Source: Isurus oxyrinchus | Lineage: Eukaryota | DNA: 64,000 nucleotides | Direction of reading: 5' to 3' | NCBI GenBank assembly: GCA_026770705.1 | Contig: JANJGN010000011.1 | Location: 149,916,001 to 149,980,000 of the forward strand | In this document: positions 1 through 64,000 of the stretch, piece by piece | How positions within the stretch are numbered: position 1 is the stretch's first letter | Layout of the letters: each line of letters begins with the position of its first letter | Notes under the pieces: model-generated | Databases searched by the model: none | What the model was told of the DNA's origin: nothing | The model's input: the letters and a program-made list of their open reading frames with translations, nothing else | Made by a program: the position numbers and the translations under genes

Positions 1-234
1 TATGAACCCCCCCCCCCCCCACCAATCCACTGCCTATGGTCCCTCATGCCCTCCATGCCAATTCATGGCATTTCCATGCCCATTTATCCAGTATATGCCC
101 TGTATAGAAGCAGTGAACTCTATAGTAACAATGGCATGTGTGCAACTGCTTAAAAACAACCAGTCATAATTTTCTTTAAACAAACTGCTGTTGCTACAAC
201 CCTATAAAAGTGTCAAAAATCAAACAAACCTTTA

Positions 235-876
235 GGGCAGGATTTTACGCATCAGCGAGCAGGGGCGGGTCCCACTCACTGACATGTAAAATGACGTGTG
301 GTGACGTTGGGTGGAATTCCGACGTCACTGCGCCCCATTTAAATTTTAAGGTAGGCCGGGGCTCAGCAAAATCGGCCATTGACAGAGTGAATTAAGTAAT
401 TAATGGACCTGCCCGTCCAACCTTAAGTTTGGCGGGCAGGCCAGGAGCCCCGGCGTGAATTAGAAACAGCATCAAACCTCATCCACGGACGGGATGAGTT
501 TTCATGTAGATTTTAAAAAATTTTAATAAAGCTTTTGTAAAAATTATGGACATGTCCCAACTCATGTGGCATTGTCACATGAGGGGACATGTTAGGGAAA
601 TTTTATTTTTCTATTTTTAGCTTTTTCACATTTACAGCCAATCTCCCTGAGGCTGCACTTAGCCTCAAGGAGATGAGTGCGATGTTTCATGCGCATGCGC
701 GAAAGAGCGCACTCTCGATTTTGGGAATCCCTCCTGCCCGCACAGGGCGCTTCTGTGCAGACGTCACGCTGGGCGGGCCTTAATTGGCCTCCCCCACGCA
801 AAATGGCACCGATCGGAAGCCTGCCCGCAAGCGCCCGCCCATCAACTTTGCCCCCGACGGGAGGAATATCCTGACC
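235..876 (+). mobile_element. Non-autonomous TIR element, PIF/Harbinger-like (family A)
   Basis: Ends GGGCAGGATTTT...AATATCCTGACC with TTA on both flanks. Homologous to 10783, 26175 (inverted) and 44425. Confidence 0.8.
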
Positions 877-1059
877 TTAGAGTATCAATAATAACAGCTA
901 TAAGCACTTCACACTTCTTTATCTTGTGCTAATAAACATTGAGTCATTAACACTATCGATCACAGAAAAAAAGCTTATTATAACATTACAACGCTGTCAA
1001 TCAGGCAAAATTTTCCCTTCTCCCTACCTGTGTGAGTCTGGGTTCTCAGCCAAGCCTCA

Positions 1060-1578
1060 GGTCTGGGAAAGTGTAGAGGGCAGGAGAGATTAAATGACAA
1101 AGGTGTCATGGAGCAAAAGACAAAGGGTGTGGTAATTGTTGTAGTGAAGATTCCCTTTTGCCAATTGCCAGTCTGTATCTTGTTTTCATGTTTTTGCTTC
1201 AGACAGAGCTCTTCATTATTCTGCCATTGACGCTCACTCTGAACCAACGCTTTGTTTCTTTACCACATTATTTTCACTCCCAGATTACCCCTTCCTTTGT
1301 CTTTTGTTCCATGGTATCTTTGTCATTTACTCTCTCCTACAGTCTGCCCTTTCCCAGGCCATCCCTATGTTTTTTAACTGCACCCCACACCCCCTCCTTA
1401 CAACAGCATGAAACACATTGCATTTCTACATCCTTTCAACTTTAAAGAAGTCATGTTCGACTGAAATGATAACTTTATTTCTTTCTCCACAGATGCTGCC
1501 TGACCTGCTGAGTATTTCTAGCAGTTTCTGTTGTTATTTCAAATTTCCAGCACCTGCAGTATTTTGCTTTTATTTTAG
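1060..1578 (+). mobile_element. Degenerate Penelope-like 3' region with a short inverted duplicate (~1062-1137 vs ~1284-1360)
   Basis: Ends in the family terminus ctccacagatgctgcctgacctgctgagtattt...tattttgcttttat. The upstream segment is its reverse complement. Confidence 0.7.
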
Positions 1579-1730
1579 GCTAAACTTGCCAACGAATTAC
1601 CACAATACTTCCTATCCGAGCCTAATGCTTTTATATAGAAGGATGCTCCTGAGCCTGTCTTCTTACCAATCTTGCTGACCAAGCCATTGAATACTGAAGC
1701 CCCCCTTTAGTCTAATGGTCATGTATTAGT

Positions 1731-1930
1731 TAACAAAGGCAAAATACTGGGGATGCTGGAAACATGAAATAAAAATGGAAAATGCTGGAAATATTTAAGT
1801 CTGGCAGCACCTGTGGAGAAAGAAACACATTTGGCGTTTCAAATTTGATCAAGACCTTTCTGCAGAACTGAAGGATGATAGATATGTATCAGGTTTTGAC
1901 CAAGTGAAAGAGGAGAGGGTTGGAGGGCTA
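1731..1930 (-). mobile_element. Degenerate Penelope-like 3' end
   Basis: gcaaaatactggggatgctggaaac...gcagcacctgtggagaaagaaac, homologous to 46922-47090. Confidence 0.7.
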
Positions 1931-3024
1931 AATTACTGGGTAACTGGCTGTTGAAGTACTTTTCCTTATCTGAGGCACATGTTGACCCCTCTTGAGCAAC
2001 AGTTAGCATTGTACAGATTTAATATTGCCACATTCAAATGCCAAACATCACTGATCTTGAATGGTAAGTAAGATGATTCAAGGACCTCTCATTTTAACCA
2101 CCGTATAATTCTCTAAGTATCTTGCTGATTCAAATGTTCCACAACTTCTGAAAAATAGATGGGTGTACATTCTTAAAATATTAGTGTGCAAGTGAAATTT
2201 GCTGATTGTCATGTATAATATGTGAAGTTCTTGTTGGTTGAGAAATTCGGAGATCTAAGCCCCAGCTCAGCAAAAAATTGCATTAAAGTGTATTTTCTAT
2301 TCCAATCGCAAGAAACTTTTGCATCAGATGTGATGAAAAATCCTTCACTTCACTGTAAAGCCCTGAGACACAGTGATTGCTGGTATCTTTCTCCAGTGGA
2401 GGAATCGTAAACACCACAAGATGTGGCAGATGCCTGAATTGTTGCTCCCAAAGTAAATCTTGTATAACATTTAGTGAGGCGACATGTGTTAAATTTACTT
2501 TTGTCCCTCCAATTTTCCCTCCATCTGTCCTGAGTTTACTGTCCCAGGGAGGGTGACTGCTCAACTGAACCAGGACAATATCCATGGGCTAACATAGCCA
2601 TGTAGACCATTGTAACTGACCCCAATATTCTCACCCAGCATCCACATTTATAGGGGTAACCCGTGACATGGGGTGGCTGCCTTAAATAGGCGATATTGAG
2701 TCGGGAGTTGTTTTGCATTTCTTCTGACTTTATTTTCATTGACCCCAATAGAAATAAAAATTGGGGAAGATGTAAATGCACCGCTGATTTACTAACACCC
2801 ACTTTACACTATTATGCAAAGTCAAAATCAATCTCTTAGTCCCTAATTTATTCTCATTCAGCACTGTTCATAAATTGAACAATTATCTTAATTTTAAATA
2901 TTATTGAGATAAGTGCCGTGGTCGTGTTTGCAATGTTAATAGCAAGAACTGATTTACTAACTAGGGTAGATGATATAGAGTTCGTCATTTTACAAGCGTA
3001 TATTTACTTTAATTCTGGTGTCTC

Positions 3025-3320
3025 TCAACAAAAACAACTTGTCTTTATGTAGTCGTGCTTTTGACATCCCCAAGGCACTTTACAGGGAACAAGTATCAAA
3101 ATTTTGACATCAAGCCGCATAAGAAAGAGAGACAGAGAGATTTAGGGAAGGAATACCAGAGCTTAGGGTCTGGACAGCTGAAGGCAACATTGAGTGTTTT
3201 AAAATTGGGGATGCTCAGAAATCTCAGAAGGTTGTAGGGCTGGAGGAGCTTACAGGGAAGCGTTTTTCCTGAGCACTGCAAGTCTAAATGAGCTACTTGA
3301 ACCCACTGGGATGCAATTTT
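3025..3320 (-). mobile_element. L2 LINE 3' fragment
   Basis: Homologous to 15612-16010. Confidence 0.7.
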
Positions 3321-3329
3321 CTCATGCAA

Positions 3330-3765
3330 TTAGAAATAGGAGCGCGAGTAGGCTGTAGAGCCTGTCAAGCCTGCTCCACCATTTCTTATAATTGTGGCTG
3401 ATCTTTGGCTTCAGCTCCACTTTCCCTCCCACCCCACATATCCCTCGATTCCCTGAGAGACCAAAAATCTGTCTATCCCGGTCTGAGATGTATTCACTGA
3501 TGGATCATCTGCAGCCCTCCAGGGTAGTGAATTCCCCAAGATTCACAACCCTTTGAGTGAAGTAATTTCTGCTCATCTCAGTCCTAAATGATCGGCCCAT
3601 CATCCTGAGACTGTGCCCCCGTGTTTTAGATTCCTGGACCTGGAGCGGAAACAATTTCTGAGGGTCTGCCCTTTCAAGCCCTTCAAAATCTTGTGTGTTT
3701 CAATGAGATCGCCTCTCATTCTGCTAAACTGCAGAGAATATAGGCCCAATTTACTCAGCCTCTCT
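3330..3765 (-). mobile_element. CR1 LINE 3' fragment
   Basis: agattcacaaccctttgagtgaag..tttctgctcatctcagtcctaaatg consensus block. Confidence 0.8.
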
Positions 3766-5717
3766 GTGTTGGGTTAGGGCATTATCCTTTCACTCATGGG
3801 AGAAATGTTCTGATCTAATCCAGCCTGACGTGGTTAAAAACTGAACTCACTGCCTTGCTTTGAGGGAGAGTACAAATTTGAGTTTGTCACCTGAGATCGC
3901 TCTTGCCCCCACTGCATCCCTAGGCAGAGATTATATTACTGGACTTGTAAACCAGAGGCCTGGGCTAATAATTCAGAGAACGTGAGTTGAAACTTCACCA
4001 TGGAGCAGTCTGAGAGCTTGAATTCAGAAAAAATCTGGATGGGAAAGGCTGGCATCATTAAAAGTGACTATGAAGTTGTCGGATTGTAATTTTAAAAAAA
4101 AAATGTTTGCTCATGTCCTGTAGGGAAAGAATCTTGCTGTCCCATGGTCTGGTCTATATGTGACTCCAGTCCCACACCCATGTGATTGATGCTTTATCTG
4201 CTTTCTGAAGTAGCCGAGCCAGTTGTATCAAACTTGAGGTGGACGCTAAATGCTCGTGACATTCACACCCTGAGAATAAATCATTTAAAACAGGAGGCCT
4301 AATGAGATGAAGTAGCCTGAGAGTTTATCAATAATGCAGAATTAAAAACAAAACTGAGCATGACCTTGGTCCAAATTTCTGTGCTAATCTGTAAGTTGGT
4401 CCCTTTGTTTCCCCACATGACAAGTTCCTGATCATGTCGATATTAAAGGGAGTGTACGCAGAATGGAGAGTAGGTGCTCTGCACGTGAGAGAAAGGCATT
4501 TTCAGTGGTCACTATATATGGACGGTGATTATTTATCATTGGTGTGCAGGGAAACCATTGTCCACACTCATGTTTCATTCATATCTAGCAGTACAACAGG
4601 CTATCCAACGAAAGCATTCCGGTTTTTATCGCACTTTCTTCCTCCTTTCATTTGCTAGGAACAGTACACAGGGGAAATATTGACTTGCACGCACACCGTA
4701 AGGTTACAGTGGGTGAAATTCTTACTCTGTGCTGGGGGCCAGAAAACTGAATATTTTACAGCAGAAGCCCAGTGGGAATACTAGTGTGGAGAGTCGGGGA
4801 AGGGAAGAAAATATTTGGTTAAAGGCAGGGCCAGGAGTATAATTCAGGGGCTAGAAGGGTATTCGGGCAGTGGACAACTTGGGTTTCTGCTCTCCTGTAG
4901 CATTTGGTGCAAAAAAACCTTGTTCAAAACAAACACAAAGCTCATCAAAATCATGCCTGGGTGAAGTTGACAGAAGACAATGGACTGGAAAAGATCAGCT
5001 GAATACGTAAACTTGACTTTGATTATATAAGCCCTTAAGGTGATGCACTTCTATCAGTGAAAAGCTGTAATTGAAGGCAGCCCTGTTCTTCAGATCGTTA
5101 GAATGATGAATTGATTGAATATGGTGAGTTGTGAAACGTTTGTTATGAAATCAATTGTAAGAGGGCGGTGAGGGGGGATAAAAAACATCACCAAAGGCTT
5201 ATGACTTTTTTTTCCAACAGTTCATTAATCATCCATTTCTCAAAGCTCTTCCTCACTCAGAACTGTTCCATTTCTGCACGACATGGACACCTTTATGTGA
5301 GGCAGCTGCTTTCTCTTTGAGCAATGCTTCTTCAAGGGGGCTCCGTTCCATCCGTTCATCCTTCAATGTCTGTCAGTTATGTAGCCTGAGGCATTTGTAC
5401 TTCTCGTATCCCTGGCTGGATTCCGAAAGGGAGCTTGCGTTTCAAACAAAGCTGGAGGAGGGCAAAATCCTCTTGGGCCTCAGAGCAAAGAGGCACAGTA
5501 ACTAGGGCGCCCGTGCCAGAGCACCAGGTTAGCCTATTGACACTCTGGCATAGCTAGCAGCAAACCCAGGGGTTGCAACAGTCTTAATCATTGTGTGCTT
5601 GCAATAACTGACGTTTGTTTCAGACTTCTCTGCTGGGCTGCGGGGGTGAGGGGTGGTGGGAGGGAAGAAAGTACAAAATGGCCCTCTCACACATGACTAT
5701 TTTTCACTTCCTCACAG

Positions 5718-5816
5718 TGCTCGGACAGCAAAGACACCTTTGAGAACATAATGTTAATGCTTGATGGGATGCCGACAGCAAGAGTCAAACCAGAGCTTCT
5801 GGAATCTGAACGAGGG
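5718..5816 (+). CDS. KLF12: KLF12 N-terminal coding exon (99 bp, phase 0/0)
   Basis: Acceptor ttttcacttcctcacag|, donor GGG|gtaagc. Translates CSDSKDTFENIMLMLDGMPTARVKPELLESERG, matching recalled human KLF12 NINTFENRMLMLDGMPAVRVKTELLESEQG. Splices in frame to 57380. Confidence 0.93.
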
Positions 5817-6419
5817 GTAAGCCGAGGTTTCCAGACAATTCCCTTTTCCCCGATAGCAGTAATTATTTCCAGACCTTTCTGAAGCCAGTCTCCTCACAGC
5901 CTGAGCCACAAAGTTCACATCCATCTTCACCCCTCCCCCATCTCTGATGATGTGTAGTCTGAAATCCAGAGAACATGCAGCCACGCCAACATGATATCAC
6001 CAACTCTTAAAGTTGAGAAAAATCTGTTAGTGGAGTATGTTTTAAATTGGCTGGAGTACAGCTTTTCTTTCGTGTTTTTTTTTAAATGTTCCTTTCTGGA
6101 CATTTCTCTCAGACTTGACCTAGGATTAAGAAGTCATATCTAAAAGTCTTGCAGCTAGCTCACTTGAAAGTCTCACACTTATTTCACACTTACGCCTGAT
6201 TTATGAATATGTGTTGATAAAACATAAAAAAAAAGAATACTAAGTAAATAGGGAAGCTACGATGAAAAAACAGCATTCAAAAAAATTACAGACTGTATAT
6301 CAGTAATTTCCTGCCGCTGCCTTCTAGCCATTAAGATTGGTAGCTGCCGAACTGCAAACTTTCCTTAACCACAGTAGTTAGCCTTTTACTTGCTCCATCA
6401 GCTCTGGTCTCTTAAGTAT

Positions 6420-6705
6420 CCCCAGTATGAGTTGCACCATCTTTGAGAGCTGTGCCTGTAGCAGCCAAGGCCCTAAGCTCTGGAATTCCCTTCCTAAACC
6501 CATCTGCCTCTCTAACTCTTTCTTGCACTCTAAGACAATGCTGAAAACTACCTCTCTAATTAAGCTTTTGGTCCCCCGTCCTAATATCTCCTAATGTGAC
6601 TTGATATCAAATTCTGTTTGATAATTGTTCCTGTGTATTGCTTTGGAATGTTTTACTGTGCTAAAGGTGCTAGATAAATGTAAATTACTGCTTTTGTTGT
6701 TGATG
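6420..6705 (+). mobile_element. L2 LINE 3' end
   Basis: ggccctaagctctggaattcccttcctaaacc...aaaggtgctagataaatg. Confidence 0.72.
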
Positions 6706-7097
6706 TATTTATTAATGGTGTTTAAAATGACATGCTGCGCTAAACACAGTCACATCTTAACAGTGTGTTACATAGCCATATCACTGCTGTTGTGACAAAC
6801 CAGCATATCGTTGGGCATAGTGCAAGCAATACCACAGAAAATCCACCAGTAATATTTACTGAGCCAACAGTATTGGCATTCAATAGTATGTGTGTTAACA
6901 TTTACTGCCTTTGCCAAAAGAAATTAATAATTAGAGAATACAATTGATAGGCTCATAAAAAATCCACAAGGGCATGAATTATGATGTTAGTGTGGGGCAT
7001 ATCAAATAGGCTGCTGCTATTATCATGGTTTAGTGTTGATAGTTTGCAGTGGAACAGTAAAGGATGCTGGCCAACGTTCTATGGCAGAGTGTAACAG

Positions 7098-7530
7098 TAT
7101 CAACAACTTACATTTGTATGGCAATTTTAATGTAGCAACACACCCAAGGCACTTCAGGAGTGTTATCAAGCAAAGTTTGACATTGAGCCACACAAAAATC
7201 TATTAAGACCAATGAGCAAAACCCTCAAAAGAAGTAGGCTTCAAGGAGCATCGTAATAGAGGAGAGGGAGGCAGAGAGATGGAGAGGTTGAGGGAGGAAA
7301 TTCACAGGCTTAGGGCCTTTGCAGCTGAAGACACAGCCGGCAAGGTTGGGGAGGTGTAAGAAGCTAGAACTGGAGGAATCCAGGTATCTCAGAGGGTTAC
7401 AGGGCTGGAGGAGGTTATAGCGTTGGGGAGGAACAAAGCCTTGGGGGGATTTGAAATCAAGGGAACTTTAAAATTGAGGCCTGTTGGTCTGGGAGCTGAT
7501 GTGTAAGTCAGCGGGCACAGGTGAATGAAA
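7098..7530 (-). mobile_element. L2 LINE 3' fragment
   Basis: Homologous to 15612-16040. Confidence 0.75.
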
Positions 7531-7779
7531 GGGTTACAACTAAGGAATAAGTAAATTAAAATGCAAGCTTTGCAGTGTTTATTTTATTAATATGGCAAGA
7601 GACAATGTCATGTTTTTGTACAGGGCCTGAATTGCTAAAGTCAACAGAGATTGCGGACAAAAGAATTCTGTCACACAATGTGGTTTTATTCCACTTATGT
7701 CCAATATTTCAAGATCATGATGCTGGGTTCCAGCTGGTTCTCCATCTGGTGGGTGAGACCCCTTATTGTGCCAGTCCAT

Positions 7780-8210
7780 CTCTCAGTTGGTACCACTCGT
7801 CCCTTTGAGGTTATAGGTTTGAGTCCCATTCCAGGACTTTAACACAAAAATCAAGGTGGACACTTCAGTGTAGTACTGAGGGAGGGCTGCATTATCAGAG
7901 GAGGCATGAAACCGAGACCCGTACACCCCCTCAAATAGATGTAAAAGATCCCACAGTGCCATTTTGAAGAAGAGCAGGTGAGTTATCTCCAGTCTGTTGA
8001 CCAATATTTACCCCTCAATCAACATCACTAAAACAGATTATCCGGCCATTATTACATTTCTGCTTGTCGGAGCTGACTGCGCACAAATTGGCTGCCATGT
8101 TTCCTGCATTACCAAAGTGACGACATTTCAGAAAGACTTCATTGTCTGTAAAGCGCTTTGAGACATCTGGTGGTTGTGAAAGGTGTTATAATAATGAAAG
8201 TCTTTTCTTT
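7780..8210 (+). mobile_element. DeuSINE (SacSINE1/AmnSINE1-like)
   Basis: Deu-domain-like taaaagatcccacagtgccattttgaagaagagcag...aatatttacccctcaatcaacatcactaaaacagattat, L2-type tail, and a B-box-like gtttgagtccc. Confidence 0.82.
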
Positions 8211-8825
8211 GCCCAGAGAATAGTTAGAATGTGAAAACCGGTATCCCAAGGAGTAGTTGAAGCAAACAGCATAGATGCATCTAAGGAAGCTAGATAAACA
8301 CACAAGGGAGAAAAGCTTAGATGAAGTAGGGGGGAAAGCATAAACGCCAACACGTACCAGTTGGGCTAAATGACCTGTGCTGCACATTCTGCACTTCTGT
8401 GTAATGCTTGCAGTTCATTCAAGCTGTTAACTTGGTGATTGGAACATTCTCCTCCACCTCTCCATCTTTTGTCTCTTTTGCCATAAAACAGGGTTCTCTT
8501 ACCTTGTAGTTTTCAATCCCTTGCACCGTTTTTTTTTCTTTGTTGATTGGCTTGTGTACTTCCCGTATTTTCAAGACTCTGCCTGTGTGTCAATATTTGC
8601 CAGTGAATGTAAGTGAATTCACACTGGTAAACTCATCACAAATTCAGATGGATGTTTTTCCCCAGTACACAACAGTTATGGTGGCTCTCTTACTGTTCAT
8701 TAATCAATATGGTACCCAATATGCCAACCAACATAAAAGAGTTGATGCCAGCAAATTGAACATTTTTCTGACAGCCGTGTGTTTTTGGACTATTGCTTAA
8801 CTGTTCGTATTGACGATTAGAAAAA

Positions 8826-9278
8826 TGAAAGAAAAGAAAGAAAAGCTTGCATTTATATAGTGCCTTTCATGACCACAGGACATTCCAAACTGGTTTCAAG
8901 CCAATGAAATACTTTTGAAGCGTAGTCACTGTTGTAATGCAGGAAATGCGGCAGCCAATTTCTGCACAGCAAGCTTCCACAAAAGGCAATGTGATAATGA
9001 CCAGATAGACAGTTTTTATTGAATGAGGATAAATATTGGCCGGGACACTGGGGAGAGTGCCATACCCCCACTCTGCTCTTCTTTGAAATAGCACCCTAAG
9101 ATCTTTTACATCCACCTGAGAGGGCCTTGGGTTAACATTTAATCCAAAAGACAGAATCTCCAACAGTACAGAACTCCCTCGGTGCTACTGCACTGAAGTG
9201 CCAGCCTAGATTATTCTGCTCTAGTCCTGGAGTGGGAGTTTAACCTACAACCAACTGACACAGAGGCTTGAGCACATT
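8826..9278 (-). mobile_element. DeuSINE (SacSINE1-like)
   Basis: Reverse complement of 7780-8210. Confidence 0.82.
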
Positions 9279-10782
9279 TGCTTACTGCAAGAGGTGTTAG
9301 ATTGGCTGCAATATCGTTTTTGCAAATGCAATTTACAGATTGTCAACATTTTACTGTTATTAAAACTTTATAATGTCAACAAAAGTCACTTGTAATACCA
9401 AATACAATTTGGAATTCAGTGGTGCAAGTGAGCCTCTAATTACATCTTTGCTCTCTGCTTCATACAAGAACGCAGCCAACTGTCTTCCAAGACACTTTGC
9501 CAAATCAACAGTAGCTCAGTAAAGCCTCATCATGCAGGTGACCTGTAGATGAACCTGCAAATAATCCCTCAAATCCCTCAGAAACCACAATAGGCGCTTC
9601 CCAAAGCATGATTACGCAAGCATTTCCGTATGGGAAGTTTAGTGGCAACTCGAGGTAAAAGAAATTAAAACATTTGGAGTAAAAGAAATAACCATTTTCA
9701 CCCAAAGCAAACAAGCTTTACTCTTTTTGCAATCTTTATCTGATTCTCAGGAAAATGCTAGTCTGTCTATTTGTGACTCCATTTCTGGAATATATACGTT
9801 TAAGTACACTGGAAAGGCAACACAAGGCGCTCTCAACTTCAGTCTAAGTCAGACAATTATTTTGATAGCATTTCACATCACACCTGTTAGGCAATTGATA
9901 CTGGCCTGGTAAAAACATTTGCTATATCATCATTAGACAGTGTAAAAACTTACAAAACAATAGTTGATGGCCATAAGTATTCAGTGAATGAGAATAAGTG
10001 CAATGATCATAGACAAACATATCTTGTGATTTCTCTTCAAATACTACAGATATTAAATCTAAAAAATCCAATTAATATTAATTTATGATACAACTATTAA
10101 CTTAGAGAAAACCGTGGAAACAACTCAGTGTTGGATTCGAGAACCAATGACTAGATTATTTGAACAAATAGTTGCTATCAGGAAATTAGATTTATACTTC
10201 TAAACTTACAATAAAACAGCAGCTTCAACAGTGACAGAATGTTAGCAGTTGCTCTTCAGTGAACTGAAAATGTTTCTAATCTTCTAAAGTTCTTAAAGCA
10301 AAATGTCAAAATTCTTTGACACAGCAAAAGCATGTGGACGGTCATTGATTTGCCTGCGAAAATTTAAAATGAAACGCTTTATTCTGTGCAGTTGCCCTAT
10401 TGACATGTAATAAAAATATTCAGATCCTGGTCACATTCTCAATCGTTTTCTCATTTCCTTCAAAGGTGTTCCTGTATTTTCACACAATTGTCTTTGAAGC
10501 GTGGTTTCTTTGCTGCATCATCATTTTGATTCTAAATATGAGTCTGGGCGCACTTGTTCAAATTTCAAAGAAAGCAATTTGTGTGTGAATACAGTACAGC
10601 GGTTTTCACTTCTTAAAATTAACATCCTATTCCGATGGTCTTTCCTGTAAATTACACAATAGGTTGACAGGAAAGGATTGTCTTCTTTTAGGCAATTTGC
10701 ATATTTAAAGATTGGGTTCGATGATGTGATGGATTATTGTTTGAGCCCTGTTTATGTGTGTGTATAAGAAGCGTGTATCCAT

Positions 10783-11343
10783 GGCCTGAATTTTACCTTT
10801 GGTGTGCGGGTGCGCGCCCATCAAACCGGGATATAAATATGATACGCAATGATGTCGGGTGTGCTTCCCGATGTCATCGTGCACTCGCGCGATATTTCGT
10901 TTGGCGCGCGCGCGCCAGAGTCAGCTGTGTATCGCCAATAATTGAAAGGCCTATTAAGGCCTTTAAGGACCTCATTAACTTGAAATTTATGCCGCCTGTT
11001 GGCGGGTAGGCAGAAAGGCCAAGAGGCCTTTACGTTTTTTAGGAAACCTCATCCCGCTCGTGCTAATACTCATTAAATAAAACCTTTATTTTGACATTAA
11101 AAACATGTCCCATCTCATGAGGGGACGTTTCATTCAATTTTTATTGCATTTATTAATTTTTTTTAAAAAGCACTTCCATCTCCTCGAGGCAGCTCCGTGC
11201 CTCAGGGAGATTGAAGCGCTCTTTCATGCGCATGCGTGAACTGCGCGCTAGGCCCGGCTCTCTCTCCTACCCTGCCCATACCTGGCTCCCCAACTACCCT
11301 GCCCCCTCCTGCCGAGCACACCTGACAAGGACAAAATTTGGGT
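10783..11343 (+). mobile_element. Harbinger-like non-autonomous element (family A relative)
   Basis: Shares aaacctcatcc, catgtcccatctcatg, cctcagggaga and gcgcatgcg blocks with 235-876. Degenerate TIRs. Confidence 0.72.
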
Positions 11344-11371
11344 ACATGTTTTCTTATTTAAAGGAAACTAT

Positions 11372-12631
11372 TGTTATAGTGTGAAGTTTATAAGATTATT
11401 ATATTTTGGGACTGTACTTTTAAATTTGGGGAGGGAGGTCATGTGACCTGTTCTGAATTACATCTGACGGTAAGCCTGGGAGGTTTGATTGTTAGAGATC
11501 AAAGAAAGGCTTAGATTTTTTTACTGGAAAGGAAGTGAAGGTATTTATGCTTGGAGATAATGGCAGCAGTCTGAGTTTACAATTAGACTGAAAGTCTCCC
11601 AAAGTTACAGAAATGTGTTGTTGGTGTCAGGTTGTAAACAGTTGTGCTGTGAACTGTCTATTTACTTCTAAGATGAAAGGGAGTTGGGATTGAGAATAGC
11701 TAATTAGCATTTAAACCTGGCTGTAAGGTTAATATGTTTCACATTGTCATGGGGAAGATGCAGAGGCAGCTATTTTTGAGATTAGGTTACAGGCTTCCTT
11801 GCACATCAGGGAATATCACGGACAGACAGCAGAGGTTCTGTGTGGTGAACAGGGAGAAAAGGCTGCTTGGCTACCTCTGCCAGATGCGGGGAGTGGGGAG
11901 ATGGTCTCTAGTCGAAGAGATGGATCCTGCAGCCATTTAAGGATCATGAGAGATTTGTAGTGGCATGGCCAGGGGCAAGAAGAATCATCGGAACAGGTTT
12001 TATTGCCAATGTCGGATTTAAGGAGCTCCGGAAAACCGAGGAAAGCACATGGAGACGATCACCTGAAGCTACTACTCGACAAGACAGAGATACAGAAACT
12101 CATTGGAAGCTGGAGCTATTGTGGACTGTTTCCTCGAAGGACTGTAATTCAGTGGAGAGTGCAATGGGTGTTGAGTATAAAAGGGGAACATCATTTTCCA
12201 TAGTTTAAAGTATAAATTGCCTAAGAAAAAGAAAATAGGGTTTAGCTATTGTGTTTTTTATTATAGATGAAAAGCAGAAAATGCTGGAAAAACTCAGCAG
12301 GTCTGACAGCATCTGTGGGGAGAGAAACAGAGTTAACGTTTCGAGTCCGTATGTGAGTCTTCAGAGCTCTGAAGAGGAATCATACAGACTCAAAACATTA
12401 ACTCTTTCTCTCTCCACAGATGCTGTCAGACCTGCTGAGTTTTTACAGCACTTTCAGTTTTTATTTCAGATTTCCAGCATCAGCAGTATTTTGCTTTTAT
12501 CTTAGTGATTTTTATGAATTATTTGTTACAGTAAAAGTTTTAAAACATGAAATCTTTGTGTCAATCTTTGGGCTAATAAATAGAAGTTTGAACCTCTTTA
12601 AAAGTTATCTGTCTTTCTGGAGCTCATAACA
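11372..12631 (+). mobile_element. Solo LTR (Gypsy/ERV-like)
   Basis: TGTTAT...ATAACA termini, perfect 4-bp TSD CTAT (11368-11371 and 12632-12635). Interrupted by the Penelope mini-palindrome. Confidence 0.82.
12265..12502. mobile_element. Palindromic Penelope-derived mini-element (two inverted 3' ends, degenerate hammerhead on each strand)
   Basis: Dyad centre TCTTCAGAGCTCTGAAGA (~12358-12375). Arms match the 3' terminus of the 46.9-50.1 kb element. Nested inside a solo LTR. Confidence 0.85.
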
Positions 12632-12654
12632 CTATTTCCTCTAGGTGGGGAGTT

Positions 12655-12945
12655 TAGGAGTCGGGTATAGTCCCAAAATTAAAGCCATACCTTTCAGGAA
12701 TGAAATTAAGGAAACATTTCTTTGTGCAAGGGGTGGTAAAGTTTGGAACGCTCCTCTGGAAAGGGCAAATGATGCTGGATTAATTCTTAGTTTTAAAACT
12801 GAGATTGATAGATTTTTGTTAGCCAAAGGTATTAGGGGACATGGGACAAAGGTGGGTAAATGGAGTTAAGTTGCAAATCAGCCATAATTGCATTGAAGCA
12901 CAGGCTTTGATGGGCTAAAAGACCTACTCTTGTTCCTATATTCTC
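12655..12945 (+). mobile_element. CR1 LINE 3' fragment
   Basis: FRNEIKETF...V.K.WN...SFKTEIDRFL. Confidence 0.75.
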
Positions 12946-13329
12946 TCCAGTATTCAAACTTTATTCCATTGTAATTTTATTTTTGACCAAAATGCATTAT
13001 ATTTTTTTTAAAACTCAACGTAGATGGAATTTTATTTGTACTTACATGCCTCTTTTGGGTGTCTTTATTTAAAGTGCAATATCGAATTGTCTGCCCATGA
13101 AGTATCCTGCCTCATTTTCTCCTCCATTATCTACAATAATTGGGTGTGCTCTTTGCAGGGGTTGGGTGGGGGGATAAAGGGGGCTAATCCAATATTATCC
13201 AATTTGAACAATAGTCCAATGTTAAAATTGATCCTCTTGACTCAGTTGTCAAGTATTTTTTGAGCATAGCTTTAATCTGTAGAGATTTCATTAAACAAAA
13301 TGCTTGCCTTTAGTAATATTTTTCACTGG

Positions 13330-13640
13330 AACATAGCAGGAGGAGGCCATTCAGCCCGACGATCATGGCTGATGATCCACTTCAATGCCTTTTTCCCACA
13401 CTATCCCCATATTCCTTTTCGCCATTGCTATTTAGAAATCTGTCAATCTCTGCTTTAGACATTCTGAGCTTCCTCATCCCTTCCAGGGTAGAGAATTTCC
13501 AAAGGTTCACAACCCTCTGAGTAAAAAGATTTCTTCTCATCTCAGTATTAAGTGGCTTCCCCTTTATTTTGAAATTACATCGCTTGGCTCTAGGTTCCCC
13601 TAGCAGGGGAAGCATCTTGCCTATATCTACCCTGTCTATT
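13330..13640 (-). mobile_element. CR1 LINE 3' fragment
   Basis: TEMRRNLFTQRVVNLW...KAEIDRFL. Confidence 0.8.
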
Positions 13641-14114
13641 CAGGCAGGTTTATATTTGTAATTTGCTCTCAGGCAGCATGAGTAATTCTTTTTTAGATTC
13701 TTATTGAGTCTGGCTAAGTTTCAGAGCCAGCTAGAGAATGCTGATGACCCAGACTGAGATCAGAGTTTGGCTGCAGTGTTGGATAGCAGTGTTATGTCTA
13801 AGAGCGTAGAGTTTAACTAAAGAAAATGAAGATATGTAACACTTCAACCTGAGCTGTTGGATATTGCTTGAAATGCTTTCTTTCCTGGGAGATGATGTAA
13901 TCAGGTCAAAACATGGAAAGGTTTTGTGTTAAAGCCGGCCAACATAATGACAGATCAAAAATAGCAGAGGTTTTATCTGCAATCAATGGTTTTTAATTAG
14001 TTTTTGTACATTAGTCCCTTAAAGCTCTATTTCCAGACAAATCCCAATCTCTTAAAGCTATATCTCCAGACAAATCAAAACTTCAATAAGCAGTTTAATT
14101 GTACTTGCTATAGG

Positions 14115-14510
14115 AGGGGATGGTGGTGCAATGGTAATGTCCGCTGGACTAGTAATCTCAAGACACAGGTTAATGCTCTGGGGACATGGGTTCAAATCCC
14201 ACCACAGCAGCTGGGGGATGTTTCAATTAATAAATCTGGAATATAAAGCTAGTCTTACTAATGGTGATCATGAAGCTATCATTGATTGTCGTTAAAAAAA
14301 AACACATCTTGTTCACTAATGTCCTCCCTTTAGGGAAGGGAAATCTGTTGCCCTTACCTGCACTGGGCTACATGTGACTCCAGACCCACAGCCTCTTAAC
14401 CACCCCCTGAAATGGCCTAGCAAGCCATTCAGTAAAGGGCAATTAGGGATGGGCAACAAATGCTGGTCTTGCCAGCGATGACAACATCCCATGAAAGACT
14501 AAAGATAAGA
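14115..14510 (+). mobile_element. tRNA-derived SINE sharing its 3' tail with the 17243-type LINE
   Basis: A-box tggtgcaatgg, B-box ggttcaaatcc, tail gggcaattagggatgggcaacaaatgctgg...catcccatgaa. Confidence 0.82.
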
Positions 14511-15611
14511 AGTAAATTGATCTTAAGACAGCCTATAACTTTTCCATCGTGTCAGAAATTGCTGTTGCCTTAAATGGGGCCAGTGGGAACCTTGTAATTT
14601 AATCAGCCCAAACTAGCTTGGTGAGCTGGGGGTAGGGGATATGGATGAGGGTGAAGAAGCACTCTTGCTCCTCTTGACCCACAAGCAGTGCTGGAAAGGC
14701 ATGTATCTTTTCCAAGCAGCAGTCCTCAACTCCCTTTTGCTGCTGGGTATCCTGAACCCCAGAAACCCATCCTACCAAGGTGTAACCCAAAAATGGGAAT
14801 GAAATCTGCGAGATGCAGCTTTATTAAAATATTTAAATGAGCGAATCTCCCCCCACCCCCTTGCACTTCCATTAAAACCAGAAGTAGGTGGATTGGAGAT
14901 AGATTGGATTTGGGGTTGAGTTTTTTAATAAGTTTATATTCTACCTGCCACAAGCCCACCAGTTTTGGGGGGGTTAAACTTCTTCTCTATGACTGACACC
15001 CTACAATATACTCTCCATTCAAAGTTAATTAATCTATATGGCCTAATAATTCTATTGATTCAGCTTCAAATTCCCACATTTTTGTGTTATTTATATTGGA
15101 TACTGTGAATTTTGCAAAATAATCTTCAAACCAAAAAATGTAATAGATTGTATCCAGTTTCAGTTTTGCAAAATAAGTACTTTAAAAAGCAAAATAGTAT
15201 TATTTAACTAGGCAATATTTTCAATATCCTACTTTATAAATATTCAGTGAAATTTCGGATTGGGTCAGGGCTTGTGCTTATACAGGTAAGGAGTTAAATG
15301 ATAAGGTGCATCCTATTAAAACAACCTTTCCAACTGTCTAAAAAATTATAGTATGGGTATTGTTTACCATTTTAGAAATTTCTGTCAGACTTTCACAAAA
15401 GAAATCTTGCACACCTTAAAACCTAATGACATGGCACTGTAGACATAAATGCAAATTACAAGCTAGGTTTAAATAGCCCTGTGAGATCTAGCGGTGCACA
15501 CTATTTGGAGTATTGGTATGCTGTGTCACAGCAGAAGACAAATTCTCAACTATCGTTCTTAGTTTAAATTGCCCTATTGCAGGGGCTCTGAAAAGAGGCT
15601 GGACAAAGGCA

Positions 15612-16345
15612 CACAAACAACTTGCATTTATATAGTGCCCTTAACAGAGTAAAGCAGCCCAAACCACTTCCAGAGCATTATCGAACAAAATTGGACACTG
15701 AGCCACATAAGAAGAGAATGGATGTGATGACCAAAAGCCTGATCAAAGAGTTATTTTTAAGGAGTGTCTGAAAGGAGGAAAGAGAAGCAGACAGGTTTGG
15801 GGAGGGATGTCCAGAGCTTGGGGCTTTGGCCGCTGAAGGCACAACTGCCTGTAGTGGAATGATTAAAATTGTAGGTGCTGACGATGTTAGAATTGGAGCT
15901 GTAGCAGATATCTCAGAGGATTGTAGGGATGGCGGAGGTTACAGAGGTAAGGAGGGAAGAGGCCATGGGGGGATTTAAGAATAAGGATGAGAATTTTTAA
16001 ATCAAGACCATGTTGATCAGTGAACACACGGGTGATGGGTGAATAGAAATTTGGTTCAGTTAAGTTAGGACACAACAGAGTTTTGGATGACCTCAAGTTT
16101 ATAGAGGGTAGGGTGTAGGAGGCCAGCCAGCTGTGCATTGGAATAGTCTGGTCTAGAGGTAACAAAGCCATGGATGAGGGTTTCAGCAGTGGATGAGCTG
16201 AGGCAGAAGAGGAGTTAAGTGATATTATGGCGATGGAAGTAAGCAGTCTTGGTGTTGACACAGATATGTGGTCGGGGTTTCATCTTGAGGTCAAATATGG
16301 TGCAAAAGTTACAAACTGTCTCAGCTGCTCGCCATGGAGATGATG
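15612..16345 (-). mobile_element. L2 LINE 3' fragment
   Basis: Minus strand encodes KTAYFH...LSSSTAETLIHGFVTSRLDYSNA, with the L2-type tail ...tatataaatgcaagttg. Confidence 0.82.
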
Positions 16346-16757
16346 GAGGAAGTGGCTCTTATCTGTACTCGGGAAGCAGGCATTTTGCGCATGGCAACAC
16401 AACAGAATTGGTAATTGAATAACCAGTTAATCTATCTTTTGATGGCATTGTTGGAGGAAGGAATGCTGGTCCGGAGAATACCCTACTCTTCTTCAAAAAA
16501 TGCCATGAAATCTTTAATGGACCAGTGGTTAACTGTTTCACCCAATGGACAACAATTTTGACATTGCCGCGCTGCCTCAAGTACTGGGCTTAACAATCTA
16601 CCTGGATGGTGTGTGCTGAAGTTCCGCAATAAAGTTTGAACATTCAAACCTCTCATTCAGAGCTGTGGGAGCAACCAACTGAGCCAACTCAATCAAATAA
16701 AAATTATGATAAGGTCACTTAGATTGAGAGCTTTCCAGTGCCTAGTGGCACATGAGG

Positions 16758-17085
16758 CAGATAAGATGTTACCCCTGGCTGGTGAGTCAAGAACCATCGG
16801 CCACTGTCTCAGAATAAAGGGCAGGCCATTTCAAATTGAGATGAGGAGGAATTTCTTCACTCAGAGGGTGGTGAATCTTTGAAATTCTCTACCCCAGAGG
16901 GCTGTGGAAGTTCAATCGTTGAGCATGTTCAAGACAGAAATCGATAGATTTCTGGAGACCAATGACATCAAGAGATATGGGGTTCGCACAGAAAAGTGAC
17001 GTTGAGGTAGATGATCAGCAATGATCAAATTGAATGGCAGGGCAGGCTCGACGGGCCGAATGGTCTGCTCCTGTTCCTGTGATCC
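16758..17085 (+). mobile_element. CR1 LINE 3' fragment
   Basis: gagatgaggaggaatttcttcactcagagggtggtgaatcttt...gggccgaatgg. Confidence 0.82.
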
Positions 17086-17242
17086 AGACAAAGCACATGC
17101 TTATGTCCTATATTTGAACTCGTGTCTCTAGGGTGTCACCAGGGTATTAGCCTGGGCCTCTAGATCACTAATCCAATGATATTGCCATATGCCACCATCT
17201 CCCTCTGAAAGCATGAAACTGTAATAAATGTTCTGGCTTTAC

Positions 17243-18445
17243 TTTTTTTAAAAATCATACATGGAATGTGGGCTTCGCTGGCTGGGCCAGTAATTATTGC
17301 CCGTCCCTAGTTGCCCTTGAGAAGATGGTGGTGAGCTGCCTTCTTGAACTGTTGCAGTCCATGTGGTGTAGGTACACCCACAGTGCTGTTAGGGAGGGCT
17401 TTCCAGGATTTTGACCCAGCGACAGTAAAGGAACAGGGATATATTTCCAAGTCAGGATAGTGAGTGACTTGGAGGGGAGCTTCCAGGTCCTAATATTCCC
17501 ATGTATCTACTACCTTTGTCCTTCTAGATAGTGCTGGTCATGGATTTGGAAGGTGCTGTCTAAGGAGTCTTGGTGAATTCTTGCATTGCATCTTGTAGGT
17601 GGTACACACAGCTGCTACTGTGCATCAGTGGTGGAGGGACTTAATGTTTGTGGATGTGGTGCCAATCAAGTAGGCTGCTTTTTCCTAGATGGTGTCAAGC
17701 TTCTCGGGTGTTGTGGGAGCTGCACTTATCCAGGCAAGTGGGGAGTATTCCATCACACTCCTGACTTGTGCCTTGTAGGTGGTGGACAGGCTTTGAGGAG
17801 TCAGGAGATGAGTTACTCATCACAGGATTCCTAGCCTCTGACCTGCTCTTGTAGCCACAGTATTTATATGGCTAGTCCAGTTCAGTTTCAGCCCAATGGT
17901 AACCCCCAGGATGTTGATAATGGGGGATTCAGTGATGGTAATGCCATTGAACGTAAAAGGGCGATGGTTAGATTCTCTCTTGTAGGAGATGGTCATTGCC
18001 CGACACTTGTGTGGTGCAAATATTATTTGCTACTTGTCAGCCCAAGCCTGGATATTGTCCAGGCCTTGCTGCATTTGGACATGGACTGCTTCAGTAATTG
18101 AGAAGTTGCGAATGGTGCTGAACATTGTGCAGTCATCAGTGAACATGCCCACTTCTGACTTTGTGATGGAAGGAAGGACATTGATGAAGCAGCTGAAGAT
18201 GGTTGGGCTGAGGACACTACCCTGAGGAACTCCTGTGGTGACGTCCTGGAGCTGAGATGACTGACATCCAACAACCACAACCATCTTTCTTTGTGCTAGG
18301 TACGACTCCAACCAGTGGAGAGTTTTCCCATTGACTGCAGTTTTGCTAATTGATGCCACACTCGGTCAAATGCTGCCTTGATGTCAAGGGCAGTCACTCT
18401 CACCTCACCTTGGGAATTCAGCTCTTTTGTCCATAGTTGAACTTG
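17243..18445 (-). mobile_element. 5'-truncated CR1-group LINE (RT remnant)
   Basis: GVPQGSVLSPTIFSCFIN...MFTDDC and ALDIKAAFDRVWH RT motifs. The 3' tail is shared with the tRNA SINEs. Confidence 0.88.
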
Positions 18446-18936
18446 TACTTGCCTGGAATTACACTGCGGCAGAGAAGGTATTGTAAGTAAATTCTGTCCT
18501 GACATTTTGCAGGACTCCATAGACGCCTCAACTGTTATTGTACGAATTAACTGACTGGGCAACAGGAAATTTCCTGTATAGTGATGTTTAAGTTTGATTC
18601 AAGTGTCCAGAACTGTCTGAGCTGTTTAAATATCCACTTCTCATCCCTCATCTTCAGTGTTAAATTTATCACTGATATATGAAAGGAAAATATGTTTAAA
18701 AAATATGGGGAAATAAAATACAATTACAGCAAATTGTCAGAGATTGTCCACATTTTAGAAAAAATATTTGGTCGTTGTGATATTTGTCAAGATTGGCCAA
18801 AGGAATACATTTTAAATTCTTTTGACCTAGCGTCACCTATAAGCACTCTTGGGTCAAGTGTGCCTTGATTAAATGCAGAATAAAGAGTCTTTTACTCTGT
18901 TCCATAACATGCCTTCAGCAAAATCTGAAAACAGCA

Positions 18937-19628
18937 GGTAGAATCTTCTGCTCTCATTGGTGAGCTTTGAGGCGGGAGGGACATGTATTTAAGTGGGATG
19001 GTGGTGTACCAGAACCCCGCTGCCCTCCTGTCTCTGCCAGAATCAAGTTCTGAGCAAGAAGATCCATGATTGACTTTCCTACCCTTATTGAGGCCCTTAA
19101 TTGGCCAATTCATGACCACTTAAGGGCCTTATTCCACCGCCACTGGTATTAACTCAGTGGCGGGCAGGTCTGTCCATGTGCATGACAGGTAAAACTGTGC
19201 GGCCAGCTTGTCATCTCTGGAGGGGCTCCCTTAATCAAAAGCACCTGGTGCCTGAATACTCAACCCCCCCCCCCGCTCCCCCCCATACCCCTTTCCCAAA
19301 GACTCCCCTCCCATGATACTCATCCCCCCCCCCACATTACTTTCCTGTGGCCTGGGTTGCTGCATGATCCTGGGACTCTGGTGCCCATCCTTCCAGCAGC
19401 AGCAGCCATCACCTCTGCTGTGTCGCTGCCGAGCACAAGACCTGTCACCCTCTGATTGGCCGGCAGCTCTCAATAGGTGAGACTTTCGCCCACCCCTCCT
19501 TCTGAGGTCTCGCCACTGCCTGATTGGCCTATGGTTTGACGGGCCTTCTCAAAAAAAGGTAGCGTGGGTCTCTCGCTGTCTCCCCAACCAGCAGGTAAGA
19601 CCCCTGATGCCTCAACAAGATTCTGCAC
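18937..19628. mobile_element. Harbinger-like non-autonomous TIR element
   Basis: GGTAGAATCTT...AAGATTCTGCAC, with internal gaggcccttaattggccaatt. Confidence 0.65.
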
Positions 19629-20558
19629 AACTTCTCCATTACACATCTATGAATGTTCTCACTTTCTGGCCACCCTTGTGATCCCCCTGAAAGAGAGTGC
19701 CAACTTATTGTAAACTCCTGCCCAACGGCTCGAAAAATTATTCCTTGTTTCTGAGTTGAGACGCGTCAAATGCATTTCACATTAAGACTCTTAAAATTCA
19801 GTGGAGGAACTAGATTTCAGCCCATTAGACCTGGCTTCAATCAAACCTGTGTCTCAAAGGTGAAAGAATGCTAACTCACTATTCCACCCAGCCCTTCATC
19901 TTTTTCTGATTAAACACCTCCAAAATACATTACAACTTAATTTTGCATCATAATATGAATTTATTTGTATTTGCTAATGAAACATTTAATTTCCTTGAAA
20001 TCCACCACCATTTCTTATAGTGAATCTAATTTGCAGTACACTTTGTAAGAGGAAAGTGGAACCAGACCTAAAGCAATATCCAAACAGTGATGATCCTCTT
20101 TTCTTAAAGGCAACAATAGCACATAACGTTCTGCTCCTCTCTGGTATAATGGTAGCCTGCATTCCAGAACAATCTTTAAAATTACCACTGGGTCACTTAG
20201 CTATAGGTTTCTCTTTGTTTAAAGCAGGAATATTAAATTGTTTCAGTTTTATGAGCAAGTGTGCCGCACCATTTCCTGTCTCATGTCTGTCTGATATTGC
20301 TCCATATCAATGTAGAGCAAAATTCCATTAAAAATAAATTATATCTCACTTGTAGATACATATTAATGCTGAATGAATTGTCTCATTCAGTCTCTGATGA
20401 TACTGAGGAAGGAAAGTCAATACCAACATGCAATTAGTACAATTTGTACATTAAATATATACTTTTTGGCGATCCAGAGACAAATCAATATCTGCGATCT
20501 GCTAAGCCATCTTTGCCACAGCAACTTGGGTCTCTGTATCTCCAATATTATTGAATTA

Positions 20559-21141
20559 GAACAAAGAACAAAGAAAAGTACAGCACAGGAACAGGCCCTT
20601 CGGCCCTCCAAGCCTGCGCTGATCATATTGCCCGTCAACTAAAACATTTTGCACTTCCGGGGTCCGTAACCCTCTATTCCCATCCTATTCATGTATTTGT
20701 CAAGCTGCCTCTTAAACACCACTATCCGTACCTGCTTCCACCACCTCCTCTGGCAGCGAATTCCAGACACTCACTACCCTCTGCGTAAAAAACTTGCCCG
20801 CACATCTCCTCTATAGTTTTCTCCTCTCACCTTAAATCTATGTCCCCTAGTGATTGACGCATCCACCCTAGGAAAAAGCTTCTGACTATCTACTCTGTCC
20901 ATGCCACTCATAATTTCGTAAACTTCTATCAAGTCGCCCCTCAATCTCCGTCGCTCTAAAGAGAACAATCCGAGTTTCTCCAACCTCTCCTCATAGCTAA
21001 TAACCTCCAGACCAGACAGCTTCCTGGTAAACCTCCTCTGCACCCTCTCCAACACCTCCATATCCTTCTGGTAATGTGGCGACCAAAATTGTACGCAATA
21101 TTCCAAGTGTGGCCTAACCAAGGTTCTGTACAGTTGCAGCA
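20559..21141 (-). mobile_element. CR1 (HER1-like) LINE 3' fragment
   Basis: LYRTLVRPHLEYCVQFWSP...LERRRLRGDLIEVY, (AGAACAA)n tail, TSD TGAATTA at 20552-20558 and 21142-21148. Confidence 0.9.
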
Positions 21142-22384
21142 TGAATTACTTGCCTATTAATTAGAGTTTACCAAGGATGCAGCAAGGGGAGACATCGAGA
21201 AGAGCATCAGAATATTTGAGTCTGGTAGTGACAAAGGCCTAAAATGAGGGGCTTAGTGACAGGTGGGTTGAGCAAGGGACAGAGGTGAGGCATGTTATGG
21301 TGATGCATATGGAAAATCATCATAATGGATAGTGTATGGGGTGTAATGTTCAGCCCAGGATCAAATGAAGTGTGGAGTTTGCGACCAGTCTGATTGAGCT
21401 TGAGGCAATGTCCAGGGTTGGGTGTACAAATAGTAGCAAGGGTATAAAATATAGAATTAGGGCTGAAAACAATAATGCAGATGCCAGGGGGTAAGTCAGA
21501 TGTTGTACAGATGCTATGGCGAGATTGGACAGTGAAGAATGGAACCAAGTGTCGGCAATCCTATGGAGCTGGACAGTGGAGGAAATACATTTAAGCACCA
21601 TCGTCCAGTCAAGCATGTTAAAAGACTTCAGAGAGGATGAGGCCAGAAAATTCATCCAAATGGTGTCATTTGTGCCTTATAGTTTTGGGTATTTTAATGG
21701 AATTGCGGAGAAGAAGTCTGATAGAAGAGATTAAAACATGGAGTAAGGTGAGCACAAATCAGATAGTAGAAAACACATTCAAGAGCTTGGAAGGGAGCTG
21801 AGAGATTGGAGATGGTGGGATAGAAATTGAACCTTGTTGCACTCCAAGGACGCCTGAAAACAAACCAATCCCAAAATGGGGTCAGGTTAGTTTTCAGCTA
21901 ATGAGGACCCTACCTTGGCTTGGAATCCTTGGGACAAAGTTTGCTGCCTGGTACTCCTCTCTAGTTTTCTAGACGCGGCTGAGACCTAATCAGCGGCAGC
22001 CACCACTGAAACATCCATATTTGTACAACGCTTGTGAGGTTCCAGGATTTGCACATCCTGGCACCACTGCACCCCTGACAACCTTGAGCAGCCCTCCTCC
22101 TACAAACCCCTGCCCAAAGACACTTACCTGAAGGCTCATGTTGGCAAGGCAAGTAGCTGGCAGTTTTTGTGAAGTAGGAGAAGTGATGGTGCAGACGATG
22201 ACAAGTCCAAAAACTTGATAAAACTGAGGCTCAGGAACTAATTTTCAGTCAGCTTTTGGCCTCCCCGTTGGCCCACATTCTGGCTGTGAAGTGTGGGACC
22301 AGATAAACCTTTGAGTCTGATGTGTTGGTTTGCAAGGGCAGGGAGGGTTGTCGCAGGGTTTTTTGAGGAAGGGTTGATGACAGA

Positions 22385-23696
22385 GGGTGGAATTTTCGGT
22401 GCCCGTTGGCATCGGGCATCTTGGCAGGCGTGAGCGGACAATATGGTGGGAGGGCCAAAAACGGATGTCACGACATCGTGAAATCAGTTTGCAGTCGTCC
22501 GCTCAGCCTGTTAGTGGTGGGCAGCGTTTCCCACCACTGCACACTGGGAGCTTCATTTTAATATATCTGCATGTCATTATAAGCCCTGCTCGCTGGAATC
22601 ATCCCCCCACGATGGATCATCTGGGCACGTTGGCGTGATTGCGCGCCATTGTGTTTCACAACTGTACGTAAGTGATGTGCACCCTGGCGAGCAGCACTTT
22701 GCTCGGGACTTCGAGGTTTGTTTGCCTACCTTGCTTCGGGCAGCACTCGTGGTCATCAGCGCCAGGCTTTGCAGGCAGCACCACCACTTTTAGGGGGGGT
22801 TCACGGGCAGGTGTCTACCTACCAGACCAGCTGTAAGGTGGGATCGCTTTTGAATGGCTGCAGGGCTAGGGCTTGCTTGGGGAAGGGGGAGAAGTGGCCT
22901 CAGGCAAGGGAAGAGGCTGTAGGATAAGGGCTGCACTGGGGAAGGAGGGTATCCCAGGGTGTGTGTGGGAACACATATTGATTTGTGCAAATGGCCTCAA
23001 GATGGCGAGGGCTGAGGAGGCTGTTTGCAGAGGAGATGAGGCCAGATGGAGATGTGAGGGTTTGTGTGTGAGAGAGTGAGTGGTGATGTCCCTGGAGCTG
23101 GCAGTGAGATGCCAGTGAATGTGTGATGGGCTTGTGAGTGTAAGAGCTTATAGTGTTGAGATGGTTGCGTTACCCTGGTGACACAGATGAGATCATTCAT
23201 CTGCTTTCCGCACTGGGTAGCTGACCTCTTGTGTGCAGCACTGGCACTGATCACCTCTGCCATTGCCTACCAAGCTGGGGCGGTGAGACTGATGGGCCTC
23301 CTGCGGCCAGAGAGGGGGTAGAGGGAATCACAGCGTGCCACCACGGTTGTCCAGAAGGCATCCCAGGGGATGCACCACTGAATCAGGAGGCTGTACACTT
23401 TTTGGATTTTGAAGCCATTTCTTTACTGGTACCTTCCTGGGCTGCAAGCATCGAGCACTGTGCACACAGCTGCAGTTTAAATATGGTGCCCTGCGTGAGG
23501 AAGCGGTGAGGTAACAATGTGACGGGTAAATTGGAGGCCGCCTGCCAGTGAAGTGGCGTGTTTCCTGTGGCTGCATAATTAACGAGGCGGGAGTGGGATG
23601 ATACAGAGCGAAAAGCTACTATGATGACAGGCAGGTAAACCATCCATTTTCCCATCTGCCTCTACACTTCAGTACAAACCTGGGACCATTCCGCCC
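22385..23696 (-). mobile_element. Harbinger deletion derivative with a decayed Myb/SANT-like ORF (~23174-23418)
   Basis: TIRs GGGTGGAATTT...CCATTCCGCCC. The minus strand encodes MASKSKK... and W.AMAEVISASAAHKRSATQCGKQMNDL, typical of the Harbinger Myb-like DNA-binding protein, with frameshifts. Confidence 0.75.
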
Positions 23697-23877
23697 GGTG
23701 GTTTTTGAAACATCAGGAACAATATTCAGGAGAACTGACCATTTACCAGCATGCAGGCCAAGAAGGAAGTTGCATGGTCAGTCACTAAGTAGAAATGGGG
23801 TCAAGGTTGCAGGATGTATGTCTCATGAATAAGATACATTTGGAGAGGGTATTAGGAAAGGAACTGGAAAAAGACAT

Positions 23878-24599
23878 GGGTCAGGATTTTTAGGATAGCG
23901 GGTCCTCCCTTCCTGCCACCTGAAGAGTCGGCGTGGAACACATCCCCACCGACTCCGACTGCACCACAGCCATTTCACGCTCCGACGAGCGTTAGTTGGA
24001 CGGAAGCGGGACTTCTGCCCCTTACTCGAAAGGATGTCCCTCTCTCGCCTGGGCAGTGCCAGAAGTTGCAGTGGCCAAGACTGGGGCTGCAGGCAGTCCT
24101 CAAAACCTAAGCCCTGAGATTCCAGCAATAGGTACGTTTTGGGGGCCTCGGGGCGAGGAGGGCTGGGGAGGCCTGGGTGGGTGGACAGTGGGGGATTGGG
24201 GTGTCGGCGGAGAGGCCGGGTTTGGTAGCGGGGGAGGTCCTGCGGTTACCAGACCTTAAATGAGGCCGGTGCTCAATGTTCAAAGGGGGCTGCTGATTGG
24301 AGGCACCCACCCCCAACAAGGCCTGAATTCCAATTTTTTTTTTGGGGGGGGGGCTTCCTCCATATTCCTGAACTCCTTCCGTCAGCCCGAAAATTGAGGC
24401 GAGGTGGGGAGCGGCCCTCAAGTGGCCAATAATTGACCACTTAAGGGCCTCAAATGGGGCAAGGTTGGGTGGGCCGGCCAAAGCCTCGCCCGTCCCAGTG
24501 TAAAATTGCAGAGAGCTCAGGGCAGGCGGGAACGCAGCAGGAAGCCCATTCGCGGAACTTGACGCTCGGCCCCCAGCAGGGCTGCATGAAATCCTGCCC
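23878..24599. mobile_element. Harbinger-like non-autonomous TIR element (family B)
   Basis: GGGTCAGGATTT...AAATCCTGCCC, GC-rich, with internal ggcccttaagtggccaattaa-type motifs shared with 18937, 40577 and 41808. Confidence 0.72.
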
Positions 24600-25498
24600 G
24601 TGGGCTCAGGGCTAGGGCCGTGGTGAGGTCAAGCGTATAGGGCAAGGGGTAGGGCTAAAGCAGTGAGGACAATTTTTGCGATCTTAATGATAAATTAATA
24701 GTTCAGTCGTGACTTTGAAGAATGGAGCTATTTCTTTGTCCTTCGTTTCTTCGCAACCTTAAGATATGTTTTTGCTAGCGAAAAGAGAAAAAAAAAATGC
24801 TGTACTTTTTTTCTAAAATTAAAGGTAACCGCGGGGGGAATGAATGAGTGTTCTCCAGGTTGCACCTGCTGACAGTAGCAGTGCCAATAAAGGGTTGAGT
24901 GTCCCTATTGCCCTGTCAGTGCCTCCTCCGAGCACCCATTTCCTTTCCGTCCTATTTAATAAAATATATCAGGCAGGTAACATTGGAAAAAAGAAGTGTA
25001 AGCTATTATTTGGGTTTCCTGCAAGCCACAATGACACAAGGAGCCTTAATTGGTTTTAATTCCCCATTTACACCTACACACCTGCTGGGTTCTGTGCTGG
25101 GAAACTCGCCAAATAACCTACAGGCTTCTTCTGCGTTTGACACCTACAACAACTCTATAAATTATCCAACAGATGGGGGGCTTTCTTCCGGCCACCCATC
25201 CTTTGGGTGTTTTGCCAACTCATCCTGTTGCCAAGCATCCTTTAGCTGGAAGAGAGATGATGGTCAGGTTTCTTCACAACCATCGTGAGTGTTGTTCTGT
25301 GGCTAAAGAAAAATTATCATAGAGACAAACCTGCGCTAAATTGTTGTCTCGTCAGAAACTGCTTGGCCCCACCAGCTTGCCCACGAGCGAGTGAACCTTA
25401 CTTTGGAAGGTTGGAGCCTGATGCTGTGGTGAGCAGTTGTCCAAGAAAGCTAACCCTTGTGGAATAAAACAAATTGCAGCTCCTCCTTGAGTAAATGT

Positions 25499-27178
25499 GG
25501 CCCGGATTTTCACTCCCAGGGCTAGGGGGGGCACAGAGACAGGACATTTCACGGCCCAGCGAACTCAGCTTTTAAAAATGGCCACCCGCAGGCTGGATTT
25601 TTGTTTGGATGTCGGGCTGGCTGACTCCAGAATGTGTGCAGAGGCGGGCTGGGCAAAAGGCCTGCACCTACGCTCTCTCACTGTGTTGAAATAAATTTTA
25701 AAAACAAATAAAACAAGAAAGATCCCTCCATCCCTTACACTTCACCCCCATGCAAAACACACTCCCTCTGCCCCATGCCACTTTATGCCCTCCCATGGCC
25801 CCTCATTACCACCCATGCCAACCCATGCCTCTCTACCCCAACCCCCGTGGCCCCCACATCCCCATAGCCTTTTATAGCCCTATGTCAACTTAGTTCCAAC
25901 TGATGCCAAACCGTGACCCCTCACCATCCTTACCCCCTCCATGCCAACTCACCTACTATCCTTTGACAGCTCCTTGACAGCTTTGAAGTTCCTTGACAGT
26001 TCTTTGACTGTGGGATAGCTCCAACGAGTTTCTGCATAAAAAGTGCATAATCATGTTCACTTTTAACAATCCCAAAGGGTGCCTTACCTCTCCCAAAGAT
26101 GTCCTGGGACCATATCCAAAAGAGTACCTAACCTCTCCAAAAGGGTATGCTGGTTATCCAAACAAATATACCGAGGGCAACATTCCCCCCCTCCCCACCA
26201 TCGGGGGGGGGAGGCGGGGGTGGTGGTTTGTGCAGGAGCGGGCAGGTTCCTGATTGGCGCCTCCGATTGGGGGCACGCTGCCATTTTACATAGGCGGGTC
26301 TTAATTGGCCCACTCAGCATGACGTCCATCAGATGCGCTGTGTGCTCCCTGTGTGGACGGGGTGGGGGGTGGGGGGCGATGGGGGGTGGGGATTGCCTGA
26401 GCGAGTCTGTGTGCTCTTTCACGCATGTGTGCGCAAGAGCGCAGAGACCTCCCTGAGGCAAAGTGCTGCCTGAGGGAGACTGGTTGAACTTTTAAAAATT
26501 TATTGAAGGTAAGAAAAAATTTTCTTGATATGTTCTCTCATGTGACACATGAGCTGGGACATGTCCATTACTTTTATTTAAAAATTTTCCGAACATTTTA
26601 AATCGCTCATGAAACCTCATCCCGCTCATGGATGAGGTTTCATGGTTTTTCGGAAGGCTAGCTGGGCTCTTCGCCTGCCCACCAACCTTAAGGTTGGACG
26701 GGCAGGTCCATTAATCATTTTAATTACTCTTTTAATTGGCCTTAATAGGCCATTGACAGGTCAACAGGCACACAGCCGAGTCAGTTGCACACCCGCCAAA
26801 GTGAAAATCTAAATGATGCCGGGTGAATTCAGGACGCACGCCCAACGTCACCCCGTGTCATTTTACGCGTCGGCGAGCGGGCCCCGCCCCCACTCGCTGG
26901 CTGGAAAATGCTGCCCCAAATTCAGACCTCCTCTTGCCTGCTCTAATCGGCACCCTTCAGGTTTCACATTCCTGGCCTACCGAAATCCTCCGTCAGTGGA
27001 AGCAACTAGTGGTTTATGGCCAGCTGACTCTGTAAGCCGCGCATGCATCAACCCTGGCTCTACCCCAGTCTGGCCCTCGCGAAAATGGAACATGCCAAGT
27101 TTGGGGGCAGGGCTTAGAATTTTCGGCCTTTTCCAGGATTTTCGCCTTGACGGGGAAATTTGCGGTGCAAATCTGAGC
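25499..27178. mobile_element. Outer Harbinger-like TIR element with CCATGCC-rich low-complexity tract
   Basis: GGCCCGGATTTTCAC ... GTGCAAATCTGAGC imperfect TIRs. The ccatgcc tract at 25750-25950 resembles positions 20-100. Confidence 0.6.
26175..26916 (-). mobile_element. Harbinger-like family A element nested in a larger TIR element
   Basis: GGGCAACATT...AAAATGCTGCCC with 3-bp flanks CGA/CAA. Reverse complement of 235-876. Confidence 0.82.
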
Positions 27179-27385
27179 TTTCGTCTACTACTTAGTCTTA
27201 CTGAGAACTGTGACCAAATACAGCTGCGCAATGAGTGAACTCTACAGCGCCATAGAATTGTAGGGATTGTTCACACTTGCAGTTCCTCAAGGAGGGAGTT
27301 TCCAACCCCTGCTCGTCTGTCAAAGGATGAAAGGGATTAAGGAAGGGTTGATGATTGGAAACCACACAACATCTGAGGGTGCATA

Positions 27386-28070
27386 CAAGCATACGAATTA
27401 GGAGCAGGAGTAGGCCACTGGGACCCTTGAGCCTGCTGCACCATAGTTGATCTGATTTTAACCTCTGCATCACATTCCTGCCTACCCCCGATAACCTTTC
27501 ACCCCCTTGCTTATCAAAAATCTATCTAGCTCTGCCTTAAAAGATATTTAAAGGCTCTGCTACCACCGCCTTTTGGGGAAGAGAATTCCAAAGACTCATG
27601 ACCCCCTGTGAGAAAATGATTTTCCTCATCTCTGTCTTAAATGGGCAAGCCTTTATTTTTAAACAGTGACCCCTAGTTCTAGCTTCCCGCACAAGAGGAA
27701 ACATTCTCTCCATATCCACCCTGTCAAGACCCCTCAGGATCTTTTAAGTTTCAATCAAGTCACCTCTCACTCTTCTAAACTCTAGCATATACAAGCCTAA
27801 GCCCAACCTGTCCAGCCTTTCCTCATAAGCCCACTTCAGGTATTAGCCTAGTAAACCTTCTCTGAACTGCTTCCAATGCATTTAGATCCTTCCTTAAGTA
27901 AGGAGACCAATACTGTACACAGAACTCCAAATGTGGTCTCACCAATGCCCTGTACAATGTAATCACTCGGCTTTTGTACACAATTCCCCTTGCAATAAAT
28001 GATAACATTCTCTTAGCTTTGCTAATTACTTGCTGTTGCTCTATACTGACCTTTAGCGACTCATGCACCT
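27386..28070 (-). mobile_element. CR1 LINE 3' fragment
   Basis: LYRALVRPHLEFCVQYWSP and RTRGH.LKI...FKTEMRK. Confidence 0.88.
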
Positions 28071-28071
28071 C

Positions 28072-28260
28072 TTGATTGGATGTGTTGGTTGGGAGAAGGA
28101 AAACTAAGCAACGATGGAGCAAAAGACTTACGATTGGTAGGGCTGTTGGGGGGCGGATTTCCAACTGAGTCAAACCTGACCATTGCAATGAGAATGGCAG
28201 CTACCTTGTTGCAAAAAGCCTTTCATTTCTCATGTTTTCCTTGTTCTTCAATGATTGGAT
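28072..28260. promoter_or_regulatory. Candidate intronic promoter/enhancer motif cluster
   Basis: ATTGG at 28075, 28133 and 28254, GC box GGGGGCGG at ~28149, TGAGTCA at 28166, and an RFX-like half site CTAAGCAAC at 28104. Confidence 0.4.
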
Positions 28261-29514
28261 TATTTGTGTCCCTCCATAAGAGTAATATGTGGAGCTGACT
28301 GCCGCCGATGTGCTTGGCACCCAGCACATCATGACCCATGAATGCAAGCAAAAAAATCACTTTGTGCAAAACTGCGCTAAGGAGCTATGAATAGTTAAAT
28401 TCATCTGCAGTGTTTTAAATGTCACTTATTGCTTTAATTGTGTGTTTTGCCACATCCACTCTGTTTCTGGGACTATGCCAATTAGAGTGTGCAGGTTAAT
28501 ATGGCCAGCCCTCTTTAATTTGTACTAATTTTGGATTTAAAAGCTTTCATTTAGTAGTTTAATAAGAAGGCTCAGTTAAGCAGAAAGCCTTTTTGAATTT
28601 GCAACGTTTCCATGGTTACTGAAAGGTGTTTCCTTGCGCCTATCCTCTAGACTTGGTGAAATTTATAAGGGCAGCTGTTATACAAGTGGTTATTATCTTT
28701 TGAGTTGAAGGCTGAGCGTGTGGGAGGACAGTTTGGTAGCTGTCTATCTCATCACTATTTGTCTATTAGAAGCTGTCCCTTGCTGTAAATAGCCTTTCAG
28801 GCTCCAAATTCAGGGGATTTTTTTGTTGCTTTGCAGCCATTTTGTGGCTACCCTTGTTTAAAATGCAGCAGAAAAGATTTTTTCCTTGTATTGAATACTG
28901 AATATGACAGCATGGTTTCTGTCAATCACAGTAAATGACCCTTGTTGCCATGGAGAATTTGAGTCAGTCAGCCAGTCAAGACAGGTGTTGCAGCTTGCAA
29001 ATCAAAAACTGCAGTCGATTTAAGATGAACTATAGATACGAGAGCAGTTTTCTGAATCCTGATGACCAGTTAACCTTATCACTAACCCCAGACATGAGCA
29101 CAATTAAAAGTTGTCAAATAAACCGAACGTTTCTTAACAGGAATTCTTTGAACCAGTATATTCACTGGAGTATAAAATCGACCTCTAATAAACCCAGAAA
29201 AGGGTTGGGGTGTGTGCCACCCCTCGCCCTCCACTCTATCTCTTTTGTTTGCTTCAACATACCACTCATTGAGTTTTACATCAGGTGTTCTAACTACCTC
29301 TTATTCCTTTCTCTCTCTCTCCACCGCCCACCCCTCACCCACATTCTATTCTTCCTCTTATTCTGCAACCCAGACCTTGATTGCCCCCATTCTCTAATTT
29401 TAGCCTCTGTGAGCATTAGTCCTGCTCTTGGCTTCTTTCTCTTCCTTTAGCTTCTCCAGGGATTTTGGTAATTCCATGAAAAATATAATCTGGACATCTG
29501 GATCTTTGAAGAAA

Positions 29515-30376
29515 CCTTTTCTCCTGCAAACATTTTTCCCCTGTGAATCCCCAGGGTTGGAGAGACTTGAGTACATGAAGTTTTAAAAATTCCCCTTATC
29601 CAACATCCTTATTTGTTATGATTTGCTGTTTGACATCCCATCTGTTACCTCTTGCTGCCAGTGGCAACCATGAACCTGATGCTTGGCAGTACCATGTATT
29701 GCCTGTTTGATGGATAGTCATGGGCTAGTGAGAGGGATTGAATACCTGATTGTTGTCCCAGAAGTACAATCCAGGGCTTTCAGCCAGCGTCCAATAGGTC
29801 TTGGAAATGGGCCTCATCCCCCCATAGCCCATGATTTGAAAAAGTTGACTTCCTTTGCTTACGGAAAGAGCACTGGAAAATCTGAACCCAAGGAGTGAAG
29901 AACTTCATCATCCATTTCAAGGTAAATCTTGTGCATTTGTATCAGGTAGTGTAGCGTTAAATACCTCCTTGCTGAGCACACAGATTGGAGCTAGCGCTCA
30001 AATTGAGGTTTACTTGTTGTTCGTAGAGTCCTTCTGATCTACTCTTTCCTCTGTAATTTCCTTTGGCATTTGACAAGTTCATCACATAACAAAAAATAAT
30101 AAATTGCAGAGTAAAATTAATATTTCAATATTGGAACTTCTGGAAAGCTTGTTTCATGTACAACAAAGCTGCTTTTTAACATTTTTTATAAAAGATACTT
30201 GTAGTTAGAAGCAACTCATTGAGCTTATTCATCTGATATATATTTTTCTAATCTTCGGATGTTCAAAATTTCTTCTTCCGCAAACATTTTTCCCCTGTGA
30301 GTCCCCAGGGGTGGAGGGGCCTGAGTACATGTAGTCTGTTCGAAAAATTCCACTTATCCAGCATCCTTAATTGTCA
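29515..30376 (+). repeat. Pair of ~100-bp imperfect direct repeats (29515-29616 and 30272-30376)
   Basis: gcaaacatttttcccctgtga.tccccaggg.tgga...tgagtacatg.agt...aaaaattcc.cttatcca.catcctta.ttgt occurs twice. Confidence 0.85.
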
Positions 30377-31912
30377 CCTCATTCCTTTTATTGATAGGTA
30401 TTGTCTGCCTTCAAGGTAATTGCCACAAGCTCAAACAACTGGATAAAATGTAGAGTCAGCCTCTGTTGGAAACTGAAAATGAATAATCCTGATTGCTTTC
30501 CTTGGGAGGCATAGGTTTCTTAAGACTGAGATATAACACCTCAAGTTTAGACAGCCAGCATGTTCATCAATATTCTTCCTCAGATAAGAGACCAGTTTCA
30601 CTCAGGATATAATCTTTTGTAATCTGTTAAAACAAGGGATGGTGTTGCAGTGGTATTAAAAAGGGCTAGCCCCCTTAAATTGGCCATGCTGATGGTAGAA
30701 TTTTAAATGTTGCATTTCATTCCATTCTCCCAAACACAATGACATTTATGGCAAAGCGTTTGTAAAAATTAATTTCAAGTAGCAGAACAGCCTGTAACCC
30801 TTGCAGGCTATCTACTTTGCCCATGGGAAGACTCAATGAGAAACAGTTGGGCATTCCTAGCTATGTGTGTAGCCTGCCAAGCTGCATATAAGAGTGACAG
30901 GTGCAATGTCTATCACTGCAGCTGGCTTTAAAGTAGGGAGGAAAAGCAGGCGGAATTAGATTAGACAACAAATTATAGGACAAGGCTTTTTCAATCTTTC
31001 CTTAATATTGTGAGTGTGATTTTCTTGCTTAAAGCAGTGTACTACTGTTAATATATTGTAAGTATGATAGGTGTTGCTTCAGTGCTGATAACTGAACTGT
31101 GTTAAAGTGTAAAGATGAGGTCTTTTAGCTCACTTCATGAGTACTTGTTAGCATAGGGCAAAAATACTGATTTTAATGAATGAAATGTATTAGAAAGCGC
31201 TAAAGGACTGTTTGCATTTAGCACTCCGCTGACGAATGTTATCCCTGTAAAAGCTGGATTAGTGAAAAGTGTTACAGCCTCGTTAAGGCAATAATGAGGA
31301 ACTCGCTCAACACTTCACAGCTGCATAGTGAAATTGAATGTTGTTACATCAGGACAGACTGGCTCCTCAAAACGCTTTTAGGAATGACGGCCCAGTGTTG
31401 CGTATTCTTTAATCAAAATGACAAAAAGGAACTTGCTGCTGTTCCATCCTCTGTTATCAAGCAAGTTTACAAAAGCCTGAATCTCTTTAGAGTTCAGTAT
31501 AGCTACTCAATGGGCTAGAATAATGCATGACATCAGCTGGTCTCTCATTAACTCGCACCAGTGTTCCTGTTCCTTCAGCGCCAGTGTTCGGTGTCTCAAT
31601 CCCGCTGCTCCCACCAAAACATCACCATGATTTTCTTCTTGAATGTATGGGTCTGTGCTGGCAAATTATTCAAGTGATCGGTGCACAATTAAATGGCCTT
31701 TTGGCTTTGGCTGCAGTTCAGCAGTGCTCTGCTCACTCTGTAAAGAGAGGAGATGTACATCATGGGTCCATGACCACATTTATCCATATAGATGCTGCAT
31801 TGTCATTAAATGCTTTATTACTAGAGAGCAATTACTGATACATTCATATGTCACACTGTGCAAATCACAGGATATGGGAATAGTGAGGTGCGTCGTATGC
31901 ACAGAATTTTAT

Positions 31913-32015
31913 GGCAGCGGGATTTTACATTCCCGCTGAAGCCAATGGGGTTTAGAATGTCTCGCCACATTTTATAGCCCCATCCCTGCTGAAACGGGGC
32001 CATAAAATTCTACCC
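31913..32015. mobile_element. Short MITE
   Basis: gcgggattttac...taaaattctaccc TIRs with central gaagccaatgg. Confidence 0.55.
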
Positions 32016-32209
32016 TATGTGTTCTGGGATTAATGTTAAAATCTGCACATTCTCAAAATTCCCTTTCCAAATAAACTCACTGATAGGAGACCAAGCAACT
32101 CATGATCTTGGTGTCCACCACCTATTCCGTGCTGCACCATCTGATTACGTCCCAGTTTTACAGTCAAACCGAAGTGTTTGCCGATTTAACCCATGGTTAT
32201 TGCTGCAAT

Positions 32210-32495
32210 TCAGAAAGGAGGAAACAAAGCTTTATTTTCCTATGGCACCTTTCACAGCCTCAAGATAACTCCCCTGCCTCTCTTCAACCAGTCACATGGA
32301 ATATTTTACACCTACCTGAGAGAGCAGCTTCGGTATAACATTTCATCCGAAAGATGGCAACTCTAACAGTGCACTGCTCTTTCAGTCCTGCACTCAAGTA
32401 TCAGCTTAGATTTTGTGCCTAAAAGTCTAACCTAGAGTGGGACTTGAACCCACAGCCTTCTGATTCAGAAACAAGAGTGCTACCCACTGAGCCAC
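32210..32495 (-). mobile_element. DeuSINE, internally deleted (another degenerate copy at ~16370-16690)
   Basis: gagtgggacttgaacccacagccttctgattcaga...gagtgctacccactgagcc head on the minus strand. Confidence 0.7.
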
Positions 32496-33104
32496 CTCAT
32501 GCTGTATATACTGTGATTAGCATAACTCTGCTATTTTACCTTTTAATACTTTATTTCCTACATTCTCACTAATATTTGTCTGTCCTCACAACATTTTTAA
32601 ATTAGCCTTTTAAAAGCACAGCTTTCCAATTTCCTGTGTTACTACTTCATAATAATGCTCATATCTTTGTGCTCTTCCTTAAGCTAAGCAATGCTTTTCT
32701 CACTTTCATTTAGGCTCTTTCAGTTATTGGCACAACCCACCATATATTTATGACATTGCCCGTGTTGGCCATCTCCTTATCATACTTTGGGAGCTGACCT
32801 CCCCATGCTAAAAATATCCTCACAATTTTCTAATAGCAGTTTCATAATGACCTGTAGTGCATCAATGTCACAAAGACATGTTCACAGTTGGCATTGAGTC
32901 ATTGCCTAGTACTGGTGCATTCTCCACAGCTGGATTAACACATTTTATTTGCATCTTTCTTACTACTACTTGACTGTTTCTGAAGTGCTGATGCAGATGC
33001 ATCATTGACTGCTAGTTTGTTGTTACCACTAATGAAATCAGGCTTTTAGGAATCTATGTTTGGAGAATGTGCGTTCTTGCTATTTTGTCAATGGTTTCCC
33101 TTTT

Positions 33105-35270
33105 ATTATTGTTTCATGGGATGTAAGCATCGCTGACAAGGCCAGCATTTGTTGCTGCTCCCTAATGGCCCTTACCAAGTTGGTGGTGAATCGCCTTCCA
33201 GGACTGCTGTAGTCCATGTGGTGTAGGAAAACCCACCGTGCCGGTAGGAAGGGAGTTCCAGGATTTTTACCCAGTGATAGTGAAGGAATGACAATATAGT
33301 TCAAAGTCAGGATGGTGGGTGGCTTGGAGAGGAACTTGCAGATGGCATTGTTCCCATGTGTCTGCTGCGCTTGTCCTACTAGGTGGTAAAGTTTAGCAGT
33401 TTGAAAGGTGCTGTCGAAGGAGCCTTGGTGGTTTGCTGTATTGTATCTTGTATACACTGCTGCCAGTCTCTGCTGGCGGCAGAGCGAGTCAATGTTTAAG
33501 GTGATGGATAAGGTGTCAGTCAAGCAGGCTGCTATGTCCTGGATGGTGTTGGGTTTCTTGAGTGTTGTTGGAGCTACACCCATTCAGTCAAGTGCAGAGT
33601 ATTCCATTCCAATCCTGACTTGTGCCTTGTAGATGGTGGACAGGCTTTGGGGAGTCGGGGAGTGAGTCACTTATCACAGAATTCCCAGCCTCTGACCTGG
33701 TCTTGAAGCCACAGTATTTATATGGTTAATCCAGTTCAATTTCTGGTAATGGTAACAACCAGGATGTTGATGTTGGACGATTGAATAATGATAATGCCAT
33801 TGAATGTCAAGAGGAGATGGTTGAATTATTTCATGTTTAAAATGGTCATTGCCTGGTACATGTGTGGCAAGAATGTTACTTGCTACTTATCAGCCTTGAA
33901 TGTGCCCCAGGCCTTGGTGCATTTGGGCATGGTCAGCTTCAGTATCTGAGGAGTCTTGAATGGTACTGAGCAATGTGCAATCATCAGTGAACATCCCCAC
34001 TCCTGACCTTAAGATAGAGGGAAGGTCATTGATGATGCAGCTGAAGATGGTTGTGTGCCTAGCACACTATCCTGAGGAGCTCCTACAGCAAAATCATATA
34101 GCTAACATGATTGACCTCAAACAACCAGAACCATTTTCATTTGTGCTATTTATAACGCCAACCAGTGGAGAGTTTGCCATTTGATTCCTATTGACTTCAA
34201 TTTTGCTAGAGATCTTAAATGTTAAACTTCTGATAGCCAGTTGGTGAAGGAGGAGACCAGAAGTCAATCTTTACTCAGTTTAGATTTATTCAAAAAGTGA
34301 AACATTACGAGTCTTTAGCTGTTAAACCTATTCAAACCTCAGTGTTAATAAGTGTCCTTTATATGTGCTCAGATAATGAAAGCCCTCCACCTATTTATCC
34401 TTACCCTTCCTTTATGAAATTAACACTTGATGCCACTCTCTGTCAATTGCAGTCCATTTCACCTCACCTGTGATATTCAGCTCATCTGTCCATGTTTGGG
34501 TCTAGGCTGTAATGAGGTCTGGAGTAGAATGGCCCAGGGTGGAACCCAAACTGAACTTCAGTGAACAGGTTATTCCTGAGTAAGTGGCACTTGATAGTAT
34601 TGTCAATGACACCTTCCATCACTATGCTGATGATCGAGAGTATACTGTTGGGGCAATAACTGGCCAGATTGCATTATGAGGTCAAGACATATCAGGTCAA
34701 TTTTCAACATTGCTGTTTGATGGCAGTGCTGTAGCTGTACTAGCACAGCTTGGATAGTGGCATGACTAGTTCTGGAGCACAAGTCTTCAGTACAATAGCC
34801 GGGATGTTGTCAGGGCCCATAGCCTTTGCTACATCTAGTGCCTTCAGCCATTTTTTGATATCATGTTGAGCGAATCAAATTGGCTGAAGACTGGCATCTA
34901 TGATACTGGGTACCTCGGGAGGAGTTTCAGATGGATCATCCACTCGGTACTTCTGACTGATGATGGTTGCAAATGCTTCAGCCTTGTCGTTTGCATGGAT
35001 GTTCTGGGCTCTACCACCAATGAGCATGTGGGTATATTTGGAGCCACCTCTCTGGCTAGTTGTATAATTGCCCAGTACCATCCATGACTGGATGTGACAA
35101 GACTACAGAGCTTAAATCTGATCCATTGGTTGAGGATCACTCTTTTCTGTCTATCACATGCTGCTTCTGCAGTTTAGCCTTCATGTAGTCCTGTGTTGTA
35201 GCTCCACCAAGTTGGCATCTCATTTTTAAGCATACCTGGTGCTGCTCCAGATATGCTCTCCTACACTCTT
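33105..35270 (-). mobile_element. CR1-group LINE, same family as 17243-18445, decayed
   Basis: Collinear with 17243-18445 and extends upstream (DKAEAFATI.SQK.RVDDPS). Confidence 0.85.
34220..34425 (-). mobile_element. Short solo-LTR-like insertion within a LINE
   Basis: TGTTAA...TTAACA termini. Minus-strand TATAAA (~34360) precedes AATAAA (~34287). LINE sequence resumes on both sides. TSD imperfect. Confidence 0.6.
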
Positions 35271-37078
35271 CGTTTTTTCACTTTGATCTGTACATACGCT
35301 CTGTTTGATTGTATAATATACATCTGTGTAGCCCAACCATTACACATTCTTGATCCATTAGTGCTTCCATGTATTCTTAACTTAGATGTTTTAACAAATC
35401 ACCATACATGATGTTATGTCTCAGCCATTAACACTATGCATTATTTATATCGCGGTTTATAGGAGAAAATTCAGTGAAGAGTGAAGTGGCCCTCCTGCTC
35501 CAACAAATCTTGTAGCACTATTGGTGAACACAGAAAACCCAGTACCAAACACCTTATTACTGAAATACTCTAGCCATCTAAATCTGGAAGACTTGTTGGA
35601 ACTGGGTTTCCGGTTGAAATTGTTTGAACGTTTTACAGACGTTCTGCTCTGTGAGAACATTGTACGTTGAGGTGGGTTATGAAAACGTTAGGATGCTCAG
35701 CATTTAACTTGTACTTTTGTTGCTTAGTTTGAACCCAAATTGAATCAAGCCCAAACATCTGGCCCAATTCTTGGTGTACTCATTCTTAACTGGAACTCAA
35801 TAATGAGCTTTACATTTTAAGTAGGAAAGGGCCCCAAATTTGTTTTTTAATTAAGTTTAATTGAGCACAGAGTGAATGCGAGCTACACAGCAGTGTGAGA
35901 CTGAGATGCACAATTGGCATTTAACCACATCTACATTTTTAAAAACATGTACTTGTATTCTAGAAATGAGGTGAATTGGTATTTTCAAGCCCAGCACTAC
36001 AAAATTCCATCGACTCAGCCTTAGAAATGTACCTTACAAGGAGCACCCTCTACTGCACCATTGAGAGCATTTTCATTTTTAACACTGGTCAGCTTTTAAG
36101 GCCTTTGTGAATAAAATTCTCAATATAGTGGAGATTTGTTATGAATTATGAGTGGGCTGGTAGTATAAGTTCCTGCTCTGTCAGGATTGGGTTGTGATTA
36201 TATAGACTGTTTTTATTGGGGAGTTTTATAGCAGACAAATAGGAGAAATGTTCTTTATGTAGAACAGGATTCAAAAGCCAGCATCCACAAATGAAATGCA
36301 TTCCCTTTTTTGTCACTGCCACCCCAATTCCTCAGCATGAATGATGATAACATGTGTCACAATAGGAGTGAATTGTAGGCAAAGGGGTAGTTAAATGACC
36401 GCAATTTCAGAGGGCAAAGATCTATTTATTTTTGTTTGGCATTAATGCTGACAGAATTAAATTTCATTTTCAATCCCGTTGTGCCAAATGAATTACTTCC
36501 CACTGGGCTCTCAATGTTTTCCAACAGTGCTAACTGTGCCAGATGATCCAGATGTGCAATTTCAGACCGAATATCCTGATGCTGGAGAGGGATTGTGCAT
36601 GCACTTTGCAAGTGTACCGAATACCTTAGTCTGCATAAATTGGAAACGTTCTTCACTTGTATCTAGTCACTGTTACTATTTGCCATTTTTACAAAAGAAC
36701 AGAAAAAGAAAATTGCACAAAATAAACAGACAAGAAAATTGTGACAGTAACAAATTTAAAGTGACAAAAGATGCTGCCATTATGTTGTAAATAACAGGGA
36801 TCCATTCAACAAATTTCAGGATAATATGGTGAAAAGTTACATAAAGTATGCTAAGCACCATGATTCAGTGATCTCAAATGGCCTGGAGATGGCAACTATT
36901 GGTTTCCCTGCACTTGTGAAATCCTTATTCTCCTGTAAGATTTTTATCTGCACGTAGAGCTGCTCACAATTGCGGAAAGATAAAACTGTGCAAAGATCGT
37001 CACAACACTGGACCCTCACGCCTTGTTGTTGCACAGAGCTAAAGCAGATTCATTGGATTACCCAAATAGACACTGCTG

Positions 37079-37205
37079 AAGGGTCATGAGGACTCGAAAC
37101 GTCAACTCTTTTCTCCTCCGCCGATGCTGCCAGACCTACTGAGTTTTTCCAGGTAATTCTGTTTTTGTTTTAGATTTCCAGCATCCGCAGTTTTCTTTGT
37201 TTTCA
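37079..37205 (+). mobile_element. Single Penelope 3' end truncated at the hammerhead core
   Basis: AAGGGTCATGAGGACTCGAAACGTCAAC... followed by the family 3' terminus. TSD ACTGCTG at 37072-37078 and 37206-37212. Confidence 0.82.
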
Positions 37206-37553
37206 ACTGCTGTTATCTTGTTTAGCTTTATAATAGGGCCATTGTTTTCTGTATGAGAAGGGGTAAAGTGGTACGGTAGAACAATGATGAGCAAAGTTTA
37301 GAACCACCTTGGCTACTACAGCAGTGTCAATAATGTAGCAAGACCACCACAATATTTAATAGCATCAACTTTAGAGAGTTTCAATTGACCAAAGCGAGTG
37401 CTTAAATTCTGGTTTAAAAAAAAGAATGACGGTAGCCTCGCTGCTGCCAGTTAAAATAGCTTGGGATATAGGTGTCTTTTTTTTTAAAACATCAAGCAAC
37501 TTCTTGTTTGCAAGCAGAAAAATCCAGGGCAGCAACATGTACATGGCAGCACA

Positions 37554-37764
37554 AAAACAGAAATACCTGGAAAAACTCCGCAGGTCTGGCAGCATCGGTG
37601 GAGAAGAACAAAGTTGACATTTCGAGTCCTCATGACCCTTCAACAGAACTCGAAACGTCAACTTTGTTCTTCTCCGCCGTTGCTGCCAGACCTGCTGAGT
37701 TTTTCCAGGTATTTCTGTTTATGTTTTGGATTTCCAGCATCTGCAGTTTTTTGTTTTTATCTCT
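37554..37764. mobile_element. Palindromic Penelope-derived mini-element
   Basis: Inverted arms meet at ~37648. TSD ATGTAC(A/G)TGGCAGCACA at 37537-37553 and 37765-37781. Minus-strand hammerhead-like motif at 37612-37650. Confidence 0.9.
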
Positions 37765-37962
37765 ATGTACGTGGCAGCACATTGCTTATAATATCATGCC
37801 CCCATTAAACATATGTCAATTAACTGAAGCCATCTGAATACATCTTTTAGCAGGAAGTGAGCTCTTCTTGTCAGGGTAGTCTGCAATCATTGAACCATGT
37901 ACAGTGTGGTTATTGCTTGGAACTGTTGCTTTTCATGTCCAGCTCACCTTTGTGTAGACAGT

Positions 37963-38865
37963 TGTCACAACTCACTGGGGATAGTGCGCTGTAATATCAA
38001 GCCCCACTGTTCCCTGAGCCACGACAAATGTGAAAAGTTTGATCAAACCACCAGACTGCCCCAACTGTTTAATTTAGGTTAACAGAATATGAGCACCAAG
38101 TTTGTAAACTTAGTAAGTAAATAATTCTTTATTGAACAAACTGTCATTAATCGGTGGCAAAAGAAAGAAACATGAACTGCTAACTCCTAACACTATAACT
38201 TAAACTCTACCCCCTACTAAAATCCCTATACACTCACACACACAATACACACAAAAGATGGATTTTAAGGGTGGGGTAAAACAGTTCAATAGCATCAATC
38301 TGGAGTAGAGGATTTGATGGGTTGATTTTGATCGATATCTTCCAAATTCCTTTCAGTTCTTGTTGATGACACAATGTGGTCTTCCAGTACTTTAAGTCTG
38401 TGGTTCACTGGTTGAGCACTTGCCTTTCAAAGTCTCTCACAGTGTTTTTCACCTTTGTCTCTTGAAAAGGGTTTTCAGAGAAAGAGCAGGATATAGAGAT
38501 ATGAGGAGAAAAAAAAACAACTAGCCTTTAGTGTGGAATTACTGGAATCTTCCACAGATAGGAGAAAGCGGTTTGTGACTAGGAGCTATTCTGCTGCACT
38601 CTCACAAAATGTGGTCACCTGGTCAGGAGCCAATTAAAATACTGTTGTCAGGCAGCTCCCTTGGTCCACGACGCCTTTCCGGCACCATCCTGTCTTTCAT
38701 GGCACACTCTGTTCCAGGACTGCAACGTTGTGTATATCCCTCATCTTGTTCCAGTGGACATGCCTTTCAACTGCAGCCATTGTAATTTCACCACCATCCA
38801 ACAGAAAATTTAAAAATATGTTCTTTACAACAGTCCAGCAGAAATATAAAGACATGTTCCTTACA
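37963..38865 (-). mobile_element. Solo LTR
   Basis: TGT...ACA termini, 4-bp TSD CAGT (37959-37962 and 38866-38869). AATAAA on the minus strand at ~38130. Confidence 0.72.
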
Positions 38866-39534
38866 CAGTATAATAATACTTAGATGTCCACATGACCCAA
38901 CTAATTCTGACATCTTAAACACACAAATTAACCCTTATTTATTTTTAATGTGGCTACTTTATTCACTATCCACTGAAAACCCAATGTAGCAATAACTTAC
39001 ACAAATGGTGTTCAACCATTTAGTTTGACCCAAAGAATCTTTAGAAGGGGACGGTGTACCCTAGCAACTGTTTAAGCTCTTGTAAAGAGTTTATAGGCAT
39101 CATGGTTGTTGTCCAGATGAACTAAATTGTGTATTGTCCTTATTTAAAAAAAACAACAGAATAAATTCTAAATGTAATTCATCAAAGAAAGGTGAGATGA
39201 AATCTCGATTCCAAGAATTTATTTTCTGCATTGTGTACACGGTGGAAAGGATTGCTACTGCTTCCCAATACTATGAGACCTTTTATGCATCTTAAGCTCC
39301 TTAAAATTAAGAAAATTAATGATGTTGAACATTCCCAACGGTGTCCTTTTTTCTCAGTATTGAAGTCAGTGGCACAAATGACTCATGGTGATGTGTGGCT
39401 TACGTTGCACCTTATAAATGTTTATCGGGAAAGTAAAGCCTATGGTATTCCAATCTGTTACGGAAGCCACTTATCTCTTAAAAATTAGGATTGTAAGGAT
39501 AGACACTGTTCCCTTAGTTGAATGGCGAGGCATG

Positions 39535-39672
39535 GGGTGGGATTTTCCGGCTCTGTCTGTCGCCAGAATTGTCTGGTCCCGCAGAAAGTCAATGGAATTT
39601 TGGCTGGGCTGCCGAATCTCCTGTGGCAGGTCCCACCACGATGTGGCGGGGGGAGGCGGCAAAATCCCAGCC
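39535..39672. mobile_element. Short MITE
   Basis: GGGTGGGATTTTCC...GCAAAATCCCAGCC TIRs with a central gtcaatgga motif. Similar to 31913-32015. Confidence 0.65.
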
Positions 39673-40576
39673 ACGATAATTCCTAGGCTGCTGTGATGAT
39701 GGAAGAATCATATCAAAAGGCAAAAGTTAAAGTTCAGTAATTTAGGCTGTAGTGTGAGATCAGATTGTAGAGTTTTCCTTAATTTACCTTGGGGGTGGGG
39801 GGCGGGTGTGGGTTGGGGAGCAGGAGGAGCAAACTTTTAGAGCATTTCCTCAGGAAACCAAGGAGAATCGGTGATACAGTAGATTGTCTGCTCTCTGTGG
39901 AAGGAATGTATTTGATGTGCTGAATTGTCTTTATGCATTTTGTGCTTTCTTCTGTACTTTTTTCTTCAACTATGGCCTCAGCAGATTTCAGATCTATCAT
40001 ATCCAGGGTAGATGGTCATCAGATGAACCAGTCCATGCTTTACCAGAGCCTTGAAGAAGCCAATGATGGAATAGTTTCTCTCTCTCTCTTGCCCTTCTTT
40101 TACAAATTTCCACAGCCTTTGACACTTCCTTCACAATGCTGGAGGCCCCTTAAGACACGAAGATCTGAAGAGGATTATGCTTCTGAGATTGTTGACTCAG
40201 TGGCAAATTGTTTAAGTAGCTTCTTGGGCCATTATTTCATTTTGGCATGGATGCTAGAGTGATATCGAAAGAAGGGACAGTTTTGGCTTTGCATCCCAGG
40301 TGTAGCTCATGTACAAGTGGGGAAGGAGTGAGGGGTATCTGATCCTAAGTAGAGGCTGAACTGCAGTAAGAAAAGAAAATAGGCATCTTAGTCAAAACTT
40401 CTAATTTCTATGATACATGTTTTGGAAGCTACATTTGTGAATAAAAAATCACTGAAGTCTTTACTAAACTGCAGCACAATTGAGGCGTTCAGATGACATC
40501 CCAAATTGGAAGCGCATTTTATATGGTCGCTGAAACCTTCTGATTGTGTTACAGTTTCCATATTCATGAAAGACAT

Positions 40577-41278
40577 GGGCAGAATCTTTAGGACCCCGAT
40601 GGGGCCGAGCATGCAGGCAGGTAGGCATGAATTTCGTACCATTGGCCTGCTTGCCGGTTCCTTGGCATCATTCCTGGAGGCAGGATGGGGGATTCAGGGT
40701 TACCTGCCTGCATGTAGCAGGTAGCCAGTTGAGATAATGGTCAGCTGAGGCCAATTATCAGAGGCTGGCTGGAATTTTCCAGTCAGCTTCCAGGTCCCCA
40801 CAGGCATCAGAGGACGACAGCAAAGCAGGTGGCCCACACTCCAGACATGCCCATAGGCCCTCCACGCTTGCCTGGTTCCAGGTGCAGGTACAGGCTGCCC
40901 TGTGGAGGGGTAACCACACCCCGTCCACTACCACCACCACCACCACCACCACAACGGTGGCATGGCTGCCGAATACATTTTCCTACTTTTAATTTCAAAA
41001 GGTTGGAGAGACGGTGCCTCAAAATGAAGGCACTTACTTCTCTCACTTACCTGCACTGCAAGTTGCTGCTGCTTCTGGGCCGGAGAGCCTCCTATTGGCC
41101 TGCCAGTTTCGGGAATCCACTCACCATCCTTAATTGGCAGTGAGCCTGCCCTTTGCCACCAATTGACCAGTTTGAAGAATATTGTAGTCAGGTGACTGTT
41201 TACCTCACATTGCGGGTTTCTGGCCCTCATTTGCCCATGATTGGCTGGGTTTTGAAGTCCGTGGGGTAAATCCTACCC
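40577..41278. mobile_element. Harbinger-like non-autonomous TIR element
   Basis: GGGCAGAATCTT...AAATCCTACCC, with catg at both junctions. Confidence 0.68.
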
Positions 41279-41807
41279 ATGCTGTCCGGCCTCCCAATTT
41301 GGTCTGTTCAGTTAACCATTCTATGTTAGCAGTCAGCGTGGGGTTTTATCACTGATGTGTGCCAGGGCTGCACGTGGTTGTGGAAAGGAATTGCTTACAG
41401 TGATTAAAAGAAACATCAATTTTATCAAACAAAATGGATTCCCAGAGGCATCGCTCACAAGGAGGTATTGCTGCATGAAGGAACTGGATCATAGCCAGGA
41501 GGAGCAGGCAAAAGTGAGACCAGAGTATCAATACAGAGTGGTAGCAAATGGCCACTGCTAACTTGGGTACTTGCATAGCCCAGCGAATACTGTGGCTGAA
41601 AACAGAAGTAAAGACTTGTATATGTCCTCAGAATTTCCACGAGAATGAAGTCTAAAACACACAGGACGATTTTCATTCGAGGCAAAATTAGAGGTGCAAT
41701 TTTAAGAAATTGTAATAAATAAAAAAAAAGGGTACTTTGTTCTGGGCTGGCAGCATAAGTACTATTTCTTTTGACTCTGCCCGGAGGTGGAGGTTGGGGG
41801 GGGTGCA

Positions 41808-42534
41808 CGGGGAAATTTAGGAAGTTGCACGATGTCTCCCTGACGGTGTCGCTCCTCCACGTCTGTTTCCTAGGGTAAGCTGCGCAGGCTCAGGACTTAC
41901 ATGTGGCTCTGATGTCAGGTTCTCGATGCCCATGGGAGCCAACCTCTCCCGGTGGGACTGCCAGTTGAGTGGGGCAACCCACTCCAAGGAAGCAGGCAGC
42001 CAATTAAGGCCCCACTCGGGGGCTACTTTCAGAATCTGCCAGCATTTTCCTGATTTCTGAATGGCCTCCCAGCTGAGTCCGGATCCAGCAGCAGCTTGAA
42101 GGCAGCTTCCCAGAAGCAGGTCAAAGGGCAACCAGTGCTTCCTCTTACTGGCCAAGCGAATGAGCCACGATGAAAAGGCTGCAGCCTTCCTGAGGGGGTG
42201 GGTGCGGGGTGGTGGTTCCCTCCATGCTGATGGGCCTCACAGCTGTGGGCCTGCTTTAACTTTAAATTTTCAGTAGGTTTCCAAGAGTGCCTCCATTTTG
42301 AGGCACACTCACATTTGCCTTTTAGCCTCTGCAGCGGGGGCTGCCAGTTGGCCAGTGCTTTGGGCCTTCTCATTGGGTCCCCAACTTGGGAAGCTGGCAG
42401 CCATCCTCAGATGGACAACAAACAGGGAGGTGGCAAATTTGGACCCTGCCTCACATAAAGTTGCATTAGTGGGTTACTTGATGAGAAACCATGGACTTGG
42501 GACTCACATATGGTCCTGATGCCGGGCAATGCCC
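41808..42534. mobile_element. Degenerate Harbinger-like element related to 40577-41278
   Basis: Shares the gtgcctccattttgaggcac palindrome (cf. gtgcctcaaaatgaaggcac at ~41015) and ccaattaaggccc. Confidence 0.55.
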
Positions 42535-42575
42535 ATGAGATGGTTCAGTCCATTTCTGTAAACTAGAGTATTAGG

Positions 42576-43507
42576 TGTTATTCATGGTAATTTTTGTCTT
42601 AGGATACTATATGGTAAATGTAGGATAATGGAATCTGGAGTGTGTGATGACCTTTGATCCAGAAGCAGCACAGTAAGGAAAATGTGTAATTTCTTTAAAA
42701 TGGCCGTGGAATCTTTTAGTTGTTTTAAAAATGTAAGGGACTTCTAAGAGTTTGCATCACTTGTAAAGGGATTAATTATAATTTGGGAGTTAAAGGGAAT
42801 ACTGTTCCATGTGACCTGGTGATTCTTTCCCGGAGGAACTATCAACAGGAAGGTGAGATATGGACCCTGTGTGACTGGCAGACGCAGAGGAGAGTTGCAA
42901 CACCAAGGCAAAAGGGCTGCAGAAGGTGATCAGCACACAGATGCAGGAGTTCTATGAGGCACTGTGCGAGCAGGCCAAAAAGATTTAAAACCTGGAAGGC
43001 TGTGTAAATAGCTGTAGGTCACTAAAGAGCTGGGTGTTTTACCAGAGGTAGTCAAACCATAAACTGGGCTGTCATTGGCTGGTCAGTTGAAAAGGAACTC
43101 TGGAGAGCTATACCATCAGGTCTACCATGACCTGAGGAAGAGAGGGTTTATAGTAGTGCGCTTTGCTGATGATTAATTGTACCTGTGGAACTGAGGGGTG
43201 AAAGCTGTTGTTGGATATGACTCCTGACCCACCCTTCACGTATAAAAAACAGTATATTTATGGAACTGTGTAACTACATATTTGTATTCATGCTGAAGGG
43301 AATGCTTGTGATTGTGTAACACATATCTTTATTGTGTTGACTATTTTATTTGAAGTATCATTTGTTTGTTAATTCACTTTAAATTTACATTGGTTCTGAT
43401 TCATGTTAAAGTAAAAGTTACAAAAAGTGAAATCTTGTTGGTTATTTCTTCATTTGGGGGGTTGTTTGGTTAATTTGGTTAATTGTTCCCCCATGGGGAT
43501 CGCTACA
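42576..43507 (+). mobile_element. Probable solo LTR related to 11372-12631
   Basis: TGTTA...CTACA with flanks TAGG/TATG. Shares catgtgacctg and gtaaaagtt..aaaa..tgaaatctt blocks with the 11.4-12.6 kb LTR. Confidence 0.55.
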
Positions 43508-43686
43508 TATGTTACAAAGTGTTAACACATCAGGAGATTGCAAGCAGTTTATAAACATCATTTCCTACACTGAAATTCTTTGCAATAAGATTTTATTACA
43601 TTTTCAATGTGTTTACTTCGTGTCAACATTTGAAATGGATATTAGGCTCACACTCTTGTGTAATGTGACAAGGCAAGAAATGATAG

Positions 43687-45319
43687 GGTTCCGTCTGGAA
43701 GACAGGAAGGTATATATACTGGCTCCCTGGCTCCTTCATAAAATTATTTCATTTTTAAAATGAACAAAGGCTTTACCTTAACATGCCTGAGTAGCCATGA
43801 GTCATACCAGAGGAACGTCTAACCTTCAGAAGCCAGCATGGACCTTGTTACCCCTCTGTGCAGAAAATCAAATTCCAAAGAAATGCACCAACACCCTTTA
43901 CATTTCTTAGGCAGGGCTCTGGCCAATGGGGACGGAACCCTGAGGTACCCTGACTCCTCTTTTAACTCTGAAGATTCCAAACCTGGAAAATTACATTCTT
44001 TGTCCAACACCCAGGTGAAGAAGTGGGAGATATGTCACATGACCTCCCCAATGCTGCTAGAACCTGTAATATTGTTGTGTGGAACTGAACTTAGGCAGCC
44101 TACCATTCTACCACCTAACAGGTAGCAGCAAAAAGAGCTCTGTCCAGGTAAATTGCCTGGCCCTCATCCACACTGTGAACTACTAGAACATTGGAACTCC
44201 TGTTTCTGGGCCTGTAAGAGTAATTCATCTCAATGTGCCCTCTTCCATCGGGGAAGCCCTCACTTCTGGAAAGTGATCACCCTGCAACAGTGTCAGCCTG
44301 CAAACCGCTGGAGGAGTACACTATTTTGATTCTGGACTTTGAACTCCTGTGAAACCATAACTCTTATTTTTATCATGGTCTTGCCCTGTACCCTTTTCTT
44401 TCTCTTATCCCTCTTCTTTTGTATGGGCTGAACTTTCCTGTCGGTGAGCAGGGGGTGGGGCCCGCTTGCCGATGTGAGATGACATCGAGGGGGACCCCCG
44501 ACATCATCCCACCCCATTTAAATCTTCAGGAAGGTGGGGGCACAGCCAAATCAGCTGTGCGCCCGCTAACCTGTCAATGGCCAAGAGCCCCGGCGGGGAA
44601 TAGAAAAAACATGAAACCTCGTCCCGCCGCTGGATGAGGTTTCATGTAGGGATTTTAAAAGTTTAATAAAGTTTTAGTGTAATTTATGAACATGTCCCAT
44701 CTCATGTGACATTGCCACATGAGGGGGACATGTTAAGGATTTTCTTTTTCTATTTCTAATCGTTTTAAAAGTGTCAGCGATCTCCCTGAGACAGCACCTA
44801 GCCTCAGGAAGATGTGCGCTCTATCGTGCGCATGCGTGAAAGAGCACACTCTTGCTTTTGGGGAATACCTCGTCCCTCGTACCCCCCCCCACCCCGCCCA
44901 CACAGGGAGCGCATTGTGCTTCCCGCCGGACATCATGCTGGGTGGGCCTTAATTGGCCCGCCCACGTAAAATGGCGGTGGGGCCCACTTCTCCAGCAGGG
45001 ATCGGCTCCCCGCCCGCTGGAGATTAGGTCAAGCCTGCCCGCCCGACAGGCAGAAAATTCTGCCCTACGAGTACAAAAAGGGGCGAACGTTGTGAAACTG
45101 CTTCTTGCATTTTGCGTGTGTAAAATAAACCAACCCTTTCGAGTTTGCTGTGGGGTTATTGATAGAGGATTGGGTCACTCCAAACTGAAGGGCTGGGGGA
45201 AACTACACCACCGCTTATAAAGGGGGAAATCAATAATCAAAAACACCTTTCTGTTTATGGACAGGTAGTGAGAGGGGAAATCAGGGCTGTTTAAATTAAC
45301 CCCCCTCCTGTCTGTAACA
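43687..45319 (+). mobile_element. Probable solo LTR related to 50703-51750, interrupted by a Harbinger-like element
   Basis: 3' end gaaatcagggctgtttaaattaaccccc..cctgtc.gtaaca is shared with 51708-51750. ATAG on both flanks. Left terminus is degenerate and uncertain. Confidence 0.55.
44425..45065 (+). mobile_element. Harbinger-like family A element
   Basis: GGGCTGAACTTT...AAAATTCTGCCC with 3-bp flanks TAT/TAC. Collinear with 235-876. Confidence 0.82.
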
Positions 45320-46714
45320 ATAGCGAAAGATATTTTATTGGCTAACACGAGGTGCATTTCTATTGCAAGGTGCTTCACAGGAGTGTTATGTAACAAAATT
45401 GGACACTGGGCCACATAAGGAGACATTAGGACCAGTGACCAAAAGCTTGGTCGAAGAGGTAGGTTTTAAAGAGAGTTTTAAAAGCAGTAGAAAGATGGAG
45501 GGGTTTTAGGGAGGAAACATCACAGGTTGTATCTAAACCATGATGTTATTGAGCAGCGCGTCAATGCCTTTTAAAAACTCAAGTAGAACACACTGCAATC
45601 AATCAGCACTTTGGGCACATCACCCAGAATGGCAAGTTAGCATTAATAATACTTGGGTTATAAGTAACGTAATGGAACCTGTGTTTCGGCTAGATCTTGG
45701 GATAGATTTGCAGCACCTCTAGCATACTTTTCGTTGAATGTAACTATCTATTAGCTTTAGGTAAGTGAATTGCTTAAATTAGATACAGGGCAGTCATGCT
45801 GATTAGCTTCCTACTCTTCAACGCAATACGTTTAAAATCCTCATTTCAGTCTCCATCTTATTCCGCCTTGTCTCAATAACCTTCTCCAGTTTTCCATCCA
45901 CTCTTGCTTCATTTAGTTGTCCAAATCTGACACCACCTCTCCCCCTCCCACAACCAGTGAAGGCAGCCTTATCCCTACTACCTTGTATTCCTGATTGTGT
46001 CCCTTTTACCTCACAGATTCTCATCTCAAAACTCATCTTTATGGTCAAGGATTTGATTAACTTGCTTAACTGTGGAGCCAGAGCTCATCGCATGCTTGCT
46101 TATTCATTTTATGATCCATTTTTTTTATCTCGCCCCTCCCCCTCCTCCATCCCCATGCAAAGCACTTTGAGTCATAAAAATGTAAGCTGTTGGCAAATGA
46201 AATGTCTAGGCTGCAAAATGTGGTCTTGATGTGGACTGACAGATGGAAAGTTCTCAATTCGTGGGTTGAGGGAACTCTCGAGGCAGTGGGTTGGTGGCTT
46301 AAAACACTTACAAGCTATGTAACTTTCAATCTTTCAATTTAAAAGTAGCATAACTGCCTGTTTTGTAAGCTTTTGTAAATCACGCAGTAAATCAATGTTT
46401 TCCCACTACTGTCCTTTAAAGGTATTGGAGGTCGGTAGAGGCAGGTTAGTGGACGAGCTGTTCTGTAAAGCACCCCAGATTGTTTAGCACCTCTTGAAGT
46501 AGGCTTCTGTCTTTGTCATCTGGGCAGAATGTATCACTTGTTCGCTGCGGAACTCTGCCTCATTTTTGTTCCATGAAAGACAAAAATCTACCTCATTCAT
46601 TTAAGATAAGTAATTTGTTTGCTTGACAGCGCCAAGAAAAGAAGCAATATTTCTGGCACCAAGCTGATTTATTATGCACCGTTTCCAAAGATTGGTCCAT
46701 TTGTGTGTTTGTCC

Positions 46715-46812
46715 ATTTGTGTGTTTGTGTGTGTGTGTGTGTGTGTGGGGGGTGGGGGGGGTGGGGGGGGTGGTGTGTGTGTGGGGGGGTTGTGTGTGTC
46801 TGTGGTGTGTAT
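46715..46812. repeat. (GT)n microsatellite with G-runs
   Basis: gtgtgtgt...ggggggtggggggggtggggggggtgg. Confidence 0.9.
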
Positions 46813-47006
46813 TGCAGCCACTGCCACTTAGTGGTTGAGGAAGGGTTTGTATTGAAAATGGATAGTGCCCATGTTACCAAACTGGATCCGCACTCTCAGG
46901 TTCAATGTTATCAATCTTGCATAAAAGCAAAATACTGCGGATGCTGGAAATCTAGAACAAAAACGAAAATACCTGGAAAAACTCAGCAGGTCTGCGGAGA
47001 GGGATA

Positions 47007-47047
47007 CAGTTGATGTTTCGAGTCTGTATGACCCTTCATCAGAACTA
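47007..47047 (-). ncRNA. Minimal hammerhead ribozyme motif (inverted arm copy)
   Basis: Minus strand reads TAGTT-CTGATGA-A-GGGTC(ATACA)GACTC-GAAAC-ATC-AACTG. Stem III CpG is mutated (ACGT>ACAT). Confidence 0.75.
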
Positions 47048-50005
47048 AGACATATAGAAATGAGGTGAAATATAAGCTGGTAGAGGGGGGTGAGTGGGAA
47101 AGGTAGAGCTCGATAGGGAGCCAGTGATAGGTGGAGGCCAAGAAGAGACTGCCAAAGGTGTCACAGAATAAAGGACAAAGGGGTGTTGATGGTGGTGATA
47201 TTATCTAAAGGATGTGCTAATGGGGACATTAAGGGTAGAAAGCAGGACGAGCAAGTGGCAGATGGCCCTAGTGGGGGTGGGGTGGGGGGAAGGGATCGAA
47301 ATGGGCTAAAAGGTGGAGATGAAACAATGGATCGAAATAAATTTACAAATAGGAGGGAAAAGAAAAATATTTGTAATAATTTTTTTTAATTATTGGAAAA
47401 AGGGGGATCGGAAAGAGGGTGGGGATGGAGGAGAGAGTTCATAATCTAAAATTGTTGAACTCAATCTTCAGTCCAGAAGGCTGTAAAGTGCCTAGTCGGA
47501 AGATGAGGTGTTGTTCCTCCAGTTTGCGTTGAGCTTCACTGGAACAATGCAGCAGGCCAAGGACGGACATGTGGGCATGAGAGCAGGATGGAGTGTTGAA
47601 ATGGCAAGCGACAGGGAGGTCTGAGTCATGCTTGCGGGCAGACTGAAGGTGTTCCACAAAGCAGTCACCCAGTCTGCGTCTGGTCTCTCCAATGTAGAGG
47701 AAACCGCATTGGGAGCAACGAATGCAGTAGACTAAATTGAGGGAAGTGCAAGTGAAATGCTGCTTCACTTGAAAGGAGTGTTTGGGCCCTTGGACGGTGA
47801 GGGGGGAAGTAAAGGGGCAGGTGTTGCACCTTCTGTGGTTGCATGGGAAGGTGCTGTGGGAGGGGGTTGAGGTGTACAGGGTGATGGAGGAGTGGATCAG
47901 GGTGTTCCAGAGGGAATGATCCCTGCGGAATGTTGCCGGGGGGATGAAGGGAAGATGTGTTTGGTGGTGGCATCATGCTGGAGTTGGCGGAAATGGCGGA
48001 GGATGATCCTTTGAATGCGGAGGCTGGTGGGGTGATAAGTGAGGACAAGGGGGACCCTATCATGGTTCTGGGAGGGAGAGGAAGGTGTGAGGGCGGACGC
48101 GCGGGAGATGGGCCAGACACAGTTGAGGACCCTGTCAACCACTGTGGGTGGAAAACCTCAGTTAAGGAAGAAGGAAGACATGTCAGTGAAACTGTTTTGG
48201 AAAGTGACATCATCAGAACAGATGTGACGGAGGCAAAGGAACTGAGAGAATTGGATGGAGTCCTTACAGGAAGCGGGGTTTGAGGAGCTGTAGTCGAGGT
48301 AGCTGTGGGAGTCAGTAGGCTTGTAATGAATATTGGTGGACAGTCTATCACCAGAAATTGAGACTGAGAGGTCAAGGAACACGCACTATTCTCTCACTGA
48401 ACAATTTCTCCTTAAACTCATCTCACTTCCTCTAAATAAAAGGTGTGGCTATGGGTACCCAAATGAGCCCCAGTTATGTCTGTCTCTTTATGGGGTATGT
48501 GGAACATTCCTTGTTCCAGTCCTACACAGGCCCCCTCCCACAACTCTTTCTCCGGTACATCGATGACTGCTTCAGTGCCACTTCATGCTCTCGTCTGGAC
48601 TTGGAAAAATTTATTAATTTTGCTTCCAATTTCCACCCCTCCATCATTTTCACGTGATCCATCACTGACACTTCCCTTCCCTTCTTTGACCTCTCTGTCT
48701 CAATTTCTGGTGATAGACTGTCCACCAATATTCATTACAAGCCTACCGACTCCCACAGCTACCTCGACTACAGCTCCTCACACCCCGCTTCCTGTAAGGA
48801 CTCCATCCCATTCTCTCAGTTCCTTTTCCTCCGTTGCATCTGTTCTGATGATGCCACTTTCAAAAACAGTTCCTCTAACATGCCTTCCTTCTTCCTTAAC
48901 TGAGGTTTTCCACCCACAGTGGTTGACAGGGCCCTCAACCATGTCTGGCCCATCTCCCGCACCTCCACCCTCACACCTTCCTCTTCCTGCCAGAACCATG
49001 ATAGAGTCCCCCTTGTCCTCACTTAACATCCCACCAGCCTCTGCATTCAAAGGATCATCCTCCGCCATTTCCGCCAACTCCAGCATGATGCCACCACCAA
49101 ACACATCTTCCCTTCATTCCCCCCTGGCAGGTTTCTGCAGGATTGTTCCCTCTGGGACACCCTGGTCCACTCCTCCATCACTCCCTACACCTCACCCCCT
49201 CCCAAGGCACTTCCCATGCAACCGCAGAAGGTGCAACACCTGCCCCTTTACTTCCCCCCTCCTCACCGTCCAAGGGCCCAAACACTCCTTTCAAGTGATG
49301 CAGCATTTCACTTGCACTTCCCTCAATTTAGTCTACTGCATTCGTTGCTCCCAATGCGGTTTCCTCTACATTGGAGAGACCAAACGCAGACTGGGTGACC
49401 GCTTTGCGGAACACCTTCAGTCTGTCCGCAAGCATGACCCAGACCTCCCTGTCACTTGCCATTTCAACACTCCACCCTGCTCTCATGCCCACATGTCCGT
49501 CCTTGGCCTGTTGTAACGTTCCAGTGAAGCTCAACACAAACTGGACGAACAGCACCTCATCTTCCGACTAGGCACTTTACAGCCTTCTGGACTGAAGATT
49601 GAGTTCCACAATTTTAGATCATGAACCCTGTCCTCCATCCCCACCCCCTTTCCGATCCCCCCTTTACCAATAATTTAAAAAATTTTATTACAAATATTTT
49701 TCATTTCCCTCCTATTTTTAAATTTATTTCGATCTATTGTTTCATCTCCACCTTTTAGCTCATTTCGATCCCTTCCCCCCACCCCACCCCAACTAGGGCC
49801 ACTTGCTTGTCCTGCTTTCTACCCTTAATGTCCCCATTAGCACATCCTTTAGCTAATATCACCACCATCAACACCCCTTTGTCCTTTTGTCTATGACACC
49901 TTTGGCAGTCTCTTCTTGGCCTCCACCTATCACTGGCTCCCTATCGAGCTCCTCCTGTCCCACCCCCATCTACCAGCTTATATTTCATCTCATTTCTATA
50001 TGTCT

Positions 50006-50046
50006 TAGTTCTGATGAAGGGTCATACAGACTCGAAACGTCAACTG
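50006..50046 (+). ncRNA. Minimal type I hammerhead ribozyme motif in the Penelope 3' region
   Basis: TAGTT-CTGATGA-A-GGGTC(ATACA)GACTC-GAAAC-GTC-AACTG: intact core, stems I and II pair, palindromic ACGT stem III as in Penelope-like element (PLE) hammerheads. Confidence 0.85.
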
Positions 50047-50702
50047 TATCCCTCTCTGCAGATGCTGTCAGACCTGCTGAGTTTTTCCAGGTATTTTTGT
50101 TTTTGTTATCAATCTTGCAAGTGGATCTGAATGCTTTATTCTTACCAGAGTTGACTCATGCTGACCTGTACCTTAATAGTGTAATGCAGGGATATAACTA
50201 TAGTATTCTCCTTATGATCTGGTCCTGAGATACATGTCTTTTGCGCAAGTCCTTCTTCAAATCTCTCCAGTGGTGGACTGAGTTAACACTTGGTGGGACA
50301 AGGCTGACTTCATGCTGAATAAACATACAGAGCATAGTTTGGATCAGGTTCATTTTGTTCAATTAGTATGTCTTTCCATAATGATACAAAAGTAATACCA
50401 CATCCTCCGATCACTTTGTATGATTCCGACAAGCGATCTTCTCACTGTTCCTCCAGAACCTCTGACTTTCAGCCTCCCTAAAGCTTTTGTAGCTCTGAGT
50501 TTAGCAGCTCTTACAGATTCCCTTTGTTTCTAGGAGTCTGTCTCCACCCCTCTGCGTGCTGACATGAAGGGATGAAAAGCCTTTGCAACACATGTTGTTC
50601 CTGTGATCACCCTGACCAGTTAACAAATTCCTAGTTGTTCAGCCTATGGAGAAAGCATCTTCAATTTAGCATGCACATGATTTTTTAAAAACTTGAAAAT
50701 AC

Positions 50703-50741
50703 TGTCAGGGGCTAAGATCTCACACTCTATATTTTTATAAT

Positions 50742-50783
<42 letters not shown>

Positions 50784-51750
50784 GTGTGTGTATATATATA
50801 TATATGAAATAGATATCCTCATGGCTAATTTCTAAAATTTTGCAAATTGACAAAGACTTTTAAAATGGCTGAAGCTATGTCTGTCTGTGACCCTCAAGCA
50901 ATCGGGGCTATTTGGCAGTCTCAAAGAAATTTGTACTTGTTATCTCTGAAGAGACCCTAACGACCCCCTGTGGGCTGCAGGGACCAAATTCAAAGGGAAC
51001 TATACATAGGCTTTCTACATTTCATAAGCCAGGCCTGGCCCACTGGTGCCAATTCGTCTACTAGGACAAAGGACACAGAGAAAAGGGTACACACCCTTTA
51101 TCAAAGCCAAAGTGGAGAGGTGGGAGTCACGTGACATGATCTCTCTAGCTGGTGGAACCAGTAGTATTGCCTTGTGGAGCTGCAAATCTCAGCCTGACAT
51201 CTTCCCATCTGCCAAGCAACAGCACGGAAAGGGTCTCTTTCCAGGTTTAAATGCCTGGCCCCATCTACACTGTTTCTACTGGAACTTCTGAATTACTGTA
51301 CCACCGCCTCTGTGTGCCTATCTCATCGTGGAAATCAACTCATTTGGAAAAGTGAATTATCCAGCATCAGTTCAGCCTGCTGACCTCTGTGACGGAATAC
51401 ACTCTGGACTCTGGACACACATGAAATAATAATTCTTTTCTCTGTGGTCTTTTCCCTGTAAACTTTCTTTCTCTATCCCTCTTTTACTGTATGAGAGGAA
51501 AGAAGGCAACATTGCTACCCTCCTCCCACGTTTGTATGTATGCAAACAAACTAACCTTCTGAGTTCATCCCACCTCGAGTTTGCTCTGGGGTTACTTTTA
51601 GAAACTGAGTTACACCATAACCAAGGGTTTGGGAAATACGCCATCACCTATAAAAGGGGAAATCAAAATCAGAACATCTTCCTATTTACGGACAGGCGTT
51701 GAGAGGAGAAATCAGGGCTGTTTAAATTAACCCCCATCCTGTCCGTAACA
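50703..51750 (+). mobile_element. Solo LTR
   Basis: TGTC...GTAACA, 4-bp TSD ATAC (50699-50702 and 51751-51754). Its 3' end is homologous to 45120-45319. Confidence 0.8.
50738..50805. repeat. (TA)n(TG)n(TA)n microsatellite
   Basis: Directly visible, inside the solo LTR. Confidence 0.95.
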
Positions 51751-51894
51751 ATACACTTTGCTTTTAAAAAAAAAATTAACAGTAACTCTTTTGTTTCCAA
51801 ATCCTTTCTTTGGAAAGTGATTGAATAAAAATCCTGATTTGTGACTTTTTGTTTACCTGCTAACAAAATCAGCTATATATCGTGAGACCACTAT

Positions 51895-52050
51895 TCCCAG
51901 CCATCTGTGGAGAGAGAGACAAGAGTTAATGTTTCAGGTCGTTGACCCGTCATCTTGAAAGTTCATCGATCTGAAACATTACCTCAGTTTCTCTCTCACT
52001 TGATGCTGTCAGGCCTGCTGAGTATTTCCAGCATTTTCTGTTTTTATCTG
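51895..52050. mobile_element. Older palindromic Penelope-derived mini-element
   Basis: catctgtggagagagagacaagagttaatgtttcag ... ctgaaacattacctcagtttctctc...gatgctg, inverted arms with the family terminus. Confidence 0.7.
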
Positions 52051-52769
52051 TTGTTTGCCAGTGTTTCAGCCACCCTCTGTTCATTTACATTTCATTGCTC
52101 CTCCTTACTTTACAGAGTAAAAGCACCAATTCTGAACTCCCAGAAACGAGTCATGCTCAAGAGAATGAGAGTCAGAAATAGGGCTACAATATTATTTCTC
52201 CGAATTTACAACCTCTTGAAACTCAAATCTCTCCTGGAGTGCAGGATTCATGCATTTACTAGTATAAACCTTTTTTTTAAATAATCCCCTAAGGTTTCTT
52301 ATTAGTTGTTACTTAAGATTGTTTCACACTTTGGTTGTTTGTTTTCTATTAAGTTGATTTTCCACTTAGTCTATCAGCTGTTTCAGTACAGCTTTGACTG
52401 GTGATCTTCTGCCTCTGTTCTTTTATTCTTTTCCCCCAGCTCATTGAATTTTACTTCTCTCACTACATTCATTTTGGCTATTTCTGTTCTGGTCAATTTC
52501 TGACATATTCTTCTTATCCAATATTGATAAGTTGTCTCTTCCTTCTCTCTCAATATCTCCTCCATCCTCTTTCTAAATTCCTTTCTTGTTCGACATTTCT
52601 TAAAGTGAAAGGTTCTGGATTTGACTAACCAATGCCCATAAATCGCATTGTCCATGACCTGGAGATCTAACAGCTTGTGACTCAAGTTTTCATTGCGCAT
52701 AAAATGGAGAGCAAGTAATCCATCACCTTGTAAATTTAAACCCTTCGTCACTACCTGCCTGACTGACTC

Positions 52770-53460
52770 GAAACAACAAGTCGTAAATGGAGAACAAGTA
52801 AAGGACAGAAGGACAGAAGCCATGAGAGAAAATTTAAGAACAAAAGAAAAAGTATCGAAAACATATAAGTGCATTTTGGTAGGAAGAATAAAGAGGTCAC
52901 ATACTTGAAATGTACAAGATTCTGAAAGGGCTTGACAGGGTAAACGCTGAGAGGTGGTTCCCACTGCTCTAGGAATCTAGAACACGGGGGCACAGTCTTA
53001 GAATGAGGGACCGATCACTTAGGACTGAGATGCAGTGAAATTTTTTCACTCAGAGCGTTGTGAATCTTTGGAATCCTCTACTCAAGGTGTTACAGATGCT
53101 CCATTGTTGAATATGTTTAAGGGTGAGGGAGACAGATTTTCGGTATGGGGAGTGGATGAAAAAGTGGAGTTGGAGCCGAAGATCAGCCATGATTGTATTG
53201 AGTGGCAGAGCAGGCTTGACGGGCCATATTGTCTACTCCTACCCCTAGTTCCTTCTCTCTAATGTTGCTTTGAAAGTTAAGAGTTTGAATGGAATGGAGG
53301 TGCAAAGGAATCTAAGAGTACACATTCACAATCATTAAAAGGAGGAATGCAATTTAACAAGATCATAAAAATGCAAACAAAACGCTGGGATTCATTTCTA
53401 GAGGAGTAGAATTTAAAAACGGGAAGGTTAGTTAAAGGTTTATCCACCCTGGTTAGACTA
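52770..53460 (+). mobile_element. CR1 LINE fragments
   Basis: tctagaacacgggggcacagtcttagaat...ttcactcagagcgttgtgaatctttggaa, plus a second RT fragment at 53300-53460. Confidence 0.72.
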
Positions 53461-55231
53461 TAATTAATATGTACAGCTTGTTTGCTTATAAATGTGGTTC
53501 TCCAGTAGGAGATCACTACGTGGTGCCCAAGAACTTTCATGTACGAGTTTCTTCTCATTATCCTTGGAATAGTGGCACTCAATACCATGCCCTTTCTACA
53601 GCCCTGAACTGAGACTAACTCAGCACAGACCCGGGAACTAAATCTGGGCCATCTCTGACACTTCGGCTGCACTTCCAAATGCTTCAACTGGTTAACCTGG
53701 TGACGATTCCCAAAGAGTGAACAGGGGCATTTAAACTGGACAATTATAACCTTTTACTTTTTAAGATATTCTGTACATGCCTAGAGTCAGTAAAAATAAA
53801 ACAATTGGTTGCCCACGTTCCTAGAAATATTTCTCATGTTGAAAACGTAGATTGCACTGGAGCAGCTGAATTGGAAAAATGCTATTAATAGTGCAGACTT
53901 CTAGCCAATAATTTGTGTTGATGCAAATATCTAAGCAGGTAGGATTCAAACATGCACACAGTGTGTAAAAATCCGGAGCTATCTCACCATGAGCCTGCTT
54001 TTAAAAATGAGCTACCGAGAATTGTGATGAGCCTTAACATTCTTTTTATTCCAGCTATGTAAACTTCAAGAATATTTTCATTAATTAAATAACGTATTTC
54101 TGTTTTGAACAGTGACATTATTTGGATTGACTTGAAGGAATTACTGGGGCGGACTGCTAAAGAACTGAATTATGAATAGCACATAAAGAATATATTCAAG
54201 GACGATCCAAATTTATCTGTAAATATTCCTACCATCATGGTAGTGATGACAACTTTGCAAAGTTTGCAGTTTGGTTAAACACTTGCTGCAGAGATTTTTT
54301 TTCCTCCTGTATTAAGCCAAATGGCAAAGCTCAGAAGTAGATCATGGACATAACCCTATCGATCTTCGAAGTAACTTTTCCACCAAGCCGATCAAGAGTG
54401 CTTGCTGTCAGTGCACATGGATCTCTGGCGCCCGGGCGACTAGTTTGTCCACAGCACTAAGGCAGATGCCTAGGGAAGCCATCAGATTAACCCAAAAAAA
54501 ATTAGGATGGACAGAATTTTTTTAAAAAGGAAGTTGATCAGCATTCTTTTGGATTTTGATCATCAGAATTCTGTTTTTGTTTCCTTTTTAAGCATGAGTC
54601 TTAATAAGAGTCAGTTTAGGCCTAAAGAATTAAGCATCAGAACTTTCATTTGTCTGAAAATCCCCCTTTCCGTTACCTGGGGAAGCATTGGTTCACCTCA
54701 GCCAAAATAACGAAGAGAAAGGGGTTTCAGATGAATGCATTGTGTCCATGTACAAGTCATTGAGTCATAGGATTATACAGCACAGAAACAGGCCCTTTGG
54801 CCCATCGTGTCCATGCTGGCCATCAAGCACCTAGCTATTCTAATCCCATTTTTCAGTACTTGGCCTGAAGCCCTGTATGCAATGGCGTTTCAAATGCTCA
54901 TCTAAATACTTCTTAAATGTTGTGAGGGTTCCTGCCTCTACCACCCCCTCAGGCAGCGTGTTCCAGATTCCAACCACCCTCCGGGTGAAAAAATTTTTCC
55001 TCAAATCCCCTCTGAACCTCCCGCCCCTTACCTTAAATCTATGCCTCCTGGTTATTGATACCTCCGCTAAGGGGAAAAGTTTCTTCCTATTTACCCTATC
55101 TATGCCCCTCATAATTTTGTATACCTCTATAAGGTCCCCCCTCAGTCTTCTCTGCTGTAAGGAAAACAACCCTAGCCTATCCAGTCTTCTTCATAGCTGA
55201 AATGTTCCAGCCCAGGCAACATCCTAGTGAA

Positions 55232-55784
55232 AATAGATAAAAGCAAAAAACTGTGGATGCTGGAAATCCAAAACAAAAATAAAAATACCTGGAAAAACTC
55301 AGCAGGTCTGACAGCATCTGCGGAGAGGAGCACAGTTAATGTTTCGAGTCCGTATGACTCTTCAACAGAACTAAGGAAAAATAGAAAAGAGGTGAAATAT
55401 AAGCTGGTTTAAGGGGGGCGGGGTGGGACAGGTCGAGCTGGATAGAAGGCCAGTGATAGGTGGAGATAACCAAAAGATGTCATAGACAAAAGGACAAAGA
55501 AAGGGTAGAAAGCAGGATGAACAAGGTACAGATAGCTCTAGTGGGGTTGAGGTGGGGAGAACGGATCGAAATAGGCTAAAAGGTAGAGATAAAACAATGG
55601 ATGGAAATACATTTAAAAATAATGGAAATAGGTGGGAAAAAGAAAAATCTGTATACATTATTAGAATAAAGGGGGATGGGAAAGGGGATGGGGATGGAGA
55701 AGAGAGTTCATGATCTAAAATTGTTGAACTCAATATTCAGTCCAGAAGGCTGTAAAGTGCCTAGTCAGAAGATGAGGTGTTGTG
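55232..55784 (-). mobile_element. 5'-truncated Penelope-like element inserted into a CR1 LINE
   Basis: Homologous to 46922-47510 (GIY-YIG C-terminus and 3' region with a hammerhead at 55333-55373). TSD TCCTAGTGAA at 55222-55231 and 55785-55794, and the CR1 sequence resumes across it. Confidence 0.9.
55333..55373 (-). ncRNA. Hammerhead-like motif with CUGUUGA core variant
   Basis: Minus strand reads TAGTT-CTGTTGA-A-GAGTC(ATACG)GACTC-GAAAC-ATT-AACTG. Confidence 0.65.
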
Positions 55785-57379
55785 TCCTAGTGAATCTCCT
55801 CTGCAGCCTCTCCAGTGCAATCACGTCCTTCCTATAGTGTGACGACCAGAACTGCACAAAGTACTCTAGCTGTGGCCTAACTAGCATTTTATACAGCTCC
55901 AACATAACCTCCCTGCACTTAAGTCCTATGCCTCGGCTAATAAAAGCAAGTATCCCATATGCCACCTTAACCACATTATCTTCCTGTGCTGCTGCCTTCA
56001 GGGCTCTATGGACATGTACACCAAGGTCCCTCTGATCCCCTGTACTTCCTAGGGTCCTACCATTCATTGTGTATTCCCTTTCTGTGTTAGTCCTCCCATA
56101 GTATGATTCTAGAGCCTTCTTTTTCTTACAGGTAAATGTTGCAGTTTTATATGCTAATAGGTAATAACATACAAATGAGAAAGTGAGGTCCTAGGGTGGT
56201 ACCAGTTGGTTATTTTTCTTTGGAATTTGTCACAAGTTATCAGCCCATCAACCAGGCAACTGCAACTTGAAGCTCAAACGTAAACTTACGAGGGTCTAAC
56301 TAAAGGCAAAATGCATATTCTGTACATGAACATATTTTTCCAATATTTTTTTCCCAGGATCTTACATCGGAATGTCAAAAACTCTCCCATATATATTCAG
56401 CTACTGGGAGAAGCAACAGGTTATACAGTAGTTACCGTCTTGGTATGTTTTGTTAGTATAGGTTAGGTTACGCATACCCTAGTGATGGGAGTATTTGATT
56501 AAGAGGGTCATATGTTCAACCATGGATCAGTCCCTGATTACCTGGTGAAACCCTGTTGGTAATAAGCAGTTTACTACGAGCAGTTTTTAAGTCAAAATCC
56601 TGGAACTCCCTCCCTAACAGCACAGTGGATGTACCTAAACCACATGGACTGCAGCAGTTCAAGAAGGGAGCTCACCACCACCTTCTCAAGGCAATTAGGG
56701 CTGGGCAACAAAAGTGCTGGCCTAGCCTACAATGCCCACGTCCCATGTAAGAATTTTTTTTAAAAACTAAACTTTAGTTCCTGGGCACTGATTGGAGGTA
56801 AGCATTGAGCATTTTATGTTCTTGTTTTGGCATTTGACTGTCCCAAAAGCATGGGTATTCATTGGCCAAAATTCTGGTCAATGCACAAATGCCCCTCAAC
56901 CATAAAGGAGCACCCAACCTTCACAGCCAGGGAACTTGTACTTCAATTTATTTTTTTCTTTATTATCCAAAAGGAAGCTAAGACACATCACCAGCCATTG
57001 CAAGGAACCTGAATTTGTGGGAGAGATTAACTGACATAATGGAAAGGGATGAAATTTGCAAACTAACTTAATTGTTCATTCCAACATTTTTACAAACTGC
57101 AGTCTAACTCGTACCTGTGTTGTTTCAGAATGTTGGACATTTTATCAGTTTCACTAATATTCCTGTTTAAAGATGGTTTAAACCAATATGTAAGGTTTAT
57201 TTATGTAGCAATTGAAATATTTTAGACAACACAGCTGTAATCAAGTTATTTATCAAATTTCCACCAATGTACTTGCTCTTCAGATATGCTCCTTTATTAC
57301 TTTATATTAGCTGATGTGTATTTCTGCACTTTTTATCTAAAATACTTAAGTGATTGTTATTTCTGTTTTATTTTAACAG

Positions 57380-57920
57380 TCTCCACGAGACCCTAACTTT
57401 TCAGATATGGAAGCTGTCCCTATTTTGCTTAACAATGTGAAAGCAGAACCTCCAGAGGACTTGCTATCCACCGATCAATATCAGACACAAACTGAGCCAG
57501 TGGACTTGTCCATTAACAAAGCCCGGACATCACCAACAGCAGTATCATCGTCACAGTCCTCACCCAGCTCAGTGTCAACAACCTCAGTCTCTTCAATGTC
57601 CTCTTGCTCTCCTCGATTGACTTCATCCCCAACTGTGATAACCTCAGTGTCTTCATCATCAGGAATGTCAACAGTATTAGCATCGGGCTCTATTGTGGCA
57701 TCTTCACCGGCTGTTGGGGGCCAGCAGTACTTGCACATAATCCACCCGGTGCCACCTTCAAATCCTATGAATTTTCAGTCCAGCAAACTGAGTCACGTGC
57801 ATCGCATTCCAGTGGTTGTACAGTCCCTTCCTGTGGTCTACACTGCCATGAGGTCACAGAGGAACCTCAACTCCACCATTGTACTCCCAATGTTAGAGGA
57901 TGGCAGGAGTCAAATGAAAG
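57380..57920 (+). CDS. KLF12: KLF12 repression-domain exon (541 bp, phase 0/1)
   Basis: Acceptor ttttattttaacag|TCT, donor AAAG|gtaaga. Translates SPRDPNFSDMEAVPILLNNVKAEPPED...EPVDLSINKARTSPTAV...HVHRIPVVVQS...LEDGR, which contains the PVDLS CtBP motif and a VKAE SUMO-type motif and is near-identical to recalled KLF12. Confidence 0.96.
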
Positions 57921-60900
57921 GTAAGAGCACTGAAACAAGACAGCAGATGGGCACAATTAGAACTGGAAATACTATACTGGTGTAATGGGAAACCAAGGTG
58001 CAGTACCAACAGGTTTTCAGCCAACCTTTCAGCTGAAGGCATTTGAGCATATAGTAAAGCCATAACAGTTCTTTACTTGCTTTACCTGAAATAAGTACAT
58101 GCAAATTTACATTCATCCTCCATTCTTTAATTTGTATTTTCTTTCCCTCTATAGATTTCCTGCATGTGTGCAGCACTCGCTAACTAGGTTGTTAGGCCGT
58201 TGATTTATCCACAGTTCCAAAGGAGGTGTATAATTTTTGTCTCTGATTTCGAACCCTGACTTCCCCTCCCCTATCCCCAATAGGTAAGTATCTCTTTATG
58301 CTTACTGCCTCATAAATGGACTGACTGAGGTAGAGCCTCACCCTTGCAAGGAAAGATGAATTTTCATGGTAACCCACCTCCCCACTTAGTTTCCTGGGAC
58401 ACTAAGCATAGCATCCCCAGATTGCCTTCATAATCAGTCAATCTTAGTGAACTGCTCTGCAGCATTCACCCTTTTACTTTGCTACTTTGAATAGATTCTT
58501 GGTAAGCAAGGGGTTAGGCAGGATGCAGATTTGAGGTTACTATCAAATCAGCCATGATCTCATAAAATGGCAGAGCAGGCTTGATGGGCTGAATGGCCTA
58601 CTCCTGCTCCTTGTTCGTATGTTTGTATGTAAATGTCCCGGTCCAATTCACGTTGCAGAATAAAACGAGTGGCCCTCCCATGGCTGTTGCAGGAAGGGTG
58701 GCCAGGGTTGCACACTTGCAAATTTCGTGAGAGATGTGCTCTGATAATGAACTAAAAATTGAAATAATGGATACGTTATTGTTTGTGGTTGTGGATTTGC
58801 TTTGTAGTTACAATATTCTCCTCCCACACGTTAAAGCAAGTGTAGACATTTTCCTAAGAGAGGTGCTGCATTAATTATTGGATTGAACAGAAAGCAAACG
58901 ATAATTTGGATGAATTGACCTGTGCGATAAGTATTAAAATCATTTATGTTTATTGATAATGCACAAAAAATGTCATCTGTAATTACACATGGAAATGAAC
59001 AGACAATGGTTATCCGAGTCTGTGGACAAAGCTAAGTAAAATGACACCTCTTTGCCATCTTTGTGACTGGAAACAAACTGTTTCACTTTTGGACGACATA
59101 TGCTGCTGCGACAAACTTTCAAAATGGCAAGCGAGAAAGAACTTTTCAAGAAACCAAGACAAAAGGTTGACAAAGGGAACTGAAAGAAATACAGCAGGAC
59201 CTTTATGGGGCTTTCCCTGAAAGACCGACCCAGCATCATGACCCTGAAATAGCCAAGTTGAAGTAGCCAAAAAGATCAACAGATTAAGAGTGTAAGAGAG
59301 GTGGCAGAACCGGAAAAAAATGAGATCGACCCAATCAACAGATGCCTTTGGTACTGGTGTGCTGATTCACTACATATCCAGTGTCATTCACTGCATAAAG
59401 GTACCAAACACTTGTGATGCAGCATAATTTCATAGGCATTGCTTTATGTAGAGATCTTACAAGGATCCCTAATCTTCATAGTCCTCCCATGGCTGAATTC
59501 TAAAAACTATAATTTAAAGAAATGTTTCCAATCTAATGCAGTTGTCTTTATGATACGGGTTGGCAGACGACTTTTAAAATACAGATTGTTTCTGCAATTA
59601 CACCTTTGCAGATGATTCATTGTCATCACTACATTCTGATAGCTCTCCAGGGGATGAACTCATCATGATTTCTGAAGAAGAACTCTCTAAAACCTTATGG
59701 AGAAAGGGGTGCAGTCCGAAAATTCTCTGGTGCCAGCGTTGTCACCAAAACCATGAAGAGACCCCAGACAGCTGGAGGGTGGGGTACTCTATGGCACTAC
59801 TCCCTGGAAAGGCTGCTATACAAGCAATATTTTTTTTAAGAAGGGAAATAATCCATAAGAAGAAGTTGGGCATTAAGTTGGAAACTATCCACTTCATATG
59901 CAGAACAGCTGGAAACAGGGAGTAATCCAGACACTGGAAATGTCATTGTTATTATGAAAGTTTCTTTGAAAAAAATGTACGTGTAAAAAGAAATGACACA
60001 ATTACATCATTTTGTGTCATGCATGCATCACAGCTTGGCTTAAACCCCAAGCTGCGTAACTATCGAACCAAACTGTTGACAAGTCCAGTAGAGAAAAGGT
60101 ACCCTGCCATGTGCAGTTTATGAATGAAGGCTATTAGATTGGTGCCTAATTGGTGCCTTCTTATGTTAAGTCTGGTGGAATGAATCTTGAGTACCACTGT
60201 GGCTGATATGCCAGTTCCCACCGGGGCTCCCTCTGTGGAGTTTTCTTTCAGAGATTCATCTAATTTTTCTGTTTAGAACTGCATTTTTATGCACTGTTCC
60301 CTAGTAACTCAGTTATATCGTTTCTACTAACATACAATAAATTTATGTTTTTTTTTGTTCTATTGCCTTTGTTAAATAAAATGTTGGCTTTGATCACATT
60401 CATCTACCTCCCTGGCAGATCCATCTAGCTCCCTGTGGATCGTCAGATACTATTTAAATCAAAAAACAAATTGCTGCAAAATATGCCATACAAAACAAAT
60501 TAAGCTATGTCCCCCATTTTCAATTGCTGAGTACGTTTTATATGAGGGGAACGGGATTTTCTAGGCAGCAGGGTCAGGCCTGTCAGAAGGAGAAGGGTGT
60601 AAGAGACTGAGAAGCTGGATGGGAACTATTTCACGAGAACCTTATTTCCATTCACACTGAATGCAATCTTCCAACTAGCCCTTAGCTGGCTTTGTCACGA
60701 TATGCCAAAGAATGAAAAATCACCCCTTGTGATTTCCTGTCTGTTTAGCATAGAATTGCAATGTGGCCTCTCTGCTTGCCCATCTGGAGTGGATTTCAAT
60801 TGTAAGTTAAAGCTTTGATATGTGTCTGTGTAGTATGGCCGTGCAGAATAACCGACGAAAGAGCTGCAATAAATAGATAACAAGGGTGACAGACATCACT

Positions 60901-61199
60901 TTGCAGGATGCATACTTGGACCATCCGGCTGGTACTATCAGGAAGTTGCATCTTAACATATTTGTTGCTATTTTCTTTAGCATATGTTTACATGTTTCCA
61001 GGTGCAATGGCTGCTGTAGCCCAGTGTTGGCTTTAGCTGCCTTTTGTTGCACTGCTTTCCTAAGTCAGACGAGCCTTCTCATCCACTTTGATTAGCACTT
61101 GCAATCCTTCACGTCAGGCTTTGGGTGCTGTGCTGTTCTACCTCTTGCTCACCTATTCCACCTCTTAACATCATTTTGTTTTTGCCTTATGGTTTTTTG

Positions 61200-61460
61200 G
61201 GAACACCACCACTTGCAAGTTCCCCTCCAAGCCACTCACCGTCCTGACTTGAAGATATATCACCGTTCCTTCATTATCACTGGGTCAAAATCCTGGAAAT
61301 TCCTCTCTCACAGCACCGTGGGTGTACCTACACCACAGGGACTGCAGCGGCTCAAGAAGGCAGCTCACCACCACCACCTTCTCAAGGGCAGTTAGAGATG
61401 GGCAATAAATGCTGGCCTAGCCAGCGACGCCTACATCCCGTAAATGAATAAAACAAAAAA
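61200..61460 (+). mobile_element. 3' end of the 17243-type LINE (another copy at 56590-56760)
   Basis: gggtcaaaatcctgga...ggactgcagcggctcaagaaggcagctcaccaccac...gatgggcaataaatgctggcc followed by an A-rich tail. Confidence 0.8.
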
Positions 61461-61584
61461 AGGAAATGAATTTGCCTACCACAGCTTTTGGAAGCTAGGA
61501 AACAAATTTTGTCCTCATATGCAGCCACTTAATTTAAGTGACAGTAAACCTTTAAATGCTATCTGTGGACCTTAAAGAACTGGA

Positions 61585-61822
61585 GTGATGTCAGGAAACA
61601 CTTCTTCACACAAAGGGAAGTGAAAATCTCCAACTCTCACACCCAAAAAGCAGCCAAGGCTGGGGGTCAATTGAAAATTTCAAACTGAGATTGACAGATT
61701 TTTGTTAGGCTTGATTAAGGAACCAAGATGGGTAGAGTGGATACACTCTCAGCCATGATCTGACTGAATGATAGACCAGGCTCAAGGAGCTGAATGGTTC
61801 AAACATGTTCCAACATTCCTAT
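61585..61822 (+). mobile_element. CR1 LINE 3' fragment
   Basis: aggaaacacttcttcacacaaaggg...ttcaaactgagattgacagatttttgttagg. Confidence 0.7.
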
Positions 61823-62269
61823 AACTTGGTGAGTTTTCAGCAGGAAATACAATTCAGATCAAGAGCCCAACATGCGTATGAAATTAAAACTGACCCAGAA
61901 GGATTAGGTGTGCACTATTCATGATGAGAATTGAATAACCTGCTCCAGATTATGGTTTCCTTACTTTGGAGGTTTCACTGGTGCCAGTGAGTTTTTCAAA
62001 AATAAGAAACAAAATTGTTAGTACAGTTAATGTCCCTTTAGAACTGATGTTACATATATGTTGAAATGCTAATTGCTATTTTTCAAAGTTCACCTATTGT
62101 TTAAAATAATTAAACACTGTCATGCATTGAAGTACGTTGAGACCTTATACCAAACTCACGTTTTGGAAAATATATTTTCAAAGTGGCCTAAGGTCAATGT
62201 GGCCGTAATCATCTTCCCAAAAACATATTGTCCTTTTATTAAAAAGATTGTCTGCCCTTAATTTTTAAA

Positions 62270-62635
62270 CTGTATTTGCTTGTTCGTGGGATGTGGGCGT
62301 CACTGGCTAGGCCAGCATTTATTGTCCATCCCTAATTGCCCTTGTTCAGAGGGCATTTAAGAGTGAACCATATTGCTGTGGGTCTGGAGTCACATGTAGG
62401 CCAGACCAGGTAAGGACAGCGGATTTCCTTCCCTAAAGGACATTAGTGAACCAAATAGGGCTTTACAACAATCAGCAATGGTTTTGTGGTCATCATCATC
62501 AGACTTTTTAATTCCAGATTTTTTTTATTGAATTCAAATTTCACCATCTTCTCTGGTGGGATTTCAATCTGGGTCCCAAGAATCTGGGTCTCTGGAATGC
62601 TAGACCAGTGAAAACACTACTATGTCACCACCTTG
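62270..62635 (-). mobile_element. tRNA-derived SINE, same family as 14115 (older copy at ~3920-4290)
   Basis: Reverse complement of 14115-14510. Confidence 0.8.
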
Positions 62636-64000
62636 CATTAATTGTTTTTTTTAAATGAAATAATCTGAACACTGCAAATTAGCAGTAATTGGTATTGGAA
62701 AGTTCTCCTCAGTAATTATGCAGTATGAATGTGTACAAGATGATATAGAAAGCTGTCTCCCAGCAGTAAAGTTTAAAAAAATCATTGCAAAATGCATTTT
62801 CAAACATTTTATTTCTGCTTTTGTCCTATTTATGTGGAGGGATATAAAAGACTATTGTACCTTGGATAATGTTAGATGTGCAGAGTTATAAAACCCAGTC
62901 AGAGTTGATTAGATTTAAGTAGATTGAAAAAAGCAGACAGGAAGAGAAAAGCTGCTTTTGTCTGTAAGCTTTCATCACCTTGCCCCTTGTAATACTAGCT
63001 GTGATGCAATTCAGAATCAAAGTCTTGCTTCTGCACATGGCAACAGAAATCCAAATTCCTTCAAGAAGACAAGAGTGCCCCAAGGGGTGGAGGCATGCTA
63101 TTCCATTGAGAGTACACAGTGCAAAAGAGAATGGTACAGATCGACAATTTTCCTTCCTTAGATTAACTGAAAGTATTAATCCAAATACGTCTCCTGCAGT
63201 AGCTCACTGCTCCTGAATGAGCTACACGTTCCTGGCTCCCTCAGATTATAATTAAATATCAACAGTGCAATGTTCTGTCTCTGAAACTAAGGCAAGGAAT
63301 CCCCATCCGTCAGGATGTCTGATCTTTTCAGTTAGCTGATCTCAGCCCGAGGCACTACAAAAGGCCCGAGAGGCTCAGTGAGTGAGGTGAATAATCAGCC
63401 AGGTTTCCCACTTTGAATCTCAGACCTTCAAATTTGCCATCATTTTTGAACAACCCCTGGAGCTTTAATGTAGGCACACTAATCACAATACTTATTTTTC
63501 TGGTGTATAGTGCGTCAATAAGAGCAACTGTTTATGGTGGCTTAACAGCTTTGGTGACATAAAGAAAGCCCTCCTCAGTACCCAGAACTTGGCTGCAGCT
63601 CATACCTTTGGCATTGTGCTGAGTCTTTTGTTTTGGAGCATTTTCCTCATGTTATGAAGAGCTGTAATCAGTAATAAGTGATCCCATTAATAAAGCCTGC
63701 ATGTGCGGTTTAGAGAATTGGGGTTGCTGTGATGTCACATGCTGTCAAATAGCTGCCAGTATCCCACGTCTCGACTGTATGGTAAAGAAGGATAATTTAA
63801 ATGAAGTCGTAGAGGAACTATAACAGTGGAACTATACCTTAACGTAAGCCATTGGCATTGGGAGAGGAGGAGAGACTATTCTGGGAATGTAAGATCCAAC
63901 TTTGAAAAACAATAATTAGGATTTCTATATATAAAGGACATTAACTGTACTAACAATTCCGTTTTGCATATTTTTTTAAACTCATTGGCACCAGATTGGC

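What the first reader, a model, noticed from the sequence alone, without database searches (positions are those of the whole stretch)
12265..12502. Mini-palindrome with a hammerhead motif on each strand (ambisense-ribozyme hairpin)
Seen: a ~240 bp element whose dyad (TCTTCAGAGCTCTGAAGA) sits directly 5' of the CUGAAGA core on both strands. The + strand reads CTGAAGAGGAATCATACAGACTCAAAACATTAACTC and the - strand reads CTGAAGACTCACATACGGACTCGAAACGTTAACTC. Both are degenerate in this copy. Inference: either extreme truncation products of fold-back integration, or a self-propagating non-autonomous retrozyme/MITE-like family whose rod-like RNA with paired opposite-polarity hammerheads resembles viroid-like RNAs.
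Basis: partly seen in the sequence, partly recalled or inferred. Interest (0 to 1): 0.7.

Follow-up and report, generated by a model that had tools for sequence, protein, structure and literature searches.

The report
Fold-back stub of a Penelope retrotransposon
This 240-base DNA hairpin is two mirror-image tail ends of a Penelope-like jumping gene, each with a decayed hammerhead ribozyme motif, and is most likely an ordinary dead leftover of that gene's insertion rather than a viroid-like RNA.

Summary
The palindrome is real (arms 87/103 identical; fold z = -16.7), with a broken minimal hammerhead on each strand. Both arms are the 3' end of a Neptune-type Penelope-like element (PLE) whose RT and GIY-YIG remains lie at 46922-50106. 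Only one arm has the 37-nt tail, a PLE signature. The window's four fold-backs have four different junctions, and contigs of four public runs give over 1,000 different joints, some fold-backs without any hammerhead. Opposite-strand hammerhead pairs from truncated PLEs are in print (PMC4209133). The scan noted the same kind of unit in another genome (e1-9995956). No tandem unit, one cut site per strand and a 31-40 kcal/mol cost of folding the ribozyme argue against a retrozyme or viroid-like RNA. One loose end: arm 5' ends cluster at the hammerhead's 5' border, a candidate splice acceptor (6 of 12 arms), and this dyad may recur in roughly 10-25% of subfamily arms, so a palindromic non-autonomous family is not excluded (about 15%). 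Verdict: new member of a known kind, low interest.

The parts
12267..12368 (-). Left arm: 5'-truncated 3' end (pLTR) of the PLE, without the tail
   Evidence: 83-88% identical to the 3' ends at 50023-50104 and 55289-55364; ends at the same place as the tail-less arms at 37551 and 50106
12365..12502 (+). Right arm: 5'-truncated 3' end (pLTR) of the PLE, with the tail
   Evidence: 81% identical over 137-138 nt to 55235-55372
12358..12375 (.). Central dyad; AGCT (12365-12368) is shared by both arms; axis AG|CT sits at the 5' border of hammerhead helix I and at the position of a candidate 3' splice acceptor of the parent
   Evidence: AGCT is part of the subfamily sequence (loose ends at 12353); acceptor role inferred only
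12365..12403 (+). Degenerate minimal type I hammerhead; GAAA box and helix III CG mutated
12331..12368 (-). Degenerate minimal type I hammerhead; core boxes intact, helix II broken
12466..12502 (+). 37-nt one-sided tail typical of PLE insertions
   Evidence: feature described in PMC8557442 and PMC11167929
12251..12261 (+). Possible decayed target-site duplication, left copy (right copy 12505-12515); not significant
   Evidence: 10 of 11 match; p 0.018 against random window pieces but 0.53 against shuffled flank
46922..50106 (.). Large fold-back copy of the parent Neptune-type PLE: C-terminal RT (YIDD), C-x4-C-x2-C linker, GIY-YIG, intact-core hammerheads at 50011(+) and 47042(-), 15-bp exact target-site duplication
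55236..55783 (-). Single-arm 5'-truncated copy with tail and 10-bp target-site duplication
37551..37762 (.). Second mini fold-back, different junction (3-nt overlap, right arm cut inside helix II), 17-bp near-exact target-site duplication
51902..52049 (.). Third mini fold-back, sister subfamily, junction inside the core box on both arms
37073..37204 (+). Solo short arm starting 2 nt inside the helix I border

Best explanation
The element is two 5'-truncated 3' ends of a Neptune-type Penelope-like retrotransposon joined head to head, likely made in one insertion when the element's protein nicked both DNA strands, primed two short cDNAs and joined them at the self-complementary AGCT. Shown: both arms derive from the PLE 3' end; only one has the tail; sibling copies have 10-17 bp target-site duplications and different junctions; the ribozyme motifs here are decayed. 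Inferred: the two cDNAs start at the two known RT start sites (one gives the tail), both stopped at the 5' border of the hammerhead, a truncation hot spot that may be a splice acceptor or RNA 5' end, and were joined by microhomology or bluntly at AG|CT. The hammerhead on each strand is then a passenger of the duplicated pLTR, and the copy has decayed neutrally as DNA.
For: Arms match the 3' end of a PLE in the same window at 80-88%. That PLE has RT, linker and GIY-YIG (Pfam GIY-YIG 22.6 bits, at the curated cut-off) and its closest named relatives are shark and ray proteins at 59-68% identity. One-sided 37-38 nt tail in 3 of 4 fold-backs in the window; the fourth has one arm cut short. Target-site duplications of 15, 17 and 10 bp in 3 of 6 copies tested. 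Four fold-backs, four junctions. In the 2 informative fold-backs (37551, 46922) the tail-less arm reaches further 5' than the tailed arm, so neither arm is a subset of the other, which fits two cDNAs. Contigs from other loci bridge the centre with 1, 5, 13, 6, 6, 10 and 5 gap letters (7 bridging pieces among the 32 listed of 212,717), and 15 joints shown plus 991 not shown include 12305-12313 to 12419 fold-backs with no hammerhead. A 12223-to-12521 skip in 9 (X1) and 8 (X10) contigs fits an empty site in other copies of an older repeat. Literature: inverted 5'-truncated copy and 30-40 bp one-sided tail (PMC8557442, passages); both strands cut and extended, two RT start sites, hammerhead not needed for insertion in vitro (PMC11167929, passages and part of main text); dual minimal hammerheads on opposite strands 100-700 bp apart tied to truncated PLEs (PMC4209133).
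Against: The target-site duplication of this copy is not significant. The AGCT dyad seems to recur: summed depth at 12363 is 21% (X1) and 26% (X10) of that at 12376, and about 100 (X1) and 81 (X10) contigs are aligned through 12357 against 968 and 727 clipped at 12353; recurrent formation needs a hot spot that I infer but did not show. The splice acceptor is only a sequence pattern (15, 15 and 19 pyrimidines of 20 before TTAG; 3.3% of AG sites in the window look so). No whole genome was held, so junction classes were not counted locus by locus. Neptune was assigned by the linker motif, not by a tree.
Confidence: 0.7

Rival explanations
1. A non-autonomous palindromic PLE family: once formed, the hairpin is transcribed from either strand, each transcript offers one sense arm to the Neptune protein, and twin priming rebuilds the same AGCT junction at new sites.
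For: The dyad appears to recur in roughly 10-25% of subfamily arms that reach the hammerhead, in two organisms (indirect). On the minus strand the dyad lengthens helix I from 3 to 6 pairs (constrained fold). pLTR sequences suffice for mobilisation in trans (PMC3846280, passages).
Against: 4 of 4 junctions in the window differ; over 1,000 joints in the runs. Majority letters at 12376 and 12379 make the right arm the mirror of the left, so no arm-specific consensus is visible. A shared truncation hot spot plus a self-complementary 4-mer gives the same junction without inheritance.
Confidence: 0.15
2. Same PLE origin, but the second arm arises by self-priming (snap-back) on one template, not by two primed cDNAs.
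For: PMC3846280 (Discussion read) reads palindromes at inverted junctions as self-priming on an antisense template. The 37551 junction has a 3-nt overlap compatible with a hairpin primer.
Against: In both informative fold-backs each arm has sequence the other lacks (tail on one, longer 5' part on the other). A fold-back on AGCT would have no loop (inference).
Confidence: 0.12
3. A retrozyme or viroid-like circular RNA with paired ambisense hammerheads, integrated or expressed from this locus.
For: One hammerhead motif per strand and a rod-like fold resemble the paired-ribozyme RNAs of PMC10162972 (passages). Animal retrozymes derive from pLTRs (10.64898/2026.07.22.740005).
Against: No tandem repeat at the locus; one site per strand cannot release a unit-length monomer; forcing the ribozyme fold costs 30.7 (+) and 40.5 (-) kcal/mol; a core base is lost by a CpG-type change; 7 of 13 substitutions between arms break pairing on both strands and none is compensated; the rod is just the inverted duplication.
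Confidence: 0.02
4. A MITE moved by a DNA transposase.
For: Short, palindromic, non-coding, very abundant (127,720 contigs laid from one run).
Against: Ends are not mirror images (one-sided tail); arms also occur solo and as ends of an RT-coding element; sibling duplications are 10-17 bp and vary.
Confidence: 0.01

Closest known systems
Insertion units of endonuclease-positive Penelope-like elements, Neptune clade (PMC8557442, PMC3846280, PMC11167929)
   Same: Head-to-head inverted 5'-truncated copies, one-sided 30-40 bp tail, palindrome at the junction, variable target-site duplications, hammerhead in the pLTR, C-x2-5-C-x2-C linker in the parent
   Different: Here both arms are cut to about 100 and 138 nt, so nothing but pLTR is left; arm ends cluster at the helix I border
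Opposite-strand pairs of minimal hammerheads in Schistosoma mansoni (PMC4209133)
   Same: Two minimal type I hammerheads on opposite strands, attributed to truncated PLEs
   Different: Reported spacing about 100-700 bp; here the two motifs overlap by 4 bp; different host lineage
Drosophila virilis Penelope pLTR, intron end at the 5' end of helix I (PMC4209133)
   Same: A candidate acceptor (pyrimidine tract + AG) lies at the 5' end of helix I in the long copies here
   Different: Splicing is not shown here; different PLE clade
Non-LTR retrozymes of animals (PMC7229834; 10.64898/2026.07.22.740005)
   Same: Short, non-coding, pLTR-related, type I hammerhead
   Different: Retrozymes are head-to-tail tandem repeats with a hammerhead in each unit and give circular RNA; this is a single head-to-head pair
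Viroid-like RNAs with paired ambisense ribozymes (PMC10162972)
   Same: One hammerhead motif per polarity, rod-like fold
   Different: Those are circular RNA replicons without a DNA form and with active ribozymes; this is genomic DNA, an inverted duplication, with decayed motifs

Membership tests
PLE insertion unit (EN+ PLE) | Sequence derives from the 3' end/pLTR of an element coding RT plus C-terminal GIY-YIG | tested here: met
   80-88% identity to 3' ends of 46922-50106 and 55236-55783; RT and GIY-YIG
PLE insertion unit (EN+ PLE) | Inverted 5'-truncated copy joined head to head | tested here: met
PLE insertion unit (EN+ PLE) | 30-40 bp tail at one end only | tested here: met
   37 nt, 12466-12502
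PLE insertion unit (EN+ PLE) | Target-site duplication (optional, variable) | tested here: inconclusive
   10/11 match, not above shuffled flank for this copy; clear in 3 of the other 5 copies tested
PLE insertion unit (EN+ PLE) | Minimal type I hammerhead in the pLTR | tested here: met
   intact cores at 50011(+) and 47042(-); decayed here
Neptune clade | C-x2-5-C-x2-C zinc-finger-like linker between RT and EN | tested here: met
   C-x4-C-x2-C in P0002; shared with Nematis and Naiad per PMC8557442
Neptune clade | RT phylogeny groups with Neptune references | not tested
   no named reference set at hand; only Neptune and Poseidon were reported in vertebrates (passage)
Non-LTR retrozyme | Head-to-tail tandem units, each with a hammerhead | tested here: not met
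   no tandem array at the locus among 10 rows for the window
Non-LTR retrozyme | Expressed as unit-length circular RNA | not testable with these tools
   only contigs of runs guessed to be RNA were available
Viroid-like RNA with paired ribozymes | Intact, foldable ribozyme in each polarity | tested here: not met
   core or helix II broken on each strand; 31-40 kcal/mol penalty in the rod
Viroid-like RNA with paired ribozymes | Circular RNA replicon without a DNA counterpart | tested here: not met
   genomic repeat with more than 79,000 contigs laid in each of two genomic-scale runs
MITE | Mirror-image termini and fixed short target-site duplication of a DNA transposase family | tested here: not met
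   asymmetric ends; sibling duplications 10, 15, 17 bp
Self-propagating palindromic non-autonomous PLE | Same junction inherited across loci with shared arm-specific variants | tested here: inconclusive
   junctions mostly differ, but the AGCT dyad appears to recur in a minority; inheritance not testable without the genome

The most novel reading that the evidence does not exclude
The AGCT hairpin is a fixed-junction, palindromic, non-autonomous Neptune family of cartilaginous fishes, with its axis on a splice acceptor at the hammerhead's 5' border, that copies itself as a unit from transcripts of either strand and makes up a tenth to a quarter of its subfamily: a retro-mobilised look-alike of a MITE.
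Probability: 0.15. Interest if true: 0.6.

Novelty: new member of a known kind. Interest (0 to 1): 0.2.

Why it matters
As it stands it is ordinary repeat debris and a warning: PLE fold-backs give rod-like sequences with a hammerhead on each strand, and could pass as viroid-like RNAs or MITEs in screens. The useful residue is the clustering of arm ends at the hammerhead's 5' border. PLE integration steps after first-strand synthesis are still unvalidated (PMC11167929), and a very abundant family with many short fold-backs would let one test twin priming against self-priming, and spliced or short templates against full-length ones, by counting junctions.

Tried and rejected
No whole genome was held, so copies could not be catalogued. 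Rfam: nothing at gathering score in the window; only hairpin-shaped miRNA models far below their cut-offs near the element. Dyad scan of metagenome contigs: 15 loci, all 15 match only the 18-21 nt dyad, chance. Arm motifs: 0 hits in viral contigs and 0 in prokaryote genomes. No RNA holder was listed; runs X18 and X19 are only guessed to be RNA and are contigs, so they say nothing on expression, ends or circles. Presence of this insertion at the same locus in organism B could not be told: flank contigs stop at 12237 and 12527 in both organisms and no listed piece spans the element. The 'opposite strand' joints 12275-12278 to 12457-12464 were rejected as evidence: they arise because the reference's left arm lacks the tail. 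The first 9,000 characters of a tblastn of 122 proteins against the arms showed no convincing match to the pLTR frames, so no protein support for use of the candidate acceptor. One search was a self-comparison and gave nothing. Paper searches for a shark PLE palindrome listed none that describes it; Repbase and Dfam could not be searched and no supplements were read, so it may be on record there. Look-ups of earlier notes by sequence and place were blank.

Full report
Observation. The dyad lies at 12358-12375 with its axis between 12366 and 12367. The arms run about 12267-12368 and 12365-12502 and agree at 87 of 103 aligned columns. The strand folds to -131.7 kcal/mol, z = -16.7 against 200 shuffles. 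Each strand carries a minimal type I hammerhead pattern: helix I strand, CUGANGA, helix II, GAAA, CGUH (numbering and core boxes recalled; architecture as in PMC4209133, parts 1 and 2 of 4 read). My descriptor found 4 motifs in the window and 0 in each of 5 mononucleotide shuffles; Rfam models did not detect them. Both motifs of this copy are damaged: on the plus strand GAAA reads AAAA and the helix III CG reads CA; on the minus strand the 5' strand of helix II is scrambled.

What the arms are. The element matches seven other places in the window. The largest, 46922-50106, is itself a fold-back with arms 92% alike. Its frames hold the C-terminal part of a reverse transcriptase with YIDD, a C-x4-C-x2-C linker and a GIY-YIG domain (Pfam GIY-YIG at its cut-off, RVT_1 only weak at E 0.094). 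Of 165 homologues found among longer proteins, 120 were listed; the closest named ones are shark and ray proteins at 59-68% identity, with RT-linked Pfam domains. This is an endonuclease-positive PLE, Neptune-type by its linker (PMC8557442, passages), most likely in a cartilaginous fish. Its 3' ends carry intact-core hammerheads at 50011 and 47042, and the finding's arms are 80-88% identical to these ends. So a hammerhead on each strand follows directly from duplicating one pLTR in inverted orientation.

Insertion signature. Only the right arm has the last 37 nt; the same one-sided tail marks 37551-37762 and 46922-50106. A 30-40 bp one-sided tail and an adjacent inverted truncated copy are standard for PLEs (PMC8557442; PMC3846280, passages and Discussion; PMC8969392, passages), and the tail corresponds to two RT start sites of an enzyme that cuts and extends both strands in vitro (PMC11167929, passages and second part of main text). 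Target-site duplications are clear in 3 of 6 copies tested (15, 17, 10 bp); for this copy the 10-of-11 match is no better than shuffled flank. A skip from 12223 to 12521 in 9 and 8 contigs of two runs fits an empty site in other copies of an older repeat.

Are the junctions alike? In the window, four fold-backs have four junctions. I laid four public runs on 12100-12700 at 80% likeness: 127,720, 79,402, 5,666 and 5,595 contigs, so the family is very abundant in two organisms (depth is not a copy number). Loose ends behind 12353 (968 and 727 contigs) continue through TCTTCAGAGCT into A-rich sequence, so CUGAAGA and AGCT belong to the subfamily itself. Fifteen joints are shown and 991 are not; those shown include fold-backs from 12305-12313 to 12419 that lack the hammerhead altogether. 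Seven of the 32 listed pieces bridge the centre, from other loci, with 1 to 13 gap letters. Heterogeneity is the rule. Against a purely random picture: depth at 12363, just left of AGCT, is 21% (X1) and 26% (X10) of depth at 12376, and about 9-10% of contigs that reach 12353-12357 are aligned on through the mismatched block. I read these as dyad-type copies, which is an inference; the tool also warns that not all differences in X1 were counted. In the three long arms that border is TTAG preceded by 15, 15 and 19 pyrimidines of 20, a pattern met by 284 of 8,580 AG sites, and in D. virilis Penelope the intron ends at the 5' end of helix I (PMC4209133). The dyad axis AG|CT falls exactly there. 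Splicing is not shown.

Mechanism. Most likely one insertion by twin priming: nicks on both strands, two cDNAs from the two start sites, both stopping at the hot spot, joined by the self-complementary AGCT or bluntly at AG|CT (the sequence cannot tell these apart). Support for two cDNAs: in the 2 informative fold-backs the tail-less arm extends further 5' than the tailed arm. Self-priming, as proposed in PMC3846280, remains a rival. After insertion the copy decayed: of 13 substitutions between arms, 7 break pairing on both strands, 2 give G-U on plus, 4 on minus, and three are CpG-type changes within the plus-strand hammerhead.

Ribozyme function. Minimal hammerheads need a second same-polarity copy and cleave poorly (PMC4209133). 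A transcript of this locus has one motif per strand, locked in the rod; forcing the ribozyme fold costs 30.7 and 40.5 kcal/mol. There is no tandem unit, which retrozymes need (PMC7229834, passages; 10.64898/2026.07.22.740005, part 1 of 5 and passages). Viroid-like RNAs with paired ribozymes are circular replicons without a DNA form (PMC10162972, passages). One point for the other side: on the minus strand the dyad supplies five extra pairs to helix I, which may be chance from a repeated CTCTG.

Known or new. Opposite-strand pairs of minimal hammerheads 100-700 bp apart, tied to truncated PLEs, were reported in 2014. My searches listed no paper on this shark family or on a junction hot spot at helix I; repeat databases and supplements were not seen and may hold it.

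Verdict. Observation confirmed; fold-back PLE by-product 0.82 in all (twin priming 0.70, self-priming 0.12); self-copying palindromic family 0.15; retrozyme or viroid-like 0.02; MITE 0.01. New member of a known kind; interest 0.2.

Noticed in passing
window 46922-50106: 3.2-kb fold-back Neptune-type PLE, arms 92% alike with 302 nt unique to one arm, 15-bp exact target-site duplication, broken frames, intact-core hammerheads on both strands
   Followed up: yes
window 50007-50008, 47045-47046, 55371-55372: Pyrimidine tract plus TTAG right at the 5' end of helix I, a candidate splice acceptor that coincides with the dyad axis; an ATG in the core box opens a frame through the tail in the 50011 copy
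   Followed up: partly
window 57377-57985: Coding exon with a PVDLS motif; nearest Atlas cluster is named KLF transcription factor 8 at score 0.89, a lead only; KLF12-like is recalled. The element may lie in an intron or flank of this gene
   Followed up: partly
window 1453-1576 (+) and 1733-1867 (-): Two older arms of a sister subfamily facing tail to tail with about 157 bp between, the opposite arrangement to the fold-backs
   Followed up: no
window 12112-12245 and 12521-12600: An older low-copy repeat into which the element appears to have inserted (joint 12223 to 12521)
   Followed up: partly
joints 12305-12313 to 12419: A second junction cluster giving very short fold-backs with no hammerhead, several different linkers
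   Followed up: no
window 8030-8205 and 8841-9016: Another inverted pair, 176 nt at 72%, 635 nt apart
   Followed up: no
window 17246-18334 and 33101-34184: Two copies of a 1.1-kb interspersed repeat, 73-84% alike, with further inverted copies at 56591 and 61198
   Followed up: no

Follow-up and report, generated by a model that had tools for sequence, protein, structure and literature searches.

Penelope-like elements (PLEs) typically carry an inverted, 5'-truncated copy adjoining their 5' end, often with a tail of 30–40 bp at one end (Craig et al. 2021, PMC8557442). Rotifer PLE units lie in target site duplications (TSDs) of 8–10 bp, and long tandem and inverted structures have been described for Pen3 and Pen4 (Arkhipova et al. 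2013, PMC3846280). Form C of D. virilis Penelope possesses large inverted terminal repeats of variable size (Schostak et al. 2008, PMC2377424). The origin of these tandem and inverted structures is called unresolved in PMC8557442. Two biochemical or mechanistic accounts bear on the question. The PAc protein of a lizard (Anolis Poseidon; Frangieh et al. 2024, PMC11167929) cuts both strands of its target in vitro and extends them. It uses two start sites which bound the tail, is predicted to form a dimer, and has been proposed to act on a multi-copy mRNA template; insertion proceeds without a need for hammerhead cleavage, the later steps being unvalidated according to the same source. For L1, dual priming on two RNAs has been proposed, again unvalidated (Meyer et al. 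2010, PMC2837659).

Our literature search, which covered openly accessible papers, found no paper linking long PLE arms to two-template or dual priming, nor one treating such units in sharks. Three papers (PMC9977147, PMC6431247 and PMC6155905), a general description (PMC8969392) and two preprints (bioRxiv 2026.07.22.740005 and bioRxiv 2024.12.14.628481) had no further bearing on the question. The locus described here is a PLE insertion, old and dead, whose inverted copy and tail place it in a known kind and whose arms are unusually long. Short inverted pLTRs fit several models, and long arms narrow the mechanisms that are possible.

Two truncated Penelope copies within one target site duplication

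The window, that is, the whole 64-kb stretch of Isurus oxyrinchus DNA that was analysed, contains a long-armed, back-to-back Penelope insertion in which two 5'-truncated copies lie within one TSD; this is confirmed as a real structure. Self-BLAST of the window returned a single long inverted match, between 46956–48379 and 50107–48682 (1440 columns, 92.2% identity with gaps), and global alignment of arm against arm gave 1327 matches, 84 substitutions and 9 indel events (~94% identity, K2P 0.062). Both comparisons, which had been proposed in an earlier sequence-only reading of this DNA, recovered the inverted arms. The substitutions comprise 53 transitions and 31 transversions, with 24 of the 84 in CpG context. 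The differences are evenly spread, the longest identical run being 83 nt (P=0.27), and a search for an excess of identical runs as a sign of gene conversion between the arms found none.

Reading from the left, the unit begins with a 16-bp TSD copy at 46906–46921 (forward strand), repeated perfectly at 50104–50119 on the same strand, as the sequence-only reading had it; the 16-mer occurs twice in the whole window and no more. Its first 4 nt also fit the tail-less element end and its last nt fits the tail end, so that the unambiguous TSD is 11 nt, a match expected by chance at one place with a probability of ~6e-7. The duplication is A/T-rich (11/16). A 34-bp PLE tail follows at 46922–46955 (reverse strand), on the left arm only, and then the left arm itself (46956–48379, reverse strand), a 5'-truncated copy carrying RT motif 7 (FLD), thumb, Zn-linker, GIY-YIG and 3' UTR/pLTR. 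An inversion junction of up to 9 nt (48380–48388) separates it from a stretch at 48389–48681 (forward strand), an additional 5' portion of the right arm in which the RT motifs GxAMG and YIDD lie. The right arm proper (48682–50103, forward strand), likewise 5'-truncated, has a tail-less terminus, its match to the element reaching 50107, 4 nt into the TSD.

The spacer of about 300 bp of RT sequence postulated earlier is thus borne out: 302 nt lie between the arms, with both motifs in frame with the right arm. The proposed mirror relationship between 46922–~48380 and ~48681–50103 holds from 46956 onward, and 46922–46955 is unpaired. What the earlier reading overlooked is this one-sided tail, which is the mark of a canonical PLE unit. 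The 34-bp tail belongs to the left arm alone and the ~300-bp RT extension to the right arm alone; since each arm holds sequence absent from the other, neither is a plain copy of the other. The insertion is also bracketed by a ~180-bp direct repeat, 80% identical, at 45139–45322 and 51575–51753, 6.4 kb apart.

The spacer and right arm share one frame (48388–49245) with 61% identity to a whale-shark protein (P0002, tblastn), and the match to this protein continues through the endonuclease in both arms. Each arm starts at the FLD motif and proceeds through thumb, linker and GIY-YIG into 483 bp of UTR/pLTR, beyond which it holds 943 bp of coding sequence; the suggestion that the arms duplicate the RT thumb and GIY-YIG coding region was therefore correct. 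The insertion as a whole corresponds to residues 482–886 of an 889-aa relative of RT/GIY-YIG type (P0005), the 5' half being absent. The left-arm frame is interrupted by one stop and by frameshifts, that of the right arm by several stops and one frameshift. In the Pfam search the RVT_1 profile matched weakly in the spacer (E 0.009, under the cut-off), and a GIY-YIG endonuclease remnant was detected at 49328–49624, forward strand (E 9.3e-05, 23.1 bits vs a cut-off of 22.6).

RT motifs followed by GIY-YIG, in that order, form the domain layout of an EN+ PLE. Between the two domains a C-X4-C-X2-C linker lies at 49217–49243 (forward strand, from the translation), and it is also present in the left arm; by the definition given in PMC8557442 it is of Neptune/Nematis type. 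By eye, and judged against the description in the same source, both arms show the CCHH motif of the endonuclease, with CxxC before YIG and two later histidines. The Penelope/Poseidon clade is defined by absence of a CX2-5CxxC linker, which is present here, and the linker would mark the element as Neptune/Nematis type rather than Poseidon. The three named best protein matches come from a ray and two sharks, as would suit a cartilaginous-fish host; no named PLE reference element is among the hits. RT motifs, GIY-YIG, tail and TSD agree with the PLE identity assigned in the sequence-only reading.

Both arms were also scanned for a pattern that we take to be that of the hammerhead ribozyme. In the right arm a minimal type I hammerhead-like motif with an intact core is predicted at 50007–50045 (forward strand), having the core, a bulged base, a 5-bp stem II, a 4-bp stem I and a palindromic stem III. 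Its counterpart at 47008–47046 (reverse strand) has a G to A change in the stem III palindrome; its stem II appears in the fold. The minimal form is described in PMC4209133. Rfam returned no hammerhead in the window, its sole match being a chance miRNA (E 0.58). Folding gave z values of -0.37 and -0.73 for the two hammerhead regions, neither significant, and of -0.06 to -0.73 over five stretches comprising these regions and the tail end, with no significant stability. A hammerhead at each outer end had been claimed: a core does lie near both, some 60–125 nt inside the element ends, and stem III is altered on the left. A possible ORF start, an ATG located 28 nt ahead of the predicted cut, falls within the hammerhead core, and its frame is open to the tail-less end at +94; the N-termini of 8 full-length relatives bear no resemblance to this frame.

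Family termini, junction and related units

Four public runs, the raw run X20 and three contig runs, were aligned to 46805–48690. The loose ends in X20 number 13,094 reads at 46921 (with tail) and 10,995 at 46956 (without tail), two termini 35 nt apart, and all three contig runs pile up at the same positions (46921/46956: 847/393, 866/373 and 899/405). A third pile in X20, of 8,230 reads at 46929, blurs any 1:1 ratio. Agreement among the tail-less loose ends is low (0.39), and their consensus hints that their count is partly inflated by a subfamily with a different tail start. The tailed and the tail-less end are the main termini of the family genome-wide, and they coincide with the outer ends of the unit, both of which are element 3' ends, as the earlier reading had maintained.

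Depth in the RT region is ~12,000 in 1.9 billion letters of X20, corresponding roughly to 19,000–29,000 copies if the genome is assumed to be 3–4.5 Gb. Reads at 90–95% identity are the commonest class in X20 (111,283 of 210,950). The arm-to-arm identity of 94% falls in this class, so that a common source of the arms does not follow from divergence alone. At 30 sites at which the left arm carries a letter other than that of the family majority, drawn from the best-supported 40 of 350 difference rows after exclusion of 9 spacer rows and 1 tail-boundary row, the right arm has the family letter in 25 cases, the same minority letter in 4 and a third letter in 1. This pattern is one of private decay upon a shared subfamily background. 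At site 47164 the two arms carry alternative family alleles (57:43), which says little alone.

In the aligned public runs the match of the family to the left arm stops at 48379 and that to the right arm starts at 48389, which leaves 9 nt in between; other family copies run on past 48379 and upstream of 48389. Within 48380–48388 we found no microhomology, no hairpin of at least 4 bp, no palindrome and no priming homology, nor do the junction letters repeat either outer flank. Five of them, CACTA, are also present 25–29 nt upstream in the family; the filler may therefore be templated, and chance is also possible. Run X1 contains joints which link antisense arm positions 47535, 47985 and 46994 to sense RT positions 48662, 48617 and 48590, at depths of 216, 254 and 110, all above single copy. 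Their resemblance to head-to-head junctions of other family loci is a hint only, drawn from 15 joints seen among 1,686, and the two with stated sides have just 21 and 26 nt.

Seven other related PLE-end insertions lie in the window, four of them single-armed. Two are miniature head-to-head units with the tail on the right arm only: one at 12264–12500, with a 16-nt central palindrome and no convincing TSD, and one at 37550–37760, within a 17-bp TSD with 1 mismatch (37537–37781 including TSD), whose tail-less end, like that of the focal unit, reaches into the TSD, here by ~3 nt. A weak two-armed unit at 51902–52049 has neither tail nor TSD that we could find, and 0/2 of its arms match their partner best. 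The single-armed copies comprise a tailed copy of a related subfamily at 55238–55788 (75% to the left arm, probable 10-bp TSD), two short tailed ends lying tail to tail ~160 bp apart (1460–1574 and 1734–1845), and a further short tailed end at 37073–37203, the last three with no convincing TSD. The copy at 55238–55788 adjoins another repeat, also found at 20728–21031, and the window holds besides a 1.1-kb direct repeat of 75% identity (17260–18348 and 33115–34208) with shorter relatives at ~56600–56770 and 61200–61450. In the three clear two-armed units (the focal unit and the two miniatures) exactly one arm is tailed in every case, and 5/6 arms match their partner best among 12 arms of several subfamilies, one being tied.

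As to the flanks, the left one (46805–46867) is covered in run X1 of organism A (depth 36.7) and in 0/3 runs of organism B, which holds much of the right flank. Only two organisms, ~2% apart by word share, matched the right flank, and they probably separated after the insertion took place. The search showed neither an empty site nor an orthologous locus; left-flank coverage is confined to run X1, and absence from the organism B runs proves nothing.

Origin of the inverted arms

Based upon this geometry we consider it fairly probable that one event produced the unit, with both nicked strands priming reverse transcription, probably on two copies of the template, whether two RNAs or one multimeric RNA. 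One TSD encloses both arms, which favours the single integration event proposed earlier. The GIY-YIG endonuclease would have nicked both strands up to 16 nt apart. Given 3' overhangs at such a staggered cut, extension of the top strand yields the left arm and extension of the bottom strand the right arm. To judge from the geometry, synthesis from the top-strand end would have begun at the site that includes the tail and yielded the 1.46 kb of the left arm. Synthesis from the bottom-strand end, which has 4 nt in common with the tail-less terminus, would have begun 34 nt further in and yielded the 1.72 kb of the right arm; priming at both nicks would in this way leave one arm with a tail and one without. 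The two cDNA ends would then have been joined end to end, host repair likely filling in the second strands, and the arms probably decayed independently afterwards by ~3% each.

The number of template copies is constrained by the length of the arms. They extend ~940 bp past the UTR/pLTR and into coding sequence; the inverted arm therefore cannot derive from the pLTR that lies upstream in a pLTR-ORF-pLTR transcript, and a second RNA, a multimeric RNA or one stretch copied twice is needed. Such an arm, together with a tail on one side, speaks against both upstream-pLTR copying and simple snap-back. The templates may have been a pair of RNAs on a protein dimer or a single multimeric read-through RNA, alternatives which the sequence does not separate. 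Of the suggestion that two RNA templates were primed at two staggered nicks, priming at the two nicks is thus retained as the best reading, and two RNAs are not told apart from one multimeric RNA. We would advance only tentatively the narrower proposal that the unit is the footprint of dual priming, in which a PLE protein dimer extended both nicks on two separate RNAs to give two first strands and no second strand. Against a transfer from PAc counts the fact that PAc is of the Poseidon clade, the present element having a linker of Neptune/Nematis type. The argument formerly offered for two templates, that minimal hammerheads act as dimers, is weak: the published dimer joins tandem copies (PMC4209133), and hammerhead mutants leave in vitro insertion of the lizard element unaffected (PMC11167929).

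Several other routes to the same structure have to be weighed. Both nicks might have primed on a single stretch of one RNA, with the first cDNA displaced by the second RT. Copied twice in this manner, one RNA would give the same geometry, the same asymmetry of the tail and the shared subfamily letters (4/30 sites), and the tail-less start does fall within the part that synthesis from the tailed start had already copied. This route nevertheless requires that a strand be displaced over ~1.4 kb and that the displaced cDNA survive, for which we found no PLE precedent, and L1 twin priming on one RNA gives an internal deletion and no long duplication (PMC2837659); we regard it as unlikely. The earlier reading had also raised snap-back copying of the cDNA. 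The tail cannot arise by copying of the right arm, nor the spacer by copying of the left, so that snap-back in its simple form fails and is disfavoured: each arm has private sequence, and neither hairpin nor priming homology marks the junction. A left-only tail plus a right-only spacer could arise only with an extra cut and deletion: a tailed cDNA of ~1.76 kb would have folded back as template for its own copying, a cut at the tail boundary would have trimmed the copy, and the centre of the palindrome would later have lost ~300 bp. Long perfect palindromes tend to lose their centres, which counts for such a central deletion, and in favour of snap-back stands also the palindrome in the middle of the 12264–12500 unit. 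Furthermore, self-priming has been proposed for palindromic PLE inverted junctions, on an antisense template (PMC3846280), as has endonuclease resolution for the tail (PMC8557442). This elaborated course is nonetheless improbable in our view, as 48380–48388 shows neither palindrome nor homology and RT start sites account for the tail directly (PMC11167929).

Two independent insertions, the second landing inverted exactly at the 5' end of the first copy, would be compatible with an arm divergence typical of the family, with the very large size of that family and with the failure to see an ortholog. Set against these points are the single TSD around both arms, junction letters which repeat neither outer flank, the one tail per unit in 3/3 clear units and the partner-best subfamily matches of 5/6 arms, and we hold two insertions to be quite improbable. 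An assembly fold-back artefact, or a product of later recombination, is highly improbable. Among the reads and contig pieces listed, none spans the junction or the whole unit, which would suit an artefact. The arms, however, differ by 84 substitutions and 9 indels, evenly spread, most of the listed left-arm changes are private, and chimeric reads would not produce a TSD and a one-sided tail. The earlier opinion that diverged arms make an artefact unlikely is accordingly sustained. Priming from both nicks is the preferred reading. Dual priming, if true, would bring the inverted pLTR and the one-sided tail under a single rule, and two-RNA use could be tested by counting in a family of roughly 20,000 RT-bearing copies or more.

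Comparison with known systems

The architecture is already known, and the mechanism has already been proposed for another element, L1. Like the canonical EN+ PLE unit, the present one has a head-to-head copy with 3' ends outward, a 34-bp tail at one end, a TSD around the whole unit and a hammerhead motif in the pLTR. Unlike it, there is no direct upstream pLTR, no full ORF, and no palindrome or overlap at the junction. Arms of 1.43 kb contrast with the 181–218-bp pLTRs of the rotifer PLE units, and a TSD of up to 16 bp with the 8–10 bp of the rotifer examples in PMC3846280. The inverted repeats of D. virilis form C, as described in PMC2377424, flank a partial tandem with a full ORF, whereas the present unit has two broken copies, each truncated within the RT; by linker motif, moreover, D. 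virilis Penelope belongs to a different PLE clade.

The locus resembles PAc in its two 3' termini bounding a tail and in its AT-rich target, and the ATG in the hammerhead core lies 28 nt before the predicted cut here and 26 nt before it in PAc. In the available part of PMC11167929 the account of PAc does not derive inverted arms from priming on two strands. An L1-type twin-priming product was considered and rejected: L1 twin priming is described as giving an inversion whose pieces do not overlap, along with an internal deletion and ends of poly(A)/poly(T), whereas here 1.43 kb is duplicated and there is no poly(A). As in L1 twin or dual priming, both nicks would prime, two inverted pieces fall within one TSD, and the junction may lack microhomology. 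With the dual priming proposed for L1 (PMC2837659) the locus would also share the use of two RNAs, which we infer here, and it is useful as a test case for that mechanism, proposed but unvalidated in L1.
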